Part shown: piece after piece, positions 1 to 64,000 of the stretch
Position numbering within the stretch: the first letter of the stretch is position 1
Layout: every line of letters starts with the position of its first letter
Source: Halarcobacter sp.
GTDB lineage: Bacteria > Campylobacterota > Campylobacteria > Campylobacterales > Arcobacteraceae
Assembly: GCA_048571215.1 (NCBI GenBank)
Contig: CP182352.1
Span: 2,976,001 to 3,040,000 of the forward strand
Direction of reading: 5' to 3'
Length of the DNA: 64,000 bases
Notes under the pieces: generated by a model
Database searches by the model: none
What the model was told of the DNA's origin: nothing
The model's input: only the letters and a program-made list of their open reading frames with translations
Program-made: the position numbers and the translations under genes

Positions 1-852
1 ACCACCAACAGTTTCCCCTTGACCATTTAAATCAGCCATTCCTCTTCTATTTGCAGATGTAACATTTACTTCTGCTACATCTTTTATTTTAAGTGGTGTT
101 AGTCCATTTGTTTTGATAGTAATATTTTCAATATCATTAAGGTTTTTTAGATAAGCCTTTGCTTGAATCATCTGCTCAAAACCATTTTCTAAAATTATTC
201 TACCACCAACTTCTTTATTGTTTTTTATAAGTGCTTTTTTTATATTCTCAATACTTAGATTGTATTGTACAAGCCTATCTTGGTCAACTGTAATCTCATA
301 GTTTTTAATAAACCCTCCAATAGAAGCAATCTCACTTACACCATCAACTCCCAATAAAGCATATTTATAATAATAATCTTGCAGAGTTCTTAACTCTTCT
401 AGGGATTTAGTATCAGATTTCAAAGCATATTCATAAGCCCATCCTACACCTGTAGCATCTGGACCAATTGCAACATCAACCCCGCTTGGAAAACTTCCTT
501 GAAGTTGAGATAATTGCTCTAAAATTCTATTTCTTGAATCATATAAATCAGTTCCATCTTTAAAAATGATATATATAAGTGCATTTTGAAAAGAACTCAT
601 TGCCCTTACTGTTTCTATATTTGGAAGACTCATTAGATTTGAAATAAGAGGATATGAAACTTGCTCCTCTATTGTTTTTGGACTTTGCCCTGGCCACTTA
701 ACTTGAACAATAACTTGAGGAGGTGACAAATCCGGCAAAGCATCCAAACTTGTATTTTTAACTGCCCAATAAGAAGCAAAAGTTAAAACTAAAATAGAAA
801 AAATAATTAAGAATTTATTTCTAATGCTATATGAGATTATACTTTCAACCAT
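1..852 (-). CDS. cusA: CusA/CzcA heavy-metal RND efflux permease (5' part only, runs off window start)
   Basis: Manual translation from ATG at 852: MVESIISYSIRNKFLII...LDALPDLSPPQVIVQVKWPGQSP...GPDATGVGWAYEY, typical CusA N-terminus; downstream of MFP gene. Confidence 0.92.
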   Translation of the reverse strand, partial: MVESIISYSIRNKFLIIFSILVLTFASYWAVKNTSLDALPDLSPPQVIVQVKWPGQSPKTIEEQVSYPLISNLMSLPNIETVRAMSSFQNALIYIIFKDGTDLYDSRNRILEQLSQLQGSFPSGVDVAIGPDATGVGWAYEYALKSDTKSLEELRTLQDYYYKYALLGVDGVSEIASIGGFIKNYEITVDQDRLVQYNLSIENIKKALIKNNKEVGGRIILENGFEQMIQAKAYLKNLNDIENITIKTNGLTPLKIKDVAEVNVTSANRRGMADLNGQGETVGG

Positions 853-860
853 AACTTTTC

Positions 861-1862
861 CTACCAGTCTTCATCATCATTGCTATATAAACCATTTGTA
901 ATGGCATCCGAATCAAGCAAGAAAAGTGCATTATTTATAACCGTTTGCCCCTCTTCTAATCCATCTAGTATCTCGTACTTATTTGAAGAGATTCTTTTTG
1001 CTGTAATCTCTATAGGTTCATATTCTGATTTTGATAGGTATTGAAAAACATAGTGTTTTTTCCCTTTTGTTAAAACTGAACTTTTTGGAAGAGTTAATAC
1101 AGTTTTTGTATCAGTTTTAATTTGTACCTTTGCAAACATATTTGGATAAAGTTTTAACTCTTTATTCTTAATAGTAAATCTTACATCAACTGTTTTGGTT
1201 TTTAAATCAACCTGGGGATAAACTAAATCAACTTTTGTTTTAATGGGAGAACTTACTCCATCAATAACAACTTGAGCTTCCATCCCTTTTTTTATAAAAG
1301 CTAAATCTTTTTGATAAACTTGAGCTATAAACCAAAGCTCATCCAAAGATGCAAGTTGTAATAAAAGTTTCCCTTTCTTTACAAAACTTCCTTTATTTAT
1401 ATTTTTTTCTAAAACAATAGAATCCATAGGTGAATAAAAAGGGATATCTTTTATAAGTTTATCTGAAGAGTTAATTCTCTTAATTACAGAAGAACTTATA
1501 TCCAAAGATTTTAATTTTTCAATATTACTAGAGATTAATGAAGGCATAAATTTTTTTGCAATACTAATCTCTTGTTGAATTGAACTTAATTCATCAGAAT
1601 ATATTGTAAAAAGTAAATCACCTTTTTTTAAAGTTTTATATTGTTCATTTGCTTCCAAGTTAGTAATATAACCATCAAATCTACTAACAATATCATAAAT
1701 TTTTGTCTCATTTAAGGCAGTATAGCCATAAAAGCTTTTTAAGGTACCTATTTGCTCTTTTTGTACTTTGGTAAGCTTTCTATTAAATAACTGCTCAACT
1801 TCAAGAATTTGGGCATTTGTGATTGTAAGTACCATAAAAAGGGCGATTAAAATAGCTCTCAT
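861..1862 (-). CDS. RND efflux periplasmic adaptor (CusB/CzcB-type membrane fusion protein)
   Basis: RFDGYI..L, KGDLLFTIYS, LYPNMFAKV, YEILDGLEEGQTV..NALFLLDSDA motifs. Confidence 0.9.
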   Translation of the reverse strand: MRAILIALFMVLTITNAQILEVEQLFNRKLTKVQKEQIGTLKSFYGYTALNETKIYDIVSRFDGYITNLEANEQYKTLKKGDLLFTIYSDELSSIQQEISIAKKFMPSLISSNIEKLKSLDISSSVIKRINSSDKLIKDIPFYSPMDSIVLEKNINKGSFVKKGKLLLQLASLDELWFIAQVYQKDLAFIKKGMEAQVVIDGVSSPIKTKVDLVYPQVDLKTKTVDVRFTIKNKELKLYPNMFAKVQIKTDTKTVLTLPKSSVLTKGKKHYVFQYLSKSEYEPIEITAKRISSNKYEILDGLEEGQTVINNALFLLDSDAITNGLYSNDDEDW

Positions 1863-3064
1863 CTGATTCCCTTAGTAAAATAGATAGATTTTGCTAATGA
1901 ATTAAAATAAATCTCTTTTTCATCAACAACTTTTAATTTATATTTTATTATTTCATTAAAATTTTTTATTAACGATTTTGAATCAATATTTTTATAAGAG
2001 TTAAAATTGTTATAAGACTCTAATACTTTTTGTAATTGTTCAAATCTTGAAAGAATATCTTTATTTATAATATTTACAGTTTCACATGAAACATTTAAAT
2101 TTTCTTGCAAAATATTAATTTGATTTTTAAAACTATTTTTCATATCTTTAACATTATTATCAAGTTCAAGAGTTTTGAACTTCGCTTTTCTTGATTTGAT
2201 ATCTTCACTTCCATAAATAGATAAAGGGATTGCAACAGCAAAATTTACATAGTCGTCATATTTATTATCTCTTTGAAAATATGTAAGGGTAAAATTAATA
2301 TCAGAATTTTTTTTCTCTTTTTCTAATTTTGAGATATTTTCAAACTTTTTTGAACTCTCTTTCAGTGATAAGATTTTTGGATGTTTATCTATTTGGGGGA
2401 AAAGATTGATTTTTTTGATTTCCATATCTATATCTATATTTTTATACTTTTCGTAACTAATCTCTTCTAGCTTTATTTTTTCTATATTTAACATAGATTT
2501 CAATTTTTGAGTTTTTAGATTTAACTCATGGTAAATAATTTGTGTATTCAAAATCTCTTTTTGCGAGGCTTTATTATATTTATAAAGCTGTGTAAATAAA
2601 TCTTCTAATTTTTTTGTATTTACTTTAAATTTCTCAAATAAAGATAATCTCTCTTCAAGTAGTTTTATATTGTAAATATATTCATAAATTTTAGATTTAT
2701 ATAGAAGTTTTTTATCCTCAACAATATATTTTGAAATCTCATAATCATTTAGAGCTATATCTTTTTCAACTTCTAGTTTATCTCCTAAGGGTACAACTTG
2801 TGAAAAGCCGATAAATTGAGCTTGCATAGGTTCTTTATCCCTAGACAAGCTATCATTAAACTGAACATCAGTTGCACCAAAACTAAGAGTTGGGTTTTTC
2901 CACTTTGAGCTTAAACTAATTTGCTGTTTTATATCATTAATAGATTCCTCTAAAGCTTTTAGACTATAATTTTTTTTAAAACTATTTTCTACAATTTCAT
3001 CTATGTTTTTTGCACTTAAAAAAGTAGATATAAAAAACAGTAGAAGAAAAGATCTTTTTAACAT
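1859..3064 (-). CDS. TolC-family outer membrane efflux protein (CrdB-like)
   Basis: Signal peptide, NP.L.F motif, helical repeats; lies between crdA-like and MFP genes as in the H. pylori crdAB-czcBA operon. Confidence 0.82.
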   Translation of the reverse strand: MLKRSFLLLFFISTFLSAKNIDEIVENSFKKNYSLKALEESINDIKQQISLSSKWKNPTLSFGATDVQFNDSLSRDKEPMQAQFIGFSQVVPLGDKLEVEKDIALNDYEISKYIVEDKKLLYKSKIYEYIYNIKLLEERLSLFEKFKVNTKKLEDLFTQLYKYNKASQKEILNTQIIYHELNLKTQKLKSMLNIEKIKLEEISYEKYKNIDIDMEIKKINLFPQIDKHPKILSLKESSKKFENISKLEKEKKNSDINFTLTYFQRDNKYDDYVNFAVAIPLSIYGSEDIKSRKAKFKTLELDNNVKDMKNSFKNQINILQENLNVSCETVNIINKDILSRFEQLQKVLESYNNFNSYKNIDSKSLIKNFNEIIKYKLKVVDEKEIYFNSLAKSIYFTKGIR

Positions 3065-3072
3065 GGGTTTTC

Positions 3073-3453
3073 CTATAGATTTATACTAGATCTAATAGTA
3101 TGAACTTTCCCATCTTGGGTTTTAAACTTTAAATGGTATTGCCATGTACCACCCATTGGAAAATTGATTGAGGTTTTAAATTTACCATCTACAAATTTTG
3201 CTTTTTGGGTTTGTTCCATATATGGCATTCCTGGCATCTCTGGCATAAAGAATTTTATTTTTACCTTTGCATTAGTAACAGCAACAGTATCTTTAGCTAA
3301 AGTAATAAAAAAAGTATTATTACCAACTACAAGTGATTTCTCAGACTTCAGTGTAATCTCATATCCATCTTTCTTTCCACTTAAATCAATAGGATCTGCA
3401 TTTAGCAAACCAAAAGTTAATAATAGTGCTCCAATAAATTTCACTAGTTTCAT
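3073..3453 (-). CDS. crdA: Copper resistance protein CrdA-like (YtkA/FixH-like, secreted, Met-rich)
   Basis: Signal peptide; FFMPEMPGMPYM and MGGTWQ motifs as in H. pylori CrdA; first gene of the operon; SD AAGGAG. Confidence 0.8.
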   Translation of the reverse strand: MKLVKFIGALLLTFGLLNADPIDLSGKKDGYEITLKSEKSLVVGNNTFFITLAKDTVAVTNAKVKIKFFMPEMPGMPYMEQTQKAKFVDGKFKTSINFPMGGTWQYHLKFKTQDGKVHTIRSSINL

Positions 3454-3478
3454 AAAGACTCCTTAAAAAATTTATGGA

Positions 3479-3510
3479 ATTCTATTATTTTTATGAGGAG
3501 GGTGTGTGGA
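3479..3510 (-). promoter_or_regulatory. crdA promoter: AC-rich direct repeat with 11-bp period (TCCACA-N5-TCCTCA), putative CrdR/OmpR-type box, plus -10 TAGAAT
   Basis: On the + strand, tgagga 3494-3499, tgtgga 3505-3510 and attcta 3479-3484. Confidence 0.55.
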
Positions 3511-3518
3511 AAAAAATT

Positions 3519-4670
3519 TTAGTTAAATTTGAAAGAAAAAGTTGTACCCTCTTTTAGTTTTGATTCTACATGAAATTTTATATTATATTTATAACAGATA
3601 TTTTGAACAATATTAAGCCCTATCCCAAAACCACCCTGTTCTTTTGTAGCTCTATAGTATCTATTGAAAATATCCTTTATTTTATCTTTTGGTATACCAA
3701 CTCCACTATCATCAATAACTAAAACATTTGATTTTAATTTTATGTTTATATTCCCTTGTTTTTTATTATATTTAATAGCATTTGATAAAATATTGTTAAA
3801 GAGTCTAATAAAATCATCCCTTTGTATTTTATACTCAAACTCTTTTAGTTCACAAGATATTGTAACTCTTTTTTTATGGGCTAAAATCTTAAAATAAGGC
3901 AATTGTTCCTCAATCAATTGGTCTAATCTATGATTTTCTAATTGGGGGTTTTTTTCATGTTCTTCTAAAAAAACAAAGGTTAAATCCTGATATACTTCTG
4001 ATATTCTTTTTGCAGCAAGTTTAATTCTGTCTATTTGTTTTTTCGATAACTCTGTATCTTCTGTAGACATCAAAATAGCACTGACTGGAGTATTTAACTC
4101 ATGGGTACTATCTTTTATAAAGGTGTTTAATTTTTCCCTTTCATCTTTTATAGGTTTTATAAAAAGTTTTGCTAAATAAAAACCAATCAAAGATATAAAT
4201 GTGAAAATTAGTATAAAAATAAAAATAGTATTGCTTTTTAGCTTATCTATTGTTTTTGCATATAAGTTCTCTTCAATAGCTATATAATAAATCCCTAAAT
4301 GACCATATGTTGAGTTATTTATAAGGGTAAAATTTCTATCTTGAACTATTATTTTTTTGCTAAAATCTATATTCCCATCCAAATTTCCAAAAAGTTTTTT
4401 TCTATTTTTATCATAAAAAGAAATTTTATATTCACTCTTATTCATAAATGAGGAGCTATCAAGTTTTGTTCCACTCATATGTGAATAGATAACTTGTGAT
4501 GAGATATTTGATACTACATTTTCCATTTTTGTTTTAGTTAAATCAAAATATAGTTTTTTTTCATTTTCATAATAAAGCAGTGCAATTATCATCAAAAGAA
4601 CGAATGAACCACCAAAATATAAGCCAAAAAATCTTAGAAAAGTTATCTTTTCACTTCTTGTTAAATCTAT
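3519..4670 (-). CDS. Sensor histidine kinase (CrdS-like); probable non-canonical ATA start at 4670
   Basis: H-box DSTHELNTP, N-box NILSNAIKYN, G-boxes DSGVGI and GGFGIGL; frame open 25 codons upstream of track start 4595 to an AAGGAG SD. Confidence 0.88.
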   Translation of the reverse strand: MDLTRSEKITFLRFFGLYFGGSFVLLMIIALLYYENEKKLYFDLTKTKMENVVSNISSQVIYSHMSGTKLDSSSFMNKSEYKISFYDKNRKKLFGNLDGNIDFSKKIIVQDRNFTLINNSTYGHLGIYYIAIEENLYAKTIDKLKSNTIFIFILIFTFISLIGFYLAKLFIKPIKDEREKLNTFIKDSTHELNTPVSAILMSTEDTELSKKQIDRIKLAAKRISEVYQDLTFVFLEEHEKNPQLENHRLDQLIEEQLPYFKILAHKKRVTISCELKEFEYKIQRDDFIRLFNNILSNAIKYNKKQGNINIKLKSNVLVIDDSGVGIPKDKIKDIFNRYYRATKEQGGFGIGLNIVQNICYKYNIKFHVESKLKEGTTFSFKFN

Positions 4671-4753
4671 AATTATCTCCTTAAATGTTTCAGGATTATA
4701 TCATAAAATATTTTTCCATGTACATTACACAAAAAATCAACTATAATTTTACT

Positions 4754-5410
4754 ATGAAAATATTACTACTAGAAGATGATACTTTATTAAATGAGATTAT
4801 AGAAGAATTTTTGGAAAAACTAAACCATAAAGTAGTATCCACTTATGATGGGCAAGAGGCTATTGAAGCTGTATTTGAAGAAAATTTTGATTTACTTATT
4901 TTAGATGTAAATGTACCTTTGATAAATGGTTTTGAAGTTTTAAAAGAGCTTAAAAGAAATAGCATAAATACTCCAACCATATATATAACCTCTCTTCATA
5001 CCTTAAAAGATATGGAGATAGGATTTAAAGCTGGAGCTGATGATTATATGAAAAAACCTTTTCATCTTAGTGAACTAAAACTTAGAATTGAAAATATTGT
5101 AAGATTAAGACATATTGAAAATAGTGGTGATAATAAAATAAACGACACAATAAGCTATAACTATGATACAAAAACAATAAAAGTATCACAACAAAAGCAT
5201 ACTCTATCTAAAACAGAAGCAAAAGTATTTGAATACTTTTTGAAAAATAGAAATAGATCCATCTCAATTGAAGAGATTAGCTTAAACAATTGGTCCTATG
5301 AAGAGGCTCCTACGGCAACTACAATAAGAACATATATAAAAAATCTTAGAAAAATTTTAGGTAAAGATATGATTGATACTTTTAAAGGAATCGGTTACAA
5401 ATTAAAATAA
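4754..5410 (+). CDS. OmpR-family response regulator (CrdR-like); probably leaderless
   Basis: MKILLLEDD...DLLILDVNVP...GADDYMKKPF...TYIKNLRK...GIGYKL; TATAAT at 4742-4747 ends 6 nt before ATG 4754. Confidence 0.92.
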   Translation: MKILLLEDDTLLNEIIEEFLEKLNHKVVSTYDGQEAIEAVFEENFDLLILDVNVPLINGFEVLKELKRNSINTPTIYITSLHTLKDMEIGFKAGADDYMKKPFHLSELKLRIENIVRLRHIENSGDNKINDTISYNYDTKTIKVSQQKHTLSKTEAKVFEYFLKNRNRSISIEEISLNNWSYEEAPTATTIRTYIKNLRKILGKDMIDTFKGIGYKLK

Positions 5411-5469
5411 ACTATCCTATACTAAAAAGTAATATATCTTTTGTTATAATCTTTTTTTAAAGGGATAAA

Positions 5470-6876
5470 ATGGTTAATAAAAGTATATTTAGAGAATATG
5501 ATATTAGAGGAATAGTTGGAGCTGATTTAAATAAAGAGTCGGTGAAATTAATTGGTTTTTTCTTAGGGAAAAGAGTTTATGAAAAGTTCAAAGAGAACTC
5601 TTATATCTCAATTGGCTACGATGCAAGAACCCACTCACCTGAACTTTTTTCATATTTGGCAAGTGGTTTTAATAAAGCTGGATGTACTGTATTAAATATG
5701 GGTATGGTTGCAACTGGTGTAAACTATTTTTCAAACTACCAAGAGTTTGAAATAGAGGGTAAAAAGATTCAAGCAAATTGCTCTGTTATGATAACAGGAA
5801 GTCACAATCCAAGTGAATATAATGGCTTTAAAATCACCCTTGACAAAAAACCATTCTTTGGAGAAGATATCTATACTTTGGGGGATGAGATTATTGCAAG
5901 TGATGTACAAATTGAAGACAATGATAAAAACTATCCAATAGATGTAAAATCACTATATATAAACTATATAGTAAATGAATTTTCATTTTTAAAAGGGATG
6001 AAAGAAAGATTTATTATAGATTGTGGAAATGGAGTTGCTGATACAGTTCTTACAACTATATTAGATAAATTAGAATTAAACTATGATGGTCTATATTGTG
6101 AACCAGATGGAAGTTTTCCTAACCATCATCCAGATCCAAGTGAAGAGAAAAATCTAAAAGATATAATGGCTGCTTTAAAGGGTAATTATGAGTTTGGTTT
6201 TGCCTATGATGGAGATGCAGATAGAATCGCATTTTTAACAAAAAAGTATAATGTAAAAGGTGATATCATGGCACTTTTATTTGCAAAAACCATGACAAAT
6301 CCTACAATAATTGGTGAAGTTAAATGTACTCAAGTTATGTATGATATTATAAATAAAACAGGTAAAGCTGTTATGTACAAAACAGGTCACTCAAACTTGA
6401 AAGTAAAACTAAAAGAGCTTAATGCAGACCTAGCAGCAGAAGTTTCTGGACATATATTTTTCAATGATAGATATTTTGGTTTTGATGATGCCATTTATGC
6501 TACATTTAGACTACTAGAACTAATTTATAATAAAATGGATATTGATGCCCAAATTGATGCCCTACCTAAGACTTATTCAACAGAAGAGATAAAAGTAAAA
6601 ACAAGTGAAGAGGAAAAGTTTTTACTAATTGACAAGGTAAAAGAACATCTTAAAAACCCACCAGCTAATTTTCCTGCGATAAAAGATATTATTGATGTGG
6701 ATGGGGTTAGAGTTATCTTTGATAAGGGCTGGGGGCTTGTAAGAGCTTCAAATACAACACCTGTTCTTGTTACTAGATTTGAATCTACAGATGAAGCTAT
6801 GGCAAAAATATATGAAGAGAAACTGAACAATTTAATTCAAATGGCAAAAGATGAACTTAATAGCACTTCAAACTAA
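5470..6876 (+). CDS. Phosphomannomutase/phosphoglucomutase
   Basis: IFREYDIRG, ITGSHNP, DGDADR, AEVSGH, VRASNTTP motifs. Confidence 0.95.
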   Translation: MVNKSIFREYDIRGIVGADLNKESVKLIGFFLGKRVYEKFKENSYISIGYDARTHSPELFSYLASGFNKAGCTVLNMGMVATGVNYFSNYQEFEIEGKKIQANCSVMITGSHNPSEYNGFKITLDKKPFFGEDIYTLGDEIIASDVQIEDNDKNYPIDVKSLYINYIVNEFSFLKGMKERFIIDCGNGVADTVLTTILDKLELNYDGLYCEPDGSFPNHHPDPSEEKNLKDIMAALKGNYEFGFAYDGDADRIAFLTKKYNVKGDIMALLFAKTMTNPTIIGEVKCTQVMYDIINKTGKAVMYKTGHSNLKVKLKELNADLAAEVSGHIFFNDRYFGFDDAIYATFRLLELIYNKMDIDAQIDALPKTYSTEEIKVKTSEEEKFLLIDKVKEHLKNPPANFPAIKDIIDVDGVRVIFDKGWGLVRASNTTPVLVTRFESTDEAMAKIYEEKLNNLIQMAKDELNSTSN

Positions 6877-7576
6877 AACTTTAGATGATTTCCAAAAAAA
6901 TCTAAAACACTTAAAAGAGTTGATTTTACAATGTGAAGACAACTCTTTTATCCTTGCTCCTGAGGTTTGTCTAACAGGTTTTTGTTATGATAAGATGGAA
7001 GAAGCTTGTAGTTTTAATCTAAAAGCGATAAAAGAGATTGAAGTTTTGAGTAAAAATAAAACTATAGCCTTAACTTTTATTACAAAAAAACAGAACTCTT
7101 ACTTTAATACCTTATATATATTTCATAAGGGCAAAACTATTCACACCCAATCTAAACATCGTTTATTTCCCCTAGGAGATGAACATGATCATTTTATGAG
7201 TGGTGATTTAGAAGATATGAAAATAATTGATATTGATGGAGTTAAAGTAGCAACTCTAATCTGCTTTGAGATTAGATTCCCACAATATTGGCTGAAGGTT
7301 TTAGGGGCTGATTTAATTTTAAATCCATCAATGTGGGGATTAAAAAGAAAAGCCCATTATGAAACCATGACAAAAGCTTTAGCTGTTGCAAACCAATGTT
7401 TTGTACTTACTGCAAATAGTGCGGATGAAAATATGGCAAAAGGAAGCGGTATTATAAACCCTTGGGCAGATGAGTTTAGAGATGATGAAAAAGAGCTAAT
7501 AAAACAAAAAATAGATCTAAACGAAGTATTAAAGATTAGAAAATATATAGATATAGGATTGAAAAATAGTGAATGA
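6851..7576 (+). CDS. Carbon-nitrogen hydrolase (nitrilase superfamily)
   Basis: Glu-Lys-Cys triad motifs APE, SKHRLF, LICFEIRFP. Confidence 0.9.
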   Translation: MNLIALQTKTLDDFQKNLKHLKELILQCEDNSFILAPEVCLTGFCYDKMEEACSFNLKAIKEIEVLSKNKTIALTFITKKQNSYFNTLYIFHKGKTIHTQSKHRLFPLGDEHDHFMSGDLEDMKIIDIDGVKVATLICFEIRFPQYWLKVLGADLILNPSMWGLKRKAHYETMTKALAVANQCFVLTANSADENMAKGSGIINPWADEFRDDEKELIKQKIDLNEVLKIRKYIDIGLKNSE

Positions 7577-8021
7577 AGTTAAATCAATAATTTTTGTGTG
7601 TTTAGGAAATATTTGTCGTTCCCCTTTAGCAGAAGGTATTGCAAAAGAGTATGCTAAAAAGAACAATTTGGATATAAAAATAGCAAGTGCTGGTACAGGA
7701 AGTTGGCATATAGGTGATGCTCCTTGTGAGAACTCTATAAAAGTAGCAAAACAAAATGGGATAGATATCTCAAAACAAAAAGCTCAACAGATAAAAAAAG
7801 AGCACTTTAAAGAGTATGATTTAGTTGTTGCACTTGATAGTAAAAATCTTGCCGATTTAAAAAAGCTAGGTGCAAAGCCACTTAAACTTGGAGATTATGG
7901 TTATGAAGGTCAAGATGTACCAGACCCCTACTTTTTCCCAGGATTTGAAGGATTTGATAAGGTTTATAAAATGATAGAAACTTGTGTAAAAAACCTAATT
8001 AAACAGAAGATCTCACACTAA
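7569..8021 (+). CDS. Low molecular weight protein-tyrosine phosphatase
   Basis: FVCLGNICRSP P-loop; VPDPY. Confidence 0.95.
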   Translation: MNEVKSIIFVCLGNICRSPLAEGIAKEYAKKNNLDIKIASAGTGSWHIGDAPCENSIKVAKQNGIDISKQKAQQIKKEHFKEYDLVVALDSKNLADLKKLGAKPLKLGDYGYEGQDVPDPYFFPGFEGFDKVYKMIETCVKNLIKQKISH

Positions 8022-8421
8022 TTTTTGTTTCAAAGTTTTTAGCCTGCCCTACCCAGTCTTGTTCTATTACTTGATTGTCTTCTAAAATAAAATACTCTTC
8101 AACCCAATGACAGTTTCGTGCATTCCATTTAGTAATTTGGTCAAAGTGAAAAATACCTAACTCGTTTAGTTTTCCTTCAAGCTCTATATCAATCCCCTCA
8201 ATCTCTTTTAAATCATCTTTTCCACCAGGTCTTGGAGCACTTCTAATTAAAGGTTTATTATATACATTTGCTTGTACTTTATTGTGCATATTGGAAGGAA
8301 TACTACTATATACTTTTGTTCTACCTCCACCAAAAGCTTTTCCAATTATAAATCCAATTAAAAATCCAATAAATGCTGCAAGTACTAAACATAAAACTAT
8401 TTGAGATGCTATTTCAATCAC
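7999..8421 (-). CDS. Membrane-anchored protein with helix-hairpin-helix domain
   Basis: N-terminal TM; KDDLKEIEGI...LNELGIFHFDQI...DWVGQAK. Confidence 0.7.
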   Translation of the reverse strand: MIEIASQIVLCLVLAAFIGFLIGFIIGKAFGGGRTKVYSSIPSNMHNKVQANVYNKPLIRSAPRPGGKDDLKEIEGIDIELEGKLNELGIFHFDQITKWNARNCHWVEEYFILEDNQVIEQDWVGQAKNFETKISVRSSV

Positions 8422-8424
8422 TTT

Positions 8425-9228
8425 TTATTCCTCAATTATATTAAATTCTACTCTTCTATTTATTAAAGAATACCCATTTTTATTGTTTTCAACCAATGGT
8501 ATATCCTCTCCATATCCCCTAGCTATAAGTTTATTTTCTGGAATGCCATAAGAGGCTATTAATTCTTTTATTTTTTCTGCTCTTTGCATAGAAACTCTTT
8601 TATTCAAATCATCTGCACCTGCTGCATCTGTATGACCTGCTATTTCTATACTTATATTATTGTGTTTCTTTAAAAGTCTAGCTATTGTGTCAACTGTTTT
8701 TTCACTTTTTCTAAGAATATCAGCACTTGCTCTTTTAAATATTATTGGATTTTTTGCAACGATTTCATTTATCTTAAGCTGTAATTCTTGGGCTTGAATT
8801 GACATATCTTGAATATATTTTTCATTGCCAACTCTAACATACTTTTCTTTATCTAGTTTTACTAAAGGTTCAATCTCTTTTATATCGGGTTTTTTTGACT
8901 CTTGAATTATGGTATCAGATGATTCTGTACCAATACTCTCTTCTTTTGTATCAAACTCTTCTTGAGTCTCTTGTGCATTTTCCTCTTGATTATTCTTCAA
9001 AGCTTCATCAATGGGTTCAGTTGTAAGTTCTGCCTCATGTTTAGCAATATCTTTAACACCAACTTCAGTATTTTGTGTTTCAATTCTTGTTTCATCAACT
9101 ATATTTTCTTTTGTATTTGTTGTTGCTACTTGTTTATCGTATATATCTTGTGCATTAAAATACACGCATGAGATAACTAAAAGAATTAATAATAAAAATA
9201 AAAAGATAACTTTTTTTTCTGCATCCAT
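8425..9228 (-). CDS. OmpA/MotB-family peptidoglycan-binding protein
   Basis: N-terminal TM; IAGHTD, RAEK, GYGEDIP, NRRVEF. Confidence 0.9.
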   Translation of the reverse strand: MDAEKKVIFLFLLLILLVISCVYFNAQDIYDKQVATTNTKENIVDETRIETQNTEVGVKDIAKHEAELTTEPIDEALKNNQEENAQETQEEFDTKEESIGTESSDTIIQESKKPDIKEIEPLVKLDKEKYVRVGNEKYIQDMSIQAQELQLKINEIVAKNPIIFKRASADILRKSEKTVDTIARLLKKHNNISIEIAGHTDAAGADDLNKRVSMQRAEKIKELIASYGIPENKLIARGYGEDIPLVENNKNGYSLINRRVEFNIIEE

Positions 9229-9576
9229 TTTGAAATATACTTTATATAAAATTTATTTACTATAAGGATACCAAAAAAAGATTAACTTTTAGTTAATAGA
9301 AAGACAAAAATAAACTAATTTATTACATTAAAATAGTATATAATAGAATAAATAGGCATTTAAATAATATAATAAAGATATACTGATTAACAATTTTGAA
9401 TTTTCACCTATAGTTATCATGCTATCCCTTATTAAGAAGTATAATAAAATTATATTTATTTCTAATTTCAAAATAGTTACATTTATAACAAAAAAAATTT
9501 ATAAAAAATAGATAGATTAATAGAAGAATAAATTAAAGGAGATGAGTTTTATCCCATCTGCTTACGAATAGCTTTT

Positions 9577-9672
9577 TTATATTCTTGTAATCAAGTAAGT
9601 AAAAAAAGAAGAAAAAAAGTACCCAACTGAAACTACGAAAAAAAGTATTTGACTCTCAAATCTTGCTAACAT
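9577..9672 (-). CDS. Small hydrophobic protein, 31 aa (not in ORF track)
   Basis: MLARFESQILFFVVSVGYFFSSFFTYLITRI; SD AAGGAG 6 nt upstream; TATAAT upstream at 9736-9741; hairpin downstream at ~9540-9559. Confidence 0.55.
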   Translation of the reverse strand: MLARFESQILFFVVSVGYFFSSFFTYLITRI

Positions 9673-9882
9673 AAGAAACTCCTTATTTAAATAAAAGCTT
9701 TTAACATACACATGCCCATATCAAAGATATATTAAATTATACATTTTTTTTTACAATAATGTAAAATCCCATATTGTTTCTTAAATAAAACTTTTAAATA
9801 TCTAAAATCAGGGATTAAAGAGCTTAAACTAGTAAATATCTAGATATTTATCTTAAAGTTTAATATTAATATATTTATATTA

Positions 9883-10350
9883 TCAAATCCAATTTTTATA
9901 AGGGTTTTTCATAAGTTGATTATTGTAATATTTTATATCCCCTGTCACATCTTTTTTTATCCATGGTGGTAAAATAATTGTTTCATTTTCATCTTTTAAC
10001 TCCACCTCTGCGATAATTAAACCTTCATTATCCCCATAAAATATGTCAACTTCCCATAAATGGCTCTCATATGAAATTTCATATCTTGTTTTTTCAATTA
10101 TAGGTTTTGAACAAAGTTTTTCAAGCATCTCGTTTGCCTCTTCTAGAGGTATTTCATATTCAAACTCCAACCTTGTTGCACCTTTATTTTCACCTTTTAT
10201 TGTAAGGAAACCTTTAGCACCTTTAATTCTAAGCCTTACTACAGTATTGTCAGTAGTATTTATATATCCTTGTTTTATATTAATACCATTTTTTAAGTTT
10301 ATTAATTTTTGTTTATCTATTAAGTATTTTCTTTCTATCTCAATACCCAT
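9883..10350 (-). CDS. CYTH domain protein
   Basis: EIERKYL, QGY, VRLR, EFEYEIP, EKTRY, WEVD, AEVE. Confidence 0.92.
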   Translation of the reverse strand: MGIEIERKYLIDKQKLINLKNGINIKQGYINTTDNTVVRLRIKGAKGFLTIKGENKGATRLEFEYEIPLEEANEMLEKLCSKPIIEKTRYEISYESHLWEVDIFYGDNEGLIIAEVELKDENETIILPPWIKKDVTGDIKYYNNQLMKNPYKNWI

Positions 10351-10380
10351 AAGGAATATCCTTTTTCTATCTTTTTTAAA

Positions 10381-11007
10381 CTATGCAATAATATCAGTAT
10401 TTTTATCTTTTTCTTGTGAAGTACTATTCTCTTCATACTTACTTTTTGCATTTTGAGAATACTCATTTGAGTTTGACCTTTTTTCTTGAATCTCTTGGGC
10501 AAATTCCTGTTGGGCTTTCATCATAAGTACTCTAGCCTTCGATGCAACAGAGACATCTTGAGGACTAGGATCTGCAGGAGCTAAGGCAGTTGAGATAACC
10601 CCTTGAAGATTTGATATTGACTCTTGGGGAGTTGAACCTGTTTCAATCCGAACAGGAACCTCACCAGCAACAGCATACATAACTCCATCGGGACCTTTTT
10701 CATAAGTAAAAGAAGCCCCACCAGAAGCTGCAGATCCACTTTGATGTGCTGCTTCATGAGCTCTTACCTTAGCATCAGTAACTTGAAGTTTATTAAGTTC
10801 AATTCTTTCTTGCTGTGTTAATTGGGTACTATTTTCATCTTTTTGTTCTTGATTATTCTTAGATTTTGAAGAGGCTTCATCTTTTTCAATACCTCTTGTA
10901 TCTTGCTCTCGCCCCTCTTGATTGGACACAGCTTGTTGTTGAGTACTTGCTCTTGAAAAATAATCGACATTGTAGCCGAAGGTAGAAGTGTAATTTCCTA
11001 TTTCCAT
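10381..11007 (-). CDS. SprA-related / CJM1_0395-like putative metalloprotease
   Basis: D.KVRAHEAAH, Y..GPDG..YAVAGEV, ALAPADPSPQD..VA. Confidence 0.8.
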   Translation of the reverse strand: MEIGNYTSTFGYNVDYFSRASTQQQAVSNQEGREQDTRGIEKDEASSKSKNNQEQKDENSTQLTQQERIELNKLQVTDAKVRAHEAAHQSGSAASGGASFTYEKGPDGVMYAVAGEVPVRIETGSTPQESISNLQGVISTALAPADPSPQDVSVASKARVLMMKAQQEFAQEIQEKRSNSNEYSQNAKSKYEENSTSQEKDKNTDIIA

Positions 11008-11070
11008 AATATAAATTTTATAACAACTTGAAAAAAATGTAAATTAATGAAGATCTATTTATTACTATGT

Positions 11071-11544
11071 CTATTTTAATTTGATATTGTGGCTTTTACC
11101 TTTAATAAATGATGTCGTATCATATATCTCTCTTAAAAACAAAAGCAAAGCAACAATTAATGAAATCATAGAAAAAATAAATAAAACTGATATAACAAAA
11201 TGTGAGTCAAAATTCATCAATGAAGTTGCAAAAATGCTTAGGATAACCAAAGCAATCATAAAACCTGTAGTTGTACCAAAAAAGATTGCTCTATTAATAT
11301 TTTGCATACGTCTAACTAGAAACTTTCTTCTTTTTTCTTGGGCAACGCTTATCTTAAAATTTGGATTATCTTGCTCTGCTTTAACTAATGAGTTATCTAA
11401 CTTCTCTAATCTGTCTATAATCCTTGCTAACCTTCCTGTAAAAACATTTAAAAGTCCCGCAACACCAGCAATTAAAAATACCGGCGCAACTGAAACTTGT
11501 ATAAGTTGTGTGATTGTATCTATTGTAGTTTGTTCTTGTATCAT
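11071..11544 (-). CDS. DUF2721-family membrane protein
   Basis: IQVSVAPVFLIAG..GLL...TGRLARIIDR; start reassigned to ATG 11544 with AGGA SD. Confidence 0.8.
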   Translation of the reverse strand: MIQEQTTIDTITQLIQVSVAPVFLIAGVAGLLNVFTGRLARIIDRLEKLDNSLVKAEQDNPNFKISVAQEKRRKFLVRRMQNINRAIFFGTTTGFMIALVILSIFATSLMNFDSHFVISVLFIFSMISLIVALLLFLREIYDTTSFIKGKSHNIKLK

Positions 11545-11738
11545 TGTTTTCCTTTTGCTTTTTTCTTCTTTTTTAATAAGAAGATACAAGAAAATAAGTA
11601 GCCAAAGTTTTAAAAGTCTTTGTCTTTTTTCGTATTTTAGCATAATTTTCTATACGGTAAGACTCATAAAAAGATTGAATTTTATTCTTTTCAAGAATAT
11701 ATCTTGGAACCTTTAGTTTAGGTTTTAATGCTCTGTAA

Positions 11739-12290
11739 TTAAACTTTAAACCCCATGACTTTTTCTTCTGTTTTTTTTGTATCTTCTAATATTTGTTGTA
11801 AATATTCTAATGCAAGTTTGATATTTTTTGTGTTTTCATATGTTTGTTCTTTATGAACTTTGTTACCTTCTTTTATTTCATTTATCTCTTTTACTAAATT
11901 TTCATAAGATAAAGCAAATTCTCTAATTTTTGTAAATGTTCTCATAATTGCTTTTGTAGTTTCAATTGCAATACCACTATTAACTACTGTAGCTAACATA
12001 TACACACCTTGTTCAGTAAATACAAAAGGTAAAGTTCTAGCTCCTCCCCAACTTGAAGTGCCAATTTGACACCTCAAGATTTCAAACTCTTCCTTTGTCA
12101 GTTGAAACATAAAATCATCATCAAACCGCTCAATATTTCTTTTAACTTGTCGATTTAAATATTTTGTTTCTACACTTTTTATTTTGCAAGTACCTTTATT
12201 ATTCTCAATTTTTTCAAAAATATTTATATGACTTAAGCAGAAGAACACAAAATCAATATTGAACTTATCCGTATTATAGGGATTATACAC
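11739..12290 (-). pseudogene. ORF6N-domain DNA-binding protein, apparently 5'-truncated
   Basis: VETKYLNRQVKRNIERF..DFMFQLT...PFVFTEQGVYML present; the usual preceding IRG.QVMLD.DLA.LY segment is replaced by unrelated sequence. Confidence 0.6.
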
Positions 12291-12339
12291 TATATTTTAA
12301 GTTTTATTTAAGGGAAAATGACGAAAGACATACATAAGA

Positions 12340-13800
12340 TTAATCTCGTGTATAATAAGGCACATATTTAATATGTTTTGTAGATTTGTTACTTGGATCT
12401 GCTGGTTTTATAAAACCTTCTTCAATTGCATCTTTTATAATTTTTGACACTTTTGAATGTTGTCCATCTTTCATACCAAATCTTTTTCTCAACGTTGAGT
12501 TTGTCATATACTCCTGCTTCATATACTGCAAACAACAATGTTGATAAGCGGCTCTTATTCTATCTTTTCTATCCATATCTTCAAATTCTAATGGTGCAAA
12601 TAAAACAACTTTGAAAAAATCACTTTCCTCAATAAATTTTGGTGCAGGCAATTGATATAATTCAATATATTCAATGACTTTATCTATACCAGAGCCTCTT
12701 TCCTCACATATCCCCATCATTCTCATTAAGTATGATAATTTTTCATTTCTAGATTTTGGCTGATAATCAATCAATCTTTTAATATCAATTAGTGGTTTAC
12801 CTGAGTTTGAAATTTCTATTCTATTATCATAAATTTCAATCATAGGATTAACCCCTGATATTGTTAAATCTTGATGGATAAGAGCATTCGCTATTAATTC
12901 ACGTATTGCAATTTCTGGATAGAGAGGAACATCTTTTCTTATTGCATCTTTTATAACCTCATTACGAGGTAATTTATCCATTATATATTTTATTAATCCT
13001 TTAAATCCTGAAGCATAACCTTTTTGTCCCTCTATTTCAAATTCTGTCTGGATTTTACTAGTACCCTTATATTTAATCATTCTAATGGGTTTTCTAGATA
13101 AAGAATGAAAATCAAGAATTTTACGAGCGAATAATAAAGCTCCTAAATTTGTTATATCCAAAAAATCAAAATTCTCTTTTATTAAATTATGTTCTTTTAA
13201 CTTTTCTAAAATATAATTATCATCATTAATAGTTTCATTATAAGGAATATTCATTAGTTTAAAGAAATTTTCATAATCAAGTAAATCAAATATTTGAGTG
13301 TTAGTTGCATGCTTTAATGCAATATCTTCTTCAAAACAATAAGTAGAAAATTTTTGCCATAACTTTCTTTCTTTTTCTGGGTAATCGTGTAACTTTTTCT
13401 TATAACTTCCTACACGTATATATTCAGTCCCTTCAAATTTTACTGGTTCTCTTTGTGCACAATCTATTTCAATCACAGATACGTTTAGACCTTCACAATC
13501 AAAATCTATAAAATTAAAATCTATTTTTGGCTCTAAAAGTCTATGTAGCCAATTCTCTAATTCTTCATTTCCTGTTTTTTGCAATTTTAAATTAACTTTT
13601 GTTCCAATAATTTCCAGACTCTCATCATCTACTCCAAATATTAAATAAGCTTTTTTCATATCATGTAACATAGCAGAATTTGCAAGAGAAGAAATGTATT
13701 GACCTATCATTTTAGGCTTCTCATTATTTACTTTAAATTCCATCCATTCAGTTTCTTTTCCATAATATGAAATTAGTTCTTTTAATATTTTACAATTCAT
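12340..13800 (-). CDS. Schlafen/AlbA_2 domain + HATPase_c_4 (RecG-C-like) + winged-helix protein
   Basis: ETEWMEFK, ISSLANS, LIFGVDD, YIRVGS, RELIANALIHQD, IEISNSG, RNEKL, EERGSGIDK; GGAG SD before ATG 13800. Confidence 0.85.
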   Translation of the reverse strand: MNCKILKELISYYGKETEWMEFKVNNEKPKMIGQYISSLANSAMLHDMKKAYLIFGVDDESLEIIGTKVNLKLQKTGNEELENWLHRLLEPKIDFNFIDFDCEGLNVSVIEIDCAQREPVKFEGTEYIRVGSYKKKLHDYPEKERKLWQKFSTYCFEEDIALKHATNTQIFDLLDYENFFKLMNIPYNETINDDNYILEKLKEHNLIKENFDFLDITNLGALLFARKILDFHSLSRKPIRMIKYKGTSKIQTEFEIEGQKGYASGFKGLIKYIMDKLPRNEVIKDAIRKDVPLYPEIAIRELIANALIHQDLTISGVNPMIEIYDNRIEISNSGKPLIDIKRLIDYQPKSRNEKLSYLMRMMGICEERGSGIDKVIEYIELYQLPAPKFIEESDFFKVVLFAPLEFEDMDRKDRIRAAYQHCCLQYMKQEYMTNSTLRKRFGMKDGQHSKVSKIIKDAIEEGFIKPADPSNKSTKHIKYVPYYTRD

Positions 13801-13922
13801 AGATTCTCCATTTATAATCAACATCATATCAAAATAATAATTTGATAAAAATTTATTATTTATATTTATAATTAAATAAATTATACTTTATTGAGTATAT
13901 ATTTACTTTTAAAAAAGTGAAA

Positions 13923-14199
13923 TTATTCACTTCTTTCTTCAATCTCTTTTCTTGATAGTTCTAATTCCTTATTAAACAATTCCAATTATTTTAATCGTAT
14001 ATATTATTGCAAATAAACTGAATAATGCAAAAATGGGGTTTAAAGTCCCCTAATGCTCTCAAATCCAATTTCTTCGTACTCTCCAAATCAAAAATATTAA
14101 AATACTATATTAAAAGCAAGCCAAAAAATAGCATAATTGCTAAAGCTAATATCCAATTAAAAAATTTAATTTGTTTGAGTTTTTCTTTTCTGAAGCCAT
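13923..14199 (-). pseudogene. Frameshifted remnant of a membrane protein resembling the N-terminus of putative phage abortive-infection proteins
   Basis: Fragments in shifting frames: MASEKK.., WILALAIMLFFGLLLI*, ALGDF / LNPIFALFSLFAIIYTIKI / ELELSRKEIEE; stops and frameshifts. Confidence 0.5.
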
Positions 14200-14213
14200 T
14201 TAATTTCTTTCCT

Positions 14214-14341
14214 ATTTTTAATAGGTATTTTAGTCAAGGTCAAGGCGGAGGAGTTCTTTAGCGATGGAGCCTACTAGAGTAGGTGACTGAGTTAAAAAAC
14301 TCCTCCAACGCAGAGATTGGTCTAAAAGACCTATTAAAAAT
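14214..14341. repeat. ERIC/IRU-like ~128-bp imperfect palindromic element
   Basis: Nested arms atttttaataggt/acctattaaaaat, ttttag/ctaaaa, ggaggagtt/aactcctcc, cctac/gtagg; contains AAGGCG, GGAGCCTACTAGAGTAGGTGACTGAG and CAACGCA. Confidence 0.72.
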
Positions 14342-15353
14342 CGTCGAAGTCGATACTTCCTTTCGAGTAGTTAACCACATTTCCTTCGAAGAAATTCGTT
14401 CTCTGATCATTAAACGACGCATATCCATCTACCCAAGGTATTGGGTGCTTCACATTATACATTGGAGCGTATCCAACTGCATCTAACCTTTTATCTGCAA
14501 GATATTGAATATATTGAGTGATAATAGCGTCTGTAAACCCTAGAATTTGTCCTTGAGTGATATATCCACCCCATGAAGCTTCTAGTTCAACTGCTTTTCT
14601 AAACATCTCTCTAACTTTTAGTTCTAACTCTTTTGTAAATAAATCAGGTCTTTCTTTTCTTGTTGAGTTAATCATATTTTGAAAAAGTAACAAGTGTGTA
14701 ACTTCATCTCTTTGGATAAATCTAATCATTTGTGATGAACCTAACATTTTCCCTGATTTTCCAAGGGCATACATAGCAGCAAATCCTGCATAAAAGTAGA
14801 TCCCCTCCAAGATTTGGTTAGCAAACATTGCTAATACAATCTTTTCATCAGTTATACCACCTGCAAGGTTTTTATAAACACCTGCTATGTAGTCATTTTT
14901 TTCTCTTAGCTTATCATCTGTTTTCCACATATCATAAATAAGGTCTGTATTATCAGAGATTGACTCAACCATAACCGCATAAGATTTCGAGTGGTTAGCC
15001 TCTTCGTATGATTGTCTTGATAAACAAGCATTTATCTCAGGTACTGTTATATATGGGTTAATATTATCCATAAGATTATTTGTTTGTAAAGAATCCATAA
15101 AAATCAATTGAGATAAAACTAAATCATACATCCTTTTTTCAGCTGGAGATAGATATTTATAGTCTTTTGCATCTCCAGTCATCTGAACCTCTTTTGGAAA
15201 CCATGTATTTGCTTCCATAGTATCCCACAGGTTTAATGCCCATTGGTACTTCATTCTTGTGAAGTTAATCATACCATCAGGATTACCACCAAATATTCTT
15301 CTATCGTTTAAGTTCTCTTTTGACTCTGGATTGTAAATTAATTTTCTTGACAT
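14334..15353 (-). CDS. nrdB: Ribonucleoside-diphosphate reductase class Ia, beta subunit
   Basis: [31 protein letters not shown]. Confidence 0.96.
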
Positions 15354-15409
15354 AGAAACCCTCTATTATTATTTTTTTAACTATTGTTTATGGAAAGGAG
15401 GGTGTCAAA

Positions 15410-17794
15410 TTATTGACAACCTGAACACTCCATACTTCTATCTTCAACATCATTTGAAGCTTCAGGAGACTGACTTCTTAAATAGTAAGTTGATTTAAGT
15501 CCTAGTTTCCAAGCAGTTACATAGATTTCATGAAGATACTTACCACTTGCTTTATCTAAACTCATAAAGATATTTGTACTTTGTCCTTGGTCTATCCACT
15601 TTTGTCTTACTGCTGCTGCTTTTATGATATCTAGTTGATTTACTTCATATGCAGGAGTATAATATGCCCAAGTTTCAGGAGAAAGATTAGGTACCACTAC
15701 AGGGATAAGTCCAGATAAGTTTTCCTCATACCATTTTCTCTTATATACAGGCTCAATAGCTTGCGTTGTACCAACTAAGATAGAGATTGATGAAGTTGGA
15801 GCAATAGCCATTAAGTAACCATTTCTCATACCATCTTTTTTAACTTTTTCTCTTAATTCATCCCAATCATAGCCTGTATCAAATAAGTCTTTATCTACAA
15901 GAGCATTTACAGCTTGAGGTGCATGATCATGAGGCATAATACCATTTGACCAGTTTGAGCCTTCAAAAGTAGGATAAATACCCTTCTCTACAGCCAAATC
16001 AGAGCTTGATTTGATTGCATTATATGAGATAGCTTCCATTATAGAATCTATCTTTTTAAGGTGGTCTGTACTACCCCAAACAAGTTTACTCTCTGCTACC
16101 ATTTGTGATTCACCCATAACACCAAGACCTATAGATCTTGATTTTAGATTTGTAGCTTTTACTTTTCTAAGAGGATAAAAGTTTAAATCAATAACATTAT
16201 CAAGCATTCTAACTGCTGTAGGAACAACTCTTTCTATATCCTCTTTTGTATTTATTCTAGATAGGTTAATAGATGCTAGGTTACAAACGGCTGTATCTCC
16301 ATCTATTTTCTCTTTTTCTACTATAAATACTCTTTTCCCATTGATAGAATCAAGGGCAGTAACTTTATTTGCTCTTTTACCTTGACTACCATCAACTAAG
16401 ATAATATCATCTTCTTCATGGGTTTCTATTGTTCCATCTTCAAACTCTAATTTGATTAGATAATGATTTGGATTTGTATTTTGGAAAATCTCCGTACATA
16501 GGTTTGAAGATCTGATGTGACCCACATGACCATTTGGATTTGCTCTATTTGCATTATCTTTAAAGCAAAGGAAAGGTGATCCTGATTCAAAATATGAAGT
16601 TAAAACTTTTCTCCATAAATCTTTTGCTTTAATTCTCTCTTTTGTTATAGTTTCATCATTTTCATATTCGATATATCTAGCTTTAAACTCATCCCCATGA
16701 AGCTCACTTAAATCTTTTACTTCATATGGGTCAAAAAGTGTCCAGTGGCTATCTTCTATGATTCTTTCCATAAAAAGGTCAGTTATCCAAAGTGCAGGGA
16801 ATAAATCGTGTGCTCTTCTTCTTTCTTCACCTGAGTTCTTTTTTAAATCAATAAAATCAGAGATATCCATATGCCAAGGTTCTAAATAAACTGCGATTGC
16901 ACCTTTTCTAGTACCAAGTTGATCAACTGCAATAGCAATATCATTTGTGATTTTAAGAAAAGGTACTGTACCACCAGCTGCACTTTTATGGTCATCAATA
17001 ACACCACCTAAAGCTCTAATCTGATTCCAGTCCCAACCAATACCACCACCATATTTAGATAATAGTGCCATCTCTTTATACCCATCAAAAATACCTTCAA
17101 TATTATCAGGACTTGAACCAATATAACAAGATGATAACTGGTGTCTGTTTGTTCTAGCATTTGATAAGGTTGGAGTTGCAAGCATAACTTCAAATTTTGA
17201 AACTACATCATAAAACTCTTTTGCTTTTTGTTGACAATTATCTTCATCTTTCGCTAAAAACATTGCTATTGCCATAAACATTTGTTGAGGAAGCTCTATT
17301 GGTACCCCATTTCTGTTTTTTATTAGATATCTATCATAAAGAGTTTTGATTCCGAGATAATTAAACAAATAATCTCTTTTTGGATCAAGATAATCATTTA
17401 GTTCATCTAAATCATATCCCTCTCCAAGGTTAGGGATTAGTCTTCCTGCTTCCTTACCATATTTTAAATAGTCTTTTAGATGACAATATGGTTCCCCTTT
17501 TATACCATGGGTAACTTTCCCTACTCTATGATACAAATCAAATAAGAAAAGTCTTGCAGCTGCAAAGGTCCAATTTGGAACATCAATATCTATCTTTTCA
17601 ACTGCTGTTTTAATAAGCGCATCTTGAATATCTGATGAACTCATTCCATCAACAAATTTGATTTGAGCATCTAGTTCTAGCTCACTTTGAGACACACCAT
17701 CCAAATCTTTAGTAGCTTCAATGGTCATCTTTTGGATTTTAGTTATATCTAAAACCTCTTTTCTACCGTTTCTCTTCTCAATCATTATTGCCAT
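15410..17794 (-). CDS. nrdA: Ribonucleoside-diphosphate reductase class Ia, alpha subunit
   Basis: ATP cone KRNG, ATPT, SSC, SNLCTE, CNLASINL, APTSS, KSTYYLR, C-terminal CSGC. Confidence 0.97.
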   Translation of the reverse strand: MAIMIEKRNGRKEVLDITKIQKMTIEATKDLDGVSQSELELDAQIKFVDGMSSSDIQDALIKTAVEKIDIDVPNWTFAAARLFLFDLYHRVGKVTHGIKGEPYCHLKDYLKYGKEAGRLIPNLGEGYDLDELNDYLDPKRDYLFNYLGIKTLYDRYLIKNRNGVPIELPQQMFMAIAMFLAKDEDNCQQKAKEFYDVVSKFEVMLATPTLSNARTNRHQLSSCYIGSSPDNIEGIFDGYKEMALLSKYGGGIGWDWNQIRALGGVIDDHKSAAGGTVPFLKITNDIAIAVDQLGTRKGAIAVYLEPWHMDISDFIDLKKNSGEERRRAHDLFPALWITDLFMERIIEDSHWTLFDPYEVKDLSELHGDEFKARYIEYENDETITKERIKAKDLWRKVLTSYFESGSPFLCFKDNANRANPNGHVGHIRSSNLCTEIFQNTNPNHYLIKLEFEDGTIETHEEDDIILVDGSQGKRANKVTALDSINGKRVFIVEKEKIDGDTAVCNLASINLSRINTKEDIERVVPTAVRMLDNVIDLNFYPLRKVKATNLKSRSIGLGVMGESQMVAESKLVWGSTDHLKKIDSIMEAISYNAIKSSSDLAVEKGIYPTFEGSNWSNGIMPHDHAPQAVNALVDKDLFDTGYDWDELREKVKKDGMRNGYLMAIAPTSSISILVGTTQAIEPVYKRKWYEENLSGLIPVVVPNLSPETWAYYTPAYEVNQLDIIKAAAVRQKWIDQGQSTNIFMSLDKASGKYLHEIYVTAWKLGLKSTYYLRSQSPEASNDVEDRSMECSGCQ

Positions 17795-17820
17795 AATATT
17801 GCCTTGTGATTAATTTTTTA

Positions 17821-19152
17821 TTATTTATTGAATACTCTGTTAAAAATAGCATCTACATTTTTTGTGTAATAATCGAAATTAAAACACTCTCTAATTTGTT
17901 CTTCACTTAATTTTGCTCTTAAATCCTCATCTGATAATAGATGTCCTAAATATAAAGACTCCCCTTTATCATTTGTAGTAGGTTTCCCTTGTTGGATCTC
18001 TTCCCAAACTTTCATTGCATTTCTTTGTACAATTTTATAAGCATCTTCTCTACTTACACCAGCTTTTGGAAGTTCTAATAAAACCCTTTGAGAAAATACC
18101 AAACCACCAGTTTGGTTTAGATTTTTCATCATATTTTCTGGCATAACTGTTAAGTTTGCAATTACACTGTTCATTCTATGAAGCATAAAGTCTGCTGTGA
18201 TAAAGGCATCAGGTAACCAAAATCTTTCAGTAGAAGAGTGAGAGATATCTCTTTCATGCCACAATGCTACATTTTCCATTGCAGGTGTTGCATAAGCTCT
18301 AATCATTCTAGCAAGACCTGTAATATTTTCTGTTAAAACAGGATTTCTTTTATGTGGCATTGCAGAAGATCCTTTTTGACCTTTAGCAAAAAACTCTTCA
18401 GCTTCATAAACTTCTGTTCTTTGTAGGTGTCTAACTTGTACTGCAAACTTCTCAATTGAAGAAGCCATTGTTGCTAATGCTGTTGCAAGTCTCGCATATC
18501 TATCCCTATGAACTACTTGATTTGAACAAGGCTCAGGTTTTAATCCTAATTCAGCCATTGCAAACTCTTCAAGTTCTAAAGGAGCGTGAGCAAAGTTACC
18601 CATAGCACCAGAAATTTGTCCCACAGCAATAACATCCATAGTTTGTTCTAAATTTAATAAATGTCTTGACATCTCATCATACCAAACAGCTAATGTTAAA
18701 CCAAAAGTGATAGGCTCACCATGAATACCATGGCTTCTTCCTACCATAAGGGTCGTTTTATGTTCATTTGCTCTTTTTTTGATAGATTCCATTAACATTT
18801 TTACATCATCTATAATAATCTTAAGGGAATCTCTCATTTGTAGTGCAACACCTGTATCAACAGCATCTGAACTTGTCATACCATAATGAAACCATCTTGA
18901 TTCTTCACCAAGTGATTCTGATACACTTGTGTTAAATGCAATCAAATCGTGTTTTGTAATCGCTTCTATCTCTTCTATTCTTTCAACTGAAAAAGTTGCA
19001 TTTTTAACAATCTTCTCACAATCTTCATCAGGGATAAGCCCTAGCTTATTCCATGCTTTTACAGCTGCTTTTTCAACCTCAAGCCACGCAGCATATCTTG
19101 CATGTTGTGTCCAATGTTGTGTCATCTCTTCTCTGGCATATCTCTCAACCAT
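17821..19152 (-). CDS. purB: Adenylosuccinate lyase
   Basis: MVERY, HYGMTSSD, GRSHG, GSSAMPHKRNP, LWHERDISHSS. Confidence 0.97.
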   Translation of the reverse strand: MVERYAREEMTQHWTQHARYAAWLEVEKAAVKAWNKLGLIPDEDCEKIVKNATFSVERIEEIEAITKHDLIAFNTSVSESLGEESRWFHYGMTSSDAVDTGVALQMRDSLKIIIDDVKMLMESIKKRANEHKTTLMVGRSHGIHGEPITFGLTLAVWYDEMSRHLLNLEQTMDVIAVGQISGAMGNFAHAPLELEEFAMAELGLKPEPCSNQVVHRDRYARLATALATMASSIEKFAVQVRHLQRTEVYEAEEFFAKGQKGSSAMPHKRNPVLTENITGLARMIRAYATPAMENVALWHERDISHSSTERFWLPDAFITADFMLHRMNSVIANLTVMPENMMKNLNQTGGLVFSQRVLLELPKAGVSREDAYKIVQRNAMKVWEEIQQGKPTTNDKGESLYLGHLLSDEDLRAKLSEEQIRECFNFDYYTKNVDAIFNRVFNK

Positions 19153-19269
19153 TTAAAAATCCCTTATAATCGTTTTTCTTTAAAATTTATGCAAATATTT
19201 ACTATTTTTTTGTATGATATGCTATCTAATTTAGACAAAAACTATGTTTAAATTTTTGTAACTTTTGTA

Positions 19270-20190
19270 TTGTTTTTAGGAAATAAATTGCCATTCATAT
19301 TAAAAAAATTTTCAGCCCCAAAAGGGAAAAAAATTCAACTTTTTTTACTTCAAGACTTAGGCTATAAGCCCGCTGTAGCGCATCGTTTAATAAGTAGAGG
19401 AAGGGTTTTTGATTCCTTACAAATTTCATATGAAATATCACAAGAAATAAAAGATGATTTCATCTATATAGGTCTATTTGAAGGGCATACAAGAGGTTTA
19501 AAACCTTTGCTTATTTTTGAAGATTTTGCTATTTTTGATAAGCCTTCAAATCTAATGATTCATCCAAATTCAAAGTCAACTGAATATTCACTTTTAGATG
19601 AAATAAGATATCACCTAGGTGAAACAGCAAATCAAGCTCATAGAATAGATGCCGAGACATCAGGACTTGTTTTAGTAGGGAAAAATGAGAAAGTTACTAA
19701 AGCTTTAGCAACTATGTTTGAAAAAAAAGAATATAAAAAATCTTATTTAGCAATAGTTGAAGGAAAAATTGAAAATACTACTCAAATAGATAAAAACCTA
19801 AAAAAAGAGGGAAAAGCAATAGGTGTTAGGATGTGTGTATGTGATAACAATGAAGGGAAACAATCAACTACAATAATAAAACCTATAAAATACAATAAAC
19901 AAAAAGACCTAAGTCTTGTTGAACTAATCCCAATCACAGGAAGACAACACCAACTAAGAGTACATATGTACTTCTTAGGGCATAAAATACTAGGGGATCC
20001 TATATATGGGGTAGATGATATAGAAGCAGAAGCCTACCTTAATAAGACACAATCTAAAGAGAATAGAGAATTAGCAAGTAACTCTTATAGATTGTGGCTT
20101 CATGCTAACTATTTAGAGTTTAGCTATCAAAATGTAATATATAAGATATATTCAAAGAATAAAGCTCTTTATGAAGAGTTTTATTCTTAA
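19270..20190 (+). CDS. RluA-family pseudouridine synthase (true start possibly TTG 19288)
   Basis: DKPS, HRIDAETSGLV, TGRQHQLRVH, ILGDPIYG, LWLHA. Confidence 0.92.
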   Translation: MFLGNKLPFILKKFSAPKGKKIQLFLLQDLGYKPAVAHRLISRGRVFDSLQISYEISQEIKDDFIYIGLFEGHTRGLKPLLIFEDFAIFDKPSNLMIHPNSKSTEYSLLDEIRYHLGETANQAHRIDAETSGLVLVGKNEKVTKALATMFEKKEYKKSYLAIVEGKIENTTQIDKNLKKEGKAIGVRMCVCDNNEGKQSTTIIKPIKYNKQKDLSLVELIPITGRQHQLRVHMYFLGHKILGDPIYGVDDIEAEAYLNKTQSKENRELASNSYRLWLHANYLEFSYQNVIYKIYSKNKALYEEFYS

Positions 20191-20507
20191 GATGCTAAAT
20201 CACACTGAAAACAGTTTGTGATGTCTCTACACGTTGAACAAGCAGGTGCAGTCTTCCCTATACAATCATAAAGATATTTTTTCCATCTAATACTATCTGG
20301 TTTTAATTTAGCTAAAGAAGAGAAGTTATTTGTCATAAATCTACTCATCTCTTTTCTACTAATTAAACCTAAATCTGAATACAAGTGTCCCATTCGTAAT
20401 GATGTTTTAGCAATCCATGGGGCAAGTGTGCCTTTGGCATAATCATCATTTGCATGGTTTTGCAATAAATCTAATACTTCTGTTTCCATAATTTCAAAAT
20501 TACTCAT
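20187..20507 (-). CDS. nifQ: NifQ molybdenum donor protein (short form)
   Basis: HLYSDLGL..RKE...F..LA......RWKKYLY; C-terminal APACSTC.D..NCF. Confidence 0.85.
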   Translation of the reverse strand: MSNFEIMETEVLDLLQNHANDDYAKGTLAPWIAKTSLRMGHLYSDLGLISRKEMSRFMTNNFSSLAKLKPDSIRWKKYLYDCIGKTAPACSTCRDITNCFQCDLAS

Positions 20508-20518
20508 AATTCTCTCCT

Positions 20519-21514
20519 TTATTCCACATCACAAAATTCAAGTGACAATGTTTTTGGTTTTTCAACTGAATTGTTATTTAAAATATAAAGATTTTTCAAA
20601 CTCTTTAGATTTTCTATAGAGTCTGGTAAAGAATCCAAACTATTATCCTCAACATCTAATTCTTCTAATTTTTGCAACTGACCAATGTTTTCAGGCAAAG
20701 ATTCTAAACAATTAGCACTTACACTTAGGCTTGTTAAGTTTTTAAGTTTACAAATCTCTTCTGGTAGAGTTTTTAGCTCATTATTATCCAAAATCAATAT
20801 TTTTAAATCTTCCAATTTACTGACATTAAAGTCCAATGAGGTCAAAGAGTTATCACTCAAATCAAGTTTTATCAACATATCATGAGACTCTAATGACGGT
20901 AAATTTTGTAGATGATTACCCTCTAGCAACAGTGTTTCAAGCTCTTCAATCGCAGAGATTGATTTAGGCAAATATTTCAAATTATTAAATGAAAAATCTA
21001 CATAATATAAAGTATTCATCTTAGAAAATGCATCAGGTAACTCATTTAATTCATTTGTATCAAAAGATAAATACAATAATTTATTTAGCTTTTCCAAGCC
21101 CATAGACAAAGATTCAATTTTATTTGCAGCAACGGTAAGTCTAGTTAAGTTTGTCAGATTATAAATCTCTTCAGGAAGGGTTTTTAATCTATTTCCATTT
21201 AGATTTAAAATCATCAACTTTGATAGATTACCAATAGTTGAGGGAATCTCTTCTAAAAGATTATTTTCACATTGAAGATTTTTTAAATTTTTAAGTTCCC
21301 CAATAGCTTTTGGCAAAATTTTTAGTCTATTATTTGATAATTTTAGAACTGAAAGGTTTTTTAATACCCCAAAAGATTCAGGTAACTCCCTAATCTTCTT
21401 TTTTGATAAATCTAAATGGGTCATCATATTAATATCATCTATATGTGTTGAAATTGTGGAAGTTAATCCAGCTGATTTAACCCATCTAATAAAATTCTCA
21501 ATATCATTACTCAT
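20519..21514 (-). CDS. Leucine-rich repeat protein (about 12 x 23-aa LRRs)
   Basis: Repeats of LxxLxLxxNxLxxLPxxIxxL. Confidence 0.93.
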   Translation of the reverse strand: MSNDIENFIRWVKSAGLTSTISTHIDDINMMTHLDLSKKKIRELPESFGVLKNLSVLKLSNNRLKILPKAIGELKNLKNLQCENNLLEEIPSTIGNLSKLMILNLNGNRLKTLPEEIYNLTNLTRLTVAANKIESLSMGLEKLNKLLYLSFDTNELNELPDAFSKMNTLYYVDFSFNNLKYLPKSISAIEELETLLLEGNHLQNLPSLESHDMLIKLDLSDNSLTSLDFNVSKLEDLKILILDNNELKTLPEEICKLKNLTSLSVSANCLESLPENIGQLQKLEELDVEDNSLDSLPDSIENLKSLKNLYILNNNSVEKPKTLSLEFCDVE

Positions 21515-21515
21515 A

Positions 21516-21758
21516 TTAACCCTTTAACCTATCATTCATTGCATCTATTAAAAAAGATATCTCTTCATAATCAACAAAACCAAAATCAACCATATTGTAC
21601 AATGCCATTAAAGGCTTTCTACAACAAGTCTTATTACATCCTGTAACTAATTTTTTAGCTTTCTTATAAGGAAGATCTGTTTGTTGAAATATTTCAACAG
21701 CATCTTGAATGGTTTTTTCTCCACATTCACATATTTGCTTATTTTTAAAATCTTCCAT
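21516..21758 (-). CDS. BFD-like [2Fe-2S]-binding protein
   Basis: ICECG...TGCNKTCCR. Confidence 0.7.
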   Translation of the reverse strand: MEDFKNKQICECGEKTIQDAVEIFQQTDLPYKKAKKLVTGCNKTCCRKPLMALYNMVDFGFVDYEEISFLIDAMNDRLKG

Positions 21759-21768
21759 TATATTGTGC

Positions 21769-21978
21769 TTATTTTAAGTAAGGGTGTTTTTCTTTAAATG
21801 CTGTAACATCTTCCATAGCAAGTGCAATTTTTTCACTTAATTCTGGAAGTTTAACATAATCAGTCCAGATTGTATCTTCAACAATATCATGAACAGTACC
21901 TGCTAATTCAACAACCTTTCTTTTATATTTTGCTAATTCTTTTTTAGCTTCTTTTTGCTCTTCTGTTAATCCAGCCAT
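21769..21978 (-). CDS. CCE_0567/Rop-like nif-associated small protein
   Basis: Helical hairpin KKELAK.KRK...LAG.VHDIVED..W; nif context. Confidence 0.7.
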   Translation of the reverse strand: MAGLTEEQKEAKKELAKYKRKVVELAGTVHDIVEDTIWTDYVKLPELSEKIALAMEDVTAFKEKHPYLK

Positions 21979-21994
21979 ATATTTCTCCTTTTTT

Positions 21995-22801
21995 TTAAAT
22001 TGCGTATAGATTTTCCAACTTTAAATGGGGTTTTTCTCCCAAATACAAAAGTTTGAAATTTGATTCTTTTTTAAACTTATAGCTCTCATAAAGTTCTGTT
22101 ATTTCATTTACACCTTTTGGAGCATAGGCAAATATCTTTTTTAATCCTCTATAATACAAAACACCTCTTAAAAGCTTCTCAGCATCCAGATAAGATTCAC
22201 TTTGCATAAGCCAAGGAGATATTCGTATATATCTTTTATTTACAACATAAGAGTGTAAAAATCCTGTTTGAGTAGATAGTTTTAAAGAGTTAGAAAAGGT
22301 ACAATCTTTTTTTATGTAATCCTCTCTATTATCTAAGAAAACCTCTTTATCAATTCTTTTAGAAACATTTTCATAATCTTCCCCACTTACCTGCTTTGCA
22401 ATAGAGTTAGAAAAATTAAAAGCAACCGCTTCTCCACTATGCAAAAACCTAATAAAAGATGAGTGCTCTTTAAAATTAAATGGTTCAAAATATGAAACTA
22501 AAGAGTTTTCCACAACTACATAGATATTCATTGTTCTTGAGTTTTGTATTAAAAGTTTTATCAATCTAATCAAAACATCTTTATGTGCTTTCATAGCACT
22601 AAGTACATTTATAAAAATATGTTTTTCGAATTCATAAGCACTAATAACTCCAACCACTTTCCCACTTTCATATGCAGCAAAACAGTATTGAGGATAGATT
22701 TCATAGGTCTTCTTTAATAGTTCAAGCTCAAAAAGCGTATCACTTTCAAGAAGATCTGAAATCTCTTCTTCGAAATTATTTCTTAAATATCCAACGAACA
22801 T
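21995..22801 (-). CDS. Degenerate GNAT-fold (YitH-like) protein
   Basis: YCFAAYESGKVVGVISAY, ISPW, ELYESYKF pattern; overlaps nifV stop. Confidence 0.55.
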   Translation of the reverse strand: MFVGYLRNNFEEEISDLLESDTLFELELLKKTYEIYPQYCFAAYESGKVVGVISAYEFEKHIFINVLSAMKAHKDVLIRLIKLLIQNSRTMNIYVVVENSLVSYFEPFNFKEHSSFIRFLHSGEAVAFNFSNSIAKQVSGEDYENVSKRIDKEVFLDNREDYIKKDCTFSNSLKLSTQTGFLHSYVVNKRYIRISPWLMQSESYLDAEKLLRGVLYYRGLKKIFAYAPKGVNEITELYESYKFKKESNFKLLYLGEKPHLKLENLYAI

Positions 22802-23898
22802 AAGTATAACTCTTTTAATTCAGTACTATTTAGCACTTTTTTTCTTTTTGTTACAATCTCTCTAACCAATGGCAAAAGTTTTTGTAAGATATCTTTATCA
22901 GGTGTTATTCCCATTGCTTGTAAATGAAAAAGTAAAGTAGATGTTCCCGAATGTTTCCCTATAGGAAATTGTCGTTTCAATCCAACCTCAGCAGGAGTAA
23001 ATGGTTCATATGAAGATTTTGATTTCATCATACCATTTACATGAATTCCAGATTCATGAGAAAAAATATACTCTCCTACTATTGGAAGATTTGTATCTAT
23101 TCTTCTATTTGATGCTTGACTAACCAGCTTGATTAGTTTTTTAAGCTTTTTAGAATCTAAATCAACTTTTTTGCCAAACAATCTTGTTAAGCTCATTAAA
23201 ACCTGCTCAAATGATGCATTGCCCGCGCGCTCACCCAATCCAATTACTGTTGTATTTGCACTAACTGCTCCAGCTTCATATCCTGAAATTGCATTTGCAG
23301 TAGCCATTCCGAAATCGTTATGTGTATGCATCTCAATATCTAGCAGGTTTAATGAACTTAATTTTTTAATATTTTCATATGTTTTATGTGGTGTTAAAAT
23401 ACCAACTGTATCACAGTATCTAAATCTATCAGCACCTAAACTTTTCCCAAGACTCATAACCTCTTGTAAAAAACCTAAATCTGCTCTAGATGAATCTTCT
23501 CCTCCAATGCAAACAAAAAGATTCTCTTTTTTAGCTTGGGTTACTACAGTTTCAAGCTGTTTTAAAAGTCTATGTTTATCACCTTTAAATTTTACATCTA
23601 TTAAAATATCAGATACGGGAATTGATAAGTCAACTGCTTTTAATCCACAGTTCATAGAGGCTTCTAAGTCATTTAAAGTAGCCCTATTCCAACTCATAAT
23701 TCTAATTGGTAAATTAAGTGCTAAAATCTCTTTTAAATCATCCTGCTCTTTTTTACCCATAGCAGGAATTCCAACTTCAAGTTCATCTGCACCAACTTCA
23801 TAAAGTTTTTGTGCAATTTTAAGTTTCTCTTTTGTGTTAAAAGCAACATATGGAGCTTGCTCCCCATCTCTTAAAGTTGTGTCGTTTATAAGAAACAT
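22783..23898 (-). CDS. nifV: Homocitrate synthase
   Basis: DTTLRDGEQAP, EVGIPAMG, EDSSRAD, HTHNDFGMATAN, GLGERAGN, FSHESGIH, GKHSG. Confidence 0.95.
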   Translation of the reverse strand: MFLINDTTLRDGEQAPYVAFNTKEKLKIAQKLYEVGADELEVGIPAMGKKEQDDLKEILALNLPIRIMSWNRATLNDLEASMNCGLKAVDLSIPVSDILIDVKFKGDKHRLLKQLETVVTQAKKENLFVCIGGEDSSRADLGFLQEVMSLGKSLGADRFRYCDTVGILTPHKTYENIKKLSSLNLLDIEMHTHNDFGMATANAISGYEAGAVSANTTVIGLGERAGNASFEQVLMSLTRLFGKKVDLDSKKLKKLIKLVSQASNRRIDTNLPIVGEYIFSHESGIHVNGMMKSKSSYEPFTPAEVGLKRQFPIGKHSGTSTLLFHLQAMGITPDKDILQKLLPLVREIVTKRKKVLNSTELKELYLCSLDI

Positions 23899-23934
23899 CT
23901 TAATTACCTTTTAATTAGATTATATATATCTAAG

Positions 23935-23950
23935 ATGCAAAATTTATTCC
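23935..23950 (-). promoter_or_regulatory. sigma54 -24/-12 promoter of nifV operon (GGAATAAATTTTGCAT)
   Basis: GG-N10-GC spacing; matches nine other sites. Confidence 0.8.
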
Positions 23951-23967
23951 GTTGATTGTTTTAGGTT

Positions 23968-24249
23968 CTAAATAAACTCAATTTCAGGGCAATGAATATT
24001 TTTCATATCCTCTTGAACTAAAGATTCATAGGCATATAAAAAGCAACATGGCCTATCTTTTATTGTTTTTTCTACTTGCCAGAAATATTCTAAATCTTTT
24101 ATGATATATATTTTATCTGCTCTTAAAGATTTAAGTGGAAAACCAATAGCCCCATGGCAAGTTGTAACGGGATACAGTTCCAATAACTCATTATTGATAG
24201 AGATTGGACCATTACCTTTTAGTAGTATTATTGTAGGTTTAGTTTTCAT
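23968..24249 (-). CDS. Hypothetical protein, 93 aa, Cys/His-containing
   Basis: ORF between nifB and nifV; no family recognised. Confidence 0.6.
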   Translation of the reverse strand: MKTKPTIILLKGNGPISINNELLELYPVTTCHGAIGFPLKSLRADKIYIIKDLEYFWQVEKTIKDRPCCFLYAYESLVQEDMKNIHCPEIEFI

Positions 24250-24255
24250 AATTGT

Positions 24256-24282
24256 ACAAAAAGTTAGGGTTTACCCTAACTC
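24256..24282 (-). terminator. Intrinsic terminator-like hairpin at nifB stop
   Basis: Minus strand AGTTAGGG-TAAA-CCCTAACT followed by T run. Confidence 0.65.
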
Positions 24283-25719
24283 TTGTTCAGTTTTTTCTTC
24301 TTTTGCGAAGAAATATTTTTGAGCTGCTGCAAAAACTGATTTTTCGATTGGTTGAAGTGCATAAGAATCATCTGAAATCAGATTGATTTGTGCCAATTCA
24401 TCTTGAGGACATCCTCCAATTTTTTCTGTTAAAAGAATATCAACATCTTTTAAAGTGTTTTTAATCTCTTCAATAGGATAAGAACCATCACAATCCTCAG
24501 GTCCTTTACAATATGCATTTTCAACTTTTCTATGCATTACAAATTTAAGAGCTTGATCACCAACCTCATAGATTAGGAATTCAGTTGCATTACCAAAGTG
24601 TAAGTTAACAGTTCCCTCACCAGCAGTGGTAACAGCAACAAGTTTTGTTTCACCAGTTGAACTTAATTGTTCTTTAGTAGCTTGTTCAATCTTAATTCTA
24701 TCATTTGCTTTTTCTAAAGCAGCTCTCCAGTTTTCAATAACTTCATGTTTTTGCTTTCTTGCTTCAATATTGTATTGATCTTCTAAAGCTTCCCAAGTCA
24801 TATCTTGGAATACATCAGGAGAAAACTCTTCCCCTCTATCTTCACCAATAAGTCCTACAGCATCAGCACGACATTGTCTACAGTGACTCATTAGTTTCAT
24901 ATCCATACCACAGGCTTCTTGCGCAGCCATAACCTCTTGGTCAGTTGCACTTCTTTGTCCATTTAATCCATAATATGTACCATATTCTTCTTTTGAAAGT
25001 AGTGGCATAATATTATGTAAAAATACACCTAACTCTTTTAGTTTTTTTGCAACATTAGGTAGTTCTTGGTCATTTACACCAGGGATAAGTACTGAGTTAG
25101 CTTTTACTAAGATTCCTCTTTCAACTAACATCTTAATACCTTTTAGTTGTTGTTCTAAAAGAATTTTTGCACCTTCGGCTCCAAATACTTTTTTGTGATT
25201 CCAGTGTATCCATGGATAAATTTTAGCTCCAATTTCACCACTTTCATCAACTGAATTAATTGTAACAGTAACGTGGTCAACATTATATTTAACCATCTCA
25301 TCAACATAATCTGGAAGTCTTAATCCATTTGTTGATAAACAAAGTTTTTGATCAGGTGCTTTTTCATGTAACATTCTAAAGGTATCAAATGTTTTTTTAG
25401 GATTTGCAAGGGCATCACCAGGACCTGCAATACCTACAACTGATAGTTGTTGAATATCTCCACCTACATATAATACTTTTTTAACAGCATCTTCTGGACT
25501 TAACTTATTTGAAGTAACACCAGGTCTTGACTCATTTGAACAGTCAAATTTTCTGTTACAATAGTTACATTGAATATTACATGCAGGAGCAACAGCAACA
25601 TGAATTCTAGCGTAGTGTTGGTGTGCACCTTCACTATAACATGGATGGTTATTGATTTTATCCATCACCTCTTGTTGTAATTCCTCTTGTGTACTACTTG
25701 ATGTACAAGAACAGCTCAT
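24271..25719 (-). CDS. nifB: Nitrogenase cofactor biosynthesis radical SAM protein NifB with C-terminal NifX-like domain
   Basis: HPC, CNIQCNYC, ESRPG, AGPGD, TVTIN, CRQCRADA, HFG; SD AGGAG before ATG 25719. Confidence 0.97.
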   Translation of the reverse strand: MSCSCTSSSTQEELQQEVMDKINNHPCYSEGAHQHYARIHVAVAPACNIQCNYCNRKFDCSNESRPGVTSNKLSPEDAVKKVLYVGGDIQQLSVVGIAGPGDALANPKKTFDTFRMLHEKAPDQKLCLSTNGLRLPDYVDEMVKYNVDHVTVTINSVDESGEIGAKIYPWIHWNHKKVFGAEGAKILLEQQLKGIKMLVERGILVKANSVLIPGVNDQELPNVAKKLKELGVFLHNIMPLLSKEEYGTYYGLNGQRSATDQEVMAAQEACGMDMKLMSHCRQCRADAVGLIGEDRGEEFSPDVFQDMTWEALEDQYNIEARKQKHEVIENWRAALEKANDRIKIEQATKEQLSSTGETKLVAVTTAGEGTVNLHFGNATEFLIYEVGDQALKFVMHRKVENAYCKGPEDCDGSYPIEEIKNTLKDVDILLTEKIGGCPQDELAQINLISDDSYALQPIEKSVFAAAQKYFFAKEEKTEQELG

Positions 25720-25754
25720 AGTATCTCCTTTTTTTTCTTTTATACCCAAGCTTT

Positions 25755-25770
25755 ATGCATATAGTGTTCC
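25755..25770 (-). promoter_or_regulatory. sigma54 promoter of nifB (GGAACACTATATGCAT)
   Basis: GG-N10-GC. Confidence 0.85.
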
Positions 25771-25793
25771 ACAGAAATTTTGTTAATATATTA

Positions 25794-25809
25794 GGAATAG
25801 AAAATGCAT
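25794..25809 (+). promoter_or_regulatory. sigma54 promoter of 61-aa ORF (GGAATAGAAAATGCAT)
   Basis: GG-N10-GC; back-to-back with nifB promoter. Confidence 0.7.
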
Positions 25810-25837
25810 AGAATAGGAAAATATAGGAGAGATTAAA

Positions 25838-26023
25838 ATGAATATTCAAGAAGAGATTAAAGCACAGTTACTTAAAGAACTATTTTCAAACATAGATAAT
25901 ATATACGATTTTATGGATGCTAGATATAATTTAGATAAACCCTGTGAAGATGCAATTGTTAAAAAACTAAATGAGCTTAAAGATGTAGTTTACAAGGTTT
26001 CAGGTCTTAGTGAGTTGTCTTAA
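25838..26023 (+). CDS. Hypothetical helical protein, 61 aa, probably sigma54-dependent
   Basis: SD AGGAG, own -24/-12 promoter. Confidence 0.75.
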   Translation: MNIQEEIKAQLLKELFSNIDNIYDFMDARYNLDKPCEDAIVKKLNELKDVVYKVSGLSELS

Positions 26024-26099
26024 AATTAACTGGTGATGAGTATAAACATTTAGTTTTAGTCAAAGTACTGTAGTTAAATATACCCATCACCACTTAATT
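26024..26099. repeat. Inverted repeat (21-bp arms, 34-bp spacer) between convergent genes
   Basis: aattaactggtgatgagtata / tatacccatcaccacttaatt. Confidence 0.6.
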
Positions 26100-26109
26100 C
26101 ATATCACAA

Positions 26110-27351
26110 TCAATTCATTGTCATCTCAATCATTTTACCATTTAAAATTTCTGAAAATTCAACCCCATAGTTATAACACTCTTTTAACTCATTTTTTGTA
26201 GGAATTAGTTTTATCTTCATTGGATCTAATGGGGGAACTCTAAAGTTTAGAGATTTTAATCTATGAATAATCATATCCACAGCTTCGCCACTCCAACCAT
26301 AACTTCCAAAGGCACCACCTGTTTTACCCCTTTTTTCTAAGTACATCATACAAGATAGTAAATCCCAAACCGGTTTTGGTGCATCAGCGTTAATTGTAGG
26401 AGTACCTATTAGCACCCCATGACTCTCTTCAAGGATATTTATCATATTTTGTTCATCAATTGAAGCCAAATCATACACATTTGCAATAATACCATCTACA
26501 CTTTCAGCACCTTCAAAAATAGCTTCTGCCATATCTTTTGTGTTTTTGTAACTAGTTAAATAAAAAATAGATAAAACTTTGTTACCATGGGAAGTGTCTT
26601 GATAATCACTTTGACTCCATTTACGATAATATTCAAGATATTTATAAGGTTTTTGTCTTAAAATTGGACCATGAAGTGGTGCAATTATCTCAATATCCAA
26701 TTTATCATAGAGTTTTAAAGCATTTAAAACATAAGATTTAAAAGGTCTCATAATATGGTCATAATAGTATTTAAAAGCATAAAAGAAATCACTAACTTGA
26801 TCATCAAATAATCTTCTATCGTGATAATGACTTCCAAAAACATCTCCAGAAAATAAAAGACTATCTTCAACTATATATGAACTCATTGTTTCAGGCCAAT
26901 GTAAATAAGGAGTTGTTAAAAACTTGATTGTTTTATTTCCCAAAGTTATACTTTTATTTGTCCATACAGTTTCAAACTCAATATTATCTCTTTGGGTAAT
27001 TGCTTTTAACATAGCACTTGCTTGTGGAGAGATTAAAACTTTTACATCACTAGGAACTCTATTCATAAGCTCAGGAATTGCTCCTGCATGGTCTGGTTCT
27101 AGATGATGCAATACCACATACTTAATCTCATCATAAGAACATAAAGCTTCAATTTTTTTAAAAAACTCTTCTTGAAACTCTATTTTAACAGTATCAACGA
27201 TTATGACACCCTCATCAGTCTTTATCAAATAAGCATTATATGAAGATCCATTTGCAGTCTTCATAATGATATCAAAAGTTCTAATATCAGGGTCAAAGGC
27301 ACCTATAAAATAAATATCAGGTGCTATCTCTATAGGTTTGTTTGTGTCCAT
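26110..27351 (-). CDS. fprA: Flavodiiron protein (FprA, O2/NO reductase)
   Basis: GSSYNAYLI, HLEPDH, HWPE, DVFG, HG; flavodoxin domain with FGSYGWSGEA. Confidence 0.93.
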   Translation of the reverse strand: MDTNKPIEIAPDIYFIGAFDPDIRTFDIIMKTANGSSYNAYLIKTDEGVIIVDTVKIEFQEEFFKKIEALCSYDEIKYVVLHHLEPDHAGAIPELMNRVPSDVKVLISPQASAMLKAITQRDNIEFETVWTNKSITLGNKTIKFLTTPYLHWPETMSSYIVEDSLLFSGDVFGSHYHDRRLFDDQVSDFFYAFKYYYDHIMRPFKSYVLNALKLYDKLDIEIIAPLHGPILRQKPYKYLEYYRKWSQSDYQDTSHGNKVLSIFYLTSYKNTKDMAEAIFEGAESVDGIIANVYDLASIDEQNMINILEESHGVLIGTPTINADAPKPVWDLLSCMMYLEKRGKTGGAFGSYGWSGEAVDMIIHRLKSLNFRVPPLDPMKIKLIPTKNELKECYNYGVEFSEILNGKMIEMTMN

Positions 27352-27352
27352 T

Positions 27353-27712
27353 TTATTTTGCTATTAACCTTCTCATCCAAATTGGAGGATTATCTTGCAT
27401 CTTTATTAGAGAGTTTAAAACATCCTCTATTTTTTCATTTTCTTTGCTAGCTTGCATTGGAAATATCTTACAAGACTTAACCATCATCGATGCTTTTGGT
27501 CCTATTTGTTGCACATATAAAATATCAGCATCTTCAATACACTCTATTTTATATGTTAATTTATCAATCTCATCTTCTATCTCTATAGAGGAATCAACCG
27601 ACTTTACAAATTTGTAAGAATCACCTATTATCTCATATATATAAAACTCTTTACACCAACCAAAGTGTTGATTAACATAAATATTATCTTGAGATGCAAA
27701 TGCAATTTTCAT
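27353..27712 (-). CDS. NifX/NifY/NifB-family FeMo-cofactor binding protein
   Basis: MKIAFAS.D...VNQHFG, IGPKA, NPPIW. Confidence 0.85.
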   Translation of the reverse strand: MKIAFASQDNIYVNQHFGWCKEFYIYEIIGDSYKFVKSVDSSIEIEDEIDKLTYKIECIEDADILYVQQIGPKASMMVKSCKIFPMQASKENEKIEDVLNSLIKMQDNPPIWMRRLIAK

Positions 27713-28680
27713 AGTATAAATAACCTAACTTTTGGGTCTATAACTTTTTGCATAGTATCTGCAATCATAGAGTAAGTTCCAGTTGAAGCAATAGAACATC
27801 CAACACAGGCACCTTGATATGCCAGTCTTATCTCTATTTCTGGTTCATTTAAATAATCAATTAAAATCACATTTCCACCATCTTTTACCAAAATAGGTCG
27901 AATAAATCTATCTAAGGTATCATTTATAATCTCTAATTGTTTTTCTCTATCTTGTGCTCTAAAATGATCATTAAGTTCACATTGACTTGGTAACTCTTTG
28001 TCCATTCCTGTTAATTGAATATTTGCCATAGCATGACCATTTTTTGCAGCTTTTAACATACAATCAAAACCTTCTCTTACCCCATCAATATTTGTTCTAT
28101 CTTGAAGTTGCAATAAGGCCAATCTAAAAGCAGCTTGTGTATGATTTTTTCTTACTGCTCTTCTAAAATAATCTTTTGCTTTGTCCAAATCCTCTTCAAC
28201 ACCAATTTTAGTTTGATACATAAGTGCTAAATTGAAATTTGCTGAATCATTATCATACTCACTTGCTTTTTCAAACCAAGTTCTTGCAGTTTCAAAATCT
28301 TTTTCAACACCCTCACCTTTTAGATACATCAATCCAAGGTTTGCCATAGCTTGATCATTTTTAAACTTTACTTCTTCTTCCCAGATTTTTAATGCAGTTT
28401 CAAAATCTTTACTCTTATATGCTGCAAGTGCTTCTCTATGTCTCATAAATCTTCTTCCTTCTCCTGGTTTTGGTAATTCTCTTCCAGCTTTTAATTCTTT
28501 TTGTATATGCTCATACAAATATTCATAGGCTAACTCTATAGCTTCTTCATAATCCTCACTAGCAGCTTTAATATCAAAATCTAAAAACTCCACTAAAAAG
28601 GCATCTCCAACTTCGTGTTCTCCACTATAACACTCAAATGGATAATCTAAAGACTGGTAATAAGCTAAACTTTTTTCCAT
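27709..28680 (-). CDS. Fusion protein: HicB-like N-terminus + Sel1 repeats + NifU/Nfu C-terminal domain
   Basis: EEAIELA...ELKAGRELPKP; AMANLGLMYLKGEGVEKD repeats; IRPILVKDGGNV...QGACVGC. Confidence 0.85.
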   Translation of the reverse strand: MEKSLAYYQSLDYPFECYSGEHEVGDAFLVEFLDFDIKAASEDYEEAIELAYEYLYEHIQKELKAGRELPKPGEGRRFMRHREALAAYKSKDFETALKIWEEEVKFKNDQAMANLGLMYLKGEGVEKDFETARTWFEKASEYDNDSANFNLALMYQTKIGVEEDLDKAKDYFRRAVRKNHTQAAFRLALLQLQDRTNIDGVREGFDCMLKAAKNGHAMANIQLTGMDKELPSQCELNDHFRAQDREKQLEIINDTLDRFIRPILVKDGGNVILIDYLNEPEIEIRLAYQGACVGCSIASTGTYSMIADTMQKVIDPKVRLFIL

Positions 28681-28681
28681 C

Positions 28682-29062
28682 TTAAAACTCTAAAGGCTTA
28701 TAATCTAATCTATCTTGCATATCAATAGATTCCCTAAAAGGTCTAGGTTGATTTGCAGGTGAAAAAATCCCTTTTTTCTTGTGTACTCTAATTTTATATA
28801 TACCTTCACTATTTCTATTTAGATAATATTCATCAAATTCTGAAGTATAAGGCATATCCCAAGCTATTGCTCCAGGTGTTGGACAAACATCAAAACACTT
28901 TGGTACTGAACAATCAACACACTCGATACACTTTTCAGGCTTTACATAAGTAAATTCTGGTTCATCTAAAGGTGAATCATCAGCACTAACTATTGCCATC
29001 GCTGGACACTCATCTACACATGCATCACAATTGATACACTCTTCTGTGATTATAATTGCCAT
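28682..29062 (-). CDS. fdxN: 2x[4Fe-4S] ferredoxin (FdxN-type) with C-terminal extension
   Basis: CINCDACVDECP and CIECVD....PKCFDVCP. Confidence 0.85.
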   Translation of the reverse strand: MAIIITEECINCDACVDECPAMAIVSADDSPLDEPEFTYVKPEKCIECVDCSVPKCFDVCPTPGAIAWDMPYTSEFDEYYLNRNSEGIYKIRVHKKKGIFSPANQPRPFRESIDMQDRLDYKPLEF

Positions 29063-29073
29063 AGTGTTTTAAC

Positions 29074-29466
29074 CTAGTTTGAACTACACTCACAACTACC
29101 AGTTGGAGTACCTGGGTCTAATAAAGACTCATAATTTGTTAAAGTAACCTCTTTACAACTATTTGATTTAACATCATTGTAAATATCTTCAAGAGTTAAA
29201 AACACTTTTGAAGAACTATATACTTTTATTTTGTTCTCATTTAAATGTTTATACACACCTTCACCCATATGGTAAAATATTGTACTCTTTGCTCCTGCTT
29301 CAATTACATATTTCGCAGTATCAAGGCCATTTCCACACCCTTTATTTTCAATAACTGAGAAACTTCCTGATTGAGAATCTAATAGGGCAAAAAAAGATGC
29401 ATTCCCATATAAATCCGAAATTGTTGTTGATGTACTATCGCTTAATGGTATCGCTATCATTTTCAT
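29074..29466 (-). CDS. NifB/NifX-family Fe-Mo cluster-binding protein
   Basis: IAIPL, YGNASFF, MGEG, Cys-rich tail; SD AAGGAG; start at ATG 29466 or 29460. Confidence 0.8.
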   Translation of the reverse strand: MKMIAIPLSDSTSTTISDLYGNASFFALLDSQSGSFSVIENKGCGNGLDTAKYVIEAGAKSTIFYHMGEGVYKHLNENKIKVYSSSKVFLTLEDIYNDVKSNSCKEVTLTNYESLLDPGTPTGSCECSSN

Positions 29467-29492
29467 CTCCTTATTTAATATAATAAATACAT

Positions 29493-29508
29493 ATGCATAA
29501 ATTATTCC
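29493..29508 (-). promoter_or_regulatory. sigma54 promoter of the fdxN-fprA operon (GGAATAATTTATGCAT)
   Basis: GG-N10-GC. Confidence 0.8.
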
Positions 29509-29641
29509 ATTGATGGATTCTCTTTTATACAAAATATTCAAATATTCAGATTTTAATAAATATAAATAATTAATTATTTAATTTAAATCTATTATAAGTA
29601 TGATAAATGTAATTTGTTTAATTAAAAACAATAATAGTTAT

Positions 29642-29899
29642 TTATTTATTATCTTTTTCAAAAAATTTTGTGATAGGGATTTCCAGCGCCTTTGATATTT
29701 TGTAAATATGTTCCAAATTAAAATGTTTATTATTAGTACTATTTTCTGCATAATTTAAAAATGCACTTCCTCTTTGCCCAATTATTAAGGCTAGTTCAAG
29801 CTGACTCATATTTCTTATTTTTCTATATTTTTTTACATTTCTAGAAATCAATTTATAAAATTTTTCAATTTCAGAGTCATCAACATTTGATGTGAACAT
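29642..29899 (-). CDS. XRE-family HTH transcriptional regulator
   Basis: NVKKYRKIRNMSQLELA...FNLEHIYKISKALEI. Confidence 0.88.
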   Translation of the reverse strand: MFTSNVDDSEIEKFYKLISRNVKKYRKIRNMSQLELALIIGQRGSAFLNYAENSTNNKHFNLEHIYKISKALEIPITKFFEKDNK

Positions 29900-29984
29900 G
29901 GTTATTATCCTATAGGTTAAGTTTTATATAATAATATATAATGTAGAATGATATTTCAATTTCCTATGGGACAATAACCCATAG
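29900..29984. promoter_or_regulatory. Pair of inverted 17-bp operator-like sites upstream of the XRE gene
   Basis: ggttattatcctatagg (29900-29916) versus cctatgggacaataacc (29963-29979), 15/17 match as reverse complements. Confidence 0.55.
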
Positions 29985-30143
29985 AGATATATCCTAATAT
30001 TAGTGATTTATTTTTTCACGAAAAATACTATTTTAAACTTAAAAATTTTATTTAATTATAATTTTAGCTAAGTATTTAGCTGATTTAATAAACATAAGAA
30101 CCTAAGATTCTTATATTTATTAAATCACAATGAAGGACAATTC

Positions 30144-32066
30144 ATGTTAAATAACATCACAATGAAAAAAAAGTTGCTAATATTTCCAATTTTATATGTA
30201 ATAATAGTGGCAATATCTAGTATGGTCTATATCCACTATAGTGGCATATCTGAAATAAGAAACAATGCAGCAATTGAAACAGATGGTTTTGTTCAAGATG
30301 TATTAGAAGCAAGAATTACAGTATATCAGTATCTAAGAACCCCCTCTATTGAAACAAAAGAGAAAGTGATAAAAAGTTTTTCTTTATTGAAAGAGGAAAT
30401 TAATAGTTTTAAAGAACACCTAACTGTAAAAGAAAATCAAGAAAAATGTTCAAATATAATCAATCTTATTGATCAATATCTTACTAGTTTTAATAGTTTC
30501 TCTTCAATTAGAATAGAAAATTATAAAAAAGGTATTATTAAAGAGTCTGCTGATATTGGGGAAAATATAACAAAAATGTCAAAAATAGGAATAATAATTC
30601 ATGATGAACTACACACAATCAATGATAGTGCAAAAGAGCTTAAGCATGATGCAATAAAAACTCTACAAACATCACTACTAATTTTATCAACTGTAGCAAT
30701 AGTTATATTTTTATTAATCACAGCTTTGATTTCAAAAAATATAATAAATTCATTGGATAACTTTAAAGAAGGGCTAATCTCATTTTTTAACTATATAAAT
30801 AAAAAAACTGAAAATGTAACTTTATTGGAAGAAAAAGGAAAAGATGAATTTGCTCATATGTCAAAGATAGTAAATGAAAATATAGTTCAAACTGAAAAAG
30901 CATTAAAAGAGGATGCAATTTTAATTGAAAATGTAAAAAGTATAGTTGAAGAGGTAAAAGCTGGTTATCTTTACAAAAAAATAGAACATGACACAAGTAA
31001 TGAAAATCTACACGAATTAAAGGTAATATTTAACCAAATGTTAGAAATCATGGCTGAAAATATTTGTGGAGATATGAATAAAATTCAAAATGCTCTAGTA
31101 ACATTTTCTCAATTAGATTTTAGACATAGAGTACCAAACCCAACTGGAAAAACTTCACAAGGTTTAAATCAATTAGCAAATATCATCAATGATATGTTAT
31201 TGGAAAACAAAAAAAATGGACTAATTCTACAAAGAAGTGCCAATGAACTATTAACAAATGTAGACTCTTTGAGTAGTGCTTCACATCAAGCAGCAGCATC
31301 TTTAGAGGAAACCTCAGCAGCACTAGAAGAGATTACAAGTAATATCTCAAGTAATACAGAAAATATTGTACAAATGTCAAATTTTGCCAATGATTTACAA
31401 AAATCAGCAAATTTAGGACAAAAACTTGCTAGTGAAACTACAGGTGCAATGGATGATATAAATGGACAAGTTACAGCTATCAATGAGGCTATCTCTGTTA
31501 TTGATCAAATTGCATTTCAAACAAATATTTTAAGTTTAAATGCAGCTGTAGAAGCAGCAACAGCAGGTGAAGCAGGAAAAGGTTTTGCGGTTGTTGCCCA
31601 AGAAGTACGTAATCTAGCTTCAAGAAGTGCAGAAGCTGCAAAAGAGATTAAATCATTAGTAGAAAATGCAACTTTAAAAGCAAATCTAGGTAAAAATATC
31701 TCAAATGATATGATAGAGGGGTATCACACCTTAAATGATAACATAAGCAAAACTTTAGAGTTAATAATAAATGTTGAAGGTACATCAAAAGAGCAATTAT
31801 TGGGTATAGAACAAATAAACAATGCAGTTGCTCAACTTGATCAACAAACACAATTAAATGCAAGTGTAGCAACAAAAGCAAAAGATATAGCAACCAATAC
31901 ACTAAATATTGCAAATATTGTTGTAAAAAATGCAGATGATAAAGAGTTTAATGGAAAAGATACAATTGTATTAAATGATGATATCTTAAATAATACAACT
32001 TCAAATGATACTAAAGCTATTAAAGAAACCTCAAAAGAGGATAATCAACAATGGGAAGACTTTTGA
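30144..32066 (+). CDS. Methyl-accepting chemotaxis protein
   Basis: Two TMs; [40 protein letters not shown]. Confidence 0.96.
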
Positions 32067-32085
32067 TTTTCCCAAAGGATTTTAA

Positions 32086-33075
32086 ATGAAAATAGATGAA
32101 AATAGATTATTATTTCTTATCAAATATGCACCAGCAGTTGTAACTTTAATTTTTTATATATTAATTTTAATTTTTTTATATTTTAATTATATAGTTTTTT
32201 ATAATAAGTACTCATTTAATTTATCTATAATAGCAATAGGCATAACATTAATCTCACTACTTATCTCTTTTTCAATTACAAAATATTTAGAAAATGCATA
32301 TTTTTCCTATAAAAAAGATTTATACAATGAGATTGAGATAAATAAGAAAAAAGATTTAATTTTATTTCAACAATCAAAACTAGCAACAATTGGAGAACTT
32401 TTAGGAAATATTGCACACCAATGGAGACAACCTTTAAGTGTAATAACTACAGCAGCAACAGCTATAATGATTCAAAGGGATTTAGGGCAAGAAGACAAAG
32501 CAGAAGAGAAAAAATACTTAGAAGGTATTATTACTAGTGCAAATTATTTGTCACAAACCATAGATGATTTTAGAAATTTTTATAATCCAAATGTACCAAA
32601 TAAAGATTTTTATATAAGTAATACAATAGATAGCTCATTGAGAATTGTTAACTCTCAATTAAAAAATAAAGGTATTATAATAGATAAAGTGATAACAAAT
32701 TTTTCAATAAATGGCGTGGAAAATGAGCTTATGCAAGTGATTATAAACATTATAAATAATGCAAGAGACCAATTAGAAAAATCAATTCATAAAATAAAGA
32801 TAATAAAAATAAAAACAATAATAGAAGAAAACTACTATCTTTTACATATAATTGACAATGCAGGAGGTATCTTGCCAGAACATATCAAAAAAGTATTTGA
32901 ACCATATTTTACTACCAAAGAACACATTAAAGGGACAGGAATAGGTCTTTTTATGGCATCTGAAATCATAACAAAACATTTTAATGGTGAGATATTTGTA
33001 AAAAATATTAACTATATTCACAATGATATAGAATATAATGGAGCAAAATTCACAATAAAATTTCCTATTTGTTAA
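32086..33075 (+). CDS. Orphan sensor histidine kinase with two closely spaced TMs
   Basis: IAHQWRQPL, NIINNARD, DNAGGI, FEPYFTTK, GTGIGL. Confidence 0.92.
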   Translation: MKIDENRLLFLIKYAPAVVTLIFYILILIFLYFNYIVFYNKYSFNLSIIAIGITLISLLISFSITKYLENAYFSYKKDLYNEIEINKKKDLILFQQSKLATIGELLGNIAHQWRQPLSVITTAATAIMIQRDLGQEDKAEEKKYLEGIITSANYLSQTIDDFRNFYNPNVPNKDFYISNTIDSSLRIVNSQLKNKGIIIDKVITNFSINGVENELMQVIINIINNARDQLEKSIHKIKIIKIKTIIEENYYLLHIIDNAGGILPEHIKKVFEPYFTTKEHIKGTGIGLFMASEIITKHFNGEIFVKNINYIHNDIEYNGAKFTIKFPIC

Positions 33076-33099
33076 TAGTTTTTTTATTAAATTTCTAAA

Positions 33100-33115
33100 G
33101 GAACATATTTTGCAT
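33100..33115 (+). promoter_or_regulatory. sigma54 promoter of nifE (GGAACATATTTTGCAT)
   Basis: GG-N10-GC. Confidence 0.85.
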
Positions 33116-33147
33116 TATCATTAAAATAATTAGAAAAAGGCTCTAAA

Positions 33148-34494
33148 ATGGTAAATAAAAAATTAATTAGAGATTTATTAAATGAAAGTGCATGTTCTCA
33201 CAACAAGGTAAAAAAAGCTTCATGTGATAAACCAAAACCAGGAGCTACATCTGGAGGATGTGCCTTTGAGGGATCTCAAATTGCTCTATTTCCTTATGCA
33301 GATGCTGTTCACCTAGTACACTCGCCTGCAACTTGTATAGGGGCTTCTTGGGAAACAAGAGCAACTTTAACTTCACATGAGGGACAAGATAATACTATGA
33401 CTGGATATACAACAGATGTTAATACAAATGATGTAATATTTGGTGGAGATAAAAAATTAGAAGAATCTATTGATTATATAGTTGAACATAAAAACCCAAA
33501 AGCTATTTTTGTATATGAAACTTGTGTTACTGCCATGATTGGTGATGATATGGATAATACCTGTGGAAGAATGGAAAAAAAACATAGAATTCCGATTGTG
33601 GTAGTTCATTCTCCAGGATTTGTAGGTGGTAAAAACTTAGGATCAAGACTTGGCGCAGAATCTGTACTTCATCAACTAATAGGTACAAGAGAGCCAAAAG
33701 AGATTCACCCATATGGAATAAACTTAATTGGGGAATACAATGTTACCGGTGATATGTGGCAATATACTCCAATATTAGAGAAAATTGGTATAAAAGTTGT
33801 CTCAACATTAGCAGGTGATGGAAGAATTGAAAATATTCAAACTGCACACAGAGCAAAACTAAATGTAATAGTTTGTGCAAAATCGCTTATTACACTATGT
33901 AGAAAAATGCAAGAGCAATATCAAATCCCTTATATCTCAATCTCATTTTACGGGAAAAGAGATACCTCAAATGCAATTAGAAGTATAGTAAATGCCTTTG
34001 GAGACGAAGAGTTAAAAGCAAGAGCTGAAATAATTATTGCCCAAGAAGAAGCGAAACTTGAAGAGGCTTTAATCCCTTATAAAAAGATTTTAGAGGGTAA
34101 AAAAGCTATTTTGAATACAGGTGGTAACAAATCTTGGTCAATTGCAAGTGCTTTACAAGATATAGGGATAGAAGTGGTTGCAACCTCTGTTAGAAAAGCA
34201 ACTTTAGAGGATAAAGAGATAGCTGCTCAATATGTTGATATACTTATGACAGATCCAGGAAGTGAACAAGCAAAACTAATAGATGAACATAATGTGGATA
34301 TTTTACTAGCAGGGGGAAGAAGTTTATATACGGCAATTAAGAAAAAAGTAGCCTTTGTGGATGTAAACCAAGAGAAAAAAGTAAGTTATGGGGCATATGG
34401 TGGTCTTGTAAACTTAGCAAAAGATGTATGTGATGCAGTAAATAATAGAGTATTTAAAGTTGTTGGAACTCCAGAACCTTGGGCTATGGACTAA
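33148..34494 (+). CDS. nifE: Nitrogenase FeMo-cofactor scaffold NifE
   Basis: PGATSGGCAFEG, TCV.AMIGDD, GFVGGKNLG, TGGNKSWS. Confidence 0.95.
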   Translation: MVNKKLIRDLLNESACSHNKVKKASCDKPKPGATSGGCAFEGSQIALFPYADAVHLVHSPATCIGASWETRATLTSHEGQDNTMTGYTTDVNTNDVIFGGDKKLEESIDYIVEHKNPKAIFVYETCVTAMIGDDMDNTCGRMEKKHRIPIVVVHSPGFVGGKNLGSRLGAESVLHQLIGTREPKEIHPYGINLIGEYNVTGDMWQYTPILEKIGIKVVSTLAGDGRIENIQTAHRAKLNVIVCAKSLITLCRKMQEQYQIPYISISFYGKRDTSNAIRSIVNAFGDEELKARAEIIIAQEEAKLEEALIPYKKILEGKKAILNTGGNKSWSIASALQDIGIEVVATSVRKATLEDKEIAAQYVDILMTDPGSEQAKLIDEHNVDILLAGGRSLYTAIKKKVAFVDVNQEKKVSYGAYGGLVNLAKDVCDAVNNRVFKVVGTPEPWAMD

Positions 34495-34579
34495 AATATT
34501 TATTGAAGATAGATTATATTAGTATAATCTAATATTAAGAGTTGGTTTGTTATGATTAAGTAATCTTTTGGAGTTTAAT

Positions 34580-35488
34580 ATGAACATTAATTCAAACCAA
34601 AACTTACTATTTTCTTCAATTAATACATATTTTAAAGATAAAGAACCAAAAAGCACACTTAACATTAAATCTGAAGAAGTAGAAACTTCTACAAATAAAT
34701 TTACAGTAAAAAAACAAGGAGATTATAGTACTTATAGTGCTACTGATTTACGAAACCTCTCCTATGAAGAGGTAAAAGAAAACTATGATGAACTAAAAGA
34801 AATCATTGAGAATAGACTAAAAAATAGTCCTTCTAGTGATGAAGAGATGAAAAAATTTCAAGAAGAGAAAAGTAAAGAAGCATTAAAAGATGTTTCACCT
34901 TTTGATATTGATAAACGTTCAGAGATACTAATAAACTTGGGAAAAGAGTATTTAAACAAAAATAAAAATTTAGATAATGAAAATCTTAATTTAATGGCAT
35001 TCAAAAAACAACTAGAAAAAATAGATTATTTAGATAACGAAAGCTATAATAAAACACTCTATGATGAAATTAAACAAATAACAAATCCCTTTTTAGCGAT
35101 ACTACATAGTGATATAACAAAAAATAATATCGAAGCTGTTTATAATGATAAAAATAAAGATTCAAAAGCAGCTGATTCTTTAGCTTTTGGAATATATATA
35201 GGTAGTACTTATGTAAAAGCATCTGATATAAATTTTATGGACACTACTAAAGAAAAGAAAGAAGAAACACTCAACAAAGATTACTCTACTAACTCAATTA
35301 AAGAGTTAAAACTACTTTCAAATGAAGAACTAAAACAAAACTATGATGAATTAAAAGAAATAGTAAAAGAATCTTTAAAAAATAAAGAAAAATTAAGCCA
35401 AAAAGATAAAGAAGAGTTACTTGATTTTAATACTCTACTTGAAAAGGTCAATATTTCATCTAATAAAAACTTTTCTATATATATTTAA
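34580..35488 (+). CDS. Hypothetical protein with an internal duplicated motif
   Basis: GGAG SD before ATG 34580; motif YS...L..LS.EE.K.NYDELKEI....LKN occurs twice. Confidence 0.7.
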   Translation: MNINSNQNLLFSSINTYFKDKEPKSTLNIKSEEVETSTNKFTVKKQGDYSTYSATDLRNLSYEEVKENYDELKEIIENRLKNSPSSDEEMKKFQEEKSKEALKDVSPFDIDKRSEILINLGKEYLNKNKNLDNENLNLMAFKKQLEKIDYLDNESYNKTLYDEIKQITNPFLAILHSDITKNNIEAVYNDKNKDSKAADSLAFGIYIGSTYVKASDINFMDTTKEKKEETLNKDYSTNSIKELKLLSNEELKQNYDELKEIVKESLKNKEKLSQKDKEELLDFNTLLEKVNISSNKNFSIYI

Positions 35489-35559
35489 AAAATTATAATA
35501 TTAGTATTAAAATTTTATAAAAAACCGTTATAATTACTTTTTTATATTAAAGGAAAAAT

Positions 35560-36591
35560 ATGGATGAAGAGAAGATAAGAAACTATTTTTTTTATTTTGC
35601 TAGTTTTATAATTATTATTGCGGGAGTAAAGGCTTCAAGTGAGATAGTAATTATACTTTTTTTAGCTATTTTCATATCTTCAATTTTCTCAACTCTAATA
35701 AATATATTACAAGATAAACATATACCTAAGGTGATATCTTACCTAATAGTTCTTGGTATTTTTGTTTTAATTTCGCTACTTCTATCATATATTGTAAATA
35801 TCTCCCTAAAAGATTTTTTATCAAATCTTCCCCAATATGAAAAACAATTACAAAAACTTGTTGTAGATACCATTGCACTTGGGGAACATTATGGCTATAA
35901 AATAGATAAACAAACTATTTTAGACCTTTTAAATTTTAGTTCTTTTTTTGGAATAACTACAAATCTAATAGGAAGTATAGGTACATTTTTATCTAAATTC
36001 TTGCTTGTTATTATAGGTGTTGGTTTTATCTTAGCAGAATCAAAATCTTTTGAAAAAAAACTCAAAATCATTTTTCAAAAAAATTCAAAAAAAATTGAAC
36101 ACTTCAATCTTTTCACAAGCAATATTCAAAAATATTTTTTAGTAAAAACAACAACAAGTTTTTTAACAGGTATGCTAATAGCTATTGCTTTATTGATTCT
36201 TAATATAGATTATCCCATTCTTTGGGGTGTAATCGCAATGCTTTTTAATTTTATACCTGTTGTTGGATCAATTATTGCGGCAATTCCCGCTATTTTGCTC
36301 TCACTTGTAAGTGCAGATTTAAATATAACTATCATTTTGATGATTGTTTATGTAGTAATAAACATAAGTATAAGCAATATAATAGAACCTAAATTTATGG
36401 GAAAAGAGCTTGGATTATCTCCATTAGTTATTTTCTTCTCATTGATTTTATGGGGCTGGGTTTTGGGAATTGTAGGGATGTTTTTAGCAGTACCAATCAC
36501 AATGACTTTAAAAATTGCTTTCGAATCAAATGATACTACAAAATGGATATCTTTACTTATGTCAAATGTAGGGGATAAAAAAGTCAAATAG
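35560..36591 (+). CDS. AI-2E family transporter
   Basis: NFIPVVGSIIA.IP, IEPKFMGKELGLSP, WGWVLGIVGMFLAVP. Confidence 0.92.
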   Translation: MDEEKIRNYFFYFASFIIIIAGVKASSEIVIILFLAIFISSIFSTLINILQDKHIPKVISYLIVLGIFVLISLLLSYIVNISLKDFLSNLPQYEKQLQKLVVDTIALGEHYGYKIDKQTILDLLNFSSFFGITTNLIGSIGTFLSKFLLVIIGVGFILAESKSFEKKLKIIFQKNSKKIEHFNLFTSNIQKYFLVKTTTSFLTGMLIAIALLILNIDYPILWGVIAMLFNFIPVVGSIIAAIPAILLSLVSADLNITIILMIVYVVINISISNIIEPKFMGKELGLSPLVIFFSLILWGWVLGIVGMFLAVPITMTLKIAFESNDTTKWISLLMSNVGDKKVK

Positions 36592-36603
36592 AATAAACAG
36601 GAA

Positions 36604-37029
36604 TTATCCTACTTTTTCCAATAAAGCTTTCATTAGTATAGCCTTATTTTCTAAATCATAACCCATCTCTTTAATCCAATCTGATATCACTTCTTCTTTA
36701 TAAGCATCTTCCTTTTCTTTATAATACAAAGATTCTGCTTCTTGATCCCAATTTCCATTCTCATCTAAAAATTGCTTTTGAAAATGACCAGTAATTGGAA
36801 TTTGATAAGGTACAGCATGTTTGGAATCTACTTGATAAAACCCATCAAGATACTTAGTTTCAAGAGGTGGTTCAGGAAGAGCAGTAGTTTTTACCACGTT
36901 AAGTCTTTTTTCAAAATCACTAGGTTCTGTTAAATCTTCATTATTAAAATTCATATGATTTTGAGCATTAAGAGTTGTAGAGAAGAAACCAATATTAAAA
37001 CTATTAACAGCATCATCAATTATAGACAT
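36604..37029 (-). CDS. Hypothetical protein
   Basis: SD AAGGAG; no family recognised. Confidence 0.7.
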   Translation of the reverse strand: MSIIDDAVNSFNIGFFSTTLNAQNHMNFNNEDLTEPSDFEKRLNVVKTTALPEPPLETKYLDGFYQVDSKHAVPYQIPITGHFQKQFLDENGNWDQEAESLYYKEKEDAYKEEVISDWIKEMGYDLENKAILMKALLEKVG

Positions 37030-37105
37030 TATAAACTCCTTCTTACATTATAACTTAATACATACATAAATTATAAAAATATTTATCTAAAAGTTTTATT
37101 AATTA

Positions 37106-37819
37106 TTATAATTTTGTATTTACCATAGCTTTTGATAAAAAAGCTGAGCTATCCACATCTGAATTTATTTTTTCTTTTTGATATAATACTTCATCATAAT
37201 TTTTATCAAACTGATCTTTAAAAGTTCTAAAAAGATTCAATAACTCTTCACTTCGATATTCCCCTGGTAAGGGGTTTAATATCCTATCAAACCTAGCCAT
37301 AATAGATTCATAATTATACACTTCTTCATTGTTAGATTTTGTAGTAATTCCTTCTATATTTATCTTAAGGGAAAAACTCATAGCCATAGCCATAAATCTA
37401 CTTTTTTCATCCATTTGATTTAAAGTATTTATAAAAGCTTTTTTCTCTTCATATGGTATATTTTTAGGGATTAATTCGCCCATTTTTCCTTCACCATTTT
37501 GAACAAAACCATCATTATCAAAATCGTATTTTTCATAATGGTGCAATAAAAGATTATAAGCCCCTTCATCACTTAAAGAGTTTACATCTATATCATTTAC
37601 TAATAAGGTGTAATGTTGAAGTGTTGATAATTCATCTTTTGATAAAGAGTTTAAAAAATCTTTTGCTGTAGACATAGAGACTTTTTCATCTTTTGCTTTT
37701 GTATAAATCTCTTCAAAAGCATCTTTATATGGTTCTCTTGCCTCATAAAAACTATCTGACATTTTTAAATTTTTTACAAGCTTGACGTGCTCCGAGTAGT
37801 TTGTTGATATTGGATTCAT
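37106..37819 (-). CDS. Hypothetical protein with a DxDxDG (Ca-binding-like) loop
   Basis: SD GGAGG; LS.EGAYNLL...YDFDNDGFV. Confidence 0.7.
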   Translation of the reverse strand: MNPISTNYSEHVKLVKNLKMSDSFYEAREPYKDAFEEIYTKAKDEKVSMSTAKDFLNSLSKDELSTLQHYTLLVNDIDVNSLSDEGAYNLLLHHYEKYDFDNDGFVQNGEGKMGELIPKNIPYEEKKAFINTLNQMDEKSRFMAMAMSFSLKINIEGITTKSNNEEVYNYESIMARFDRILNPLPGEYRSEELLNLFRTFKDQFDKNYDEVLYQKEKINSDVDSSAFLSKAMVNTKL

Positions 37820-37916
37820 AAGCTAAGCCTCCAATTTATATTGATTCCTAATATACTACAAAATTATTTATAAAACCATTATTTAAAAAAAATATTAAAC
37901 CTTTGAAAAATATTTA

Positions 37917-37932
37917 GGAACAGTTTTTGCAT
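37917..37932 (+). promoter_or_regulatory. sigma54 promoter of nifN operon (GGAACAGTTTTTGCAT)
   Basis: GG-N10-GC. Confidence 0.85.
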
Positions 37933-37961
37933 GCCTTTAAAAAAACTATCTAGGAAAAACT

Positions 37962-39257
37962 ATGGAAGCACTTAGTCCCAAACCATTACAAATGAATCCT
38001 ATTAAACTTTCTCAACCAATGGGAGCTATGTTATGCTTTTTAGGTATAAAAAATTGTATGCCACTTATGCATGGTGCCCAAGGGTGTGCCTCATTTTCAA
38101 AAGTATTTTTCACAAGACATTTTAATGATCCCATTGCAGTACAAACAACAGCTGTAAATGATATAACAGCAGTTATTGATGGGGGAGATTATGCTATTAG
38201 TGAGAGTATTAAAAATATTACTAAAAAAGTTAAACCAGATTTAGTAGGACTTTTTACTACAGGTCTTACTGAAACAAAGGGTGATGATATTAGAGGTGCA
38301 TGTTTGCTTATGAAAGATATTCAAGAGATGGCATATGTAAACACTCCAGATTTTGAAGGCTCTATTGAGAGTGGATTTGCCCTTTCAATTGAAGCTGTTA
38401 TTAGTCAAATAGTTGAAAGTTCTACTGAAACTGATTCAAATAAGGCAGTAATAATCCCAAATGTTAACCTAAAACCAATAGAGGTTGAAAAGCTAAAAGA
38501 TACGGTTTCACTCTTTGGATATGAGGTTCATGCTTTACCTGATTTGAGTGACTCACTAGATGGACATCTTGGTTTAAAACAAGGAGCATTAAGTGCAGGT
38601 GGTATAACAGTTGAAGAGATTAAAAAACTTTCAACAGCTTCACTTGTTATCTCGGTTGGTTCAAGTGTAAAAAAAGCTGGGGAAAAACTTAAAGAGAAAA
38701 ATCCAAATATAAACCTTCTTCACTTTAATTCCTTAGGTGGTTTAGAAAATTGTGATGAATTTTTTAAACAATTATGCAAAATCAAAAATATTTCTAAACC
38801 CCATCCAAGCATTGTTAGATGGAGAAAAAGACTTCAAGATGCTCTACTTGATACCCATTTTGCTATTGGGAGTGCTTCTGTTATTATAGCCTTAGAGCCA
38901 GATCAAGCTTTAAGTGTAGCAAATACTATTTATGAAGCAGGGGCTAATATAAAAGCCATAATAACAACCCACAAAAACGATTTACTTGATGAGATTGATT
39001 GTGAACATCTCCAGATTGGTGACTTTGAAGATGTGGAAAAATTTATGGATAAGAGTGATGTATTAATCACAAATTTTCATGGGGAAAGATATACAAAAAA
39101 ATACAAAAAAGCGTTAATGTTAAGGGGCTTTCCTGATTATGAAGGAGTTGGTAATCAACTTAAAAATGATGTGCTTTATGAAGGAAGTGCATACATGTTG
39201 TTTGAACTTGCAAACTTAGTCAATCACCATAGATTTGGAGGTCATGATGAGCATTAA
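37962..39257 (+). CDS. nifN: Nitrogenase FeMo-cofactor scaffold NifN
   Basis: NPIKLSQPMGA, HGAQGC.SF.K..FTRHF..P...QTTA, PDLSDSLDGH, LQDALLDTHF. Confidence 0.95.
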   Translation: MEALSPKPLQMNPIKLSQPMGAMLCFLGIKNCMPLMHGAQGCASFSKVFFTRHFNDPIAVQTTAVNDITAVIDGGDYAISESIKNITKKVKPDLVGLFTTGLTETKGDDIRGACLLMKDIQEMAYVNTPDFEGSIESGFALSIEAVISQIVESSTETDSNKAVIIPNVNLKPIEVEKLKDTVSLFGYEVHALPDLSDSLDGHLGLKQGALSAGGITVEEIKKLSTASLVISVGSSVKKAGEKLKEKNPNINLLHFNSLGGLENCDEFFKQLCKIKNISKPHPSIVRWRKRLQDALLDTHFAIGSASVIIALEPDQALSVANTIYEAGANIKAIITTHKNDLLDEIDCEHLQIGDFEDVEKFMDKSDVLITNFHGERYTKKYKKALMLRGFPDYEGVGNQLKNDVLYEGSAYMLFELANLVNHHRFGGHDEH

Positions 39258-39624
39258 ATTTGAAAGACCAATAGTACCAGCTATTGGACTTGGGATGTTA
39301 AATGGTAGAACAAGATTAATAGGAATTCCAAAAGATAAGGTTCAAGTTGTAATCACTCTACCTAATATTAGGGAATTTAATGAAGATTTAAAAGATGCAA
39401 TTGATTTTTTTGAAGATAGAGCAGATGCTTTTATAATCACCTCAAGTACCCAAGAGGAGTGTGAAGCTATCTTAAAAGAGTTTAATTTAAGTGATAATCT
39501 TATCTCAAGAGAATACAAAGATTTTGGAAAAACCTTCTTAATGCTTGATGAAAATAGAGCTTTAAAAAAGTCACTAATGATAATAGATACAAATTGTCAA
39601 ATTACACATAAGGATATATTATAA
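39247..39624 (+). CDS. Degenerate Tpx/peroxiredoxin-fold protein
   Basis: DFGKTF...KSLMIID pattern; lacks PxxxTxxC; GGAG SD. Confidence 0.55.
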   Translation: MSIKFERPIVPAIGLGMLNGRTRLIGIPKDKVQVVITLPNIREFNEDLKDAIDFFEDRADAFIITSSTQEECEAILKEFNLSDNLISREYKDFGKTFLMLDENRALKKSLMIIDTNCQITHKDIL

Positions 39625-40145
39625 TGGAAGTAACATATAAAAATGAAACATACACATTAGGAAAAAAAGAAAGAAAAATTGAAACTGAAGCACCTGCTGT
39701 TAGAGTAAAAATGCTTAGTGGTGAAACAAAAGTTATTGGTATGATGGCACCTAAAACTCAAGTTTTGATCACATTTCCATGTATCAAAGCTTATAATAAT
39801 GGTTTACATAATATTTTAGAAGAGTATAAATCTAAAATCATCACATATATACTAACAAAAAGCAATGAAGAGAATATAGATAAAGTAAAAGAGGCTTACT
39901 CACTTGATGAAGGATTTATCTCAAATGAATTTAAAGATTTTTCACTTAAATTTGGAGTAAATATAAATGATGAACTTTTAGCAAAATCGATTTTTGTAGT
40001 GGATAAAGAGGGAGTTATTAAATATATTGAAATCCCATCAAATATAGAAACAAGTTTTGATTTAGATAAATTTAAAGAGCAACTTGATGAGGTTGTAAAC
40101 TTTAAACAAAAAGGGCATACTCACGAAAATTGGATGGGTGTATAA
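39624..40145 (+). CDS. Degenerate Tpx/peroxiredoxin-fold (redoxin) protein
   Basis: VTYK...L.G...I...AP; FSLKFGV...LAKSIFVVDKEGVIKYIE; lacks PxxxTxxC. Confidence 0.7.
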   Translation: MEVTYKNETYTLGKKERKIETEAPAVRVKMLSGETKVIGMMAPKTQVLITFPCIKAYNNGLHNILEEYKSKIITYILTKSNEENIDKVKEAYSLDEGFISNEFKDFSLKFGVNINDELLAKSIFVVDKEGVIKYIEIPSNIETSFDLDKFKEQLDEVVNFKQKGHTHENWMGV

Positions 40146-40594
40146 TGGCTATTTCAGATGAGCTAAGAGAATGGATTGTAGCCAATGATTATGATATTAA
40201 TGATTTAAATGTTCAAGGTAAACATGGCAATTCTGCTGTTATGAAAGCAGCAAGAGAAGGTAATGTAAAACTAGTAAAAGAACTAATTGGCTTAGGAGCA
40301 GATCTTGATTTGAAAAATGTTGATGGAAACTCAGCACTTTGGAATTCATGTTTTGCAAACTCTTATGATTGTTTTCATGCACTTATAGATTCAGGTATAG
40401 ATATTAACTCAGAAAATGTAAATGGAGTAACGGCACTTATGTACTGTGCAAGTGCAGGGAAAGAGGATTTTGTAAAACTACTAATCGATAATAAGGCAAA
40501 AACAGAAGTTGAAAATCTTGATGGATTTAAAGCAATAGATTTAGCAGTAACTCCTAAAATTTTTAAAATGCTAAAGAATGCAAGAGTTTCATAA
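40145..40594 (+). CDS. Ankyrin repeat protein
   Basis: GNSAVMKAAREG, GNSALW, GVTALMYCASAG. Confidence 0.92.
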   Translation: MAISDELREWIVANDYDINDLNVQGKHGNSAVMKAAREGNVKLVKELIGLGADLDLKNVDGNSALWNSCFANSYDCFHALIDSGIDINSENVNGVTALMYCASAGKEDFVKLLIDNKAKTEVENLDGFKAIDLAVTPKIFKMLKNARVS

Positions 40595-41834
40595 TAAAAC
40601 AAATATAACTTTAAAAAATAGCTTCAGTCAAACTCAATTTATTGATTGGAGAACTCAACCTAAAGCTTATAAAGAATATCCAAAGTTTTTTAGAAGATTT
40701 AACCTTGATGACTATGAAGAGTTAAAATTTATAAAAAACTTTGGGAAAATCACTTTTACTAAAAAATATGCCCAAGAAGAGGTAAACTTAAGAACAAATC
40801 CAAGTGCTGGTGGACTATATCCTTGTGAAGTATATATACAGATTAGGGGAATAAAAGGGGTTTTATCTGGTATTTATCATTATGAACCTCTAACAAATCA
40901 ACTTACTTTGATTCATGAGTTAAGTCTTGATGGACTTGAACCCTATTTTAAAGATTTAAAACAACAAAAATTTATTTTCTTACTTAGTTGTGCTTATTTT
41001 AGAAGCTCTTGGAAATATGAAAAAAGAGCTATAAGATATCTACTTTTAGATACAGGTCATCAAATTGCTTCTATTTATAGTGCCTTAAAACTTGCAAAAA
41101 TAGAAAATACTTTATGTTTTAATTTTGATAAAAAGCTTTTAAACAAGGATTTTGGTTTTGAAGATAGTGAATTCTTTTTATCTTCCCTTCTTAGCAGTTC
41201 ACATAAAGATTATGAATGTAAAAAAAGTTTAAGAGAAAAAATAGTTAGTGTTTCACCTTGCGATTATCAGATAAAAGAGCCTTTTATAGAAGAGTTTTAT
41301 AGAAAATCTTTAGAAAAAAGTGCAGAAAATATAAACTTAGCAAACTTTCTTAATGATTTAGATGAGGATCAACTTCAAAAAGCTATTGACAATAGGCGCT
41401 CAATAAGAGCTTTTAAAAAAGAGTCTATAAAAAAAGAGGAATATGAGTTTATAATAAAAGATATATTCGAATATGCAAAATCTTTTAACATAGAGATATA
41501 TCTAATAAACAACAATATAGAAACTATACAGAAAGGATGTTACAAAAATGTAACATTGCAAGAGAAGGGCGATTTTCAAGAGCTTGCAACAAAACTTGCA
41601 TTTAATCAAAAGCTAGCAGGGAATAGTGCCTTTACCCTAATATATACCTCAAATGAGAAAGAAAACTATATAAGAAATTATATTTTATGTGGTTTTTTAG
41701 CACATATTATTCATCTTAAAGCGACTCATCTAAAGCTTGGGTGTAGTGGCATCGGGGCATATTTTGATGACGAATGTAAAAGATTTTGCAAAACACAGAA
41801 TAATATACTTTACCTACAGGCGGTTGGAAAATGA
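40578..41834 (+). CDS. SagB/ThcOx-type tandem nitroreductase-family flavoprotein
   Basis: DW..QP...KEYP, LRTNPSAGGLYP.E, RSSWKY..RA.RY..LD.GH, RRSIR, GCSGIGAYFD. Confidence 0.88.
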   Translation: MQEFHNKTNITLKNSFSQTQFIDWRTQPKAYKEYPKFFRRFNLDDYEELKFIKNFGKITFTKKYAQEEVNLRTNPSAGGLYPCEVYIQIRGIKGVLSGIYHYEPLTNQLTLIHELSLDGLEPYFKDLKQQKFIFLLSCAYFRSSWKYEKRAIRYLLLDTGHQIASIYSALKLAKIENTLCFNFDKKLLNKDFGFEDSEFFLSSLLSSSHKDYECKKSLREKIVSVSPCDYQIKEPFIEEFYRKSLEKSAENINLANFLNDLDEDQLQKAIDNRRSIRAFKKESIKKEEYEFIIKDIFEYAKSFNIEIYLINNNIETIQKGCYKNVTLQEKGDFQELATKLAFNQKLAGNSAFTLIYTSNEKENYIRNYILCGFLAHIIHLKATHLKLGCSGIGAYFDDECKRFCKTQNNILYLQAVGK

Positions 41835-42130
41835 GTAAGGAAACATATGTAAATCTATTTAAAAAATATAACTTATACAGAAGTGATATTTATATGTTAA
41901 CCAAAATAAATACAGCAGATATATTTTTTCTCTTTGAAGATGTTTGTGAAGAGCTAGTTGAACAAAGAGCGATAAATAGACAGTTACCACCTGAGTTTAT
42001 AAACAATGCAAAACTATTTGTAGGACAAAATACTTTTATAAATGTATATTTTGCAGATATTGATAATAGAGCTTTCTTTTTAAGTGACCTTATTGATTTT
42101 TTAGCCTTGATAAGAAGTAAACAAAAATAG
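41831..42130 (+). CDS. Hypothetical protein, 99 aa
   Basis: ATGA overlap with upstream gene. Confidence 0.7.
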   Translation: MSKETYVNLFKKYNLYRSDIYMLTKINTADIFFLFEDVCEELVEQRAINRQLPPEFINNAKLFVGQNTFINVYFADIDNRAFFLSDLIDFLALIRSKQK

Positions 42131-42141
42131 TATTTGTTTAT

Positions 42142-42157
42142 GGAACAACATTTGCAT
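42142..42157 (+). promoter_or_regulatory. sigma54 promoter of nifX operon (GGAACAACATTTGCAT)
   Basis: GG-N10-GC. Confidence 0.85.
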
Positions 42158-42187
42158 ATATATAAGGAAATTTATGAGGATAATGCC

Positions 42188-42583
42188 ATGAGTAATATAA
42201 AAATAACATCGAATGATTCTACTGAAGGGTCAATCAAAGTAGCATTTGCAACTAAAGAATTAGAGATGATAGATTCTCACTTTGGAAGTGCAAAACAGTT
42301 TGCTGTTTACGACGTAAGCAAAGACTCAATTAGTTTAAGTGAAATCAGAAAAGTGGAAGAAAAAGACACTGATAAAACTGTTGCTTTACTAAGTGGTGTG
42401 GATATAGTTTACTTCACAAACATTGGTGCTATTGCAGCAGCAAAACTTATTAACTCTGGAATATTTACTATCAAATATAAAGAAGAAGTGAGTATCAAAG
42501 AGGAGCTGGATAAATTAAAAGAGATGTTAAATACTAATCCTCCACCTTTTATCAAAAAAATAATTGCAAAAAAGGCTGCATAA
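42188..42583 (+). CDS. nifX: NifX
   Basis: IKVAFAT....IDSHFGSAKQFAVY, IGAIAAA, PPPF; GAGG SD before ATG 42188. Confidence 0.85.
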   Translation: MSNIKITSNDSTEGSIKVAFATKELEMIDSHFGSAKQFAVYDVSKDSISLSEIRKVEEKDTDKTVALLSGVDIVYFTNIGAIAAAKLINSGIFTIKYKEEVSIKEELDKLKEMLNTNPPPFIKKIIAKKAA

Positions 42584-43020
42584 TGGAACACAATTTTAAA
42601 GAGATTTTTATGACTACACTTGTTGGTCAAGTAAGAGCACTAGACCAATTTGGTACTTGGGCAAATAAATCTGATGAAGATATTTTAAGTGAAAAATATG
42701 TTAAATCAAAAGAACAATTAAAAGAGATACCAATTATTGCAGATATTGATGAGATGCAAACACAAGATATTAGACTTATTTACCAAGCAGTAGCTTTAGC
42801 TTTTGAGAAGATTACAGGGATAATGTGCTCAGTAGTTATGGAGATGAGCCATGAAGGTTTTGGTAGAGTGGTTGTATATACTGATAAAATTGTATTATGC
42901 ACAAAATCGTTTAAAGATGCCCATAGATTTTCATTTAGAAGTTTTGAAAAACTAGAGGAAGAGGGAGAGAAGAACCTCGCAAAAGCGATAGAGATTTATA
43001 ACAAATATAAAAACGTATAA
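42583..43020 (+). CDS. NifX-associated nitrogen fixation protein (DUF269)
   Basis: RALD.FGTW, IPIIAD, MSHEGFGR, DAHRF.F. Confidence 0.9.
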   Translation: MEHNFKEIFMTTLVGQVRALDQFGTWANKSDEDILSEKYVKSKEQLKEIPIIADIDEMQTQDIRLIYQAVALAFEKITGIMCSVVMEMSHEGFGRVVVYTDKIVLCTKSFKDAHRFSFRSFEKLEEEGEKNLAKAIEIYNKYKNV

Positions 43021-43034
43021 GGAGAAAATAAAAA

Positions 43035-43556
43035 ATGGCAAGTGTAGGAATTTTTTGTGGAACAGCTGGTGGTACTTCTATGGTAGTTGCAGAAGCATTA
43101 GCAGAGGCATTTGAGGTAGAAGAGGATGCTTTAATAAATATGGAAGAAGATTTTGATGATATTGAACAATTTGAAGATTTTGATGTTCTATTCATCGGAA
43201 GTTCAACTTGGGGACAAGGAGATGTTCACTTTTCTTGGGTAGATGCTTTATTAGAAATGGAAGATGAAGAAGTTGATTTATCTGGAAAAACTGTTGCATT
43301 TTTTGGAGCAGGAGATTGTAAAAAACATGGAGAGCATTTTTGTTCAGCTTTAGGAAAACTTCATAAAACATTTACAGATCTTGGTGCAAAAGCTGTAGGT
43401 TTCGTAGATGCAAGTGGTTATAACTATGAATATTCATTAGCTGAAATGGATGGTAAACTTTGTGGTTTAGCAATAGACCAACACAATGAAGAAGAAAAAA
43501 CAGAAGAGAGAGTAGAAAATTGGGTCAACCAATTAAAAAAGGAAATCTCTTTATAA
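43035..43556 (+). CDS. nifF: Long-chain flavodoxin (NifF-like)
   Basis: GIFCGTAGGT, STWGQG, VAFFGAGD, GLAID. Confidence 0.88.
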   Translation: MASVGIFCGTAGGTSMVVAEALAEAFEVEEDALINMEEDFDDIEQFEDFDVLFIGSSTWGQGDVHFSWVDALLEMEDEEVDLSGKTVAFFGAGDCKKHGEHFCSALGKLHKTFTDLGAKAVGFVDASGYNYEYSLAEMDGKLCGLAIDQHNEEEKTEERVENWVNQLKKEISL

Positions 43557-43569
43557 TAAAGGATTTATA

Positions 43570-43908
43570 ATGAAATCTTTAAATGATTTTGAAGAGTGCA
43601 GAGATGCAGAAGATTTTTTCAAATTTTTTGATATTAAATTTGATCAAAGCTTAGTAAATGTAAAAAGATTCCATATGATGAAAGAGTATGGAAATCTTAT
43701 TAAAAGAGGTATGAATAATATTGAAGGTGAAGATAAAAAACTTGAGTTTTTAAAATTTTCTCTTCTTAGAGTTTATGGAGACTATGTAAATGGTCATGCA
43801 CCAAGTGCAGCAGATGTTTGGAACATGTACGAAACTGGTAAACTTGAAGGTTGTTCTTCATGTGCTCCAGCTACAGGAAGTTCTCAAGGGGGAAGCTGTG
43901 GGTGTTAA
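43570..43908 (+). CDS. nifW: Nitrogenase-stabilising protein NifW
   Basis: AEDFF.FF.I.FD...VNV.R.H...LL..Y.DY. Confidence 0.85.
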   Translation: MKSLNDFEECRDAEDFFKFFDIKFDQSLVNVKRFHMMKEYGNLIKRGMNNIEGEDKKLEFLKFSLLRVYGDYVNGHAPSAADVWNMYETGKLEGCSSCAPATGSSQGGSCGC

Positions 43909-44302
43909 TCATAAAGATATCGTTGATTCAGAAACTTTTTTACATGATAATGTAACGGCTGGTAGATCTGGAAAAGATGAAGATGAAGCAAAATTTGGTA
44001 TAGGACAAAAAGTAAAACTTATCAAAGATGTTGTAAATGATGGAACATATCCACATGCAGCTATTGGTACCCTTATGATGCCTGCTGGCTCTATTGGGTA
44101 TATCAAATCTGTTGGTGAGTTTTTACAAGTAATCAGAGTATATGAAGTTCATTTTTTTGGTGTAGTAGATACACCTGTAGAAATAGTTGGCTGTAGAGAA
44201 CATGAACTAGAAGCTATGGAAGATTACAGAGATGAAGTTGAAGAAGAACTTGAATTTATGAGAAAACATAGAGAAAAGTACTACAACAAAGAAAATAAGT
44301 AG
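43898..44302 (+). CDS. nifZ: NifZ
   Basis: F.IGQKV.....V.NDGTYP....G...G..GY...VG.FLQ...Y.VHF...VGCRE.EL; probable GTG start at 43898. Confidence 0.9.
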   Translation: MGVNHKDIVDSETFLHDNVTAGRSGKDEDEAKFGIGQKVKLIKDVVNDGTYPHAAIGTLMMPAGSIGYIKSVGEFLQVIRVYEVHFFGVVDTPVEIVGCREHELEAMEDYRDEVEEELEFMRKHREKYYNKENK

Positions 44303-44310
44303 GATTGAAT

Positions 44311-44364
44311 AAAACCAAGTCAAATGAAAGAATTCAGAAGAATTCTTTCGTATGGCTTGGTTTT
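44311..44364 (+). other. Long intergenic stem-loop (54 nt) after nifZ
   Basis: aaaaccaagtca-aat-gaaagaattc-agaa-gaattctttc-gta-tggcttggtttt. Confidence 0.7.
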
Positions 44365-44393
44365 GTTACCAATCTAAAAAAAAGGAGAAGAAT

Positions 44394-44738
44394 ATGGCAA
44401 GAGTTATTTTCATGCATTTTGATACTGCAACTGACGGTGTTTATGATGCAAAAATCGGTGAACCTATTGTTAGGTTAGCAAAAGAGAAAGGTGTTCCAGT
44501 ACCTTCAGATACTACAGATTATTCTAAAAGTTTAATTTATGTTGAGAATCTTTCAGATGAAGAACCTACAAGTTATATGGAAGATGAAGAATTAGATGTA
44601 TTAGTTGAACTTGGAGCTATTTCAAAAGAAGAGGCAGACCAATGTCAACAATTTACAATCAGCCCAAAAGTTAGAATTGCACCAATGATGTTAATCAAAG
44701 GTGATATCTTAGTTAAACCATATAAATTAAAAAAATAA
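44394..44738 (+). CDS. FeSII (Shethna protein II)-like ferredoxin-fold protein lacking cluster cysteines
   Basis: SD AAGGAG, ATG 44394; aligns by eye end to end to A. vinelandii FeSII (recalled sequence) but the CxxxxCxxC...C ligands are absent. Confidence 0.65.
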   Translation: MARVIFMHFDTATDGVYDAKIGEPIVRLAKEKGVPVPSDTTDYSKSLIYVENLSDEEPTSYMEDEELDVLVELGAISKEEADQCQQFTISPKVRIAPMMLIKGDILVKPYKLKK

Positions 44739-44747
44739 GGAAAAAAA

Positions 44748-45044
44748 ATGACAACTAGAGTAGAAATAATTAACGATTTTTTAGCAATTAATGTTAAACC
44801 AGGAAGTACAATTCAAGATGTAGTTGAAGCTTCAGGTTCAGCTTTACCATTTGGATGTAGAGATGGTGAATGTGGTACTTGTGTAGTTGAAGTTGAACAA
44901 GGTATGGAATTTTTATCTGAAATCAATGAAAAAGAAGTAAAAGTAATCAAAGAAGCATGCGCTGGAACTTGTACTGATAACACAAGACTTTCATGTCAAA
45001 TGAAAATCGTTAAACCAAACGGTGTAGTTAGAATTAAGTACTAA
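44748..45044 (+). CDS. [2Fe-2S] ferredoxin
   Basis: PFGCRDGECGTC...RLSCQ. Confidence 0.92.
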   Translation: MTTRVEIINDFLAINVKPGSTIQDVVEASGSALPFGCRDGECGTCVVEVEQGMEFLSEINEKEVKVIKEACAGTCTDNTRLSCQMKIVKPNGVVRIKY

Positions 45045-45097
45045 AAAGTATACAGTTTTCACCCAAAATATACAATTATTTTGGGTAGAATACTGTT

Positions 45098-46348
45098 ATG
45101 GCACCAACATTAACAACATCAGTTGCTCAAAAGCAAAATTTAAATTTATCACTAAAATTGTGGCTTCCAATGCTACAATCATCTTTACAAGACCTAGAGA
45201 AACATCTAAAAAATGTATCCTATGAGAATCCATTTTTAGAAATAAAAAAACCAAAAGAATTTTATAATAATTTTATGCCACAAGGAACAAGTGGAGAGTT
45301 CATTGAATCTATGGCTTTATATGCTGAATCATTAAATGATGTGATAACTGATCAAATCTGTGCACCAAACTTTCCAACACCAAATTCACAAAAAGTTGCA
45401 TTTGAAATATTATGCGATTTAAATGAAGAGGGATATTTTGAAGGGGATATAGAAGAAATAGCCTATAATTGTGGAGTTTATAAAGAGTATGTGGAATCGA
45501 TTAGACAAAGATTTTCAAGACTTGAACCAAGTGGAGTAGGGGCTATAAATTTAGCTGAATCATTTTTATTTCAACTTGATGCTTGTGATAAACAAATAGA
45601 TGACGAACTATATAATTTTATTAAAAAAATCATAAAAGATATAGCTCATTTAGATAAATATGCAGCACATCATAGATTTGATGATGCAAAAGATGTAATA
45701 AAATACTTTAATAATCCCCCCGCAATAGATTATTTAAACACTAATATACAAGTAATCCCTGACTTCTTTGTGGAGATTGGTGAAGATATAAATATAAAAA
45801 TCAATAATGCCTATTATCCAGATATAGAGGTAAAAGATCCATTTAATTCTAAAAATGAATCAATAAAAGAGAAACTAAAAGAAGCAAGGGATTTAGTAAA
45901 CCTCTTAAATCTTAGAAAATCAACCCTATATAAGATAGTACTTTTAATTGTTGAAAAACAAATTGGATACTTTGTGGGTGGAGAGTTAAGACCTTATTCT
46001 ATGCAAGAGTTAGCAGCAGAATTAGGTTTTGCAGAATCAACAATAAGTAGGGCAGTTGCAAATAAATATATTGAATGTAGTAACCTAGGTGTTCTTCCAT
46101 TAAAACACTTCTTTACAAATGCAGTCAATAACAAAGACTTATCATCTTCACAAATAAAAAGTTATATTAAAAGTTTAGTAGATTATGAAAATAGGGAAGA
46201 GCCCTTAACAGACCAACATATATTAGATTCAATTCAAGATAAATTTGACTTAAAGATGGTTAGACGAACAATTACAAAATATAGAAAAATGCTAAATATC
46301 CCATCTTCAAAAGAGAGAAAAAAACTCTACAAAGTAGAAAATTTATAA
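45098..46348 (+). CDS. rpoN: RNA polymerase sigma-54 factor
   Basis: Region I Q/L-rich with ENPFLE; EGYF, EPSGVGA, ESTISRAVANKY, RpoN box VRRTITKYR. Confidence 0.95.
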   Translation: MAPTLTTSVAQKQNLNLSLKLWLPMLQSSLQDLEKHLKNVSYENPFLEIKKPKEFYNNFMPQGTSGEFIESMALYAESLNDVITDQICAPNFPTPNSQKVAFEILCDLNEEGYFEGDIEEIAYNCGVYKEYVESIRQRFSRLEPSGVGAINLAESFLFQLDACDKQIDDELYNFIKKIIKDIAHLDKYAAHHRFDDAKDVIKYFNNPPAIDYLNTNIQVIPDFFVEIGEDINIKINNAYYPDIEVKDPFNSKNESIKEKLKEARDLVNLLNLRKSTLYKIVLLIVEKQIGYFVGGELRPYSMQELAAELGFAESTISRAVANKYIECSNLGVLPLKHFFTNAVNNKDLSSSQIKSYIKSLVDYENREEPLTDQHILDSIQDKFDLKMVRRTITKYRKMLNIPSSKERKKLYKVENL

Positions 46349-46377
46349 AATAGATTCTCCCTAGAGGGAAAGAAAAA

Positions 46378-47037
46378 TTATATTTCCCCTAGAGTTCCAC
46401 CTATTCTTGCAAAAAGAATTAAATATGCCATATCAACTGATCTATCAGCAATTTTTTCATTTTTTCTTAATACATTTAAAATCTTAGTAAATTTACCAAA
46501 ATCTTCAATTTTTTTATCTAAAGAGAAAATATGACTTTGGAAAATATTATATTGTTCATCAGTTCTTTTTTCTGCTTCAATAACTTTATCAAAATTTGTT
46601 TTTACCTCATCCTCTTCACACTCAATCATGGCAATAACACCTTCTAAACACTCTATTGTAGATTTATGTAAAGGCATTGCATATTTTTCCAAATCATCTT
46701 TGCTTATACAGTTGCAATAAACTTCAAAAGTTTTTATATAACTTCTTGTATTTGCAGCTGCTCTTTGAAGTTCATTTGAAACTTTAAAAAAAGATACAAC
46801 ATGTCTTAAGTCTGTAGCTTCGGGGGTAAAAAGTGCTAAGGTTTTTATAACAACATTATCCATAACAACTACTTTTTGAGAGATGTTATTTAGCTTCTCT
46901 TCTGCATTAGATAACATAGAAACATCACATTCTTTTAAGGCTTCTAAAATAATCTTATTAGAAGAGAGGATATTTTTAGCTATCTGTAGTACCACACTAT
47001 TTATTATCTCTAAGTGTTCTTCATATTTTTTTAACAT
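46378..47037 (-). CDS. phoU: Phosphate transport regulator PhoU
   Basis: P.A.DLR, E..RAA, EKIADR repeats; last gene of pst operon. Confidence 0.85.
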   Translation of the reverse strand: MLKKYEEHLEIINSVVLQIAKNILSSNKIILEALKECDVSMLSNAEEKLNNISQKVVVMDNVVIKTLALFTPEATDLRHVVSFFKVSNELQRAAANTRSYIKTFEVYCNCISKDDLEKYAMPLHKSTIECLEGVIAMIECEEDEVKTNFDKVIEAEKRTDEQYNIFQSHIFSLDKKIEDFGKFTKILNVLRKNEKIADRSVDMAYLILFARIGGTLGEI

Positions 47038-47819
47038 TAACCAAATCTCCCTGTAATGTAATCTTCTGTTTGTTTCATTTGAGGATTAATAAAAATCTCA
47101 TCAGTTCTGTTATACTCAATAAGCTCTCCAAGATACATAAATGCTGTAAAATCACTTATTCTAGATGCTTGTTGCATATTGTGAGTAACAATTGCGATAC
47201 TAACTTCTTTTCTTAGCTCAACAATCAACTCTTCAATAGCAGCAGTTGATATTGGGTCAAGGGCAGATGTTGGTTCATCAAACAATAACAAATCAGGTTT
47301 AACAGCAACAGCCCTTGCAATACACAGTCTTTGTTGTTGTCCACCACTTAGTCCCATTGCATTATTGTTTAATCTATCTGAGACTTCGTTCCATAAAGCA
47401 CTACCTTTTAAGGCTTCTTCAACTTTATCCTTCAACTCTGTTTTATTCTTTACACCCGCTATTTTCAGACCATATGCTACATTATCAAAAATACTCATAG
47501 GGAAAGGAGTTGGTTTTTGAAATATCATCCCAACTCTTTGTCTAAGTTTAATAAAATGATTCTCTTTTTTTACATCTAAAATATTTTCCATTTTTTTTGT
47601 TTTAGAATTTAAAAGCATCAATTTACCCTCATATTTATTATTTGGATATAGATCATGAATTCTATTTAATGACCTAAGTAGGGTTGACTTACCACATCCA
47701 CTAGGACCAATAAGTGCTGTTATTTTCCCCTTTTTAATTGGTAAATTAATATCCTTTAAAGATTTTTCAGCTGAACCAGCATAGGTAAAACTGAAATTTT
47801 CTACATTCATAATTGACAT
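47037..47819 (-). CDS. pstB: Phosphate ABC transporter ATPase
   Basis: [47 protein letters not shown]. Confidence 0.97.
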
Positions 47820-47824
47820 AAATA

Positions 47825-48631
47825 TTATCCTTTATTTCTTGTTATATATCTTCCCATAAGATTAATTAGTAAAACTAAAACTGTTAAAATAAATGAAGCT
47901 GCCCATGCTAAATCCCTACTTGCTTGCACTGGGTCATTTGCTAAGTCATATATACTTACAGTTAAAGAGGGGAAAGATTCTGTTAAATCTAAAGTGAAAT
48001 AGTTACTTGTTCCACTTGTAAAAAGTAAGGGTGCAGTTTCTCCGATGATTCTTGCAAAGGAGAGTAATAATCCTGTCATAATACCAACTTTTGCAGCTTT
48101 AATGATAATATCTAAAATAACTCTATATTTACTTGCACCAATTGCTATTCCAGCTTCTCTAAGTTCAGTTGGAACAAGACTTAGCATATTATCAGTAGTA
48201 TTAATTACAATTGGTATCATCATTATTGCTAAAGCTATACTTCCAGCAAATCCACTTGAACCACCACTTGGAATAACAATAACAGCATAAACAAATGCAC
48301 CAATTACAATTGATGGAGCACTAACCATAATGTCATTTAAGTCTCTAACTAAAACTGTAAACCTACTGTTATATCCATACTCTTGAAGAAAAATACCTGC
48401 TAAAACTCCTATTGGAATACCAATCAATGAAGCTAATCCAGCCATAATAAATTGACCAATAATCAAGTTTCTTAATCCATTTGAGATTAAATCATCAATA
48501 AATAAACCAAAATGAAAAGATGTAATACCTTTTAAAAATAAGGTTATTAATATCCATGCTAAAAAAGCAAGCCCAATAAGAGCTGACAATATTGCTAAAG
48601 ATAATACAAATTTATTTATCAATAGTCTCAT
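47825..48631 (-). CDS. pstA: Phosphate ABC transporter permease PstA
   Basis: [23 protein letters not shown]. Confidence 0.95.
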
Positions 48632-49545
48632 TTTTTAACCCTTTTTAGAAAATAAAATTTGGCAATAGAGATAACAATAAAACTAATAATAAATAGTAAA
48701 AATGCCAAATAAAATAAAGATGAAGCTCCAAGTCCCGAGGCTTCTCCAAAATTGTTAGCAAGTGCGACAGGTATAGAGATGGTAGGTGAGTTAATAGCTT
48801 TTGGAAGTTCAAATACAGAACCAATCAAAAAGGCTACTGCCATAGTTTCTCCTAAAGCTCTTCCTAATGCCAAAATAATTGAACCTATAATACCAACCTT
48901 TGAATAAGGGAATATTACATCTTTTATAACTTCAAACTTTGTTGCACCTAAAGCATAAGCAGATTCTTTTAATATATCAGGAGTAGTATTCATACTATCT
49001 CTGGTAATTGCAGCCATAAAAGGTAAAATCATAACTCCAAGAACCAATCCCGCTGTTAATAAGGAGACTTGATATCCACCCACAATATCTTGTATTATAG
49101 GAGCAAAGTAAAATAATCCCCACATACCAAATATAATACTTGGGATTGCTGCTAACAATTCTATTGCAATTCCTACAATATTTGAGATGTTTTTGGGAGC
49201 AATTTCTGCTAAGAATACAGCAATACCCATAGAGATAGGTAAAGCAAATATGATTGCAATTAATGTTGACAATAAGGTACCAATTATAGGGATTAAACCA
49301 CCATAAATTGTTTTTGTAGGTTCTTGATCTGGGAAAAGACTATATTCACTTACACTTCCACGCGTAGCCATTTCCTCTTTTGTCAAAGGAACCTCTTGTT
49401 GCCATGAGGGGTCTGTAATAAAACCTAAACCAAATTCATTGATTGCATCTTTTGAAGATATAAAAAGAGTAATAAATATACCAATTAGTATTATTAGTAC
49501 AATTGAGGCGCTTAATAAAGAGATGTTTTTAAAAAATTTTTCCAT
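48628..49545 (-). CDS. pstC: Phosphate ABC transporter permease PstC
   Basis: ELLAAIPSIIFGMWG, GRALGETMAV. Confidence 0.95.
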   Translation of the reverse strand: MEKFFKNISLLSASIVLIILIGIFITLFISSKDAINEFGLGFITDPSWQQEVPLTKEEMATRGSVSEYSLFPDQEPTKTIYGGLIPIIGTLLSTLIAIIFALPISMGIAVFLAEIAPKNISNIVGIAIELLAAIPSIIFGMWGLFYFAPIIQDIVGGYQVSLLTAGLVLGVMILPFMAAITRDSMNTTPDILKESAYALGATKFEVIKDVIFPYSKVGIIGSIILALGRALGETMAVAFLIGSVFELPKAINSPTISIPVALANNFGEASGLGASSLFYLAFLLFIISFIVISIAKFYFLKRVKK

Positions 49546-49567
49546 ATTATACCCATAATTTAAGATT

Positions 49568-49590
49568 ACATAAGCCCAAAAGGCTTATGT
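49568..49590 (-). terminator. Hairpin between pstS and pstC (terminator/mRNA stabiliser)
   Basis: acataagcc-caaaa-ggcttatgt. Confidence 0.6.
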
Positions 49591-49597
49591 CTTAAAA

Positions 49598-50596
49598 TTA
49601 CATTACGCCTTTTTCAGACCAGTAATTTCTAATTTTTTTAGTTAAAGAATCTGGAAGAGGAACATATCCTAATTCACTAGCTAAGTTTGCACTATTTTTA
49701 AATGAATAATCATAAAAAGCAGTAACTTTTTTATCAACTGCAACTTTCTCTTTTGGTAAAAGGATAAATGTAGCAGCTACAATTGGATATGCATCTTTAC
49801 CTGCAGGATCACCAATTACAGCAAAAAAATCTTTTTTAGGATCTAAATCTGCTTTAGCAGCAGCTGCTTGAAATGCTTTTAATTCAGGTTTAATATATGT
49901 ACCCTCTTTGTTTTCAACAACAGCCATATCTAAACTATTATTTTTTGCATCTGCATAATCAATATATCCAATAGAGTATGGAGTTTGTTTAACTAAAGCA
50001 GCTACACCTGTATTTGTTTTACCACCAATATGATGATCTCCAGGCCAATTTAAAGATTTTTTAGTTCCAAAATCTTTTCTCCACTCTTTAGAGATTTTGC
50101 TTAGATAATAAGTAAAGTTAAAAGTTGTTCCTGAACCATCTGCTCTGTGAACAAAAGTTAATTTTTTATGAGGTAATTTAACATTTGGATTTGAAGAAGT
50201 GATTAATTTATTATCCCAATATTTAACTTTACCTAATGCAATTTGTGCTAATGCATCTCTACTTAAATTTAAAGTACTAACATTTGGTACATTATAACTA
50301 ATAGCAATTGCTCCTACTACAGCTGGAAATTGATAAAGTTTAGCTTCTTTTAATTGATCAGGGTTTAAAGGAGCATCAGTTCCAGCAAAATCAACTGATC
50401 TTGCTTTCATATCTGCAATACCATGAGAACTACCTTTTTTAATATAATCAACTTCAACTTGTGTAGCCGTATGGTATGCCTTAATCCAAGATTGGTACAC
50501 ACTATATGGGAAAGAAGCCCCACTACCTTTGATATCTGCTGCAGAAGCAATTGAAGATGCCAATGCCAATGCCAGTAAAAGATTTATTTTTTTCAT
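49598..50596 (-). CDS. pstS: Phosphate-binding protein PstS
   Basis: GSGASFP, DFAGTD, HRADGSGTT.NFT.YL, AYPI. Confidence 0.96.
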   Translation of the reverse strand: MKKINLLLALALASSIASAADIKGSGASFPYSVYQSWIKAYHTATQVEVDYIKKGSSHGIADMKARSVDFAGTDAPLNPDQLKEAKLYQFPAVVGAIAISYNVPNVSTLNLSRDALAQIALGKVKYWDNKLITSSNPNVKLPHKKLTFVHRADGSGTTFNFTYYLSKISKEWRKDFGTKKSLNWPGDHHIGGKTNTGVAALVKQTPYSIGYIDYADAKNNSLDMAVVENKEGTYIKPELKAFQAAAAKADLDPKKDFFAVIGDPAGKDAYPIVAATFILLPKEKVAVDKKVTAFYDYSFKNSANLASELGYVPLPDSLTKKIRNYWSEKGVM

Positions 50597-50641
50597 TTCT
50601 ACGATCCTTTTTTTTTAATTTGTGAATAAAAGATTAGTAGC

Positions 50642-50674
50642 AAATGGTTATAAAATGGTTACAATTGATTTACA
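50642..50674 (-). promoter_or_regulatory. Pho-box-like direct repeats with 11-bp period upstream of pstS
   Basis: + strand GTTATA / GTTACA / TTTACA at 11-bp intervals (aaatggtta at 50642 and 50653). Confidence 0.65.
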
Positions 50675-50938
50675 AATATCAAAATAATTTTTATTTACTC
50701 TAAGTAAACTGCTACGATATAGTAGTTCTGAAAAAGATATAAAAATTTTATCAAAATTTTAAATTATTTATTTATTAATCAATTTTATATATTCATATAG
50801 TTCCTTTCATCTATATATAATGTAAACAATAAATTAACTTCATATAAAAAAACATCTATATTAATAAAAAGCTACAACATATATATAGTAAAAATAAAAA
50901 CTAAAATATATAGTTTAAATTAATAAAGCACAAAATAG

Positions 50939-52105
<1,167 letters not shown>

Positions 52106-52158
52106 GCCTAAATAAAAAATAAAATAAAACATAAAATAAAAATAAAGAAGGAGATAAT

Positions 52159-52518
52159 ATGTTTGTATGTGGATACCACTTCCCAGCTGATATGGGTAAT
52201 GATGTAAGTTTTGATAAAGTAATAGAAAAAGTTGAAGAAGGTATTGAAGCTGCAGGTAAAACTGTAACTATAACAAGTGAAACTAGAGAAGGTGTTAAAC
52301 TAGAAGAGATCTCTATCCCTGAAGGTTCTTTCTTACACACTGCATTTGTTGATTATTATACTAACACTGAATGTGCAGAAAAAGATGGTTTCAAAATGGT
52401 TTATTACACAAATAAATACCAAATCTCAGAAATTTCTAAATCAGTTGATGGTGATGCAACTAAAGCTATTTGTAAAAAATTAGATGATATGAATCTATAT
52501 AGAGTAAAAGTAGCGTAA
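52159..52518 (+). CDS. Unknown 119-aa protein between nifH and nifD
   Basis: Strong SD AAGGAG; codon usage like nifHDK; no P-II motifs. Confidence 0.85.
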   Translation: MFVCGYHFPADMGNDVSFDKVIEKVEEGIEAAGKTVTITSETREGVKLEEISIPEGSFLHTAFVDYYTNTECAEKDGFKMVYYTNKYQISEISKSVDGDATKAICKKLDDMNLYRVKVA

Positions 52519-52530
52519 GCTACCTTTACT
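52503..52530 (+). other. GNRA-capped stem-loop between the unknown ORF and nifD
   Basis: agtaaa-a-gtagc-GTAA-gctac-c-tttact. Confidence 0.6.
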
Positions 52531-52549
52531 ACCCTAAGAAGGAGAAAAT

Positions 52550-54016
52550 ATGGGACCAGAGACATTAGAGAGTCTACAAAATGAAGCTATTGAGGAAGTA
52601 CTAAGTGCTTATCCTGCAAAAGCTGCAAAAAACAGAGCAAAACACTTAGGTGTTGATGCACCAGAAGGTGTAAAAGGTGCTTGTGATAAAACTAGAAGTA
52701 ATAAACAAACTGTACCAGGAGTAATGTCGCAAAGAGGTTGTGCTTATGCGGGTTCTAAAGGGGTTGTTTGGGGACCAATTAAAGATATGATTCATATCTC
52801 ACATGGACCAATTGGATGTGGACAATATTCAAGAGGTGGGAGAAGAAACTATTATATCGGTACAACTGGTGTTGATACTTTTGTTACAATGAACTTCTCA
52901 ACTGACTTTAACGAAAAAGACATCGTATTCGGTGGAGATAAAAAACTTAAAAAAGCTTTAGAAGAAATTGATGATTTATTCCCATTAAACAATGGTATCT
53001 CAATTCAATCTGAGTGTCCAATCGGTCTAATCGGTGATGATATTCAAGCGGTTGCTAAAGTACATAAAAAAGAAACTGGTCATCAAACAATTGCTGTTTC
53101 ATGTGAAGGATTTAGAGGGGTTTCACAATCTCTTGGTCACCACATTGCAAATGACATGATTAGAGACCACGTTATGCCAGATACATCACACAGAAAAGAT
53201 TTCGAATCAACTGAATATGATGTAGCTATTATTGGGGATTATAACATCGGTGGTGATGCTTGGGCAACAAGAATCATCTTAGAAGAAATGGGATTAAGAG
53301 TAATTGCTCAATGGTCTGGGGATGCAACTTATAAAGAGTTAGCAATCGCTCCAAAAGCAAAACTTAACTTACTTCACTGTTATAGATCTATGAACTATAT
53401 TTCAAGACATATGGAACAAGAATTCGGTATACCTTGGATGGAATATAACTTCTTTGGACCAAGTAAAACAACTGAGTCTATTAGAAAAATCGCTTCATTC
53501 TTTGACGAAGCAATTCAAGAAAAAGCTGAAGCTGTTATTGCTAAATATACTGCTATGACTGATGCTGTTATTGCTAAATATAAACCTTTATTAGAGGGTA
53601 AAAAAGTTATGCTTTACGTTGGTGGATTAAGACCAAGACACGTTATTGGTGCATACGAAGATTTAGGAATGGAAGTAATCGGTACTGGTTATGAGTTCGC
53701 TCACGGTGATGATTATAAAAGAACTAAAGAAGATATTGAAAGATCTACTTTAATTTATGATGATGCTAATGAGTACGAATTAGAGCAATTCGTTAAGAAA
53801 TTGAGACCAGATTTAGTTGCTGCTGGTGTTAAAGAGAAATATGTATTCCAAAAAATGGGTCTACCATTTAGACAAATGCACTCTTGGGACTACAGTGGTC
53901 CATACCATGGATACGATGCGTTTGCAGTTTTTGCAAAAGATATGGATTTAGCTATGAATTCTCCTGTATGGGATCATACTACAGCTCCATGGGATAAAGA
54001 AGTAGAGGGAGCGTAA
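52550..54016 (+). CDS. nifD: Nitrogenase MoFe protein alpha chain
   Basis: RGCAYAG, HGPIGC, SECP, LHCYRS, GGLRPRH, QMHSWDY. Confidence 0.99.
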
Positions 54017-54017
54017 T

Positions 54018-55565
54018 ATGCAAGACGTAGAAAACATAGTAAACGGACAAAAACTATTTTTAAAACCTGAATATCAAGAAGTTTTAAAAAACAAAAAACA
54101 ATTCGAAGGTGCAATGGGTGCAATTGATACTGCCAAAGTTGATGAAATTCAAGAATGGACTAAATCTTGGGATTATAGAGAAAAGAATTTAGCAAGAGAA
54201 GCAATTACTGTTAATCCAGCTAAAGCTTGTCAACCTCTAGGTGCTGTAATGGTTGGTCTTGGTTTTGAAAACACTATGCCATATGTACATGGTTCACATG
54301 GTTGTGTTTCATACTTTAGAACTTACTTTACAAGACACTTTAAAGAACCAACTCCATGTGTTTCTGACTCAATGTCTGAATCTGCAGCGGTATTTGGTGG
54401 TTTAGCAAATATGAAGGATGGTTTAAGAAACTGTAACGCTTTATATAAGCCTGATATGATTGCAGTATCTACTACATGTATGGCAGAAGTTATCGGTGAT
54501 GACTTAAATGCATTTATTTTAGGTGCAAGAGAAGAAGCTGAAGGTGAATTAGATAATATCGAAATCCCTTATGCTCATACTCCATCATTCGTAGGTTCTC
54601 ATATTACTGGTTATGATAATATGATGAAATCTATCTTAGAGCAATTAAACCCAACTAGATCAGAAAGAGTTGAAGATGAGGAAAGAATCAATATCATTCC
54701 TGGTTTTGAACCATATTTAGGGTCTTTAAAAGAGATTAAAAATATTGCTAAAATGTTTGGTGACAAAATTGTTATGTTAGGTGACCATGAAGAGCAATGG
54801 GATACTGGAGCTGGTGAATATAAATTATATGCTGGTGGTACAACTATAGCTGATACAAAAACTGCTATCAATGCTAAAGCTACTATCTCATTACAAAAAT
54901 ATTCAACAATAGCAACTGCTAAAACTATTAAAAACAAATGGAAACAAACTTTTGAAACTTGTAATCCAATTGGTTTAAGTGGTACTGATGCTTTTGTTAT
55001 GAAACTAGCTGAATTAACTGGTAAAGAAGTTCCTGCTGAACTTAAAAACCAAAGAGCTAGACTTGTTGATGCTATGCAAGATTCTTATCCATATATGCAT
55101 GGTAAGAAAATTGCAATCTGGGGAGATCCTGACTTTTTATTAGGTATGGTTTCTTTCTTAGTTGAAATGGGAGCAATTCCAACTCATGTTGTATGTCATA
55201 ATGCACCAAGAAAAGGTTGGGAAGCAGAGATGAGAGCAATCTTAGATAAATCAAACAGATCTGACGAGTGTAACATCTGGCCAGGTAAAGATTTATGGGC
55301 ATTAAGATCATTATTATTCACAGAACCAGTTGATTTCATGATTGGTAACGTTTATGGTAAAGAACTTTACAGAGATACAAAAACTCCACTTATCAGAATT
55401 GGTTTCCCAATTTTTGATAGACATCACTTACATAGATACTCTATGAGTGGTTATGAGGGTGCAATTAACTTATTAACTTGGATTACTAATGGTGTTCTTG
55501 ACCAATTAGATGAAGAGACTAAAGATATAGGTGAAACAGATTACTTCTTTGATTCAGTAAGATAA
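54018..55565 (+). CDS. nifK: Nitrogenase MoFe protein beta chain
   Basis: NPAKACQP, HGSHGC, TTCMAEVIGDD, TPSF, GFPIFDRHH. Confidence 0.99.
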   Translation: MQDVENIVNGQKLFLKPEYQEVLKNKKQFEGAMGAIDTAKVDEIQEWTKSWDYREKNLAREAITVNPAKACQPLGAVMVGLGFENTMPYVHGSHGCVSYFRTYFTRHFKEPTPCVSDSMSESAAVFGGLANMKDGLRNCNALYKPDMIAVSTTCMAEVIGDDLNAFILGAREEAEGELDNIEIPYAHTPSFVGSHITGYDNMMKSILEQLNPTRSERVEDEERINIIPGFEPYLGSLKEIKNIAKMFGDKIVMLGDHEEQWDTGAGEYKLYAGGTTIADTKTAINAKATISLQKYSTIATAKTIKNKWKQTFETCNPIGLSGTDAFVMKLAELTGKEVPAELKNQRARLVDAMQDSYPYMHGKKIAIWGDPDFLLGMVSFLVEMGAIPTHVVCHNAPRKGWEAEMRAILDKSNRSDECNIWPGKDLWALRSLLFTEPVDFMIGNVYGKELYRDTKTPLIRIGFPIFDRHHLHRYSMSGYEGAINLLTWITNGVLDQLDEETKDIGETDYFFDSVR

Positions 55566-55571
55566 TCTTTT

Positions 55572-55602
55572 AAAACTAGAGGAAAAACCTCTAGTTTTTT
55601 TT
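55572..55602 (+). terminator. Intrinsic terminator after nifK
   Basis: aaaactagagg-aaaaa-cctctagtttt followed by T run. Confidence 0.85.
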
Positions 55603-55607
55603 AAGTA

Positions 55608-55689
55608 AGCGTTATATACTAAGGAATATAATGATAGAATTTCCTTAGTTTTTTTTAATCTATCGTTATATATAAAAAGATATAACAAA
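55608..55689 (+). promoter_or_regulatory. Two tandem ModE boxes upstream of modE
   Basis: AGCGTTATATA-N6-AATATAATGAT (55608-55635) and ATCGTTATATA-N6-GATATAACAAA (55662-55689), matching ATCGNTATATA-N6-TATATANCGAT. Confidence 0.8.
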
Positions 55690-55697
55690 AAAGGAAA

Positions 55698-56483
55698 GTG
55701 ATGGAAATATCATCAAACTTAACATTAGAACTCCTAGACCAACCTTTTTTACTTGAAAAAAGGATTAATTTGCTTTTTGCTATACAAAAATGTGGCTCAA
55801 TAAGTAAAGCAGCAAAAGAGGTTCCTATGAGTTATAAAAAAGCCTGGGAAGCAGTTGATACTATGAACAATCTATCTCCTACTGCAATAGTAACAACAGA
55901 AACAGGTGGTAAAGGTGGAGGGGGTACAGTTTTAACCCCCTATGGGGAAAACTTACTAAAAACATATCTTGTGTTAAAACATGAACACAAAAAATTTTTA
56001 GAGATTTTAAAAAATATGACTGACATAGACTCAGGAACTTTAAAAACAATTGGGAGACTTTCGATGCAAATAAGTGCTAGAAACCAAATAAGAGGAAAAG
56101 TAGAATTGATTGAGGAGGGTAAAGTAAATGCCCAAGTTTATGTAAAACTAAAAAGTGGTTACACTTTGGTCTCAACTATTACAAAAACAGCAGTTAATAA
56201 TTTGAACTTAAAAATAGATGATGAAGTAACTGCTTTTTTTAAATCAAGTACAGTTCTAATCACTACAGATTTAACACTAAATATAAGTGCTAGAAATAAG
56301 TTCCAAGGTAAAATTGAAAATATTCACACAGGCGAAGTTAATAGCGAAGTGATTATTGATATTGGGAACATGGATAAAATAGCATCTATTGTAACCTCAG
56401 GATCGATTAGGTCTTTAGATTTAAAAGAGGGTGTGCAAGTAAGTGCTATTATAAAAGCAAGTGACATAATGATAGGAAAGTAA
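55698..56483 (+). CDS. modE: Molybdate-responsive regulator ModE (wHTH + 2 TOBE)
   Basis: GSISKAAK...MSYKKAW, GGKGGGG..LT, two SARN TOBE repeats. Confidence 0.95.
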   Translation: MMEISSNLTLELLDQPFLLEKRINLLFAIQKCGSISKAAKEVPMSYKKAWEAVDTMNNLSPTAIVTTETGGKGGGGTVLTPYGENLLKTYLVLKHEHKKFLEILKNMTDIDSGTLKTIGRLSMQISARNQIRGKVELIEEGKVNAQVYVKLKSGYTLVSTITKTAVNNLNLKIDDEVTAFFKSSTVLITTDLTLNISARNKFQGKIENIHTGEVNSEVIIDIGNMDKIASIVTSGSIRSLDLKEGVQVSAIIKASDIMIGK

Positions 56484-56493
56484 AAGGAATAAA

Positions 56494-57240
56494 ATGAAAA
56501 ATATAGTTTTAATAGTCTTGTTATTAGGTGCAAACCTATTTGCAGGGAGTATAAATATAGCAGTTGCAGCAAATGTTAGTTATGCAATAAATGACCTAAT
56601 TTCTGAATTTAACAAAACAAATCCAGATACAAATGTAAATGTAACTTTAGGAAGTAGTGGAAAACTAACTGCACAAATAAAAAATGGTGCCCCATACAAT
56701 CTATTTATGGCAGCAAATATGAAATACCCAAAAGCTTTATATAGTGACAAAATTGCTATAACTAAGCCAGTGATTTACGCACAAGGAAGTTTAGCTATCT
56801 TAAGTGCAAAACAGGTTGATTTTTCAAAAGGAATAATGCTTGCAAAGGATAGTTCTATAAAAAAAATAGCAATTGCAAACCCAAAAACTGCTCCATATGG
56901 AAAAGCAGCAGTAGAAGCTATGAAAAATGCAAAAATTTATAATGATGTAGTTGGTAAATATGTATATGCAGAATCTATTTCACAAACAGTTACCTATGCT
57001 TTAACTGCTACTGATATAGGTTTTATTGCAAAATCATCTTTATATAGTCCTAAAATGGCCATGTATAAAGAAGGAATTAATTGGACAGATGTTGACCCAA
57101 AACTTTATACACCAATAAACCAAGGGATTGTTATACTTAGCAATGCAAAAGATAATAAAGAGGTAAAAGCATTTTATGATTTTATCTTAGGTGAAAAAGC
57201 CAAAAAAATATTTAACGAATTCGGATATTTAGTACCATGA
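56494..57240 (+). CDS. modA: Molybdate ABC transporter substrate-binding protein
   Basis: AVAAN, GSSGKL.AQI.NGAP, IANPKTAPYG. Confidence 0.95.
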   Translation: MKNIVLIVLLLGANLFAGSINIAVAANVSYAINDLISEFNKTNPDTNVNVTLGSSGKLTAQIKNGAPYNLFMAANMKYPKALYSDKIAITKPVIYAQGSLAILSAKQVDFSKGIMLAKDSSIKKIAIANPKTAPYGKAAVEAMKNAKIYNDVVGKYVYAESISQTVTYALTATDIGFIAKSSLYSPKMAMYKEGINWTDVDPKLYTPINQGIVILSNAKDNKEVKAFYDFILGEKAKKIFNEFGYLVP

Positions 57241-57638
57241 ATGAGATAGTTGCAACTATTTCTCAAATTGACAATATTGATAACCTCAATATTGTCCAAT
57301 TTGAGTTTAATAATCAAACTTTAAAAATGATGAGTTTAGACTTAAATGACAATATTGTAAAGAATCAAAAGGTTATACTAACAGTTAAACCAACACATAT
57401 TGCCATAGGAAAAAACTTTAGTGGAGAATTAAGCTACTCAAATCAGATCAAAGCCACAATTGATGATATTGAAAAAGGGGAACTTCTTGTAAATGTAATC
57501 TCTAAAGTGGCAGGAATAAACTTGCAAAGTATTATAACAGCTAGTTCTGCAAATAGAATGAACTTAAAAAAAGAGGATGAGATTATTTTACTTATAAAAG
57601 CAAGTGATATATCAATATTGGATGTTATAAATGATTGA
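57237..57638 (+). CDS. Tandem TOBE (molybdopterin-binding) domain protein
   Basis: LSYSNQI.A.I..I..G...SIIT..S...L...LIKASD. Confidence 0.85.
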   Translation: MNEIVATISQIDNIDNLNIVQFEFNNQTLKMMSLDLNDNIVKNQKVILTVKPTHIAIGKNFSGELSYSNQIKATIDDIEKGELLVNVISKVAGINLQSIITASSANRMNLKKEDEIILLIKASDISILDVIND

Positions 57639-58323
57639 AATATTAAAAACAATGGAGTTTGGTCCATTTTTATTATCTTTTAAATTAGCAGGTTTGACCA
57701 CTTTGATTTTGTTTGTTATATCTATGCCACTTAGTTGGTGGTTATCACAAACAAAATCAAAATATAAACCTTTACTCGAAGCAATAACTGCCTTACCTTT
57801 GGTATTACCTCCATCAGTACTAGGTTTTTATATCCTTTGGGCATTATCAATAAACTCACCAATTGGGCAGTTTTTTGAAGATATATTTGGAATAAAACTT
57901 GTTTTCAATTTTACAGGGCTTGTAGTAGCAAGTTGTTTTTACTCTTTGCCATTTATGGTACAACCCTTACAAAGTGGTTTTGAAAGTATAAATAAAAATA
58001 TGTTAGAAGCTAGCTATATAGCTGGAAAAGGGAAAATTGAGACTATGAGTAAGGTGGCTCTTCCAAATATAAAACCAGCATTAATGACAGCAATAATAGT
58101 AACCTTTGCCCATACAGTAGGAGAGTTTGGAGTGGTTCTAATGGTAGGTGGAAGTATCCCAGGAGAAACAAAAGTAGCTTCTGTTGCTATATACGAATTT
58201 GTAGAGATTATGGATTATAAAGCAGCACATATCTATAGTGCTATTATGGTTATTATAAGTTTCTTGGTACTTTTAAGTGTTTATATTTTTAATCATAAAC
58301 AAAATAAAAAATTTGGATTATAA
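57631..58323 (+). CDS. modB: Molybdate ABC transporter permease
   Basis: LPLVLPPSVLGF, YSLPFMVQP, FAHTVGEFG. Confidence 0.95.
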   Translation: MIEILKTMEFGPFLLSFKLAGLTTLILFVISMPLSWWLSQTKSKYKPLLEAITALPLVLPPSVLGFYILWALSINSPIGQFFEDIFGIKLVFNFTGLVVASCFYSLPFMVQPLQSGFESINKNMLEASYIAGKGKIETMSKVALPNIKPALMTAIIVTFAHTVGEFGVVLMVGGSIPGETKVASVAIYEFVEIMDYKAAHIYSAIMVIISFLVLLSVYIFNHKQNKKFGL

Positions 58324-58324
58324 A

Positions 58325-59179
58325 ATGATAAAAATTGATATAAATAAAAACCTCCATGGTTCAAATGGACAAATGCAACTAAATGTAAATTTAGAGATAA
58401 AAAACAAAGACTTTATCGCTTTAGCAGGGGTTAGTGGTAGTGGGAAAACAACACTTTTAAGGATACTTGCGGGTCTTGAAGAGGCAAAGGGTCAAATCAA
58501 AATCGATGATGAGATTTGGCTTGATGAAAAGTTTTCTCTTCCGCCTCAAAAAAGAAAAATAGGTTTTGTATTTCAAGATTATGCCCTATTTCCAAATATG
58601 AGTGTCCTTGATAATCTTCTTTATGTAAAAAAAGATAAAGAGTTGGCAATGTATTTGCTTGAAATAACAGAATTAAAAGAGTTAGCAAAAAGATTACCTA
58701 AAAGCCTAAGTGGTGGGCAAAAACAACGTGTTAGTTTATGTCGTGCTATGATGAATAGACCAAAACTTCTTTTAATGGATGAGCCCTTATCTGCCCTTGA
58801 TCCAAATATGAGAACAAAACTTCAAAACGAGATTTTGTCACTTCATAAAGAGTTTGAAACAACTACAATAATGGTAAGCCATGATCCAAGTGAAATCTAT
58901 AGACTAAGCAATAGGGTTATTGTTTTAAACCAAGGTGAGATAATCAAAGATGGAAAAGCAAAAGATGTTTTACTAAAAACAAGTGGTAGTGCTAAATTCT
59001 CTTTTGAAGGGGAACTACTTGATATAAAAAAAGTGGATGTAATCTATATAGCTATTGTAGCTATTGGTCAACAATTAGTTGAAGTGGTTATAAGCTCCCA
59101 AGAAGCAAAAACTTTTGTTATTGGTCAATCAGTAACAGTAAGTACAAAAGCTTTCAGCCCAATGATAACACAAGCATAA
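58325..59179 (+). CDS. modC: Molybdate ABC transporter ATPase
   Basis: GVSGSGKTT, LPPQKR.IG.VFQDYALFP, LSGGQKQR, DEP; C-terminal TOBE. Confidence 0.92.
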   Translation: MIKIDINKNLHGSNGQMQLNVNLEIKNKDFIALAGVSGSGKTTLLRILAGLEEAKGQIKIDDEIWLDEKFSLPPQKRKIGFVFQDYALFPNMSVLDNLLYVKKDKELAMYLLEITELKELAKRLPKSLSGGQKQRVSLCRAMMNRPKLLLMDEPLSALDPNMRTKLQNEILSLHKEFETTTIMVSHDPSEIYRLSNRVIVLNQGEIIKDGKAKDVLLKTSGSAKFSFEGELLDIKKVDVIYIAIVAIGQQLVEVVISSQEAKTFVIGQSVTVSTKAFSPMITQA

Positions 59180-59188
59180 GGAAAAATA

Positions 59189-59893
59189 ATGAAAAAGATT
59201 TTAATTTTTGTAAGTTTAGTATTTGTTCCACTTTTTGCAAATGATTTAAAAGTTGCAGCGGGTGCAGGATATAAAAAAGTTGTTCTAAAAGTGATTAAAG
59301 CTTATGAAAAAAATGGCAAAAATGTAGATGGCTTTTTTGGTAATATGCGTCAAGTTACAAGCCAAGCCAAGCAGACAGATATAGGCTTAATTATAGGAGA
59401 TAAAAACTTTTTACTAAAAAAAAGCAACTTAGATATTAAGGATTTTTCTACTATTGGAGAAGGGAAAGTTGTAATTGCCTATGGCAAAAACTCAACAATC
59501 ATCAAATCCTCAAAAGATTTATTAAATCCACAAATAAAGAAAATAGCTATGCCCCAAGAGAAAAAGGCAATTTATGGGATTGCAGGAAAAGAGTTTTTAG
59601 AAAATGAAAACCTTTATAAAGCTATAAAAGATAAATTATACATGGTCGCAACAGTACCCCAATCATTAACTTATATAATAACAAATGAAGTGGATGCTGG
59701 AATTATAAATCTAACAGCAGCCTTGGAAAACAAAAATAAAATTGGCGGATATATACAAGTTAATGAAAATAGTTATTCCAAAATAGAAATAATTGCTGCA
59801 AAACTTCCAACTTGTAAAAAAGAGTGTGAAGATTTTCTTGAGTTTCTAAAAACTAAAGAATCTAAAGAGATTTTTAAATCTTACGGTTTATAA
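59189..59893 (+). CDS. Second, divergent ModA-family substrate-binding protein
   Basis: AAGAGYKK, FGNMRQ, AIYG, TVPQ; ModA fold without the AAx/GSSG anion-binding segments of the first ModA. Confidence 0.8.
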   Translation: MKKILIFVSLVFVPLFANDLKVAAGAGYKKVVLKVIKAYEKNGKNVDGFFGNMRQVTSQAKQTDIGLIIGDKNFLLKKSNLDIKDFSTIGEGKVVIAYGKNSTIIKSSKDLLNPQIKKIAMPQEKKAIYGIAGKEFLENENLYKAIKDKLYMVATVPQSLTYIITNEVDAGIINLTAALENKNKIGGYIQVNENSYSKIEIIAAKLPTCKKECEDFLEFLKTKESKEIFKSYGL

Positions 59894-59894
59894 A

Positions 59895-60575
59895 ATGGAA
59901 GCTATAATATTGGAACAAATAACCAATCCCTTATGGCTTAGCTTTAAAACTATTGTTGTAACCGCATTTTTATTCTTATTTTTAGGAATCCCTTTAGCCT
60001 ATCTTCTTTCAAAAAAAGAGTTACCTTTTCGTTGGTTATTAGATACTCTTGTTACTCTACCTTTAGTTTTTCCACCAATTGCAATTGGATTTTTTCTTCT
60101 TTTTATTTTAGGAAAACAAAGTTTTATTGGTCAGCAATTATTAAAACTTAATATTGAGATAATTTTTAGTTTTACCGGTATTGTAATTGCAGCATTTATT
60201 GCAGGCTTGCCTTTGATGATTAAACCTTTGCAAGCAAGTATTGAACAGTTCCCAAAAGAGATAAAAGAGGCTTCATATATTAGTGGAAAATCAAAAATAT
60301 ATACCTTTATAACAATAATCTTACCAACAATCAAAAACACCTTGTTTGTTGCCCTATTAATAGCAACAGCAAGGGCTTTGGGAGAGGTAGGGATTAGCTT
60401 GATGTTAGGTGGAAATATTATAGGAAAAACTGATACAATATCTTTAGCAATTTATAATGCTGTATTTGATGGAGATTATGATTTAGCACTTATTTTAAGT
60501 GGTATATTGGTATTTATCTCTTTGCTTTTTTTTATAGTATTAAATTTGTTTGAAAAAAAGGAAAAATATGTTTAA
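59895..60575 (+). CDS. Second ModB-family permease
   Basis: LPLVFPPIAIGF, ARALGEVG..LMLGGNI.G.T.T. Confidence 0.88.
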   Translation: MEAIILEQITNPLWLSFKTIVVTAFLFLFLGIPLAYLLSKKELPFRWLLDTLVTLPLVFPPIAIGFFLLFILGKQSFIGQQLLKLNIEIIFSFTGIVIAAFIAGLPLMIKPLQASIEQFPKEIKEASYISGKSKIYTFITIILPTIKNTLFVALLIATARALGEVGISLMLGGNIIGKTDTISLAIYNAVFDGDYDLALILSGILVFISLLFFIVLNLFEKKEKYV

Positions 60576-61413
60576 TCTATCAGATATTGAACTACAAAAC
60601 TACATTCAAGATGATATACCTTATGATGATTTAACTACTAGTTTACAAAATTGTAACAATCAAAAAGCTAAGCTTGAAGTGTTTACAAGGGAAGATATAG
60701 TGGTATCTTGTAGTGAAGAAGCCGCAAGAATTGCCCAACTACTCAATTGTAAAGTTGAATCATTTTTAAAAAGTAAAAGCAAAGCTTCAAAAGGTGATAC
60801 TATCTTAAGCTACACAGGAGACTATGAAAATATTCATAAAGCCTGGAGACTAACTCAAATCCTATTAGAATATAGTTGTAAGATATCAACATATGCCTAT
60901 AAGATGAAAGAAGAGATTGATAAGGTAAATACAAACTGTGAACTTCTAACCACAAGGAAAACTTTTCCTTTTTCAAAAAGGTTTTGTATAAAAGCTGCAC
61001 TTTGTGGAGGAGCAAATCCTCACAGACTTGGTTTATCAGAAACAATACTATTTTTTGATGGACATAGAATCTTATATAAAAGTAATGAAGAGTTTTATAA
61101 AGCAATAAGTGATATAAAAAAAAGTGCTAGTGAAAAGATGATTGCGGTGGAGAGTAACTCCATAGAAGATTGTATAAACCTCATGAATGTGGGAGTTGAT
61201 ACTCTACAACTAGATAAAATAGAGTTTGAAACTTTAGAAAAAATACTCACTTACAAAAATGTAAACTTCCCAAATATTAAAGTATTGCTTGCAGGTGGGA
61301 TAAATCTAAACAATATAAAAGATTATGCAAAATTTGATATTGATGGTATTGTTACAAGTTCTGTATATCTAAGTGGAATGGCAAATATAAGTAGTAAGTT
61401 AAAGCTACTTTGA
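60568..61413 (+). CDS. modD: ModD protein (NadC/QPRTase-like)
   Basis: D.PYDDLTT, TTRKTFP, GG..HRLGLSETIL.F, QLDK, AGGIN. Confidence 0.9.
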   Translation: MFNLSDIELQNYIQDDIPYDDLTTSLQNCNNQKAKLEVFTREDIVVSCSEEAARIAQLLNCKVESFLKSKSKASKGDTILSYTGDYENIHKAWRLTQILLEYSCKISTYAYKMKEEIDKVNTNCELLTTRKTFPFSKRFCIKAALCGGANPHRLGLSETILFFDGHRILYKSNEEFYKAISDIKKSASEKMIAVESNSIEDCINLMNVGVDTLQLDKIEFETLEKILTYKNVNFPNIKVLLAGGINLNNIKDYAKFDIDGIVTSSVYLSGMANISSKLKLL

Positions 61414-61424
61414 CTAAAAAAAGG

Positions 61425-61440
61425 GGAATAGTAATTGCAA
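61425..61440 (+). promoter_or_regulatory. sigma54 promoter of small ORF (GGAATAGTAATTGCAA)
   Basis: GG-N10-GC. Confidence 0.7.
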
Positions 61441-61473
61441 TTTATCATCTCATACTAATAATAGGATTAAAAG

Positions 61474-61572
61474 ATGGATTTTGAAAAATTTATTTTTCCA
61501 CTTGTTCTAATAACATATATCTCTGCTATAATTATTTATGCAAATTATAAATACAGTAAAAATAAAAAATAA
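61474..61572 (+). CDS. 32-aa single-pass membrane peptide (not in ORF track)
   Basis: MDFEKFIFPLVLITYISAIIIYANYKYSKNKK; AGGA SD; own sigma54 promoter. Confidence 0.65.
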   Translation: MDFEKFIFPLVLITYISAIIIYANYKYSKNKK

Positions 61573-61573
61573 C

Positions 61574-61589
61574 GGAACATAAATTGCAT
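61574..61589 (+). promoter_or_regulatory. sigma54 promoter (GGAACATAAATTGCAT) upstream of hairpin and aldo/keto reductase
   Basis: GG-N10-GC. Confidence 0.82.
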
Positions 61590-61618
61590 ATACTTTAATA
61601 CCTTTTGTAAATTAGATT

Positions 61619-61660
61619 TTAAAAGAGTAGGGAAGATGCCTCCTTACTCTTTTAATTTTT
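61619..61660 (+). terminator. Terminator-like hairpin within the sigma54 leader
   Basis: ttaaaagagtaggga-agatgcc-tccttactcttttaa followed by ttttt. Confidence 0.65.
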
Positions 61661-61688
61661 AAGAATATAAAAAAATAGGATTAGATTA

Positions 61689-62801
61689 ATGTCATACGCA
61701 ACACCAGAAGCAACTTTAAATTATGCAAAAAAATTTTCAACTTACAAAGACTTCTACATTCGTCACAACGACCTAATTTTTTCAAAACTTGGACTTGGTA
61801 CTTTCAATAAAGAACCTTATAAAGAAGAGAATTACCTTTTTCATTATATTGAAGGTGTAAAAGAATCGATAAAAAATGGAATAAACTTAATAGATACTGC
61901 AAGTAATTATAGATATGGACAAAGTGAAAAAGAGATTGGGATTGCTTTAAAAGAGTTATTAGATGAAAAAGAGATAACAAGAGAAGAGTTAATTATCTGC
62001 TCAAAGGGTGGATTTATTCAATTAGAATACCCATTTCCTAAAAATCCTTATGAATGGATTGATGAAAATATACTAAAAACAAAACTAGCTACAACTGATG
62101 ATATCGAACTAGATCAACACTGTTTAAGTGCAGACTTTATTGAATGGTCATGTAAAAAATCTTTAGAAAATGTTGGTATAGATTGTTTTGATATCTACTA
62201 CCTACACAATCCAGAGATGCAAATAGAAAAATTTGGTTACAAAAAATTTCTAAAAAAAATTGAATCAATATTTAAAAGATTTGAAAAAATGGCAGATCAA
62301 GGATTGATAAAATACTATGGAATTGCTGTTTGGAATGGTTTTATAAACCAAGAGGGAATAAATGAACATATTAATTTAGAAGATTTAGTAGAAATTGCAA
62401 ATAAAGTGGGTGGAGAAAACAATAGATTTAAATATATACAAACCCCATTCAATATTGGAAAAACTTCTATTTATACTATGCCTACACAAACTGTAAAAGG
62501 GGAAGAATGTACACTTTTACAAGCAGCACATAGACTAAAAATAGGTGTTATATCTAGCTCTTCCTTACTGCAAATGAATCTATTTAAAAAATCATTTAAA
62601 CCAGAGACTGGTTACCTACTTGACCCAAAAATGATTCTAAAAAATGATATTCAACTAGCTCTTCAATTTGTAAGATCAACACCAGGGATTATAAGTTCCC
62701 TATTTGCTTCAAAAGCTCCAATCCATGTAAGAGAAAACTTGGAGATTACAAAAATAAAATCAACTCCTAGAGCAAACTACGATTTAATGTATAGAGTGTA
62801 A
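61689..62801 (+). CDS. Aldo/keto reductase family protein
   Basis: SKLGLGT, GINLIDTASNYRYGQSE, SKGG, DIYYLHNPE. Confidence 0.92.
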   Translation: MSYATPEATLNYAKKFSTYKDFYIRHNDLIFSKLGLGTFNKEPYKEENYLFHYIEGVKESIKNGINLIDTASNYRYGQSEKEIGIALKELLDEKEITREELIICSKGGFIQLEYPFPKNPYEWIDENILKTKLATTDDIELDQHCLSADFIEWSCKKSLENVGIDCFDIYYLHNPEMQIEKFGYKKFLKKIESIFKRFEKMADQGLIKYYGIAVWNGFINQEGINEHINLEDLVEIANKVGGENNRFKYIQTPFNIGKTSIYTMPTQTVKGEECTLLQAAHRLKIGVISSSSLLQMNLFKKSFKPETGYLLDPKMILKNDIQLALQFVRSTPGIISSLFASKAPIHVRENLEITKIKSTPRANYDLMYRV

Positions 62802-62804
62802 TAT

Positions 62805-64000
62805 ATGATTTATGATGTTATTGTTGTAGGAGGTGGAGTAGCTGGACTAATGGCAGCTATTGAAGCTAAAACTGACACAAATAAAGTTGCAATCATAACA
62901 AAAGGAAATATCTTTAAATCCAACTCATCAATGGCAAGTGGTGGAATAAATGCTGTTTTAGATTTAGAAGATAAAGATGCAGTTCAATCACATATAGATG
63001 ACACTTACAAATCAGCAAAAGGCTTAGGTGATATAAAAACTATTACATATATGTGTAAAAGGGCTTCAGATATCATCTCAAAGCTTATTTCACATGGGGT
63101 TGAATTTGACAGGGATGAAAAAGGAAATATTGCACAAAGACCATTTGGTGGTGCAGGCAAAACTAGAACCTGTTATGTAGGGGATAAAACTGGTGGGGCA
63201 ATAACTCAAGCACTTATTAAAAAAGCTAGACAAATAGGGATTACTTTTTTAGTAAATACTTATGTGTTAAACCTTACTACCCATGAAAAAAAGATAAGTG
63301 GAGTAACCTGTCTTAGGAGGCTTGACTCTTCGGTATTGGTTTATCCAGCAAAATCAGTTGTCCTTGCTGGTGGGGGATATGCTGGAATTTTTAGAGGAAA
63401 CTCTACAAATGCTCAAGATTATACAGGTGATTTATTGGCTGTATGTTTAAGAGCTGGACTTACTTTAAAAGATATGGAGTTTATCCAATTTCATCCAACA
63501 GGAATTGCAAAAACAAACTATTTAGTTACCGAAGCTGCACGGGGAGAAGGTGGATACCTAGTAAATAGCAATGGAGAAAGATTTGTTGATGAGCTTGATA
63601 CTAGAGATAAGATTGCAAAAGCAATTTTAGAGCAACAAAATGAAGGTCAAGAGGTTTTTATAGATTTAAGGCACCTTGGATTAGAAAAGATACAGAAAAA
63701 ACTTCCATCTCTTTATTCAGTATCTTTTAACCAAACTGGAATTGATATAAGTAGTGAACTTCTAAAAATAAAACCTGTTGCCCACTATAGTATGGGTGGG
63801 GTAGCTGTTGATATGGTTGATAGTGAGATTAAAGGTTTATATATTTGTGGAGAGATGGCTGCAAATGGTGTACATGGAGCAAATAGGCTAGGTGGCAACT
63901 CTTTATTAGAAGGTACTGTATTTGGGGAACTAGCAGGACAAAAAGCCTTAGAATACTCTAAAAAAACAGAGTTTTTGCCAATAGATTACAATTTTGTGAT
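62805..64000 (+). CDS. SdhA/FrdA/NadB-family flavoprotein (partial, runs off window end)
   Basis: MIYDVIVVGGGVAG, SNSSMASGG, RPFGG, QFHPTG, TEAARGEGG, HYSMGG, HGANRLGGNSLLE. Confidence 0.9.
   Translation, partial: MIYDVIVVGGGVAGLMAAIEAKTDTNKVAIITKGNIFKSNSSMASGGINAVLDLEDKDAVQSHIDDTYKSAKGLGDIKTITYMCKRASDIISKLISHGVEFDRDEKGNIAQRPFGGAGKTRTCYVGDKTGGAITQALIKKARQIGITFLVNTYVLNLTTHEKKISGVTCLRRLDSSVLVYPAKSVVLAGGGYAGIFRGNSTNAQDYTGDLLAVCLRAGLTLKDMEFIQFHPTGIAKTNYLVTEAARGEGGYLVNSNGERFVDELDTRDKIAKAILEQQNEGQEVFIDLRHLGLEKIQKKLPSLYSVSFNQTGIDISSELLKIKPVAHYSMGGVAVDMVDSEIKGLYICGEMAANGVHGANRLGGNSLLEGTVFGELAGQKALEYSKKTEFLPIDYNFV

Follow-up and report, generated by a model that had tools for sequence, protein, structure and literature searches.

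The FeSII protein, with structures from Azotobacter vinelandii (5FFI, 8RHO, 9CU1) and A. beijerinckii (9IEY), carries a [2Fe-2S] cluster that serves as an O2 sensor. In its published description, a bond between D44 and K70 is the mark of the reduced, inactive state, residues R24 and K63 and the end of helix hN2 face NifD, and the release of the protected complex is stated as open (PMC11754109). FdxD (ferredoxin V) from R. capsulatus is implicated in the O2 protection of Mo-nitrogenase (PMC10936413, PMC6925177). FdxC (ferredoxin IV or FdC; 9I2A) from the same bacterium is reported as a monomer of -285 mV that has the flavodiiron protein FprA as an interaction partner (PMC12223475, PMC10936413). 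A ferredoxin fold in which all four metal ligands are lost occurs in C1-FDX/NUOP3 of Polytomella complex I, where the protein is a structural bridge; it is mitochondrial, adrenodoxin-derived and a fixed subunit of complex I (PMC8290278). Literature searches, largely confined to openly available papers, listed no description of an FeSII without its cluster, nor any of the gene analyzed here.

The locus of gene X

The window, i.e. the whole stretch of 64,000 nucleotides of Halarcobacter DNA that was analyzed, contains a complete nif island (nifHDK, nifE, nifN, nifB, nifV and nifQ) around a small gene annotated as 'hypothetical', which we call gene X. Its protein has no match in Pfam and NCBIfam at E 0.1. 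The features of the window are listed in Table 1.

Table 1. Position of gene X and of other features in the window.
Feature	Position	Strand	Remarks
Leucine-rich-repeat protein	20519-21514	-	nifB run; also in relatives
fprA-type flavodiiron protein	26110-27351	-	in nifB run
Sel1/TPR-NifU-domain fusion	27709-28680	-	nifB run; also in relatives
NifY/NafY-like protein	29074-29541	-	
nifN-nifX interval	39235-42130	+	129-aa and 99-aa familyless ORFs, redoxin, ankyrin protein, double nitroreductase; 9-17 of 54 related loci have these genes
sigma54-type (-24/-12) site	42141-42155	+	consensus match only; heads nifX-DUF269-fld-nifW-nifZ-X-fdxC-rpoN run
nifX	42189-42583	+	start inferred from Shine-Dalgarno site
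DUF269/NifX-associated protein	42583-43020	+	
Long-chain flavodoxin (NifF-like)	43035-43556	+	
nifW	43570-43908	+	
nifZ	43898-44302	+	GTG start inferred
Shine-Dalgarno AGGAG of gene X	44383-44387	+	similar sites upstream in 54 loci inspected
gene X	44394-44738	+	114-aa FeSII/FdxD-family protein; all four [2Fe-2S] ligands absent
fdxC-type [2Fe-2S] ferredoxin	44748-45044	+	98-aa protein; keeps the four ligands and lacks the hN2 helix; Fer2 E 2.6e-12
rpoN (sigma54)	45098-46348	+	
nifH, 119-aa ORF, nifD, nifK	51191-55565	+	presumed target nitrogenase
NifH	51191-52105	+	insert of 9-12 residues that Azotobacter NifH lacks; seen in 49/50 aligned NifH from Campylobacterota, the exception being the single divergent nitrogenase
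119-aa ORF	52159-52518	+	between nifH and nifD; no Pfam match, no usable Atlas match; tblastn match beside nifH in 48/49 Campylobacterota loci; candidate nitrogenase accessory protein

A sequence-only reading of this DNA had placed a 114-aa ORF with a ribosome binding site in a sigma54-controlled nifX operon directly before a 98-aa ferredoxin. Coordinates, AGGAG motif, sigma54-type site and Fer2 match all agree with this description. An in-frame ATG at 44352 is ruled out as the start, because the Met at 44394 is the first residue in each of the 121 family members that were aligned. The sigma54-type pattern occurs 19 times in the window, where 6.4 matches are expected, and none of 100 shuffles gave a number as high. 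Gene X is associated with Mo-nitrogenase genes as well as with sigma54-type control. A sigma54-like promoter of its own was found within 350 nt upstream in none of 54 loci; scans for sigma70 promoters and terminators remained at chance level. Two sequencing runs had small word shares, and a 212-nt contig from an RNA library is identical to gene X at a depth of about 6, which does not demonstrate transcription. By gene order, rpoN is the last gene of the run behind the sigma54-type site in all 54 loci, which suggests a positive feedback of sigma54 on its own expression.

Descent from FeSII, loss of the ligands and selection

In a sequence search of the PDB with the gene X protein alone, FeSII chains were the best matches (E 0.005-0.075). 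When a profile of 59 relatives was used, FeSII alone fell below E 0.01, with values of 4e-5 to 3e-3. Profile comparison by hhalign gave 97.6% (E 3.8e-12) for the gene X family against proteobacterial FeSII homologues and 45.7% against the FdxC family; a profile of the proteobacterial ferredoxin V/FdxD homologues in turn reaches FeSII at E 6e-48. An Atlas match to 'Ferredoxin-5' at 0.87 is a lead only.

The AlphaFold model of the protein (pLDDT 85) predicts a beta-grasp ferredoxin fold with the two N-loop helices hN1 and hN2 (residues 64-73 and 78-86). The model is closest to nitrogenase-bound FeSII (9cu1_N, from an entry released in 2025), with a Z score of 14.6, an rmsd of 2.3 over 112 residues and a TM score of 0.81; the latter heads a series of 0.81, 0.68 and 0.60. 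The Z scores are 9.8 for reduced FeSII, 10.2 for 5ffi, about 10 for the chains of oxidised free FeSII and 10.5 for FdC. A wide structure search had ranked FdC above FeSII, because the only FeSII representative in its library was 5ffi_A, an open conformer (Z 8.3). A second structural comparison over the Foldseek matches brought in nitrogenase-bound FeSII and settled this ranking. The locked-like shape may be the AlphaFold default for any member of the FeSII/FdxD family; a four-cysteine orthologue folded without an alignment reached a pLDDT of 50, which is too low for a conformer control.

The PDB matches, the profile comparison, the graded four-cysteine intermediates and the phylogenetic tree (see below) all place gene X in the FeSII sequence family. 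The product of gene X is an FeSII/FdxD-family protein, and the likeness to FeSII that was noticed in the sequence-only reading is borne out by these data.

The same reading had called the protein cysteine-less, with all four cluster cysteines replaced. The alignment with FeSII confirms that none of the four ligands (C42, C47, C50 and C102) is present. The protein is, however, not free of cysteines, since C84 occurs in 121/121 aligned proteins. The third ligand position holds Cys in 93 of the 121 family members and Ser in the protein of the window and 27 others, while the fourth is Cys in none of the 121 and P, S or Q in all 64 cluster-less loci. The protein could in principle bind a metal via other ligands (C46 where present, C84, H8 or Met) and handle metal or clusters for the maturation of NifDK. 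The retained third cysteine in many members, the invariance of H8, C84 and M98 in the 121-protein alignment and the operon neighbours NifX, NifW and NifZ, which are maturation factors, are in line with this idea. There is also a precedent in Arabidopsis C1-FDX, which binds one ion (PMC8290278). We still consider such a site very unlikely, given the Ser in the window's own protein and the fact that the former cluster loop is the most variable and fastest-changing part of the protein, with two Cys in 0/64 cluster-less sequences.

Outside the loop, the protein keeps the N-loop helices together with E66 and R94, which correspond to the E71-R99 salt bridge that holds the N-loop of FeSII and are present in 121/121 proteins. 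Such a pair is a general feature of ferredoxins. The redox latch D44-K70, on the other hand, is gone. At the K70 position all 64 cluster-less sequences have E65, as opposed to 0/25 of the close four-cysteine sequences and to Lys in 79 of 80 proteobacterial homologues; some four-cysteine orthologues have M, L or F there. M98 and M99 are also fixed in the cluster-less forms and may fill the emptied cluster site. The cluster-less proteins are acidic, with a mean net charge of -7.

These changes are not local decay. The dN/dS ratio of gene X is 0.08 (17 disjoint pairs), similar to nifZ (0.081) and nifW (0.075). For the loop the ratio rises to 0.24, compared to 0.034 for residues 56-76 and 0.028 for residues 84-110 (same pairs). 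The low overall ratio and the slow N-loop indicate that the loss of the ligands is old and that the remainder of X is under selection. This bears on the view that X is a vestige in the process of being lost, kept by its position in the operon only. Repeated deletions of X (11 changes on the tree), a truncated copy in one genome (G352) and stops in some four-cysteine copies would fit a vestige. The selection analysis, with a ratio of 0.03 in the N-loop, largely refutes it; 42 invariant columns in 59 sequences of 61-89% identity and the exchange of the allele with a four-cysteine form between close relatives also speak against it. This explanation is extremely improbable.

Seventeen proteins came back from a deep profile search. 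Some of them have all four ligands, and these lead on to the proteobacterial FdxD homologues, the next-nearest family to the four-cysteine orthologues from Campylobacterota. The latter are 55-72% identical to X and occupy the same slot (nifZ-X-fdxC-rpoN). In a tree from which the ligand columns had been dropped, 64 cluster-less rows form one clade (support 87/93, not starred), which is nested in the four-cysteine forms. X arose from four-cysteine forms at the nifZ-fdxC locus by one loss event, in which the cluster loop became shorter and decayed, the fourth ligand changed to Pro or Ser, and E65, M98 and M99 were newly fixed; the rest of X, above all the N-loop, remained under strong purifying selection. 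The tree contains a second cluster-less lineage, P0126, in which the whole cluster loop was lost, apparently independently; P0236 resembles it.

The trees of neighbouring genes show cluster-less and four-cysteine forms interleaved. In one pair of genomes (G049, cluster-less, and G448, four-cysteine) the neighbouring genes are 95% identical and X is 66% identical. No locus with both forms in tandem was found among those fetched. The two forms behave as mutually exclusive alleles, which are exchanged at one locus between close relatives, with one allele taking the place of the other. The existence of orthologues that keep the cysteines had been named beforehand as a sign of local decay. Such orthologues exist, but the decay does not: X is under strong purifying selection, forms one clade, spans several Campylobacterota families and was found in nif genomes only.

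The neighbouring ferredoxin, fprA and the distribution of X

The best PDB match of the neighbouring ferredoxin is 9I2A (R. capsulatus FdC) with E 6.7e-14, compared to 8e-5 for FeSII. Like FdC, it is a short [2Fe-2S] ferredoxin with the motif CX4CX2CXnC, and fprA is present in the nif island of the window. It differs from R. capsulatus FdxC in lying outside any operon with fprA, in its two extra cysteines and in its persistence after the loss of fprA. The sequence-only reading was therefore right that the neighbour retains its cluster ligands, but the protein is of the FdxC type and not an FeSII with a shorter insert. The extra cysteines (C71 and C75), which lie in the short insert of FdxC in this operon clade and vary between species, could possibly form a disulfide. 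A co-variation of C84 with them was rejected, as some loci hold C84 without these residues.

The original proposal was a split system, i.e. a heterodimer with FdxC as the redox sensor and X as the subunit that binds nitrogenase. The conservation of the pair in Campylobacterota, which had been suggested as a check, is seen in 54/54 loci, where X lies directly 5' of fdxC in the order nifZ, X, ferredoxin, rpoN; every cluster-less X seen had an adjoining fdxC. Furthermore, FeSII is dimeric, and X and FdxC have one fold. But four-cysteine orthologues precede the same fdxC, which means that the adjacency is ancestral and predates the loss of the ligands. After a true deletion of X, fdxC adjoins nifZ on one contig in 20/20 loci checked and in 13 earlier loci; where the deletion lies in the same operon clade, it is 83-95% identical to the copy of the window. 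The ancestral adjacency and the survival of fdxC without X argue against a split FeSII. FdxC also shows no evident change with the state of X (alignment read by eye), one four-cysteine family member (G130) is not linked to fdxC, and the neighbour has no equivalent of the hN2/R92-D93 dimer element; R. capsulatus FdC is reported to be monomeric (PMC12223475). A mutual dependence of two genes in place of one intact gene was thus not observed, and the alleles of X exclude each other. The heterodimer is in our judgment improbable, and we infer that FdxC is an ordinary neighbour rather than the missing half of X.

Of 185 candidates from a protein search, 181 are relatives. Identity to X is 71-90% among the 120 listed, and the named ones are from Campylobacterota; the 54 genome loci span Arcobacteraceae, Sulfurospirillaceae and Sulfurovaceae. 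Among 401 genomes of the phylum, 35 have a strong match to the X family, 49 have nifK and 33 have both. The two X-family genomes without a nifK match are a fragmented assembly with nifH and a genome with a decayed nif cluster. X-family genes are missing in 16/49 nifK genomes. Within the family of the window, X occurs in 58/59 genomes with fdxC. In one locus from another family (L100, G296) the whole nif cluster, X included, is fragmented. Another (L200, G451) has DUF269 and the remainder of X but lacks flavodoxin, nifW, nifZ and the first part of X between them; fprA was not found in this genome.

A close homologue of fprA is present in 129/142 genomes with an X-family gene and in 12/37 genomes without it. 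The allele type could be read for 96 of the 142 genomes; fprA is present in 50/53 with the cluster-less and 37/43 with the four-cysteine form. The three cluster-less genomes without a match are assemblies of 170-260 contigs. For this count we took 80 of 97 further fdxC genomes, the 17 others being the more fragmented assemblies of a genus that is over-sampled. The single-contig genome G273 has clean deletions of both genes at a distance of about 11 kb; in its sister G352, X is truncated and fprA is kept. Both genes are also deleted in G182, G343 and G344, and they are concordant in 10/10 members of genus g49.

These data raise the question whether X is an adaptor of the flavodiiron O2 reductase, which binds FprA or bridges FdxC and FprA and so directs electrons to O2 removal instead of contacting nitrogenase. 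The shared losses, the FdC-FprA interaction in R. capsulatus (PMC12223475) and a Campylobacterota family without the NifH contacts of FeSII are consistent with such a role. The correlation is, however, incomplete, with 12 genomes that have fprA without X and 13 that have an X-family gene without fprA, and the two genes belong to different operons at a distance of 17 kb. A kinship-aware test on a tree of 128 rows gave 9 independent pairs, of which 4.6 went the same way, 0.5 the opposite way and 3.9 showed no difference (median p 0.125). In addition, the NifY-like gene is present in 0/5 genomes without X and in 4/5 sisters, one of them with stops; the co-loss of X and fprA is therefore not specific and may reflect a general loss of accessory genes. 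Together, these results make an adaptor unlikely. X, FprA and the NifY-like protein probably constitute an accessory kit, presumably for oxygen; their joint losses are not proof of direct contact.

Nitrogenase contacts and possible mode of action

The contacts that FeSII makes with NifH are gone in X. R72 is replaced by L67, N73 by D68 and K76 by V71, and E118 and the C-terminal A122 tail are absent; the chain of X ends in a basic, variable tail. The NifH of the window keeps E69, R101, N108 and E112, among them the acidic partners of the FeSII contacts, and among 50 NifH sequences there is no fixed change tied to the loss of the cluster. The contact changes are shared by the four-cysteine forms of Campylobacterota, so that even these may not work like Azotobacter FeSII. 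The proteobacterial FdxD homologues are different, since 80/80 keep the four ligands and nearly all have K70, a basic residue 72, D93 and the acidic tail; by locus number, R. capsulatus fdxD adjoins nifH, away from fdxC. The NifD-facing positions R24, K63 and the end of hN2 correspond to near-invariant residues of X, G22/E23, T59 and C84-Q86, which are of a different kind; R24, K63 and K76 are variable among the proteobacterial homologues too. The dimer pair D93/K53 of FeSII is not kept. X thus resembles FeSII in fold, two-helix N-loop, E71-R99 pair and nif link, and lacks its ligands, latch and NifH contacts. It should for this reason not be filed as FeSII and is at most FeSII-like in action.

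The interpretation we favor, to which we give slightly less than an even chance, is that X is a metal-free pseudo-ferredoxin which works on its own and caps nitrogenase proteins with no Fe-S sensor; the partner is inferred, as several NifH-contact residues of FeSII are missing. FeSII appears to take the paddle shape only on nitrogenase, whereas X, without the cluster and the D44-K70 latch, would sit permanently in this locked shape. It would act alone, probably as a homodimer or monomer, and the MoFe protein on its NifD side, or maturing NifDK, would be a likelier target than the cluster of NifH. As part of the accessory kit for N2 fixation at low oxygen, X would be kept or dropped with FprA and the NifY-like protein, and it might be controlled by sigma54-dependent expression, the state of the partner, or C84. 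Several results favor this capping role, namely the similarity of the model to nitrogenase-bound rather than reduced FeSII, the single cluster-less clade with its low dN/dS and fixed E65, the near-invariant residues at the NifD-facing positions, and the fact that all 35 strong matches come from genomes with nif genes or, in one case, from a nif cluster in decay. X is also the only FeSII-family gene in the genome of the window, and its association with fprA includes clean co-deletions. An alternative in the sequence-only reading, a cluster-independent protein associated with nitrogenase, is likewise supported by the profile, structure, tree and selection data. NUOP3, a distant fold relative, may by analogy be a precedent for how X works.

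The capping role has its difficulties. If it stayed locked for good, such a clamp would inhibit nitrogenase, and its release would have to be under some other control. The residues that face NifD are conserved but different, in an acidic protein; the NifH contacts are gone while NifH has kept its side of them and shows no matching change; and the dimer pair is lost. The locked shape may come from the prediction method, the link with FprA is not significant on independent pairs, and about a third of the nifK genomes do without the family.

A rival explanation is a thiol switch, in which O2-triggered protection is kept and sensing has moved to C84, by an inter-subunit disulfide or by oxidation near the dimer or NifD contact. 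C84 is present in 76/77 distinct sequences of cluster-less loci and lies at the end of hN2, a part that is directed toward the dimer interface and the FeMo cofactor in FeSII (PMC11754109); X moreover tends to be lost together with an O2-reducing enzyme. But the residue is older than the loss of the cluster (24/25 close four-cysteine sequences have it), it is absent in one diverged X (L096) and has no Cys counterpart in P0126 and P0236, and a single Cys is weak evidence. We regard a switch of this kind as unlikely.

In its widest form the capping role leads to a picture that is possible but less likely than not: an iron-free FeSII allele, fixed in the nitrogenase-bound shape, would pass between Campylobacterota diazotrophs as one gene copy replaces another, take over the task of the Fe-S allele and protect nitrogenase from oxygen under the control of a single thiol or of the state of nitrogenase, as part of a kit with a flavodiiron O2 reductase. 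If this is true, close relatives with either allele, such as the pair described above, are a natural experiment on the purpose of the FeSII cluster. The cluster would have been discarded and the paddle kept under strong selection, which separates binding from sensing. With both alleles at one locus, isogenic swaps are simple to design, and a protector that needs no Fe-S assembly would be useful for moving nitrogenase into other hosts. Annotated as 'hypothetical' and without a Pfam or NCBIfam match, gene X goes unseen when microaerophilic diazotrophs from sediments and the sea are surveyed for their ways of coping with oxygen. Our results suggest that the FeSII shield family has a second, iron-independent working mode.

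Follow-up and report, generated by a model that had tools for sequence, protein, structure and literature searches.

In the nitrogenase cluster of this Halarcobacter genome, nifH and nifD are separated by a small gene, here called X, whose 119-residue product probably binds the nitrogenase Fe protein, NifH. X is filed here as a candidate nitrogenase accessory protein of a new family, predicted from a complex model to act at a new site. The features concerned lie within the window, the whole stretch of 64 000 nucleotides that was analysed, as follows.

51136..51151, forward strand: sigma54-type (-24/-12) promoter-like motif TGGAAC-N5-GTGCA, 55 nt 5' of nifH
51191..52105, forward strand: nifH (Fe protein, 304 aa), TIGR01287 above cut-off
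52148..52153, forward strand: Shine–Dalgarno sequence AAGGAG of X, 5 nt 5' of the ATG
52159-52518, forward strand: X, encoding an acidic alpha/beta protein of 119 aa that belongs to no known family and is a predicted partner of NifH
52503..52530, forward strand: GNRA hairpin across the X stop codon, ending 9 nt 5' of the nifD Shine–Dalgarno sequence
52550..54016, forward strand: nifD (group I MoFe protein alpha), TIGR01282 above cut-off
54018..55565, forward strand: nifK (MoFe protein beta), TIGR01286 above cut-off
55572..55598, forward strand: intrinsic terminator-like stem 3' of nifK, the sole terminator-like site within 50600-55800

X is confirmed as a real, conserved gene. The first-pass annotation had described an acidic open reading frame of 119 residues with an AAGGAG Shine–Dalgarno sequence and the codon usage of nifHDK, and all of these points were borne out. 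The product contains 21 D+E against 14 K+R residues (pI 4.8), and an SD-like 4-mer was present upstream of X in 113 of 113 distinct loci. With nifHDK as the reference, the codon use of X ranks 23rd among 2995 crude genome ORFs and 8th among the 798 ORFs of < 200 aa, and its company at the top of the ranking consists of ribosomal and EF-Tu-like genes; judged by its codon bias, X may be an abundant protein. The gene is under purifying selection: pairing the copy in the window with others gave a median dN/dS of 0.13 in 59 comparisons, divergent and gapped loci having been excluded. Contigs from RNA runs (4 runs, 4 studies, small-share holders) cover X partly or wholly and show neither level nor co-transcription; some such contigs from relatives span nifH-X or X-nifD and, having no DNA control, were not counted as evidence.

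Homologues of X numbered 282 in a single-sequence phmmer search and 420 in a profile search. Among the matches listed (120 per search) none carried a Pfam domain, and nearly all of the named ones were annotated as ‘hypothetical protein’ and came from Arcobacter, Halarcobacter, Sulfurimonas and their kin. An exhaustive search of 1.84 billion representatives returned 23 matches, three of which were repeat artefacts: these long repeat proteins were rejected as relatives of X, their scores being sums of weak repeats. The divergent relatives (27-46% identity) belong to Sulfuricurvum, Sulfurospirillum and other Campylobacterales. A single record is labelled Marichromatium, but at the 90% level it clusters together with a protein of Sulfurospirillum, and so mis-binning is likely. 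Protein searches indicate that X is probably limited to Campylobacterota. In the divergent alignment (window numbering) the invariant residues are M1, F2, F8, G13, N85, Y87 and Q88. The absence of any invariant Cys or His from that alignment speaks against X being an obvious enzyme or a protein that binds a cluster; since C105 and H7 vary in divergent members, the idea of a metal site was abandoned.

The first-pass annotation had also seen no P-II motifs in X, and the family searches agreed. Pfam and NCBIfam gave no family for X at E ≤ 1, only scattered weak matches, and no P-II match for any of 107 family members; a profile comparison by hhalign with the NifI of another Campylobacterota genome, G008, gave 0.2%, i.e. 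no profile similarity, and no P-II chain appeared among the fold matches listed for the X model. X occupies the slot between nifH and nifD, as NifI1/NifI2 do, but as a single gene rather than a pair, and on the HMM and profile results its identity as a P-II protein was rejected. The same databases (Pfam, NCBIfam) gave neither a PpiC/rotamase domain nor TIGR02933 (NifM) in X. Comparison by hhalign with an AnfG from genome L008 gave 0.1%, and X lies between the H and D genes, not between D and K. There was no Fer2 match and there were no four conserved cluster cysteines of the FeSII or 2Fe-2S ferredoxin kind. Pfam likewise returned no CowN, NifT, NifW, NifZ or NifX-like match for X, and genes for NifW, NifZ, NifX-like and CowN proteins are present as separate loci in the same genome, the CowN homologue lying distant from the nif cluster (G000:C1:2404561-2404854). 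Searches of PHROGs, PDB sequences, plasmids and viral folds gave no match; the ESM Atlas gave no usable one, and its low-recognition eukaryotic matches were disregarded. X thus has no Pfam, NCBIfam or PDB sequence match to a characterised family.

The AlphaFold2 model of X (pLDDT 89.9, pTM 0.83) shows a small domain of alpha/beta type from which an N-terminal arm extends. The fold searches gave no clear match. The DapD N-terminal domain (THDPS_N, PF14790; 2rij, 3r5a) ranked best by two programs, with Z 5.7 and an rmsd of 4.5 Å over 103 residues; in Foldseek the match scored E 0.014 and TM 0.42, and the profile–profile (hhalign) probability was < 1%. This likeness is within the range of a common arrangement and gives no functional lead.

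The nifH-X-nifD-nifK genes are inferred to form one operon, as a sigma54-type motif precedes nifH and a single terminator-like stem follows nifK. The motif scan used the standard sigma54 (-24/-12) consensus. Of 104 distinct loci, 54 carry such a motif in the 200 nt upstream of nifH, compared with 0.7% for shuffled sequences; it was present in only 1/109 nifH-X gaps and 0/101 X-nifD gaps. The nifH-X gap itself (52105-52147) is unstructured and made up of AAAAT-like repeats.

The GNRA hairpin reported earlier at the 3' end of X proved real. Its GUAA loop contains the stop codon, its folding energy is -11.4 kcal/mol (z -4.0), and 1 of 200 shuffled sequences folds equally well; no U-run follows it. 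The suggestion that it co-stabilises the X message with nifH did not generalise. Hairpins beating all 20 shuffles occur before X (nifH-X gap, 60/110 distinct loci) as often as after it (X-nifD gap, 58/110), with 34 loci having one in both gaps and 26 in neither, and the stop-codon hairpin of X was present in 34/110 distinct loci. In this genome the hairpin may play a part in setting transcript ratios; it is not evidence that X is levelled with nifH family-wide.

The synteny of X was followed in an even sample of 401 Campylobacterota genomes. Matches to X were obtained in 50 genomes, to group I nifD in 49 and to nifH in 51; none of the 350 census genomes that lack nifH gave a match to X. X was kept between nifH and nifD in all 49 of the group I nifD genomes (44 as loci and 5 by coordinates), and the X-bearing clusters span about 10 families. 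Species genomes gave 88 relatives, of which 80 were taken; a nitrogenase alpha gene lies downstream in 80/80 and nifH upstream in 78/80, the remaining two beginning near a contig end. Both the co-occurrence and the linkage of a nitrogenase accessory protein are thus found for X. No p-value is attached to the co-occurrence, because kin are not independent.

Two census genomes depart from the usual arrangement. In G296 the nif cluster is broken throughout (L111, 3152-10990: nifV, nifH, X, nifD, nifK, nifE and nifN in pieces), with a damaged X in the usual slot, reflecting either decay or an assembly error; a leucine-rich-repeat (LRR) gene, also broken, lies 5' of its nifH. G008 carries a group II cluster without X (L112, 836-9463: nifH-nifI1-nifI2-nifD-nifK-nifE-nifN-nifB), in which nifI1/nifI2 stand between nifH and nifDK, and which was probably acquired laterally. 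A search for fusion partners of X gave one match in 8000 scored candidates, a GTPase fragment joined to the X C-terminus, which was read as a chimeric assembly and rejected; P0136 and P0131 also appear chimeric, and an in-frame NifH-X join in G296 sits in the cluster that is full of breaks.

These data bear directly on the possibility that X is a mere passenger, playing no part in nitrogenase. Strict co-occurrence and a fixed position across about 10 families, the purifying selection on X and its decay along with the cluster in G296 all speak against this, and we regard it as scarcely credible.

An additional copy of X is found in genome L008, where a second, near-identical nifH-X pair, and not anfH, heads anfDGK (2908-7727), ∼ 12 kb from the Mo operon. 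The duplicate X differs by two amino-acid and four silent changes. At 80 other anfD loci, most of which have an ordinary anfH, X was not found. This pattern suggests that X travels with this type of Fe protein; the duplication is recent, and X may therefore have hitch-hiked.

NifH was the nitrogenase component modelled with X. The NifH2-X2 model reached an ipSAE of 0.84 in each of three runs, against 0.22 for the best of three controls, with contact agreement between runs of at least 96% and a partner pLDDT of 90; by itself, the AlphaFold2 NifH monomer model had a pLDDT of 48 and was set aside as unusable. The ipSAE mark applied was reached by 116/157 solved complexes and 2/215 mismatched pairs, counts that are rough here given the use of own alignments and of 2+2 copies. 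Recall of a like complex by the predictor is unlikely, since X has no solved sequence relative or clear fold match. The model supports binding, rather than showing it, and indicates NifH as the partner. Together with the census and the synteny, it lends weight to the proposal of the first-pass annotation that X is a lineage-specific nitrogenase partner and not a P-II protein.

In the model the X interface comprises residues 1-15, 43, 71-73, 80-87 and 109-113, the contacts being made by the conserved N-terminal arm (M1, F2, G5, H7, P9, A10, G13 and N14), by Y82-Y83-T84/Y87 and by D109/M111. On the other side, the predicted NifH interface spans residues 201-230 and 248-269, with contacts through the helix 205-218, the strand 223-227, the PRSN loop 227-230, the helix 250-263 and residues 264-269; past the insertion described below, this numbering is offset by 15 from that of solved NifH. 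The cluster cysteines C112 and C147, and R115 (A. vinelandii Arg100), are all outside the interface. The contact stops at V269, and P271 is the equivalent of Pro256. Residues 201/203, adjacent to N200, and the loop 227-230 correspond to A. vinelandii 186/188 and 212-215, residues that would line the adenine pocket; no paper confirming this was found in the literature searched.

The placement of the interface was compared with conservation and covariation in the two proteins. Of the 22 most conserved X positions, 12 fall among its 21 interface residues (p 9e-6). Campylobacterota-specific NifH positions, at which the residue fixed in 77 sequences is seldom met among 10 outgroup NifH and 36 AnfH, number 11 when the insertion is excluded, and four of these (A201, M203, Y208 and D266) are among the 30 interface residues (p 0.024; p 0.05 on variable columns). 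In addition, the variable interface columns (8 by 10) covary above random column sets (p 0.005). The tests used self-chosen thresholds, ignored phylogeny and shared their alignments with the model, and so they are consistency checks and not independent support.

The identity of the partner was also approached from whole-protein evolution. Mirror-tree, whole-protein mutual information and split comparisons did not separate NifH from NifD as the partner of X, the distance correlation of X being 0.91 with NifD and 0.90 with NifH. This equally high NifD value, and the position of X directly 5' of nifD, favour a reading in which X serves the MoFe protein or its maturation as a partner, in the manner of AnfG/VnfG, NifW or NifZ, and the pass of the NifH model is false. 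We give that reading a low probability: the NifH model passed strongly with its controls, lineage-specific NifH residues lie at the interface, X shows no AnfG profile similarity, and in L008 a nifH-X copy precedes an operon that already carries anfG.

Campylobacterota NifH has features of its own. Relative to solved NifH, the window copy contains a 12-aa insertion at about residues 83-95; an insertion of 9-12 aa with an invariant F86 was present in 102/102 distinct Campylobacterota NifH; none of the solved, outgroup or AnfH sequences compared contains it. Binding of X to this insertion found no support: none of the contacts listed for the model involves the insertion, which also displayed no extra covariation. 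Three insertions that mark clades are named in the available text of PMC12425478, and all of them lie in D or K. Residues 28-35 of NifH (MCHYYGKK) carry a one-residue insertion and an aromatic pair; in this they resemble AnfH (AMAHFYDKK) and differ from A. vinelandii-type NifH.

A second conserved patch on X (N85, Q88, E91, S93, K94 and D97) lies outside the listed interface; the predicted binding accounts neither for this patch nor for the NifH insertion, a point against the NifH-partner reading. This patch, or the NifH insertion with its invariant F86, could be used if X were an adaptor or protective factor that holds NifH on one face and a third protein (flavodoxin or ferredoxin, NifEN, or an FeSII-like protein) on another; the cluster does encode a flavodoxin-like ORF, a 2Fe-2S ferredoxin and an FeSII-like gene that in this lineage is without its cysteines. 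The fusion search gave no third partner, and the FeSII-like gene was found in 34/50 nif genomes (one query) against 49/50 for X. An adaptor role is accordingly given a fairly low probability.

The FeSII/Shethna-II-like gene (window 44394-44738, forward strand) has lost all four [2Fe-2S] cysteines. Its best PDB matches are 9iey (E 0.005) and FeSII itself, 5ffi (E 0.03). Some of its homologues in the nif genomes retain CxxxxCxxC...C, while no more than one cluster ligand is left in those from same-family genomes and from a single other family (12-13 genomes). The codon use of the gene is in the top 3%. It may encode a cluster-less nitrogenase protection protein. Elsewhere in the window, a 99-aa ORF without a Pfam/NCBIfam match (41831-42130, forward strand) lies in the nif accessory run, directly 5' of a NifX-like gene. 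Two further genes were named from their translations: a leucine-rich-repeat protein between nifQ-like and nifV-like genes (20519-21514, reverse strand), whose gene is the one that recurs in G296, and, close to nifB, a protein that has Sel1 repeats and, at its C-terminus, a NifU-like CxxC segment (27709-28680, reverse strand).

The best explanation of these observations, for which the chances appear about even, is that X is a dedicated partner of the Campylobacterota Fe protein, acting as a stabiliser or maturation subunit. One X would bind per NifH monomer, in a predicted H2X2 assembly, on the C-terminal face of NifH. As the contact face points away from C112, C147 and R115, X could stay bound through turnover and leave the cluster and the Arg100 face free. 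As a bound accessory subunit it would fold and stabilise NifH, and might so do the job of NifM without a PPIase domain. This role, on which our judgement is evenly balanced, was ranked first on account of the structural-gene codon use of X, the free cluster face, the adjacency to Pro256 and the lack of NifM: no NifM above cut-off was found in any of 50 nif genomes or in this one, with weaker PPIase matches in 33/50. Pro256 is proposed as the NifM-relevant proline in the accessible part of PMC12691677. The same source reports that many NifH proteins mature without NifM, and the absence of NifM hence demands no substitute.

A stronger form of the proposal, held tentatively, is that an H2X2 heterotetramer is the native form of the Campylobacterota nitrogenase reductase. 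As a permanent second subunit, X would then cover the NifH face next to the nucleotide pocket, make up for the loss of the Asp214 equivalent and be required for activity, in Mo and Fe-only nitrogenases alike.

The same part of the interface can be read in another way, namely that X is a reversible regulator at the nucleotide pocket of NifH, tuning the binding or exchange of MgATP/MgADP and providing a switch-off route without DraT or NifI. The interface includes NifH 201, 203 and the loop 227-230, within which position 229, the Asp214 equivalent, is replaced in 77/77 Campylobacterota sequences and is Asp in 9/10 outgroup NifH and 35/36 AnfH. DraT was found neither in 50 nif genomes nor in this one, in a search that lacked a positive control, and X occupies the slot that nifI1/nifI2 hold in G008. 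Nevertheless, an inhibitor encoded in the structural operon with equal codon bias needs a signal input, and none was found; X has no P-II or other sensor domain and no invariant Cys/His ligand. Moreover, its predicted site is away from the face of Arg100, the docking and DraT-target residue (PMC13474568, in part), and NifI1/I2 bind NifDK according to the same text. Regulation by X is thus judged unlikely. The candidate roles rank in the order stabiliser, regulator, adaptor, NifDK partner and passenger, and stabilisation or maturation of NifH by X remains the preferred reading.

No paper describing X was found in the literature searched, most subscription papers and figures being outside its scope (Fig. 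5B of PMC11474244 may draw X). In the part of a nif survey seen (PMC11773926), the Arcobacter nitrofigilis and Sulfurospirillum barnesii clusters are written as ...nifHDK..., with the H-D gap empty. Campylobacterota are described in the accessible text of PMC11474244 as the dominant dark nitrogen fixers of mangrove sediments, with cultured 15N2-fixing isolates, and the existence of these makes an experimental test of X feasible. The maturation of NifH without NifM is called an open question for nitrogenase engineering in the available part of PMC12691677. If the proposal is correct, a 13-kDa NifH stabiliser would be useful in that field, and Campylobacterota nifH may fail in heterologous hosts that lack X. 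The Fe protein is regarded as a simple homodimer with few known partners (NifM, DraT/DraG, FeSII, electron donors and NifDK/NifEN). A much-studied enzyme would gain a component if a family unrelated to these, present in each of the group I clusters examined in one phylum, bound a different face of NifH. Were X a permanent subunit, it would be a new kind of component, and this Fe protein would be the first to possess a small subunit of its own.

X was compared with the closest known systems. The match to the DapD N-terminal domain (Campylobacter/Pseudomonas) omits the conserved N-terminal arm of X. AnfG/VnfG, the delta subunit of alternative nitrogenases, is also the product of a ∼ 120-aa gene in the structural operon and gives a precedent for a small extra subunit; AnfG is all-helical, bound to the D subunit and encoded between anfD and anfK. 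X, in contrast, shows no profile similarity to it and coexists with anfG in L008. FeSII (Shethna protein II) and DraT/DraG resemble X in that they bind or act on the Fe protein, but X lacks both an enzyme motif and conserved cluster cysteines, and is predicted to sit on NifH away from the cluster and from Arg100. The P-II switch-off proteins NifI1/NifI2 share with X their small size and the nifH-nifD slot; X is one gene, gives no P-II match by HMM, by profile or among the listed fold matches, and is predicted to partner NifH, as opposed to NifDK for NifI1/I2 (PMC13474568, in part). The likeness to NifM, the PpiC-type maturase of NifH, is in the job proposed for X, maturation of NifH, and in the predicted contact, which stops near P271, the Pro256 equivalent. 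X differs from NifM in having no PPIase domain or sequence similarity and less than half its size, and in being encoded inside nifHDK, with predicted 1:1 binding to NifH and the codon bias of a structural gene.
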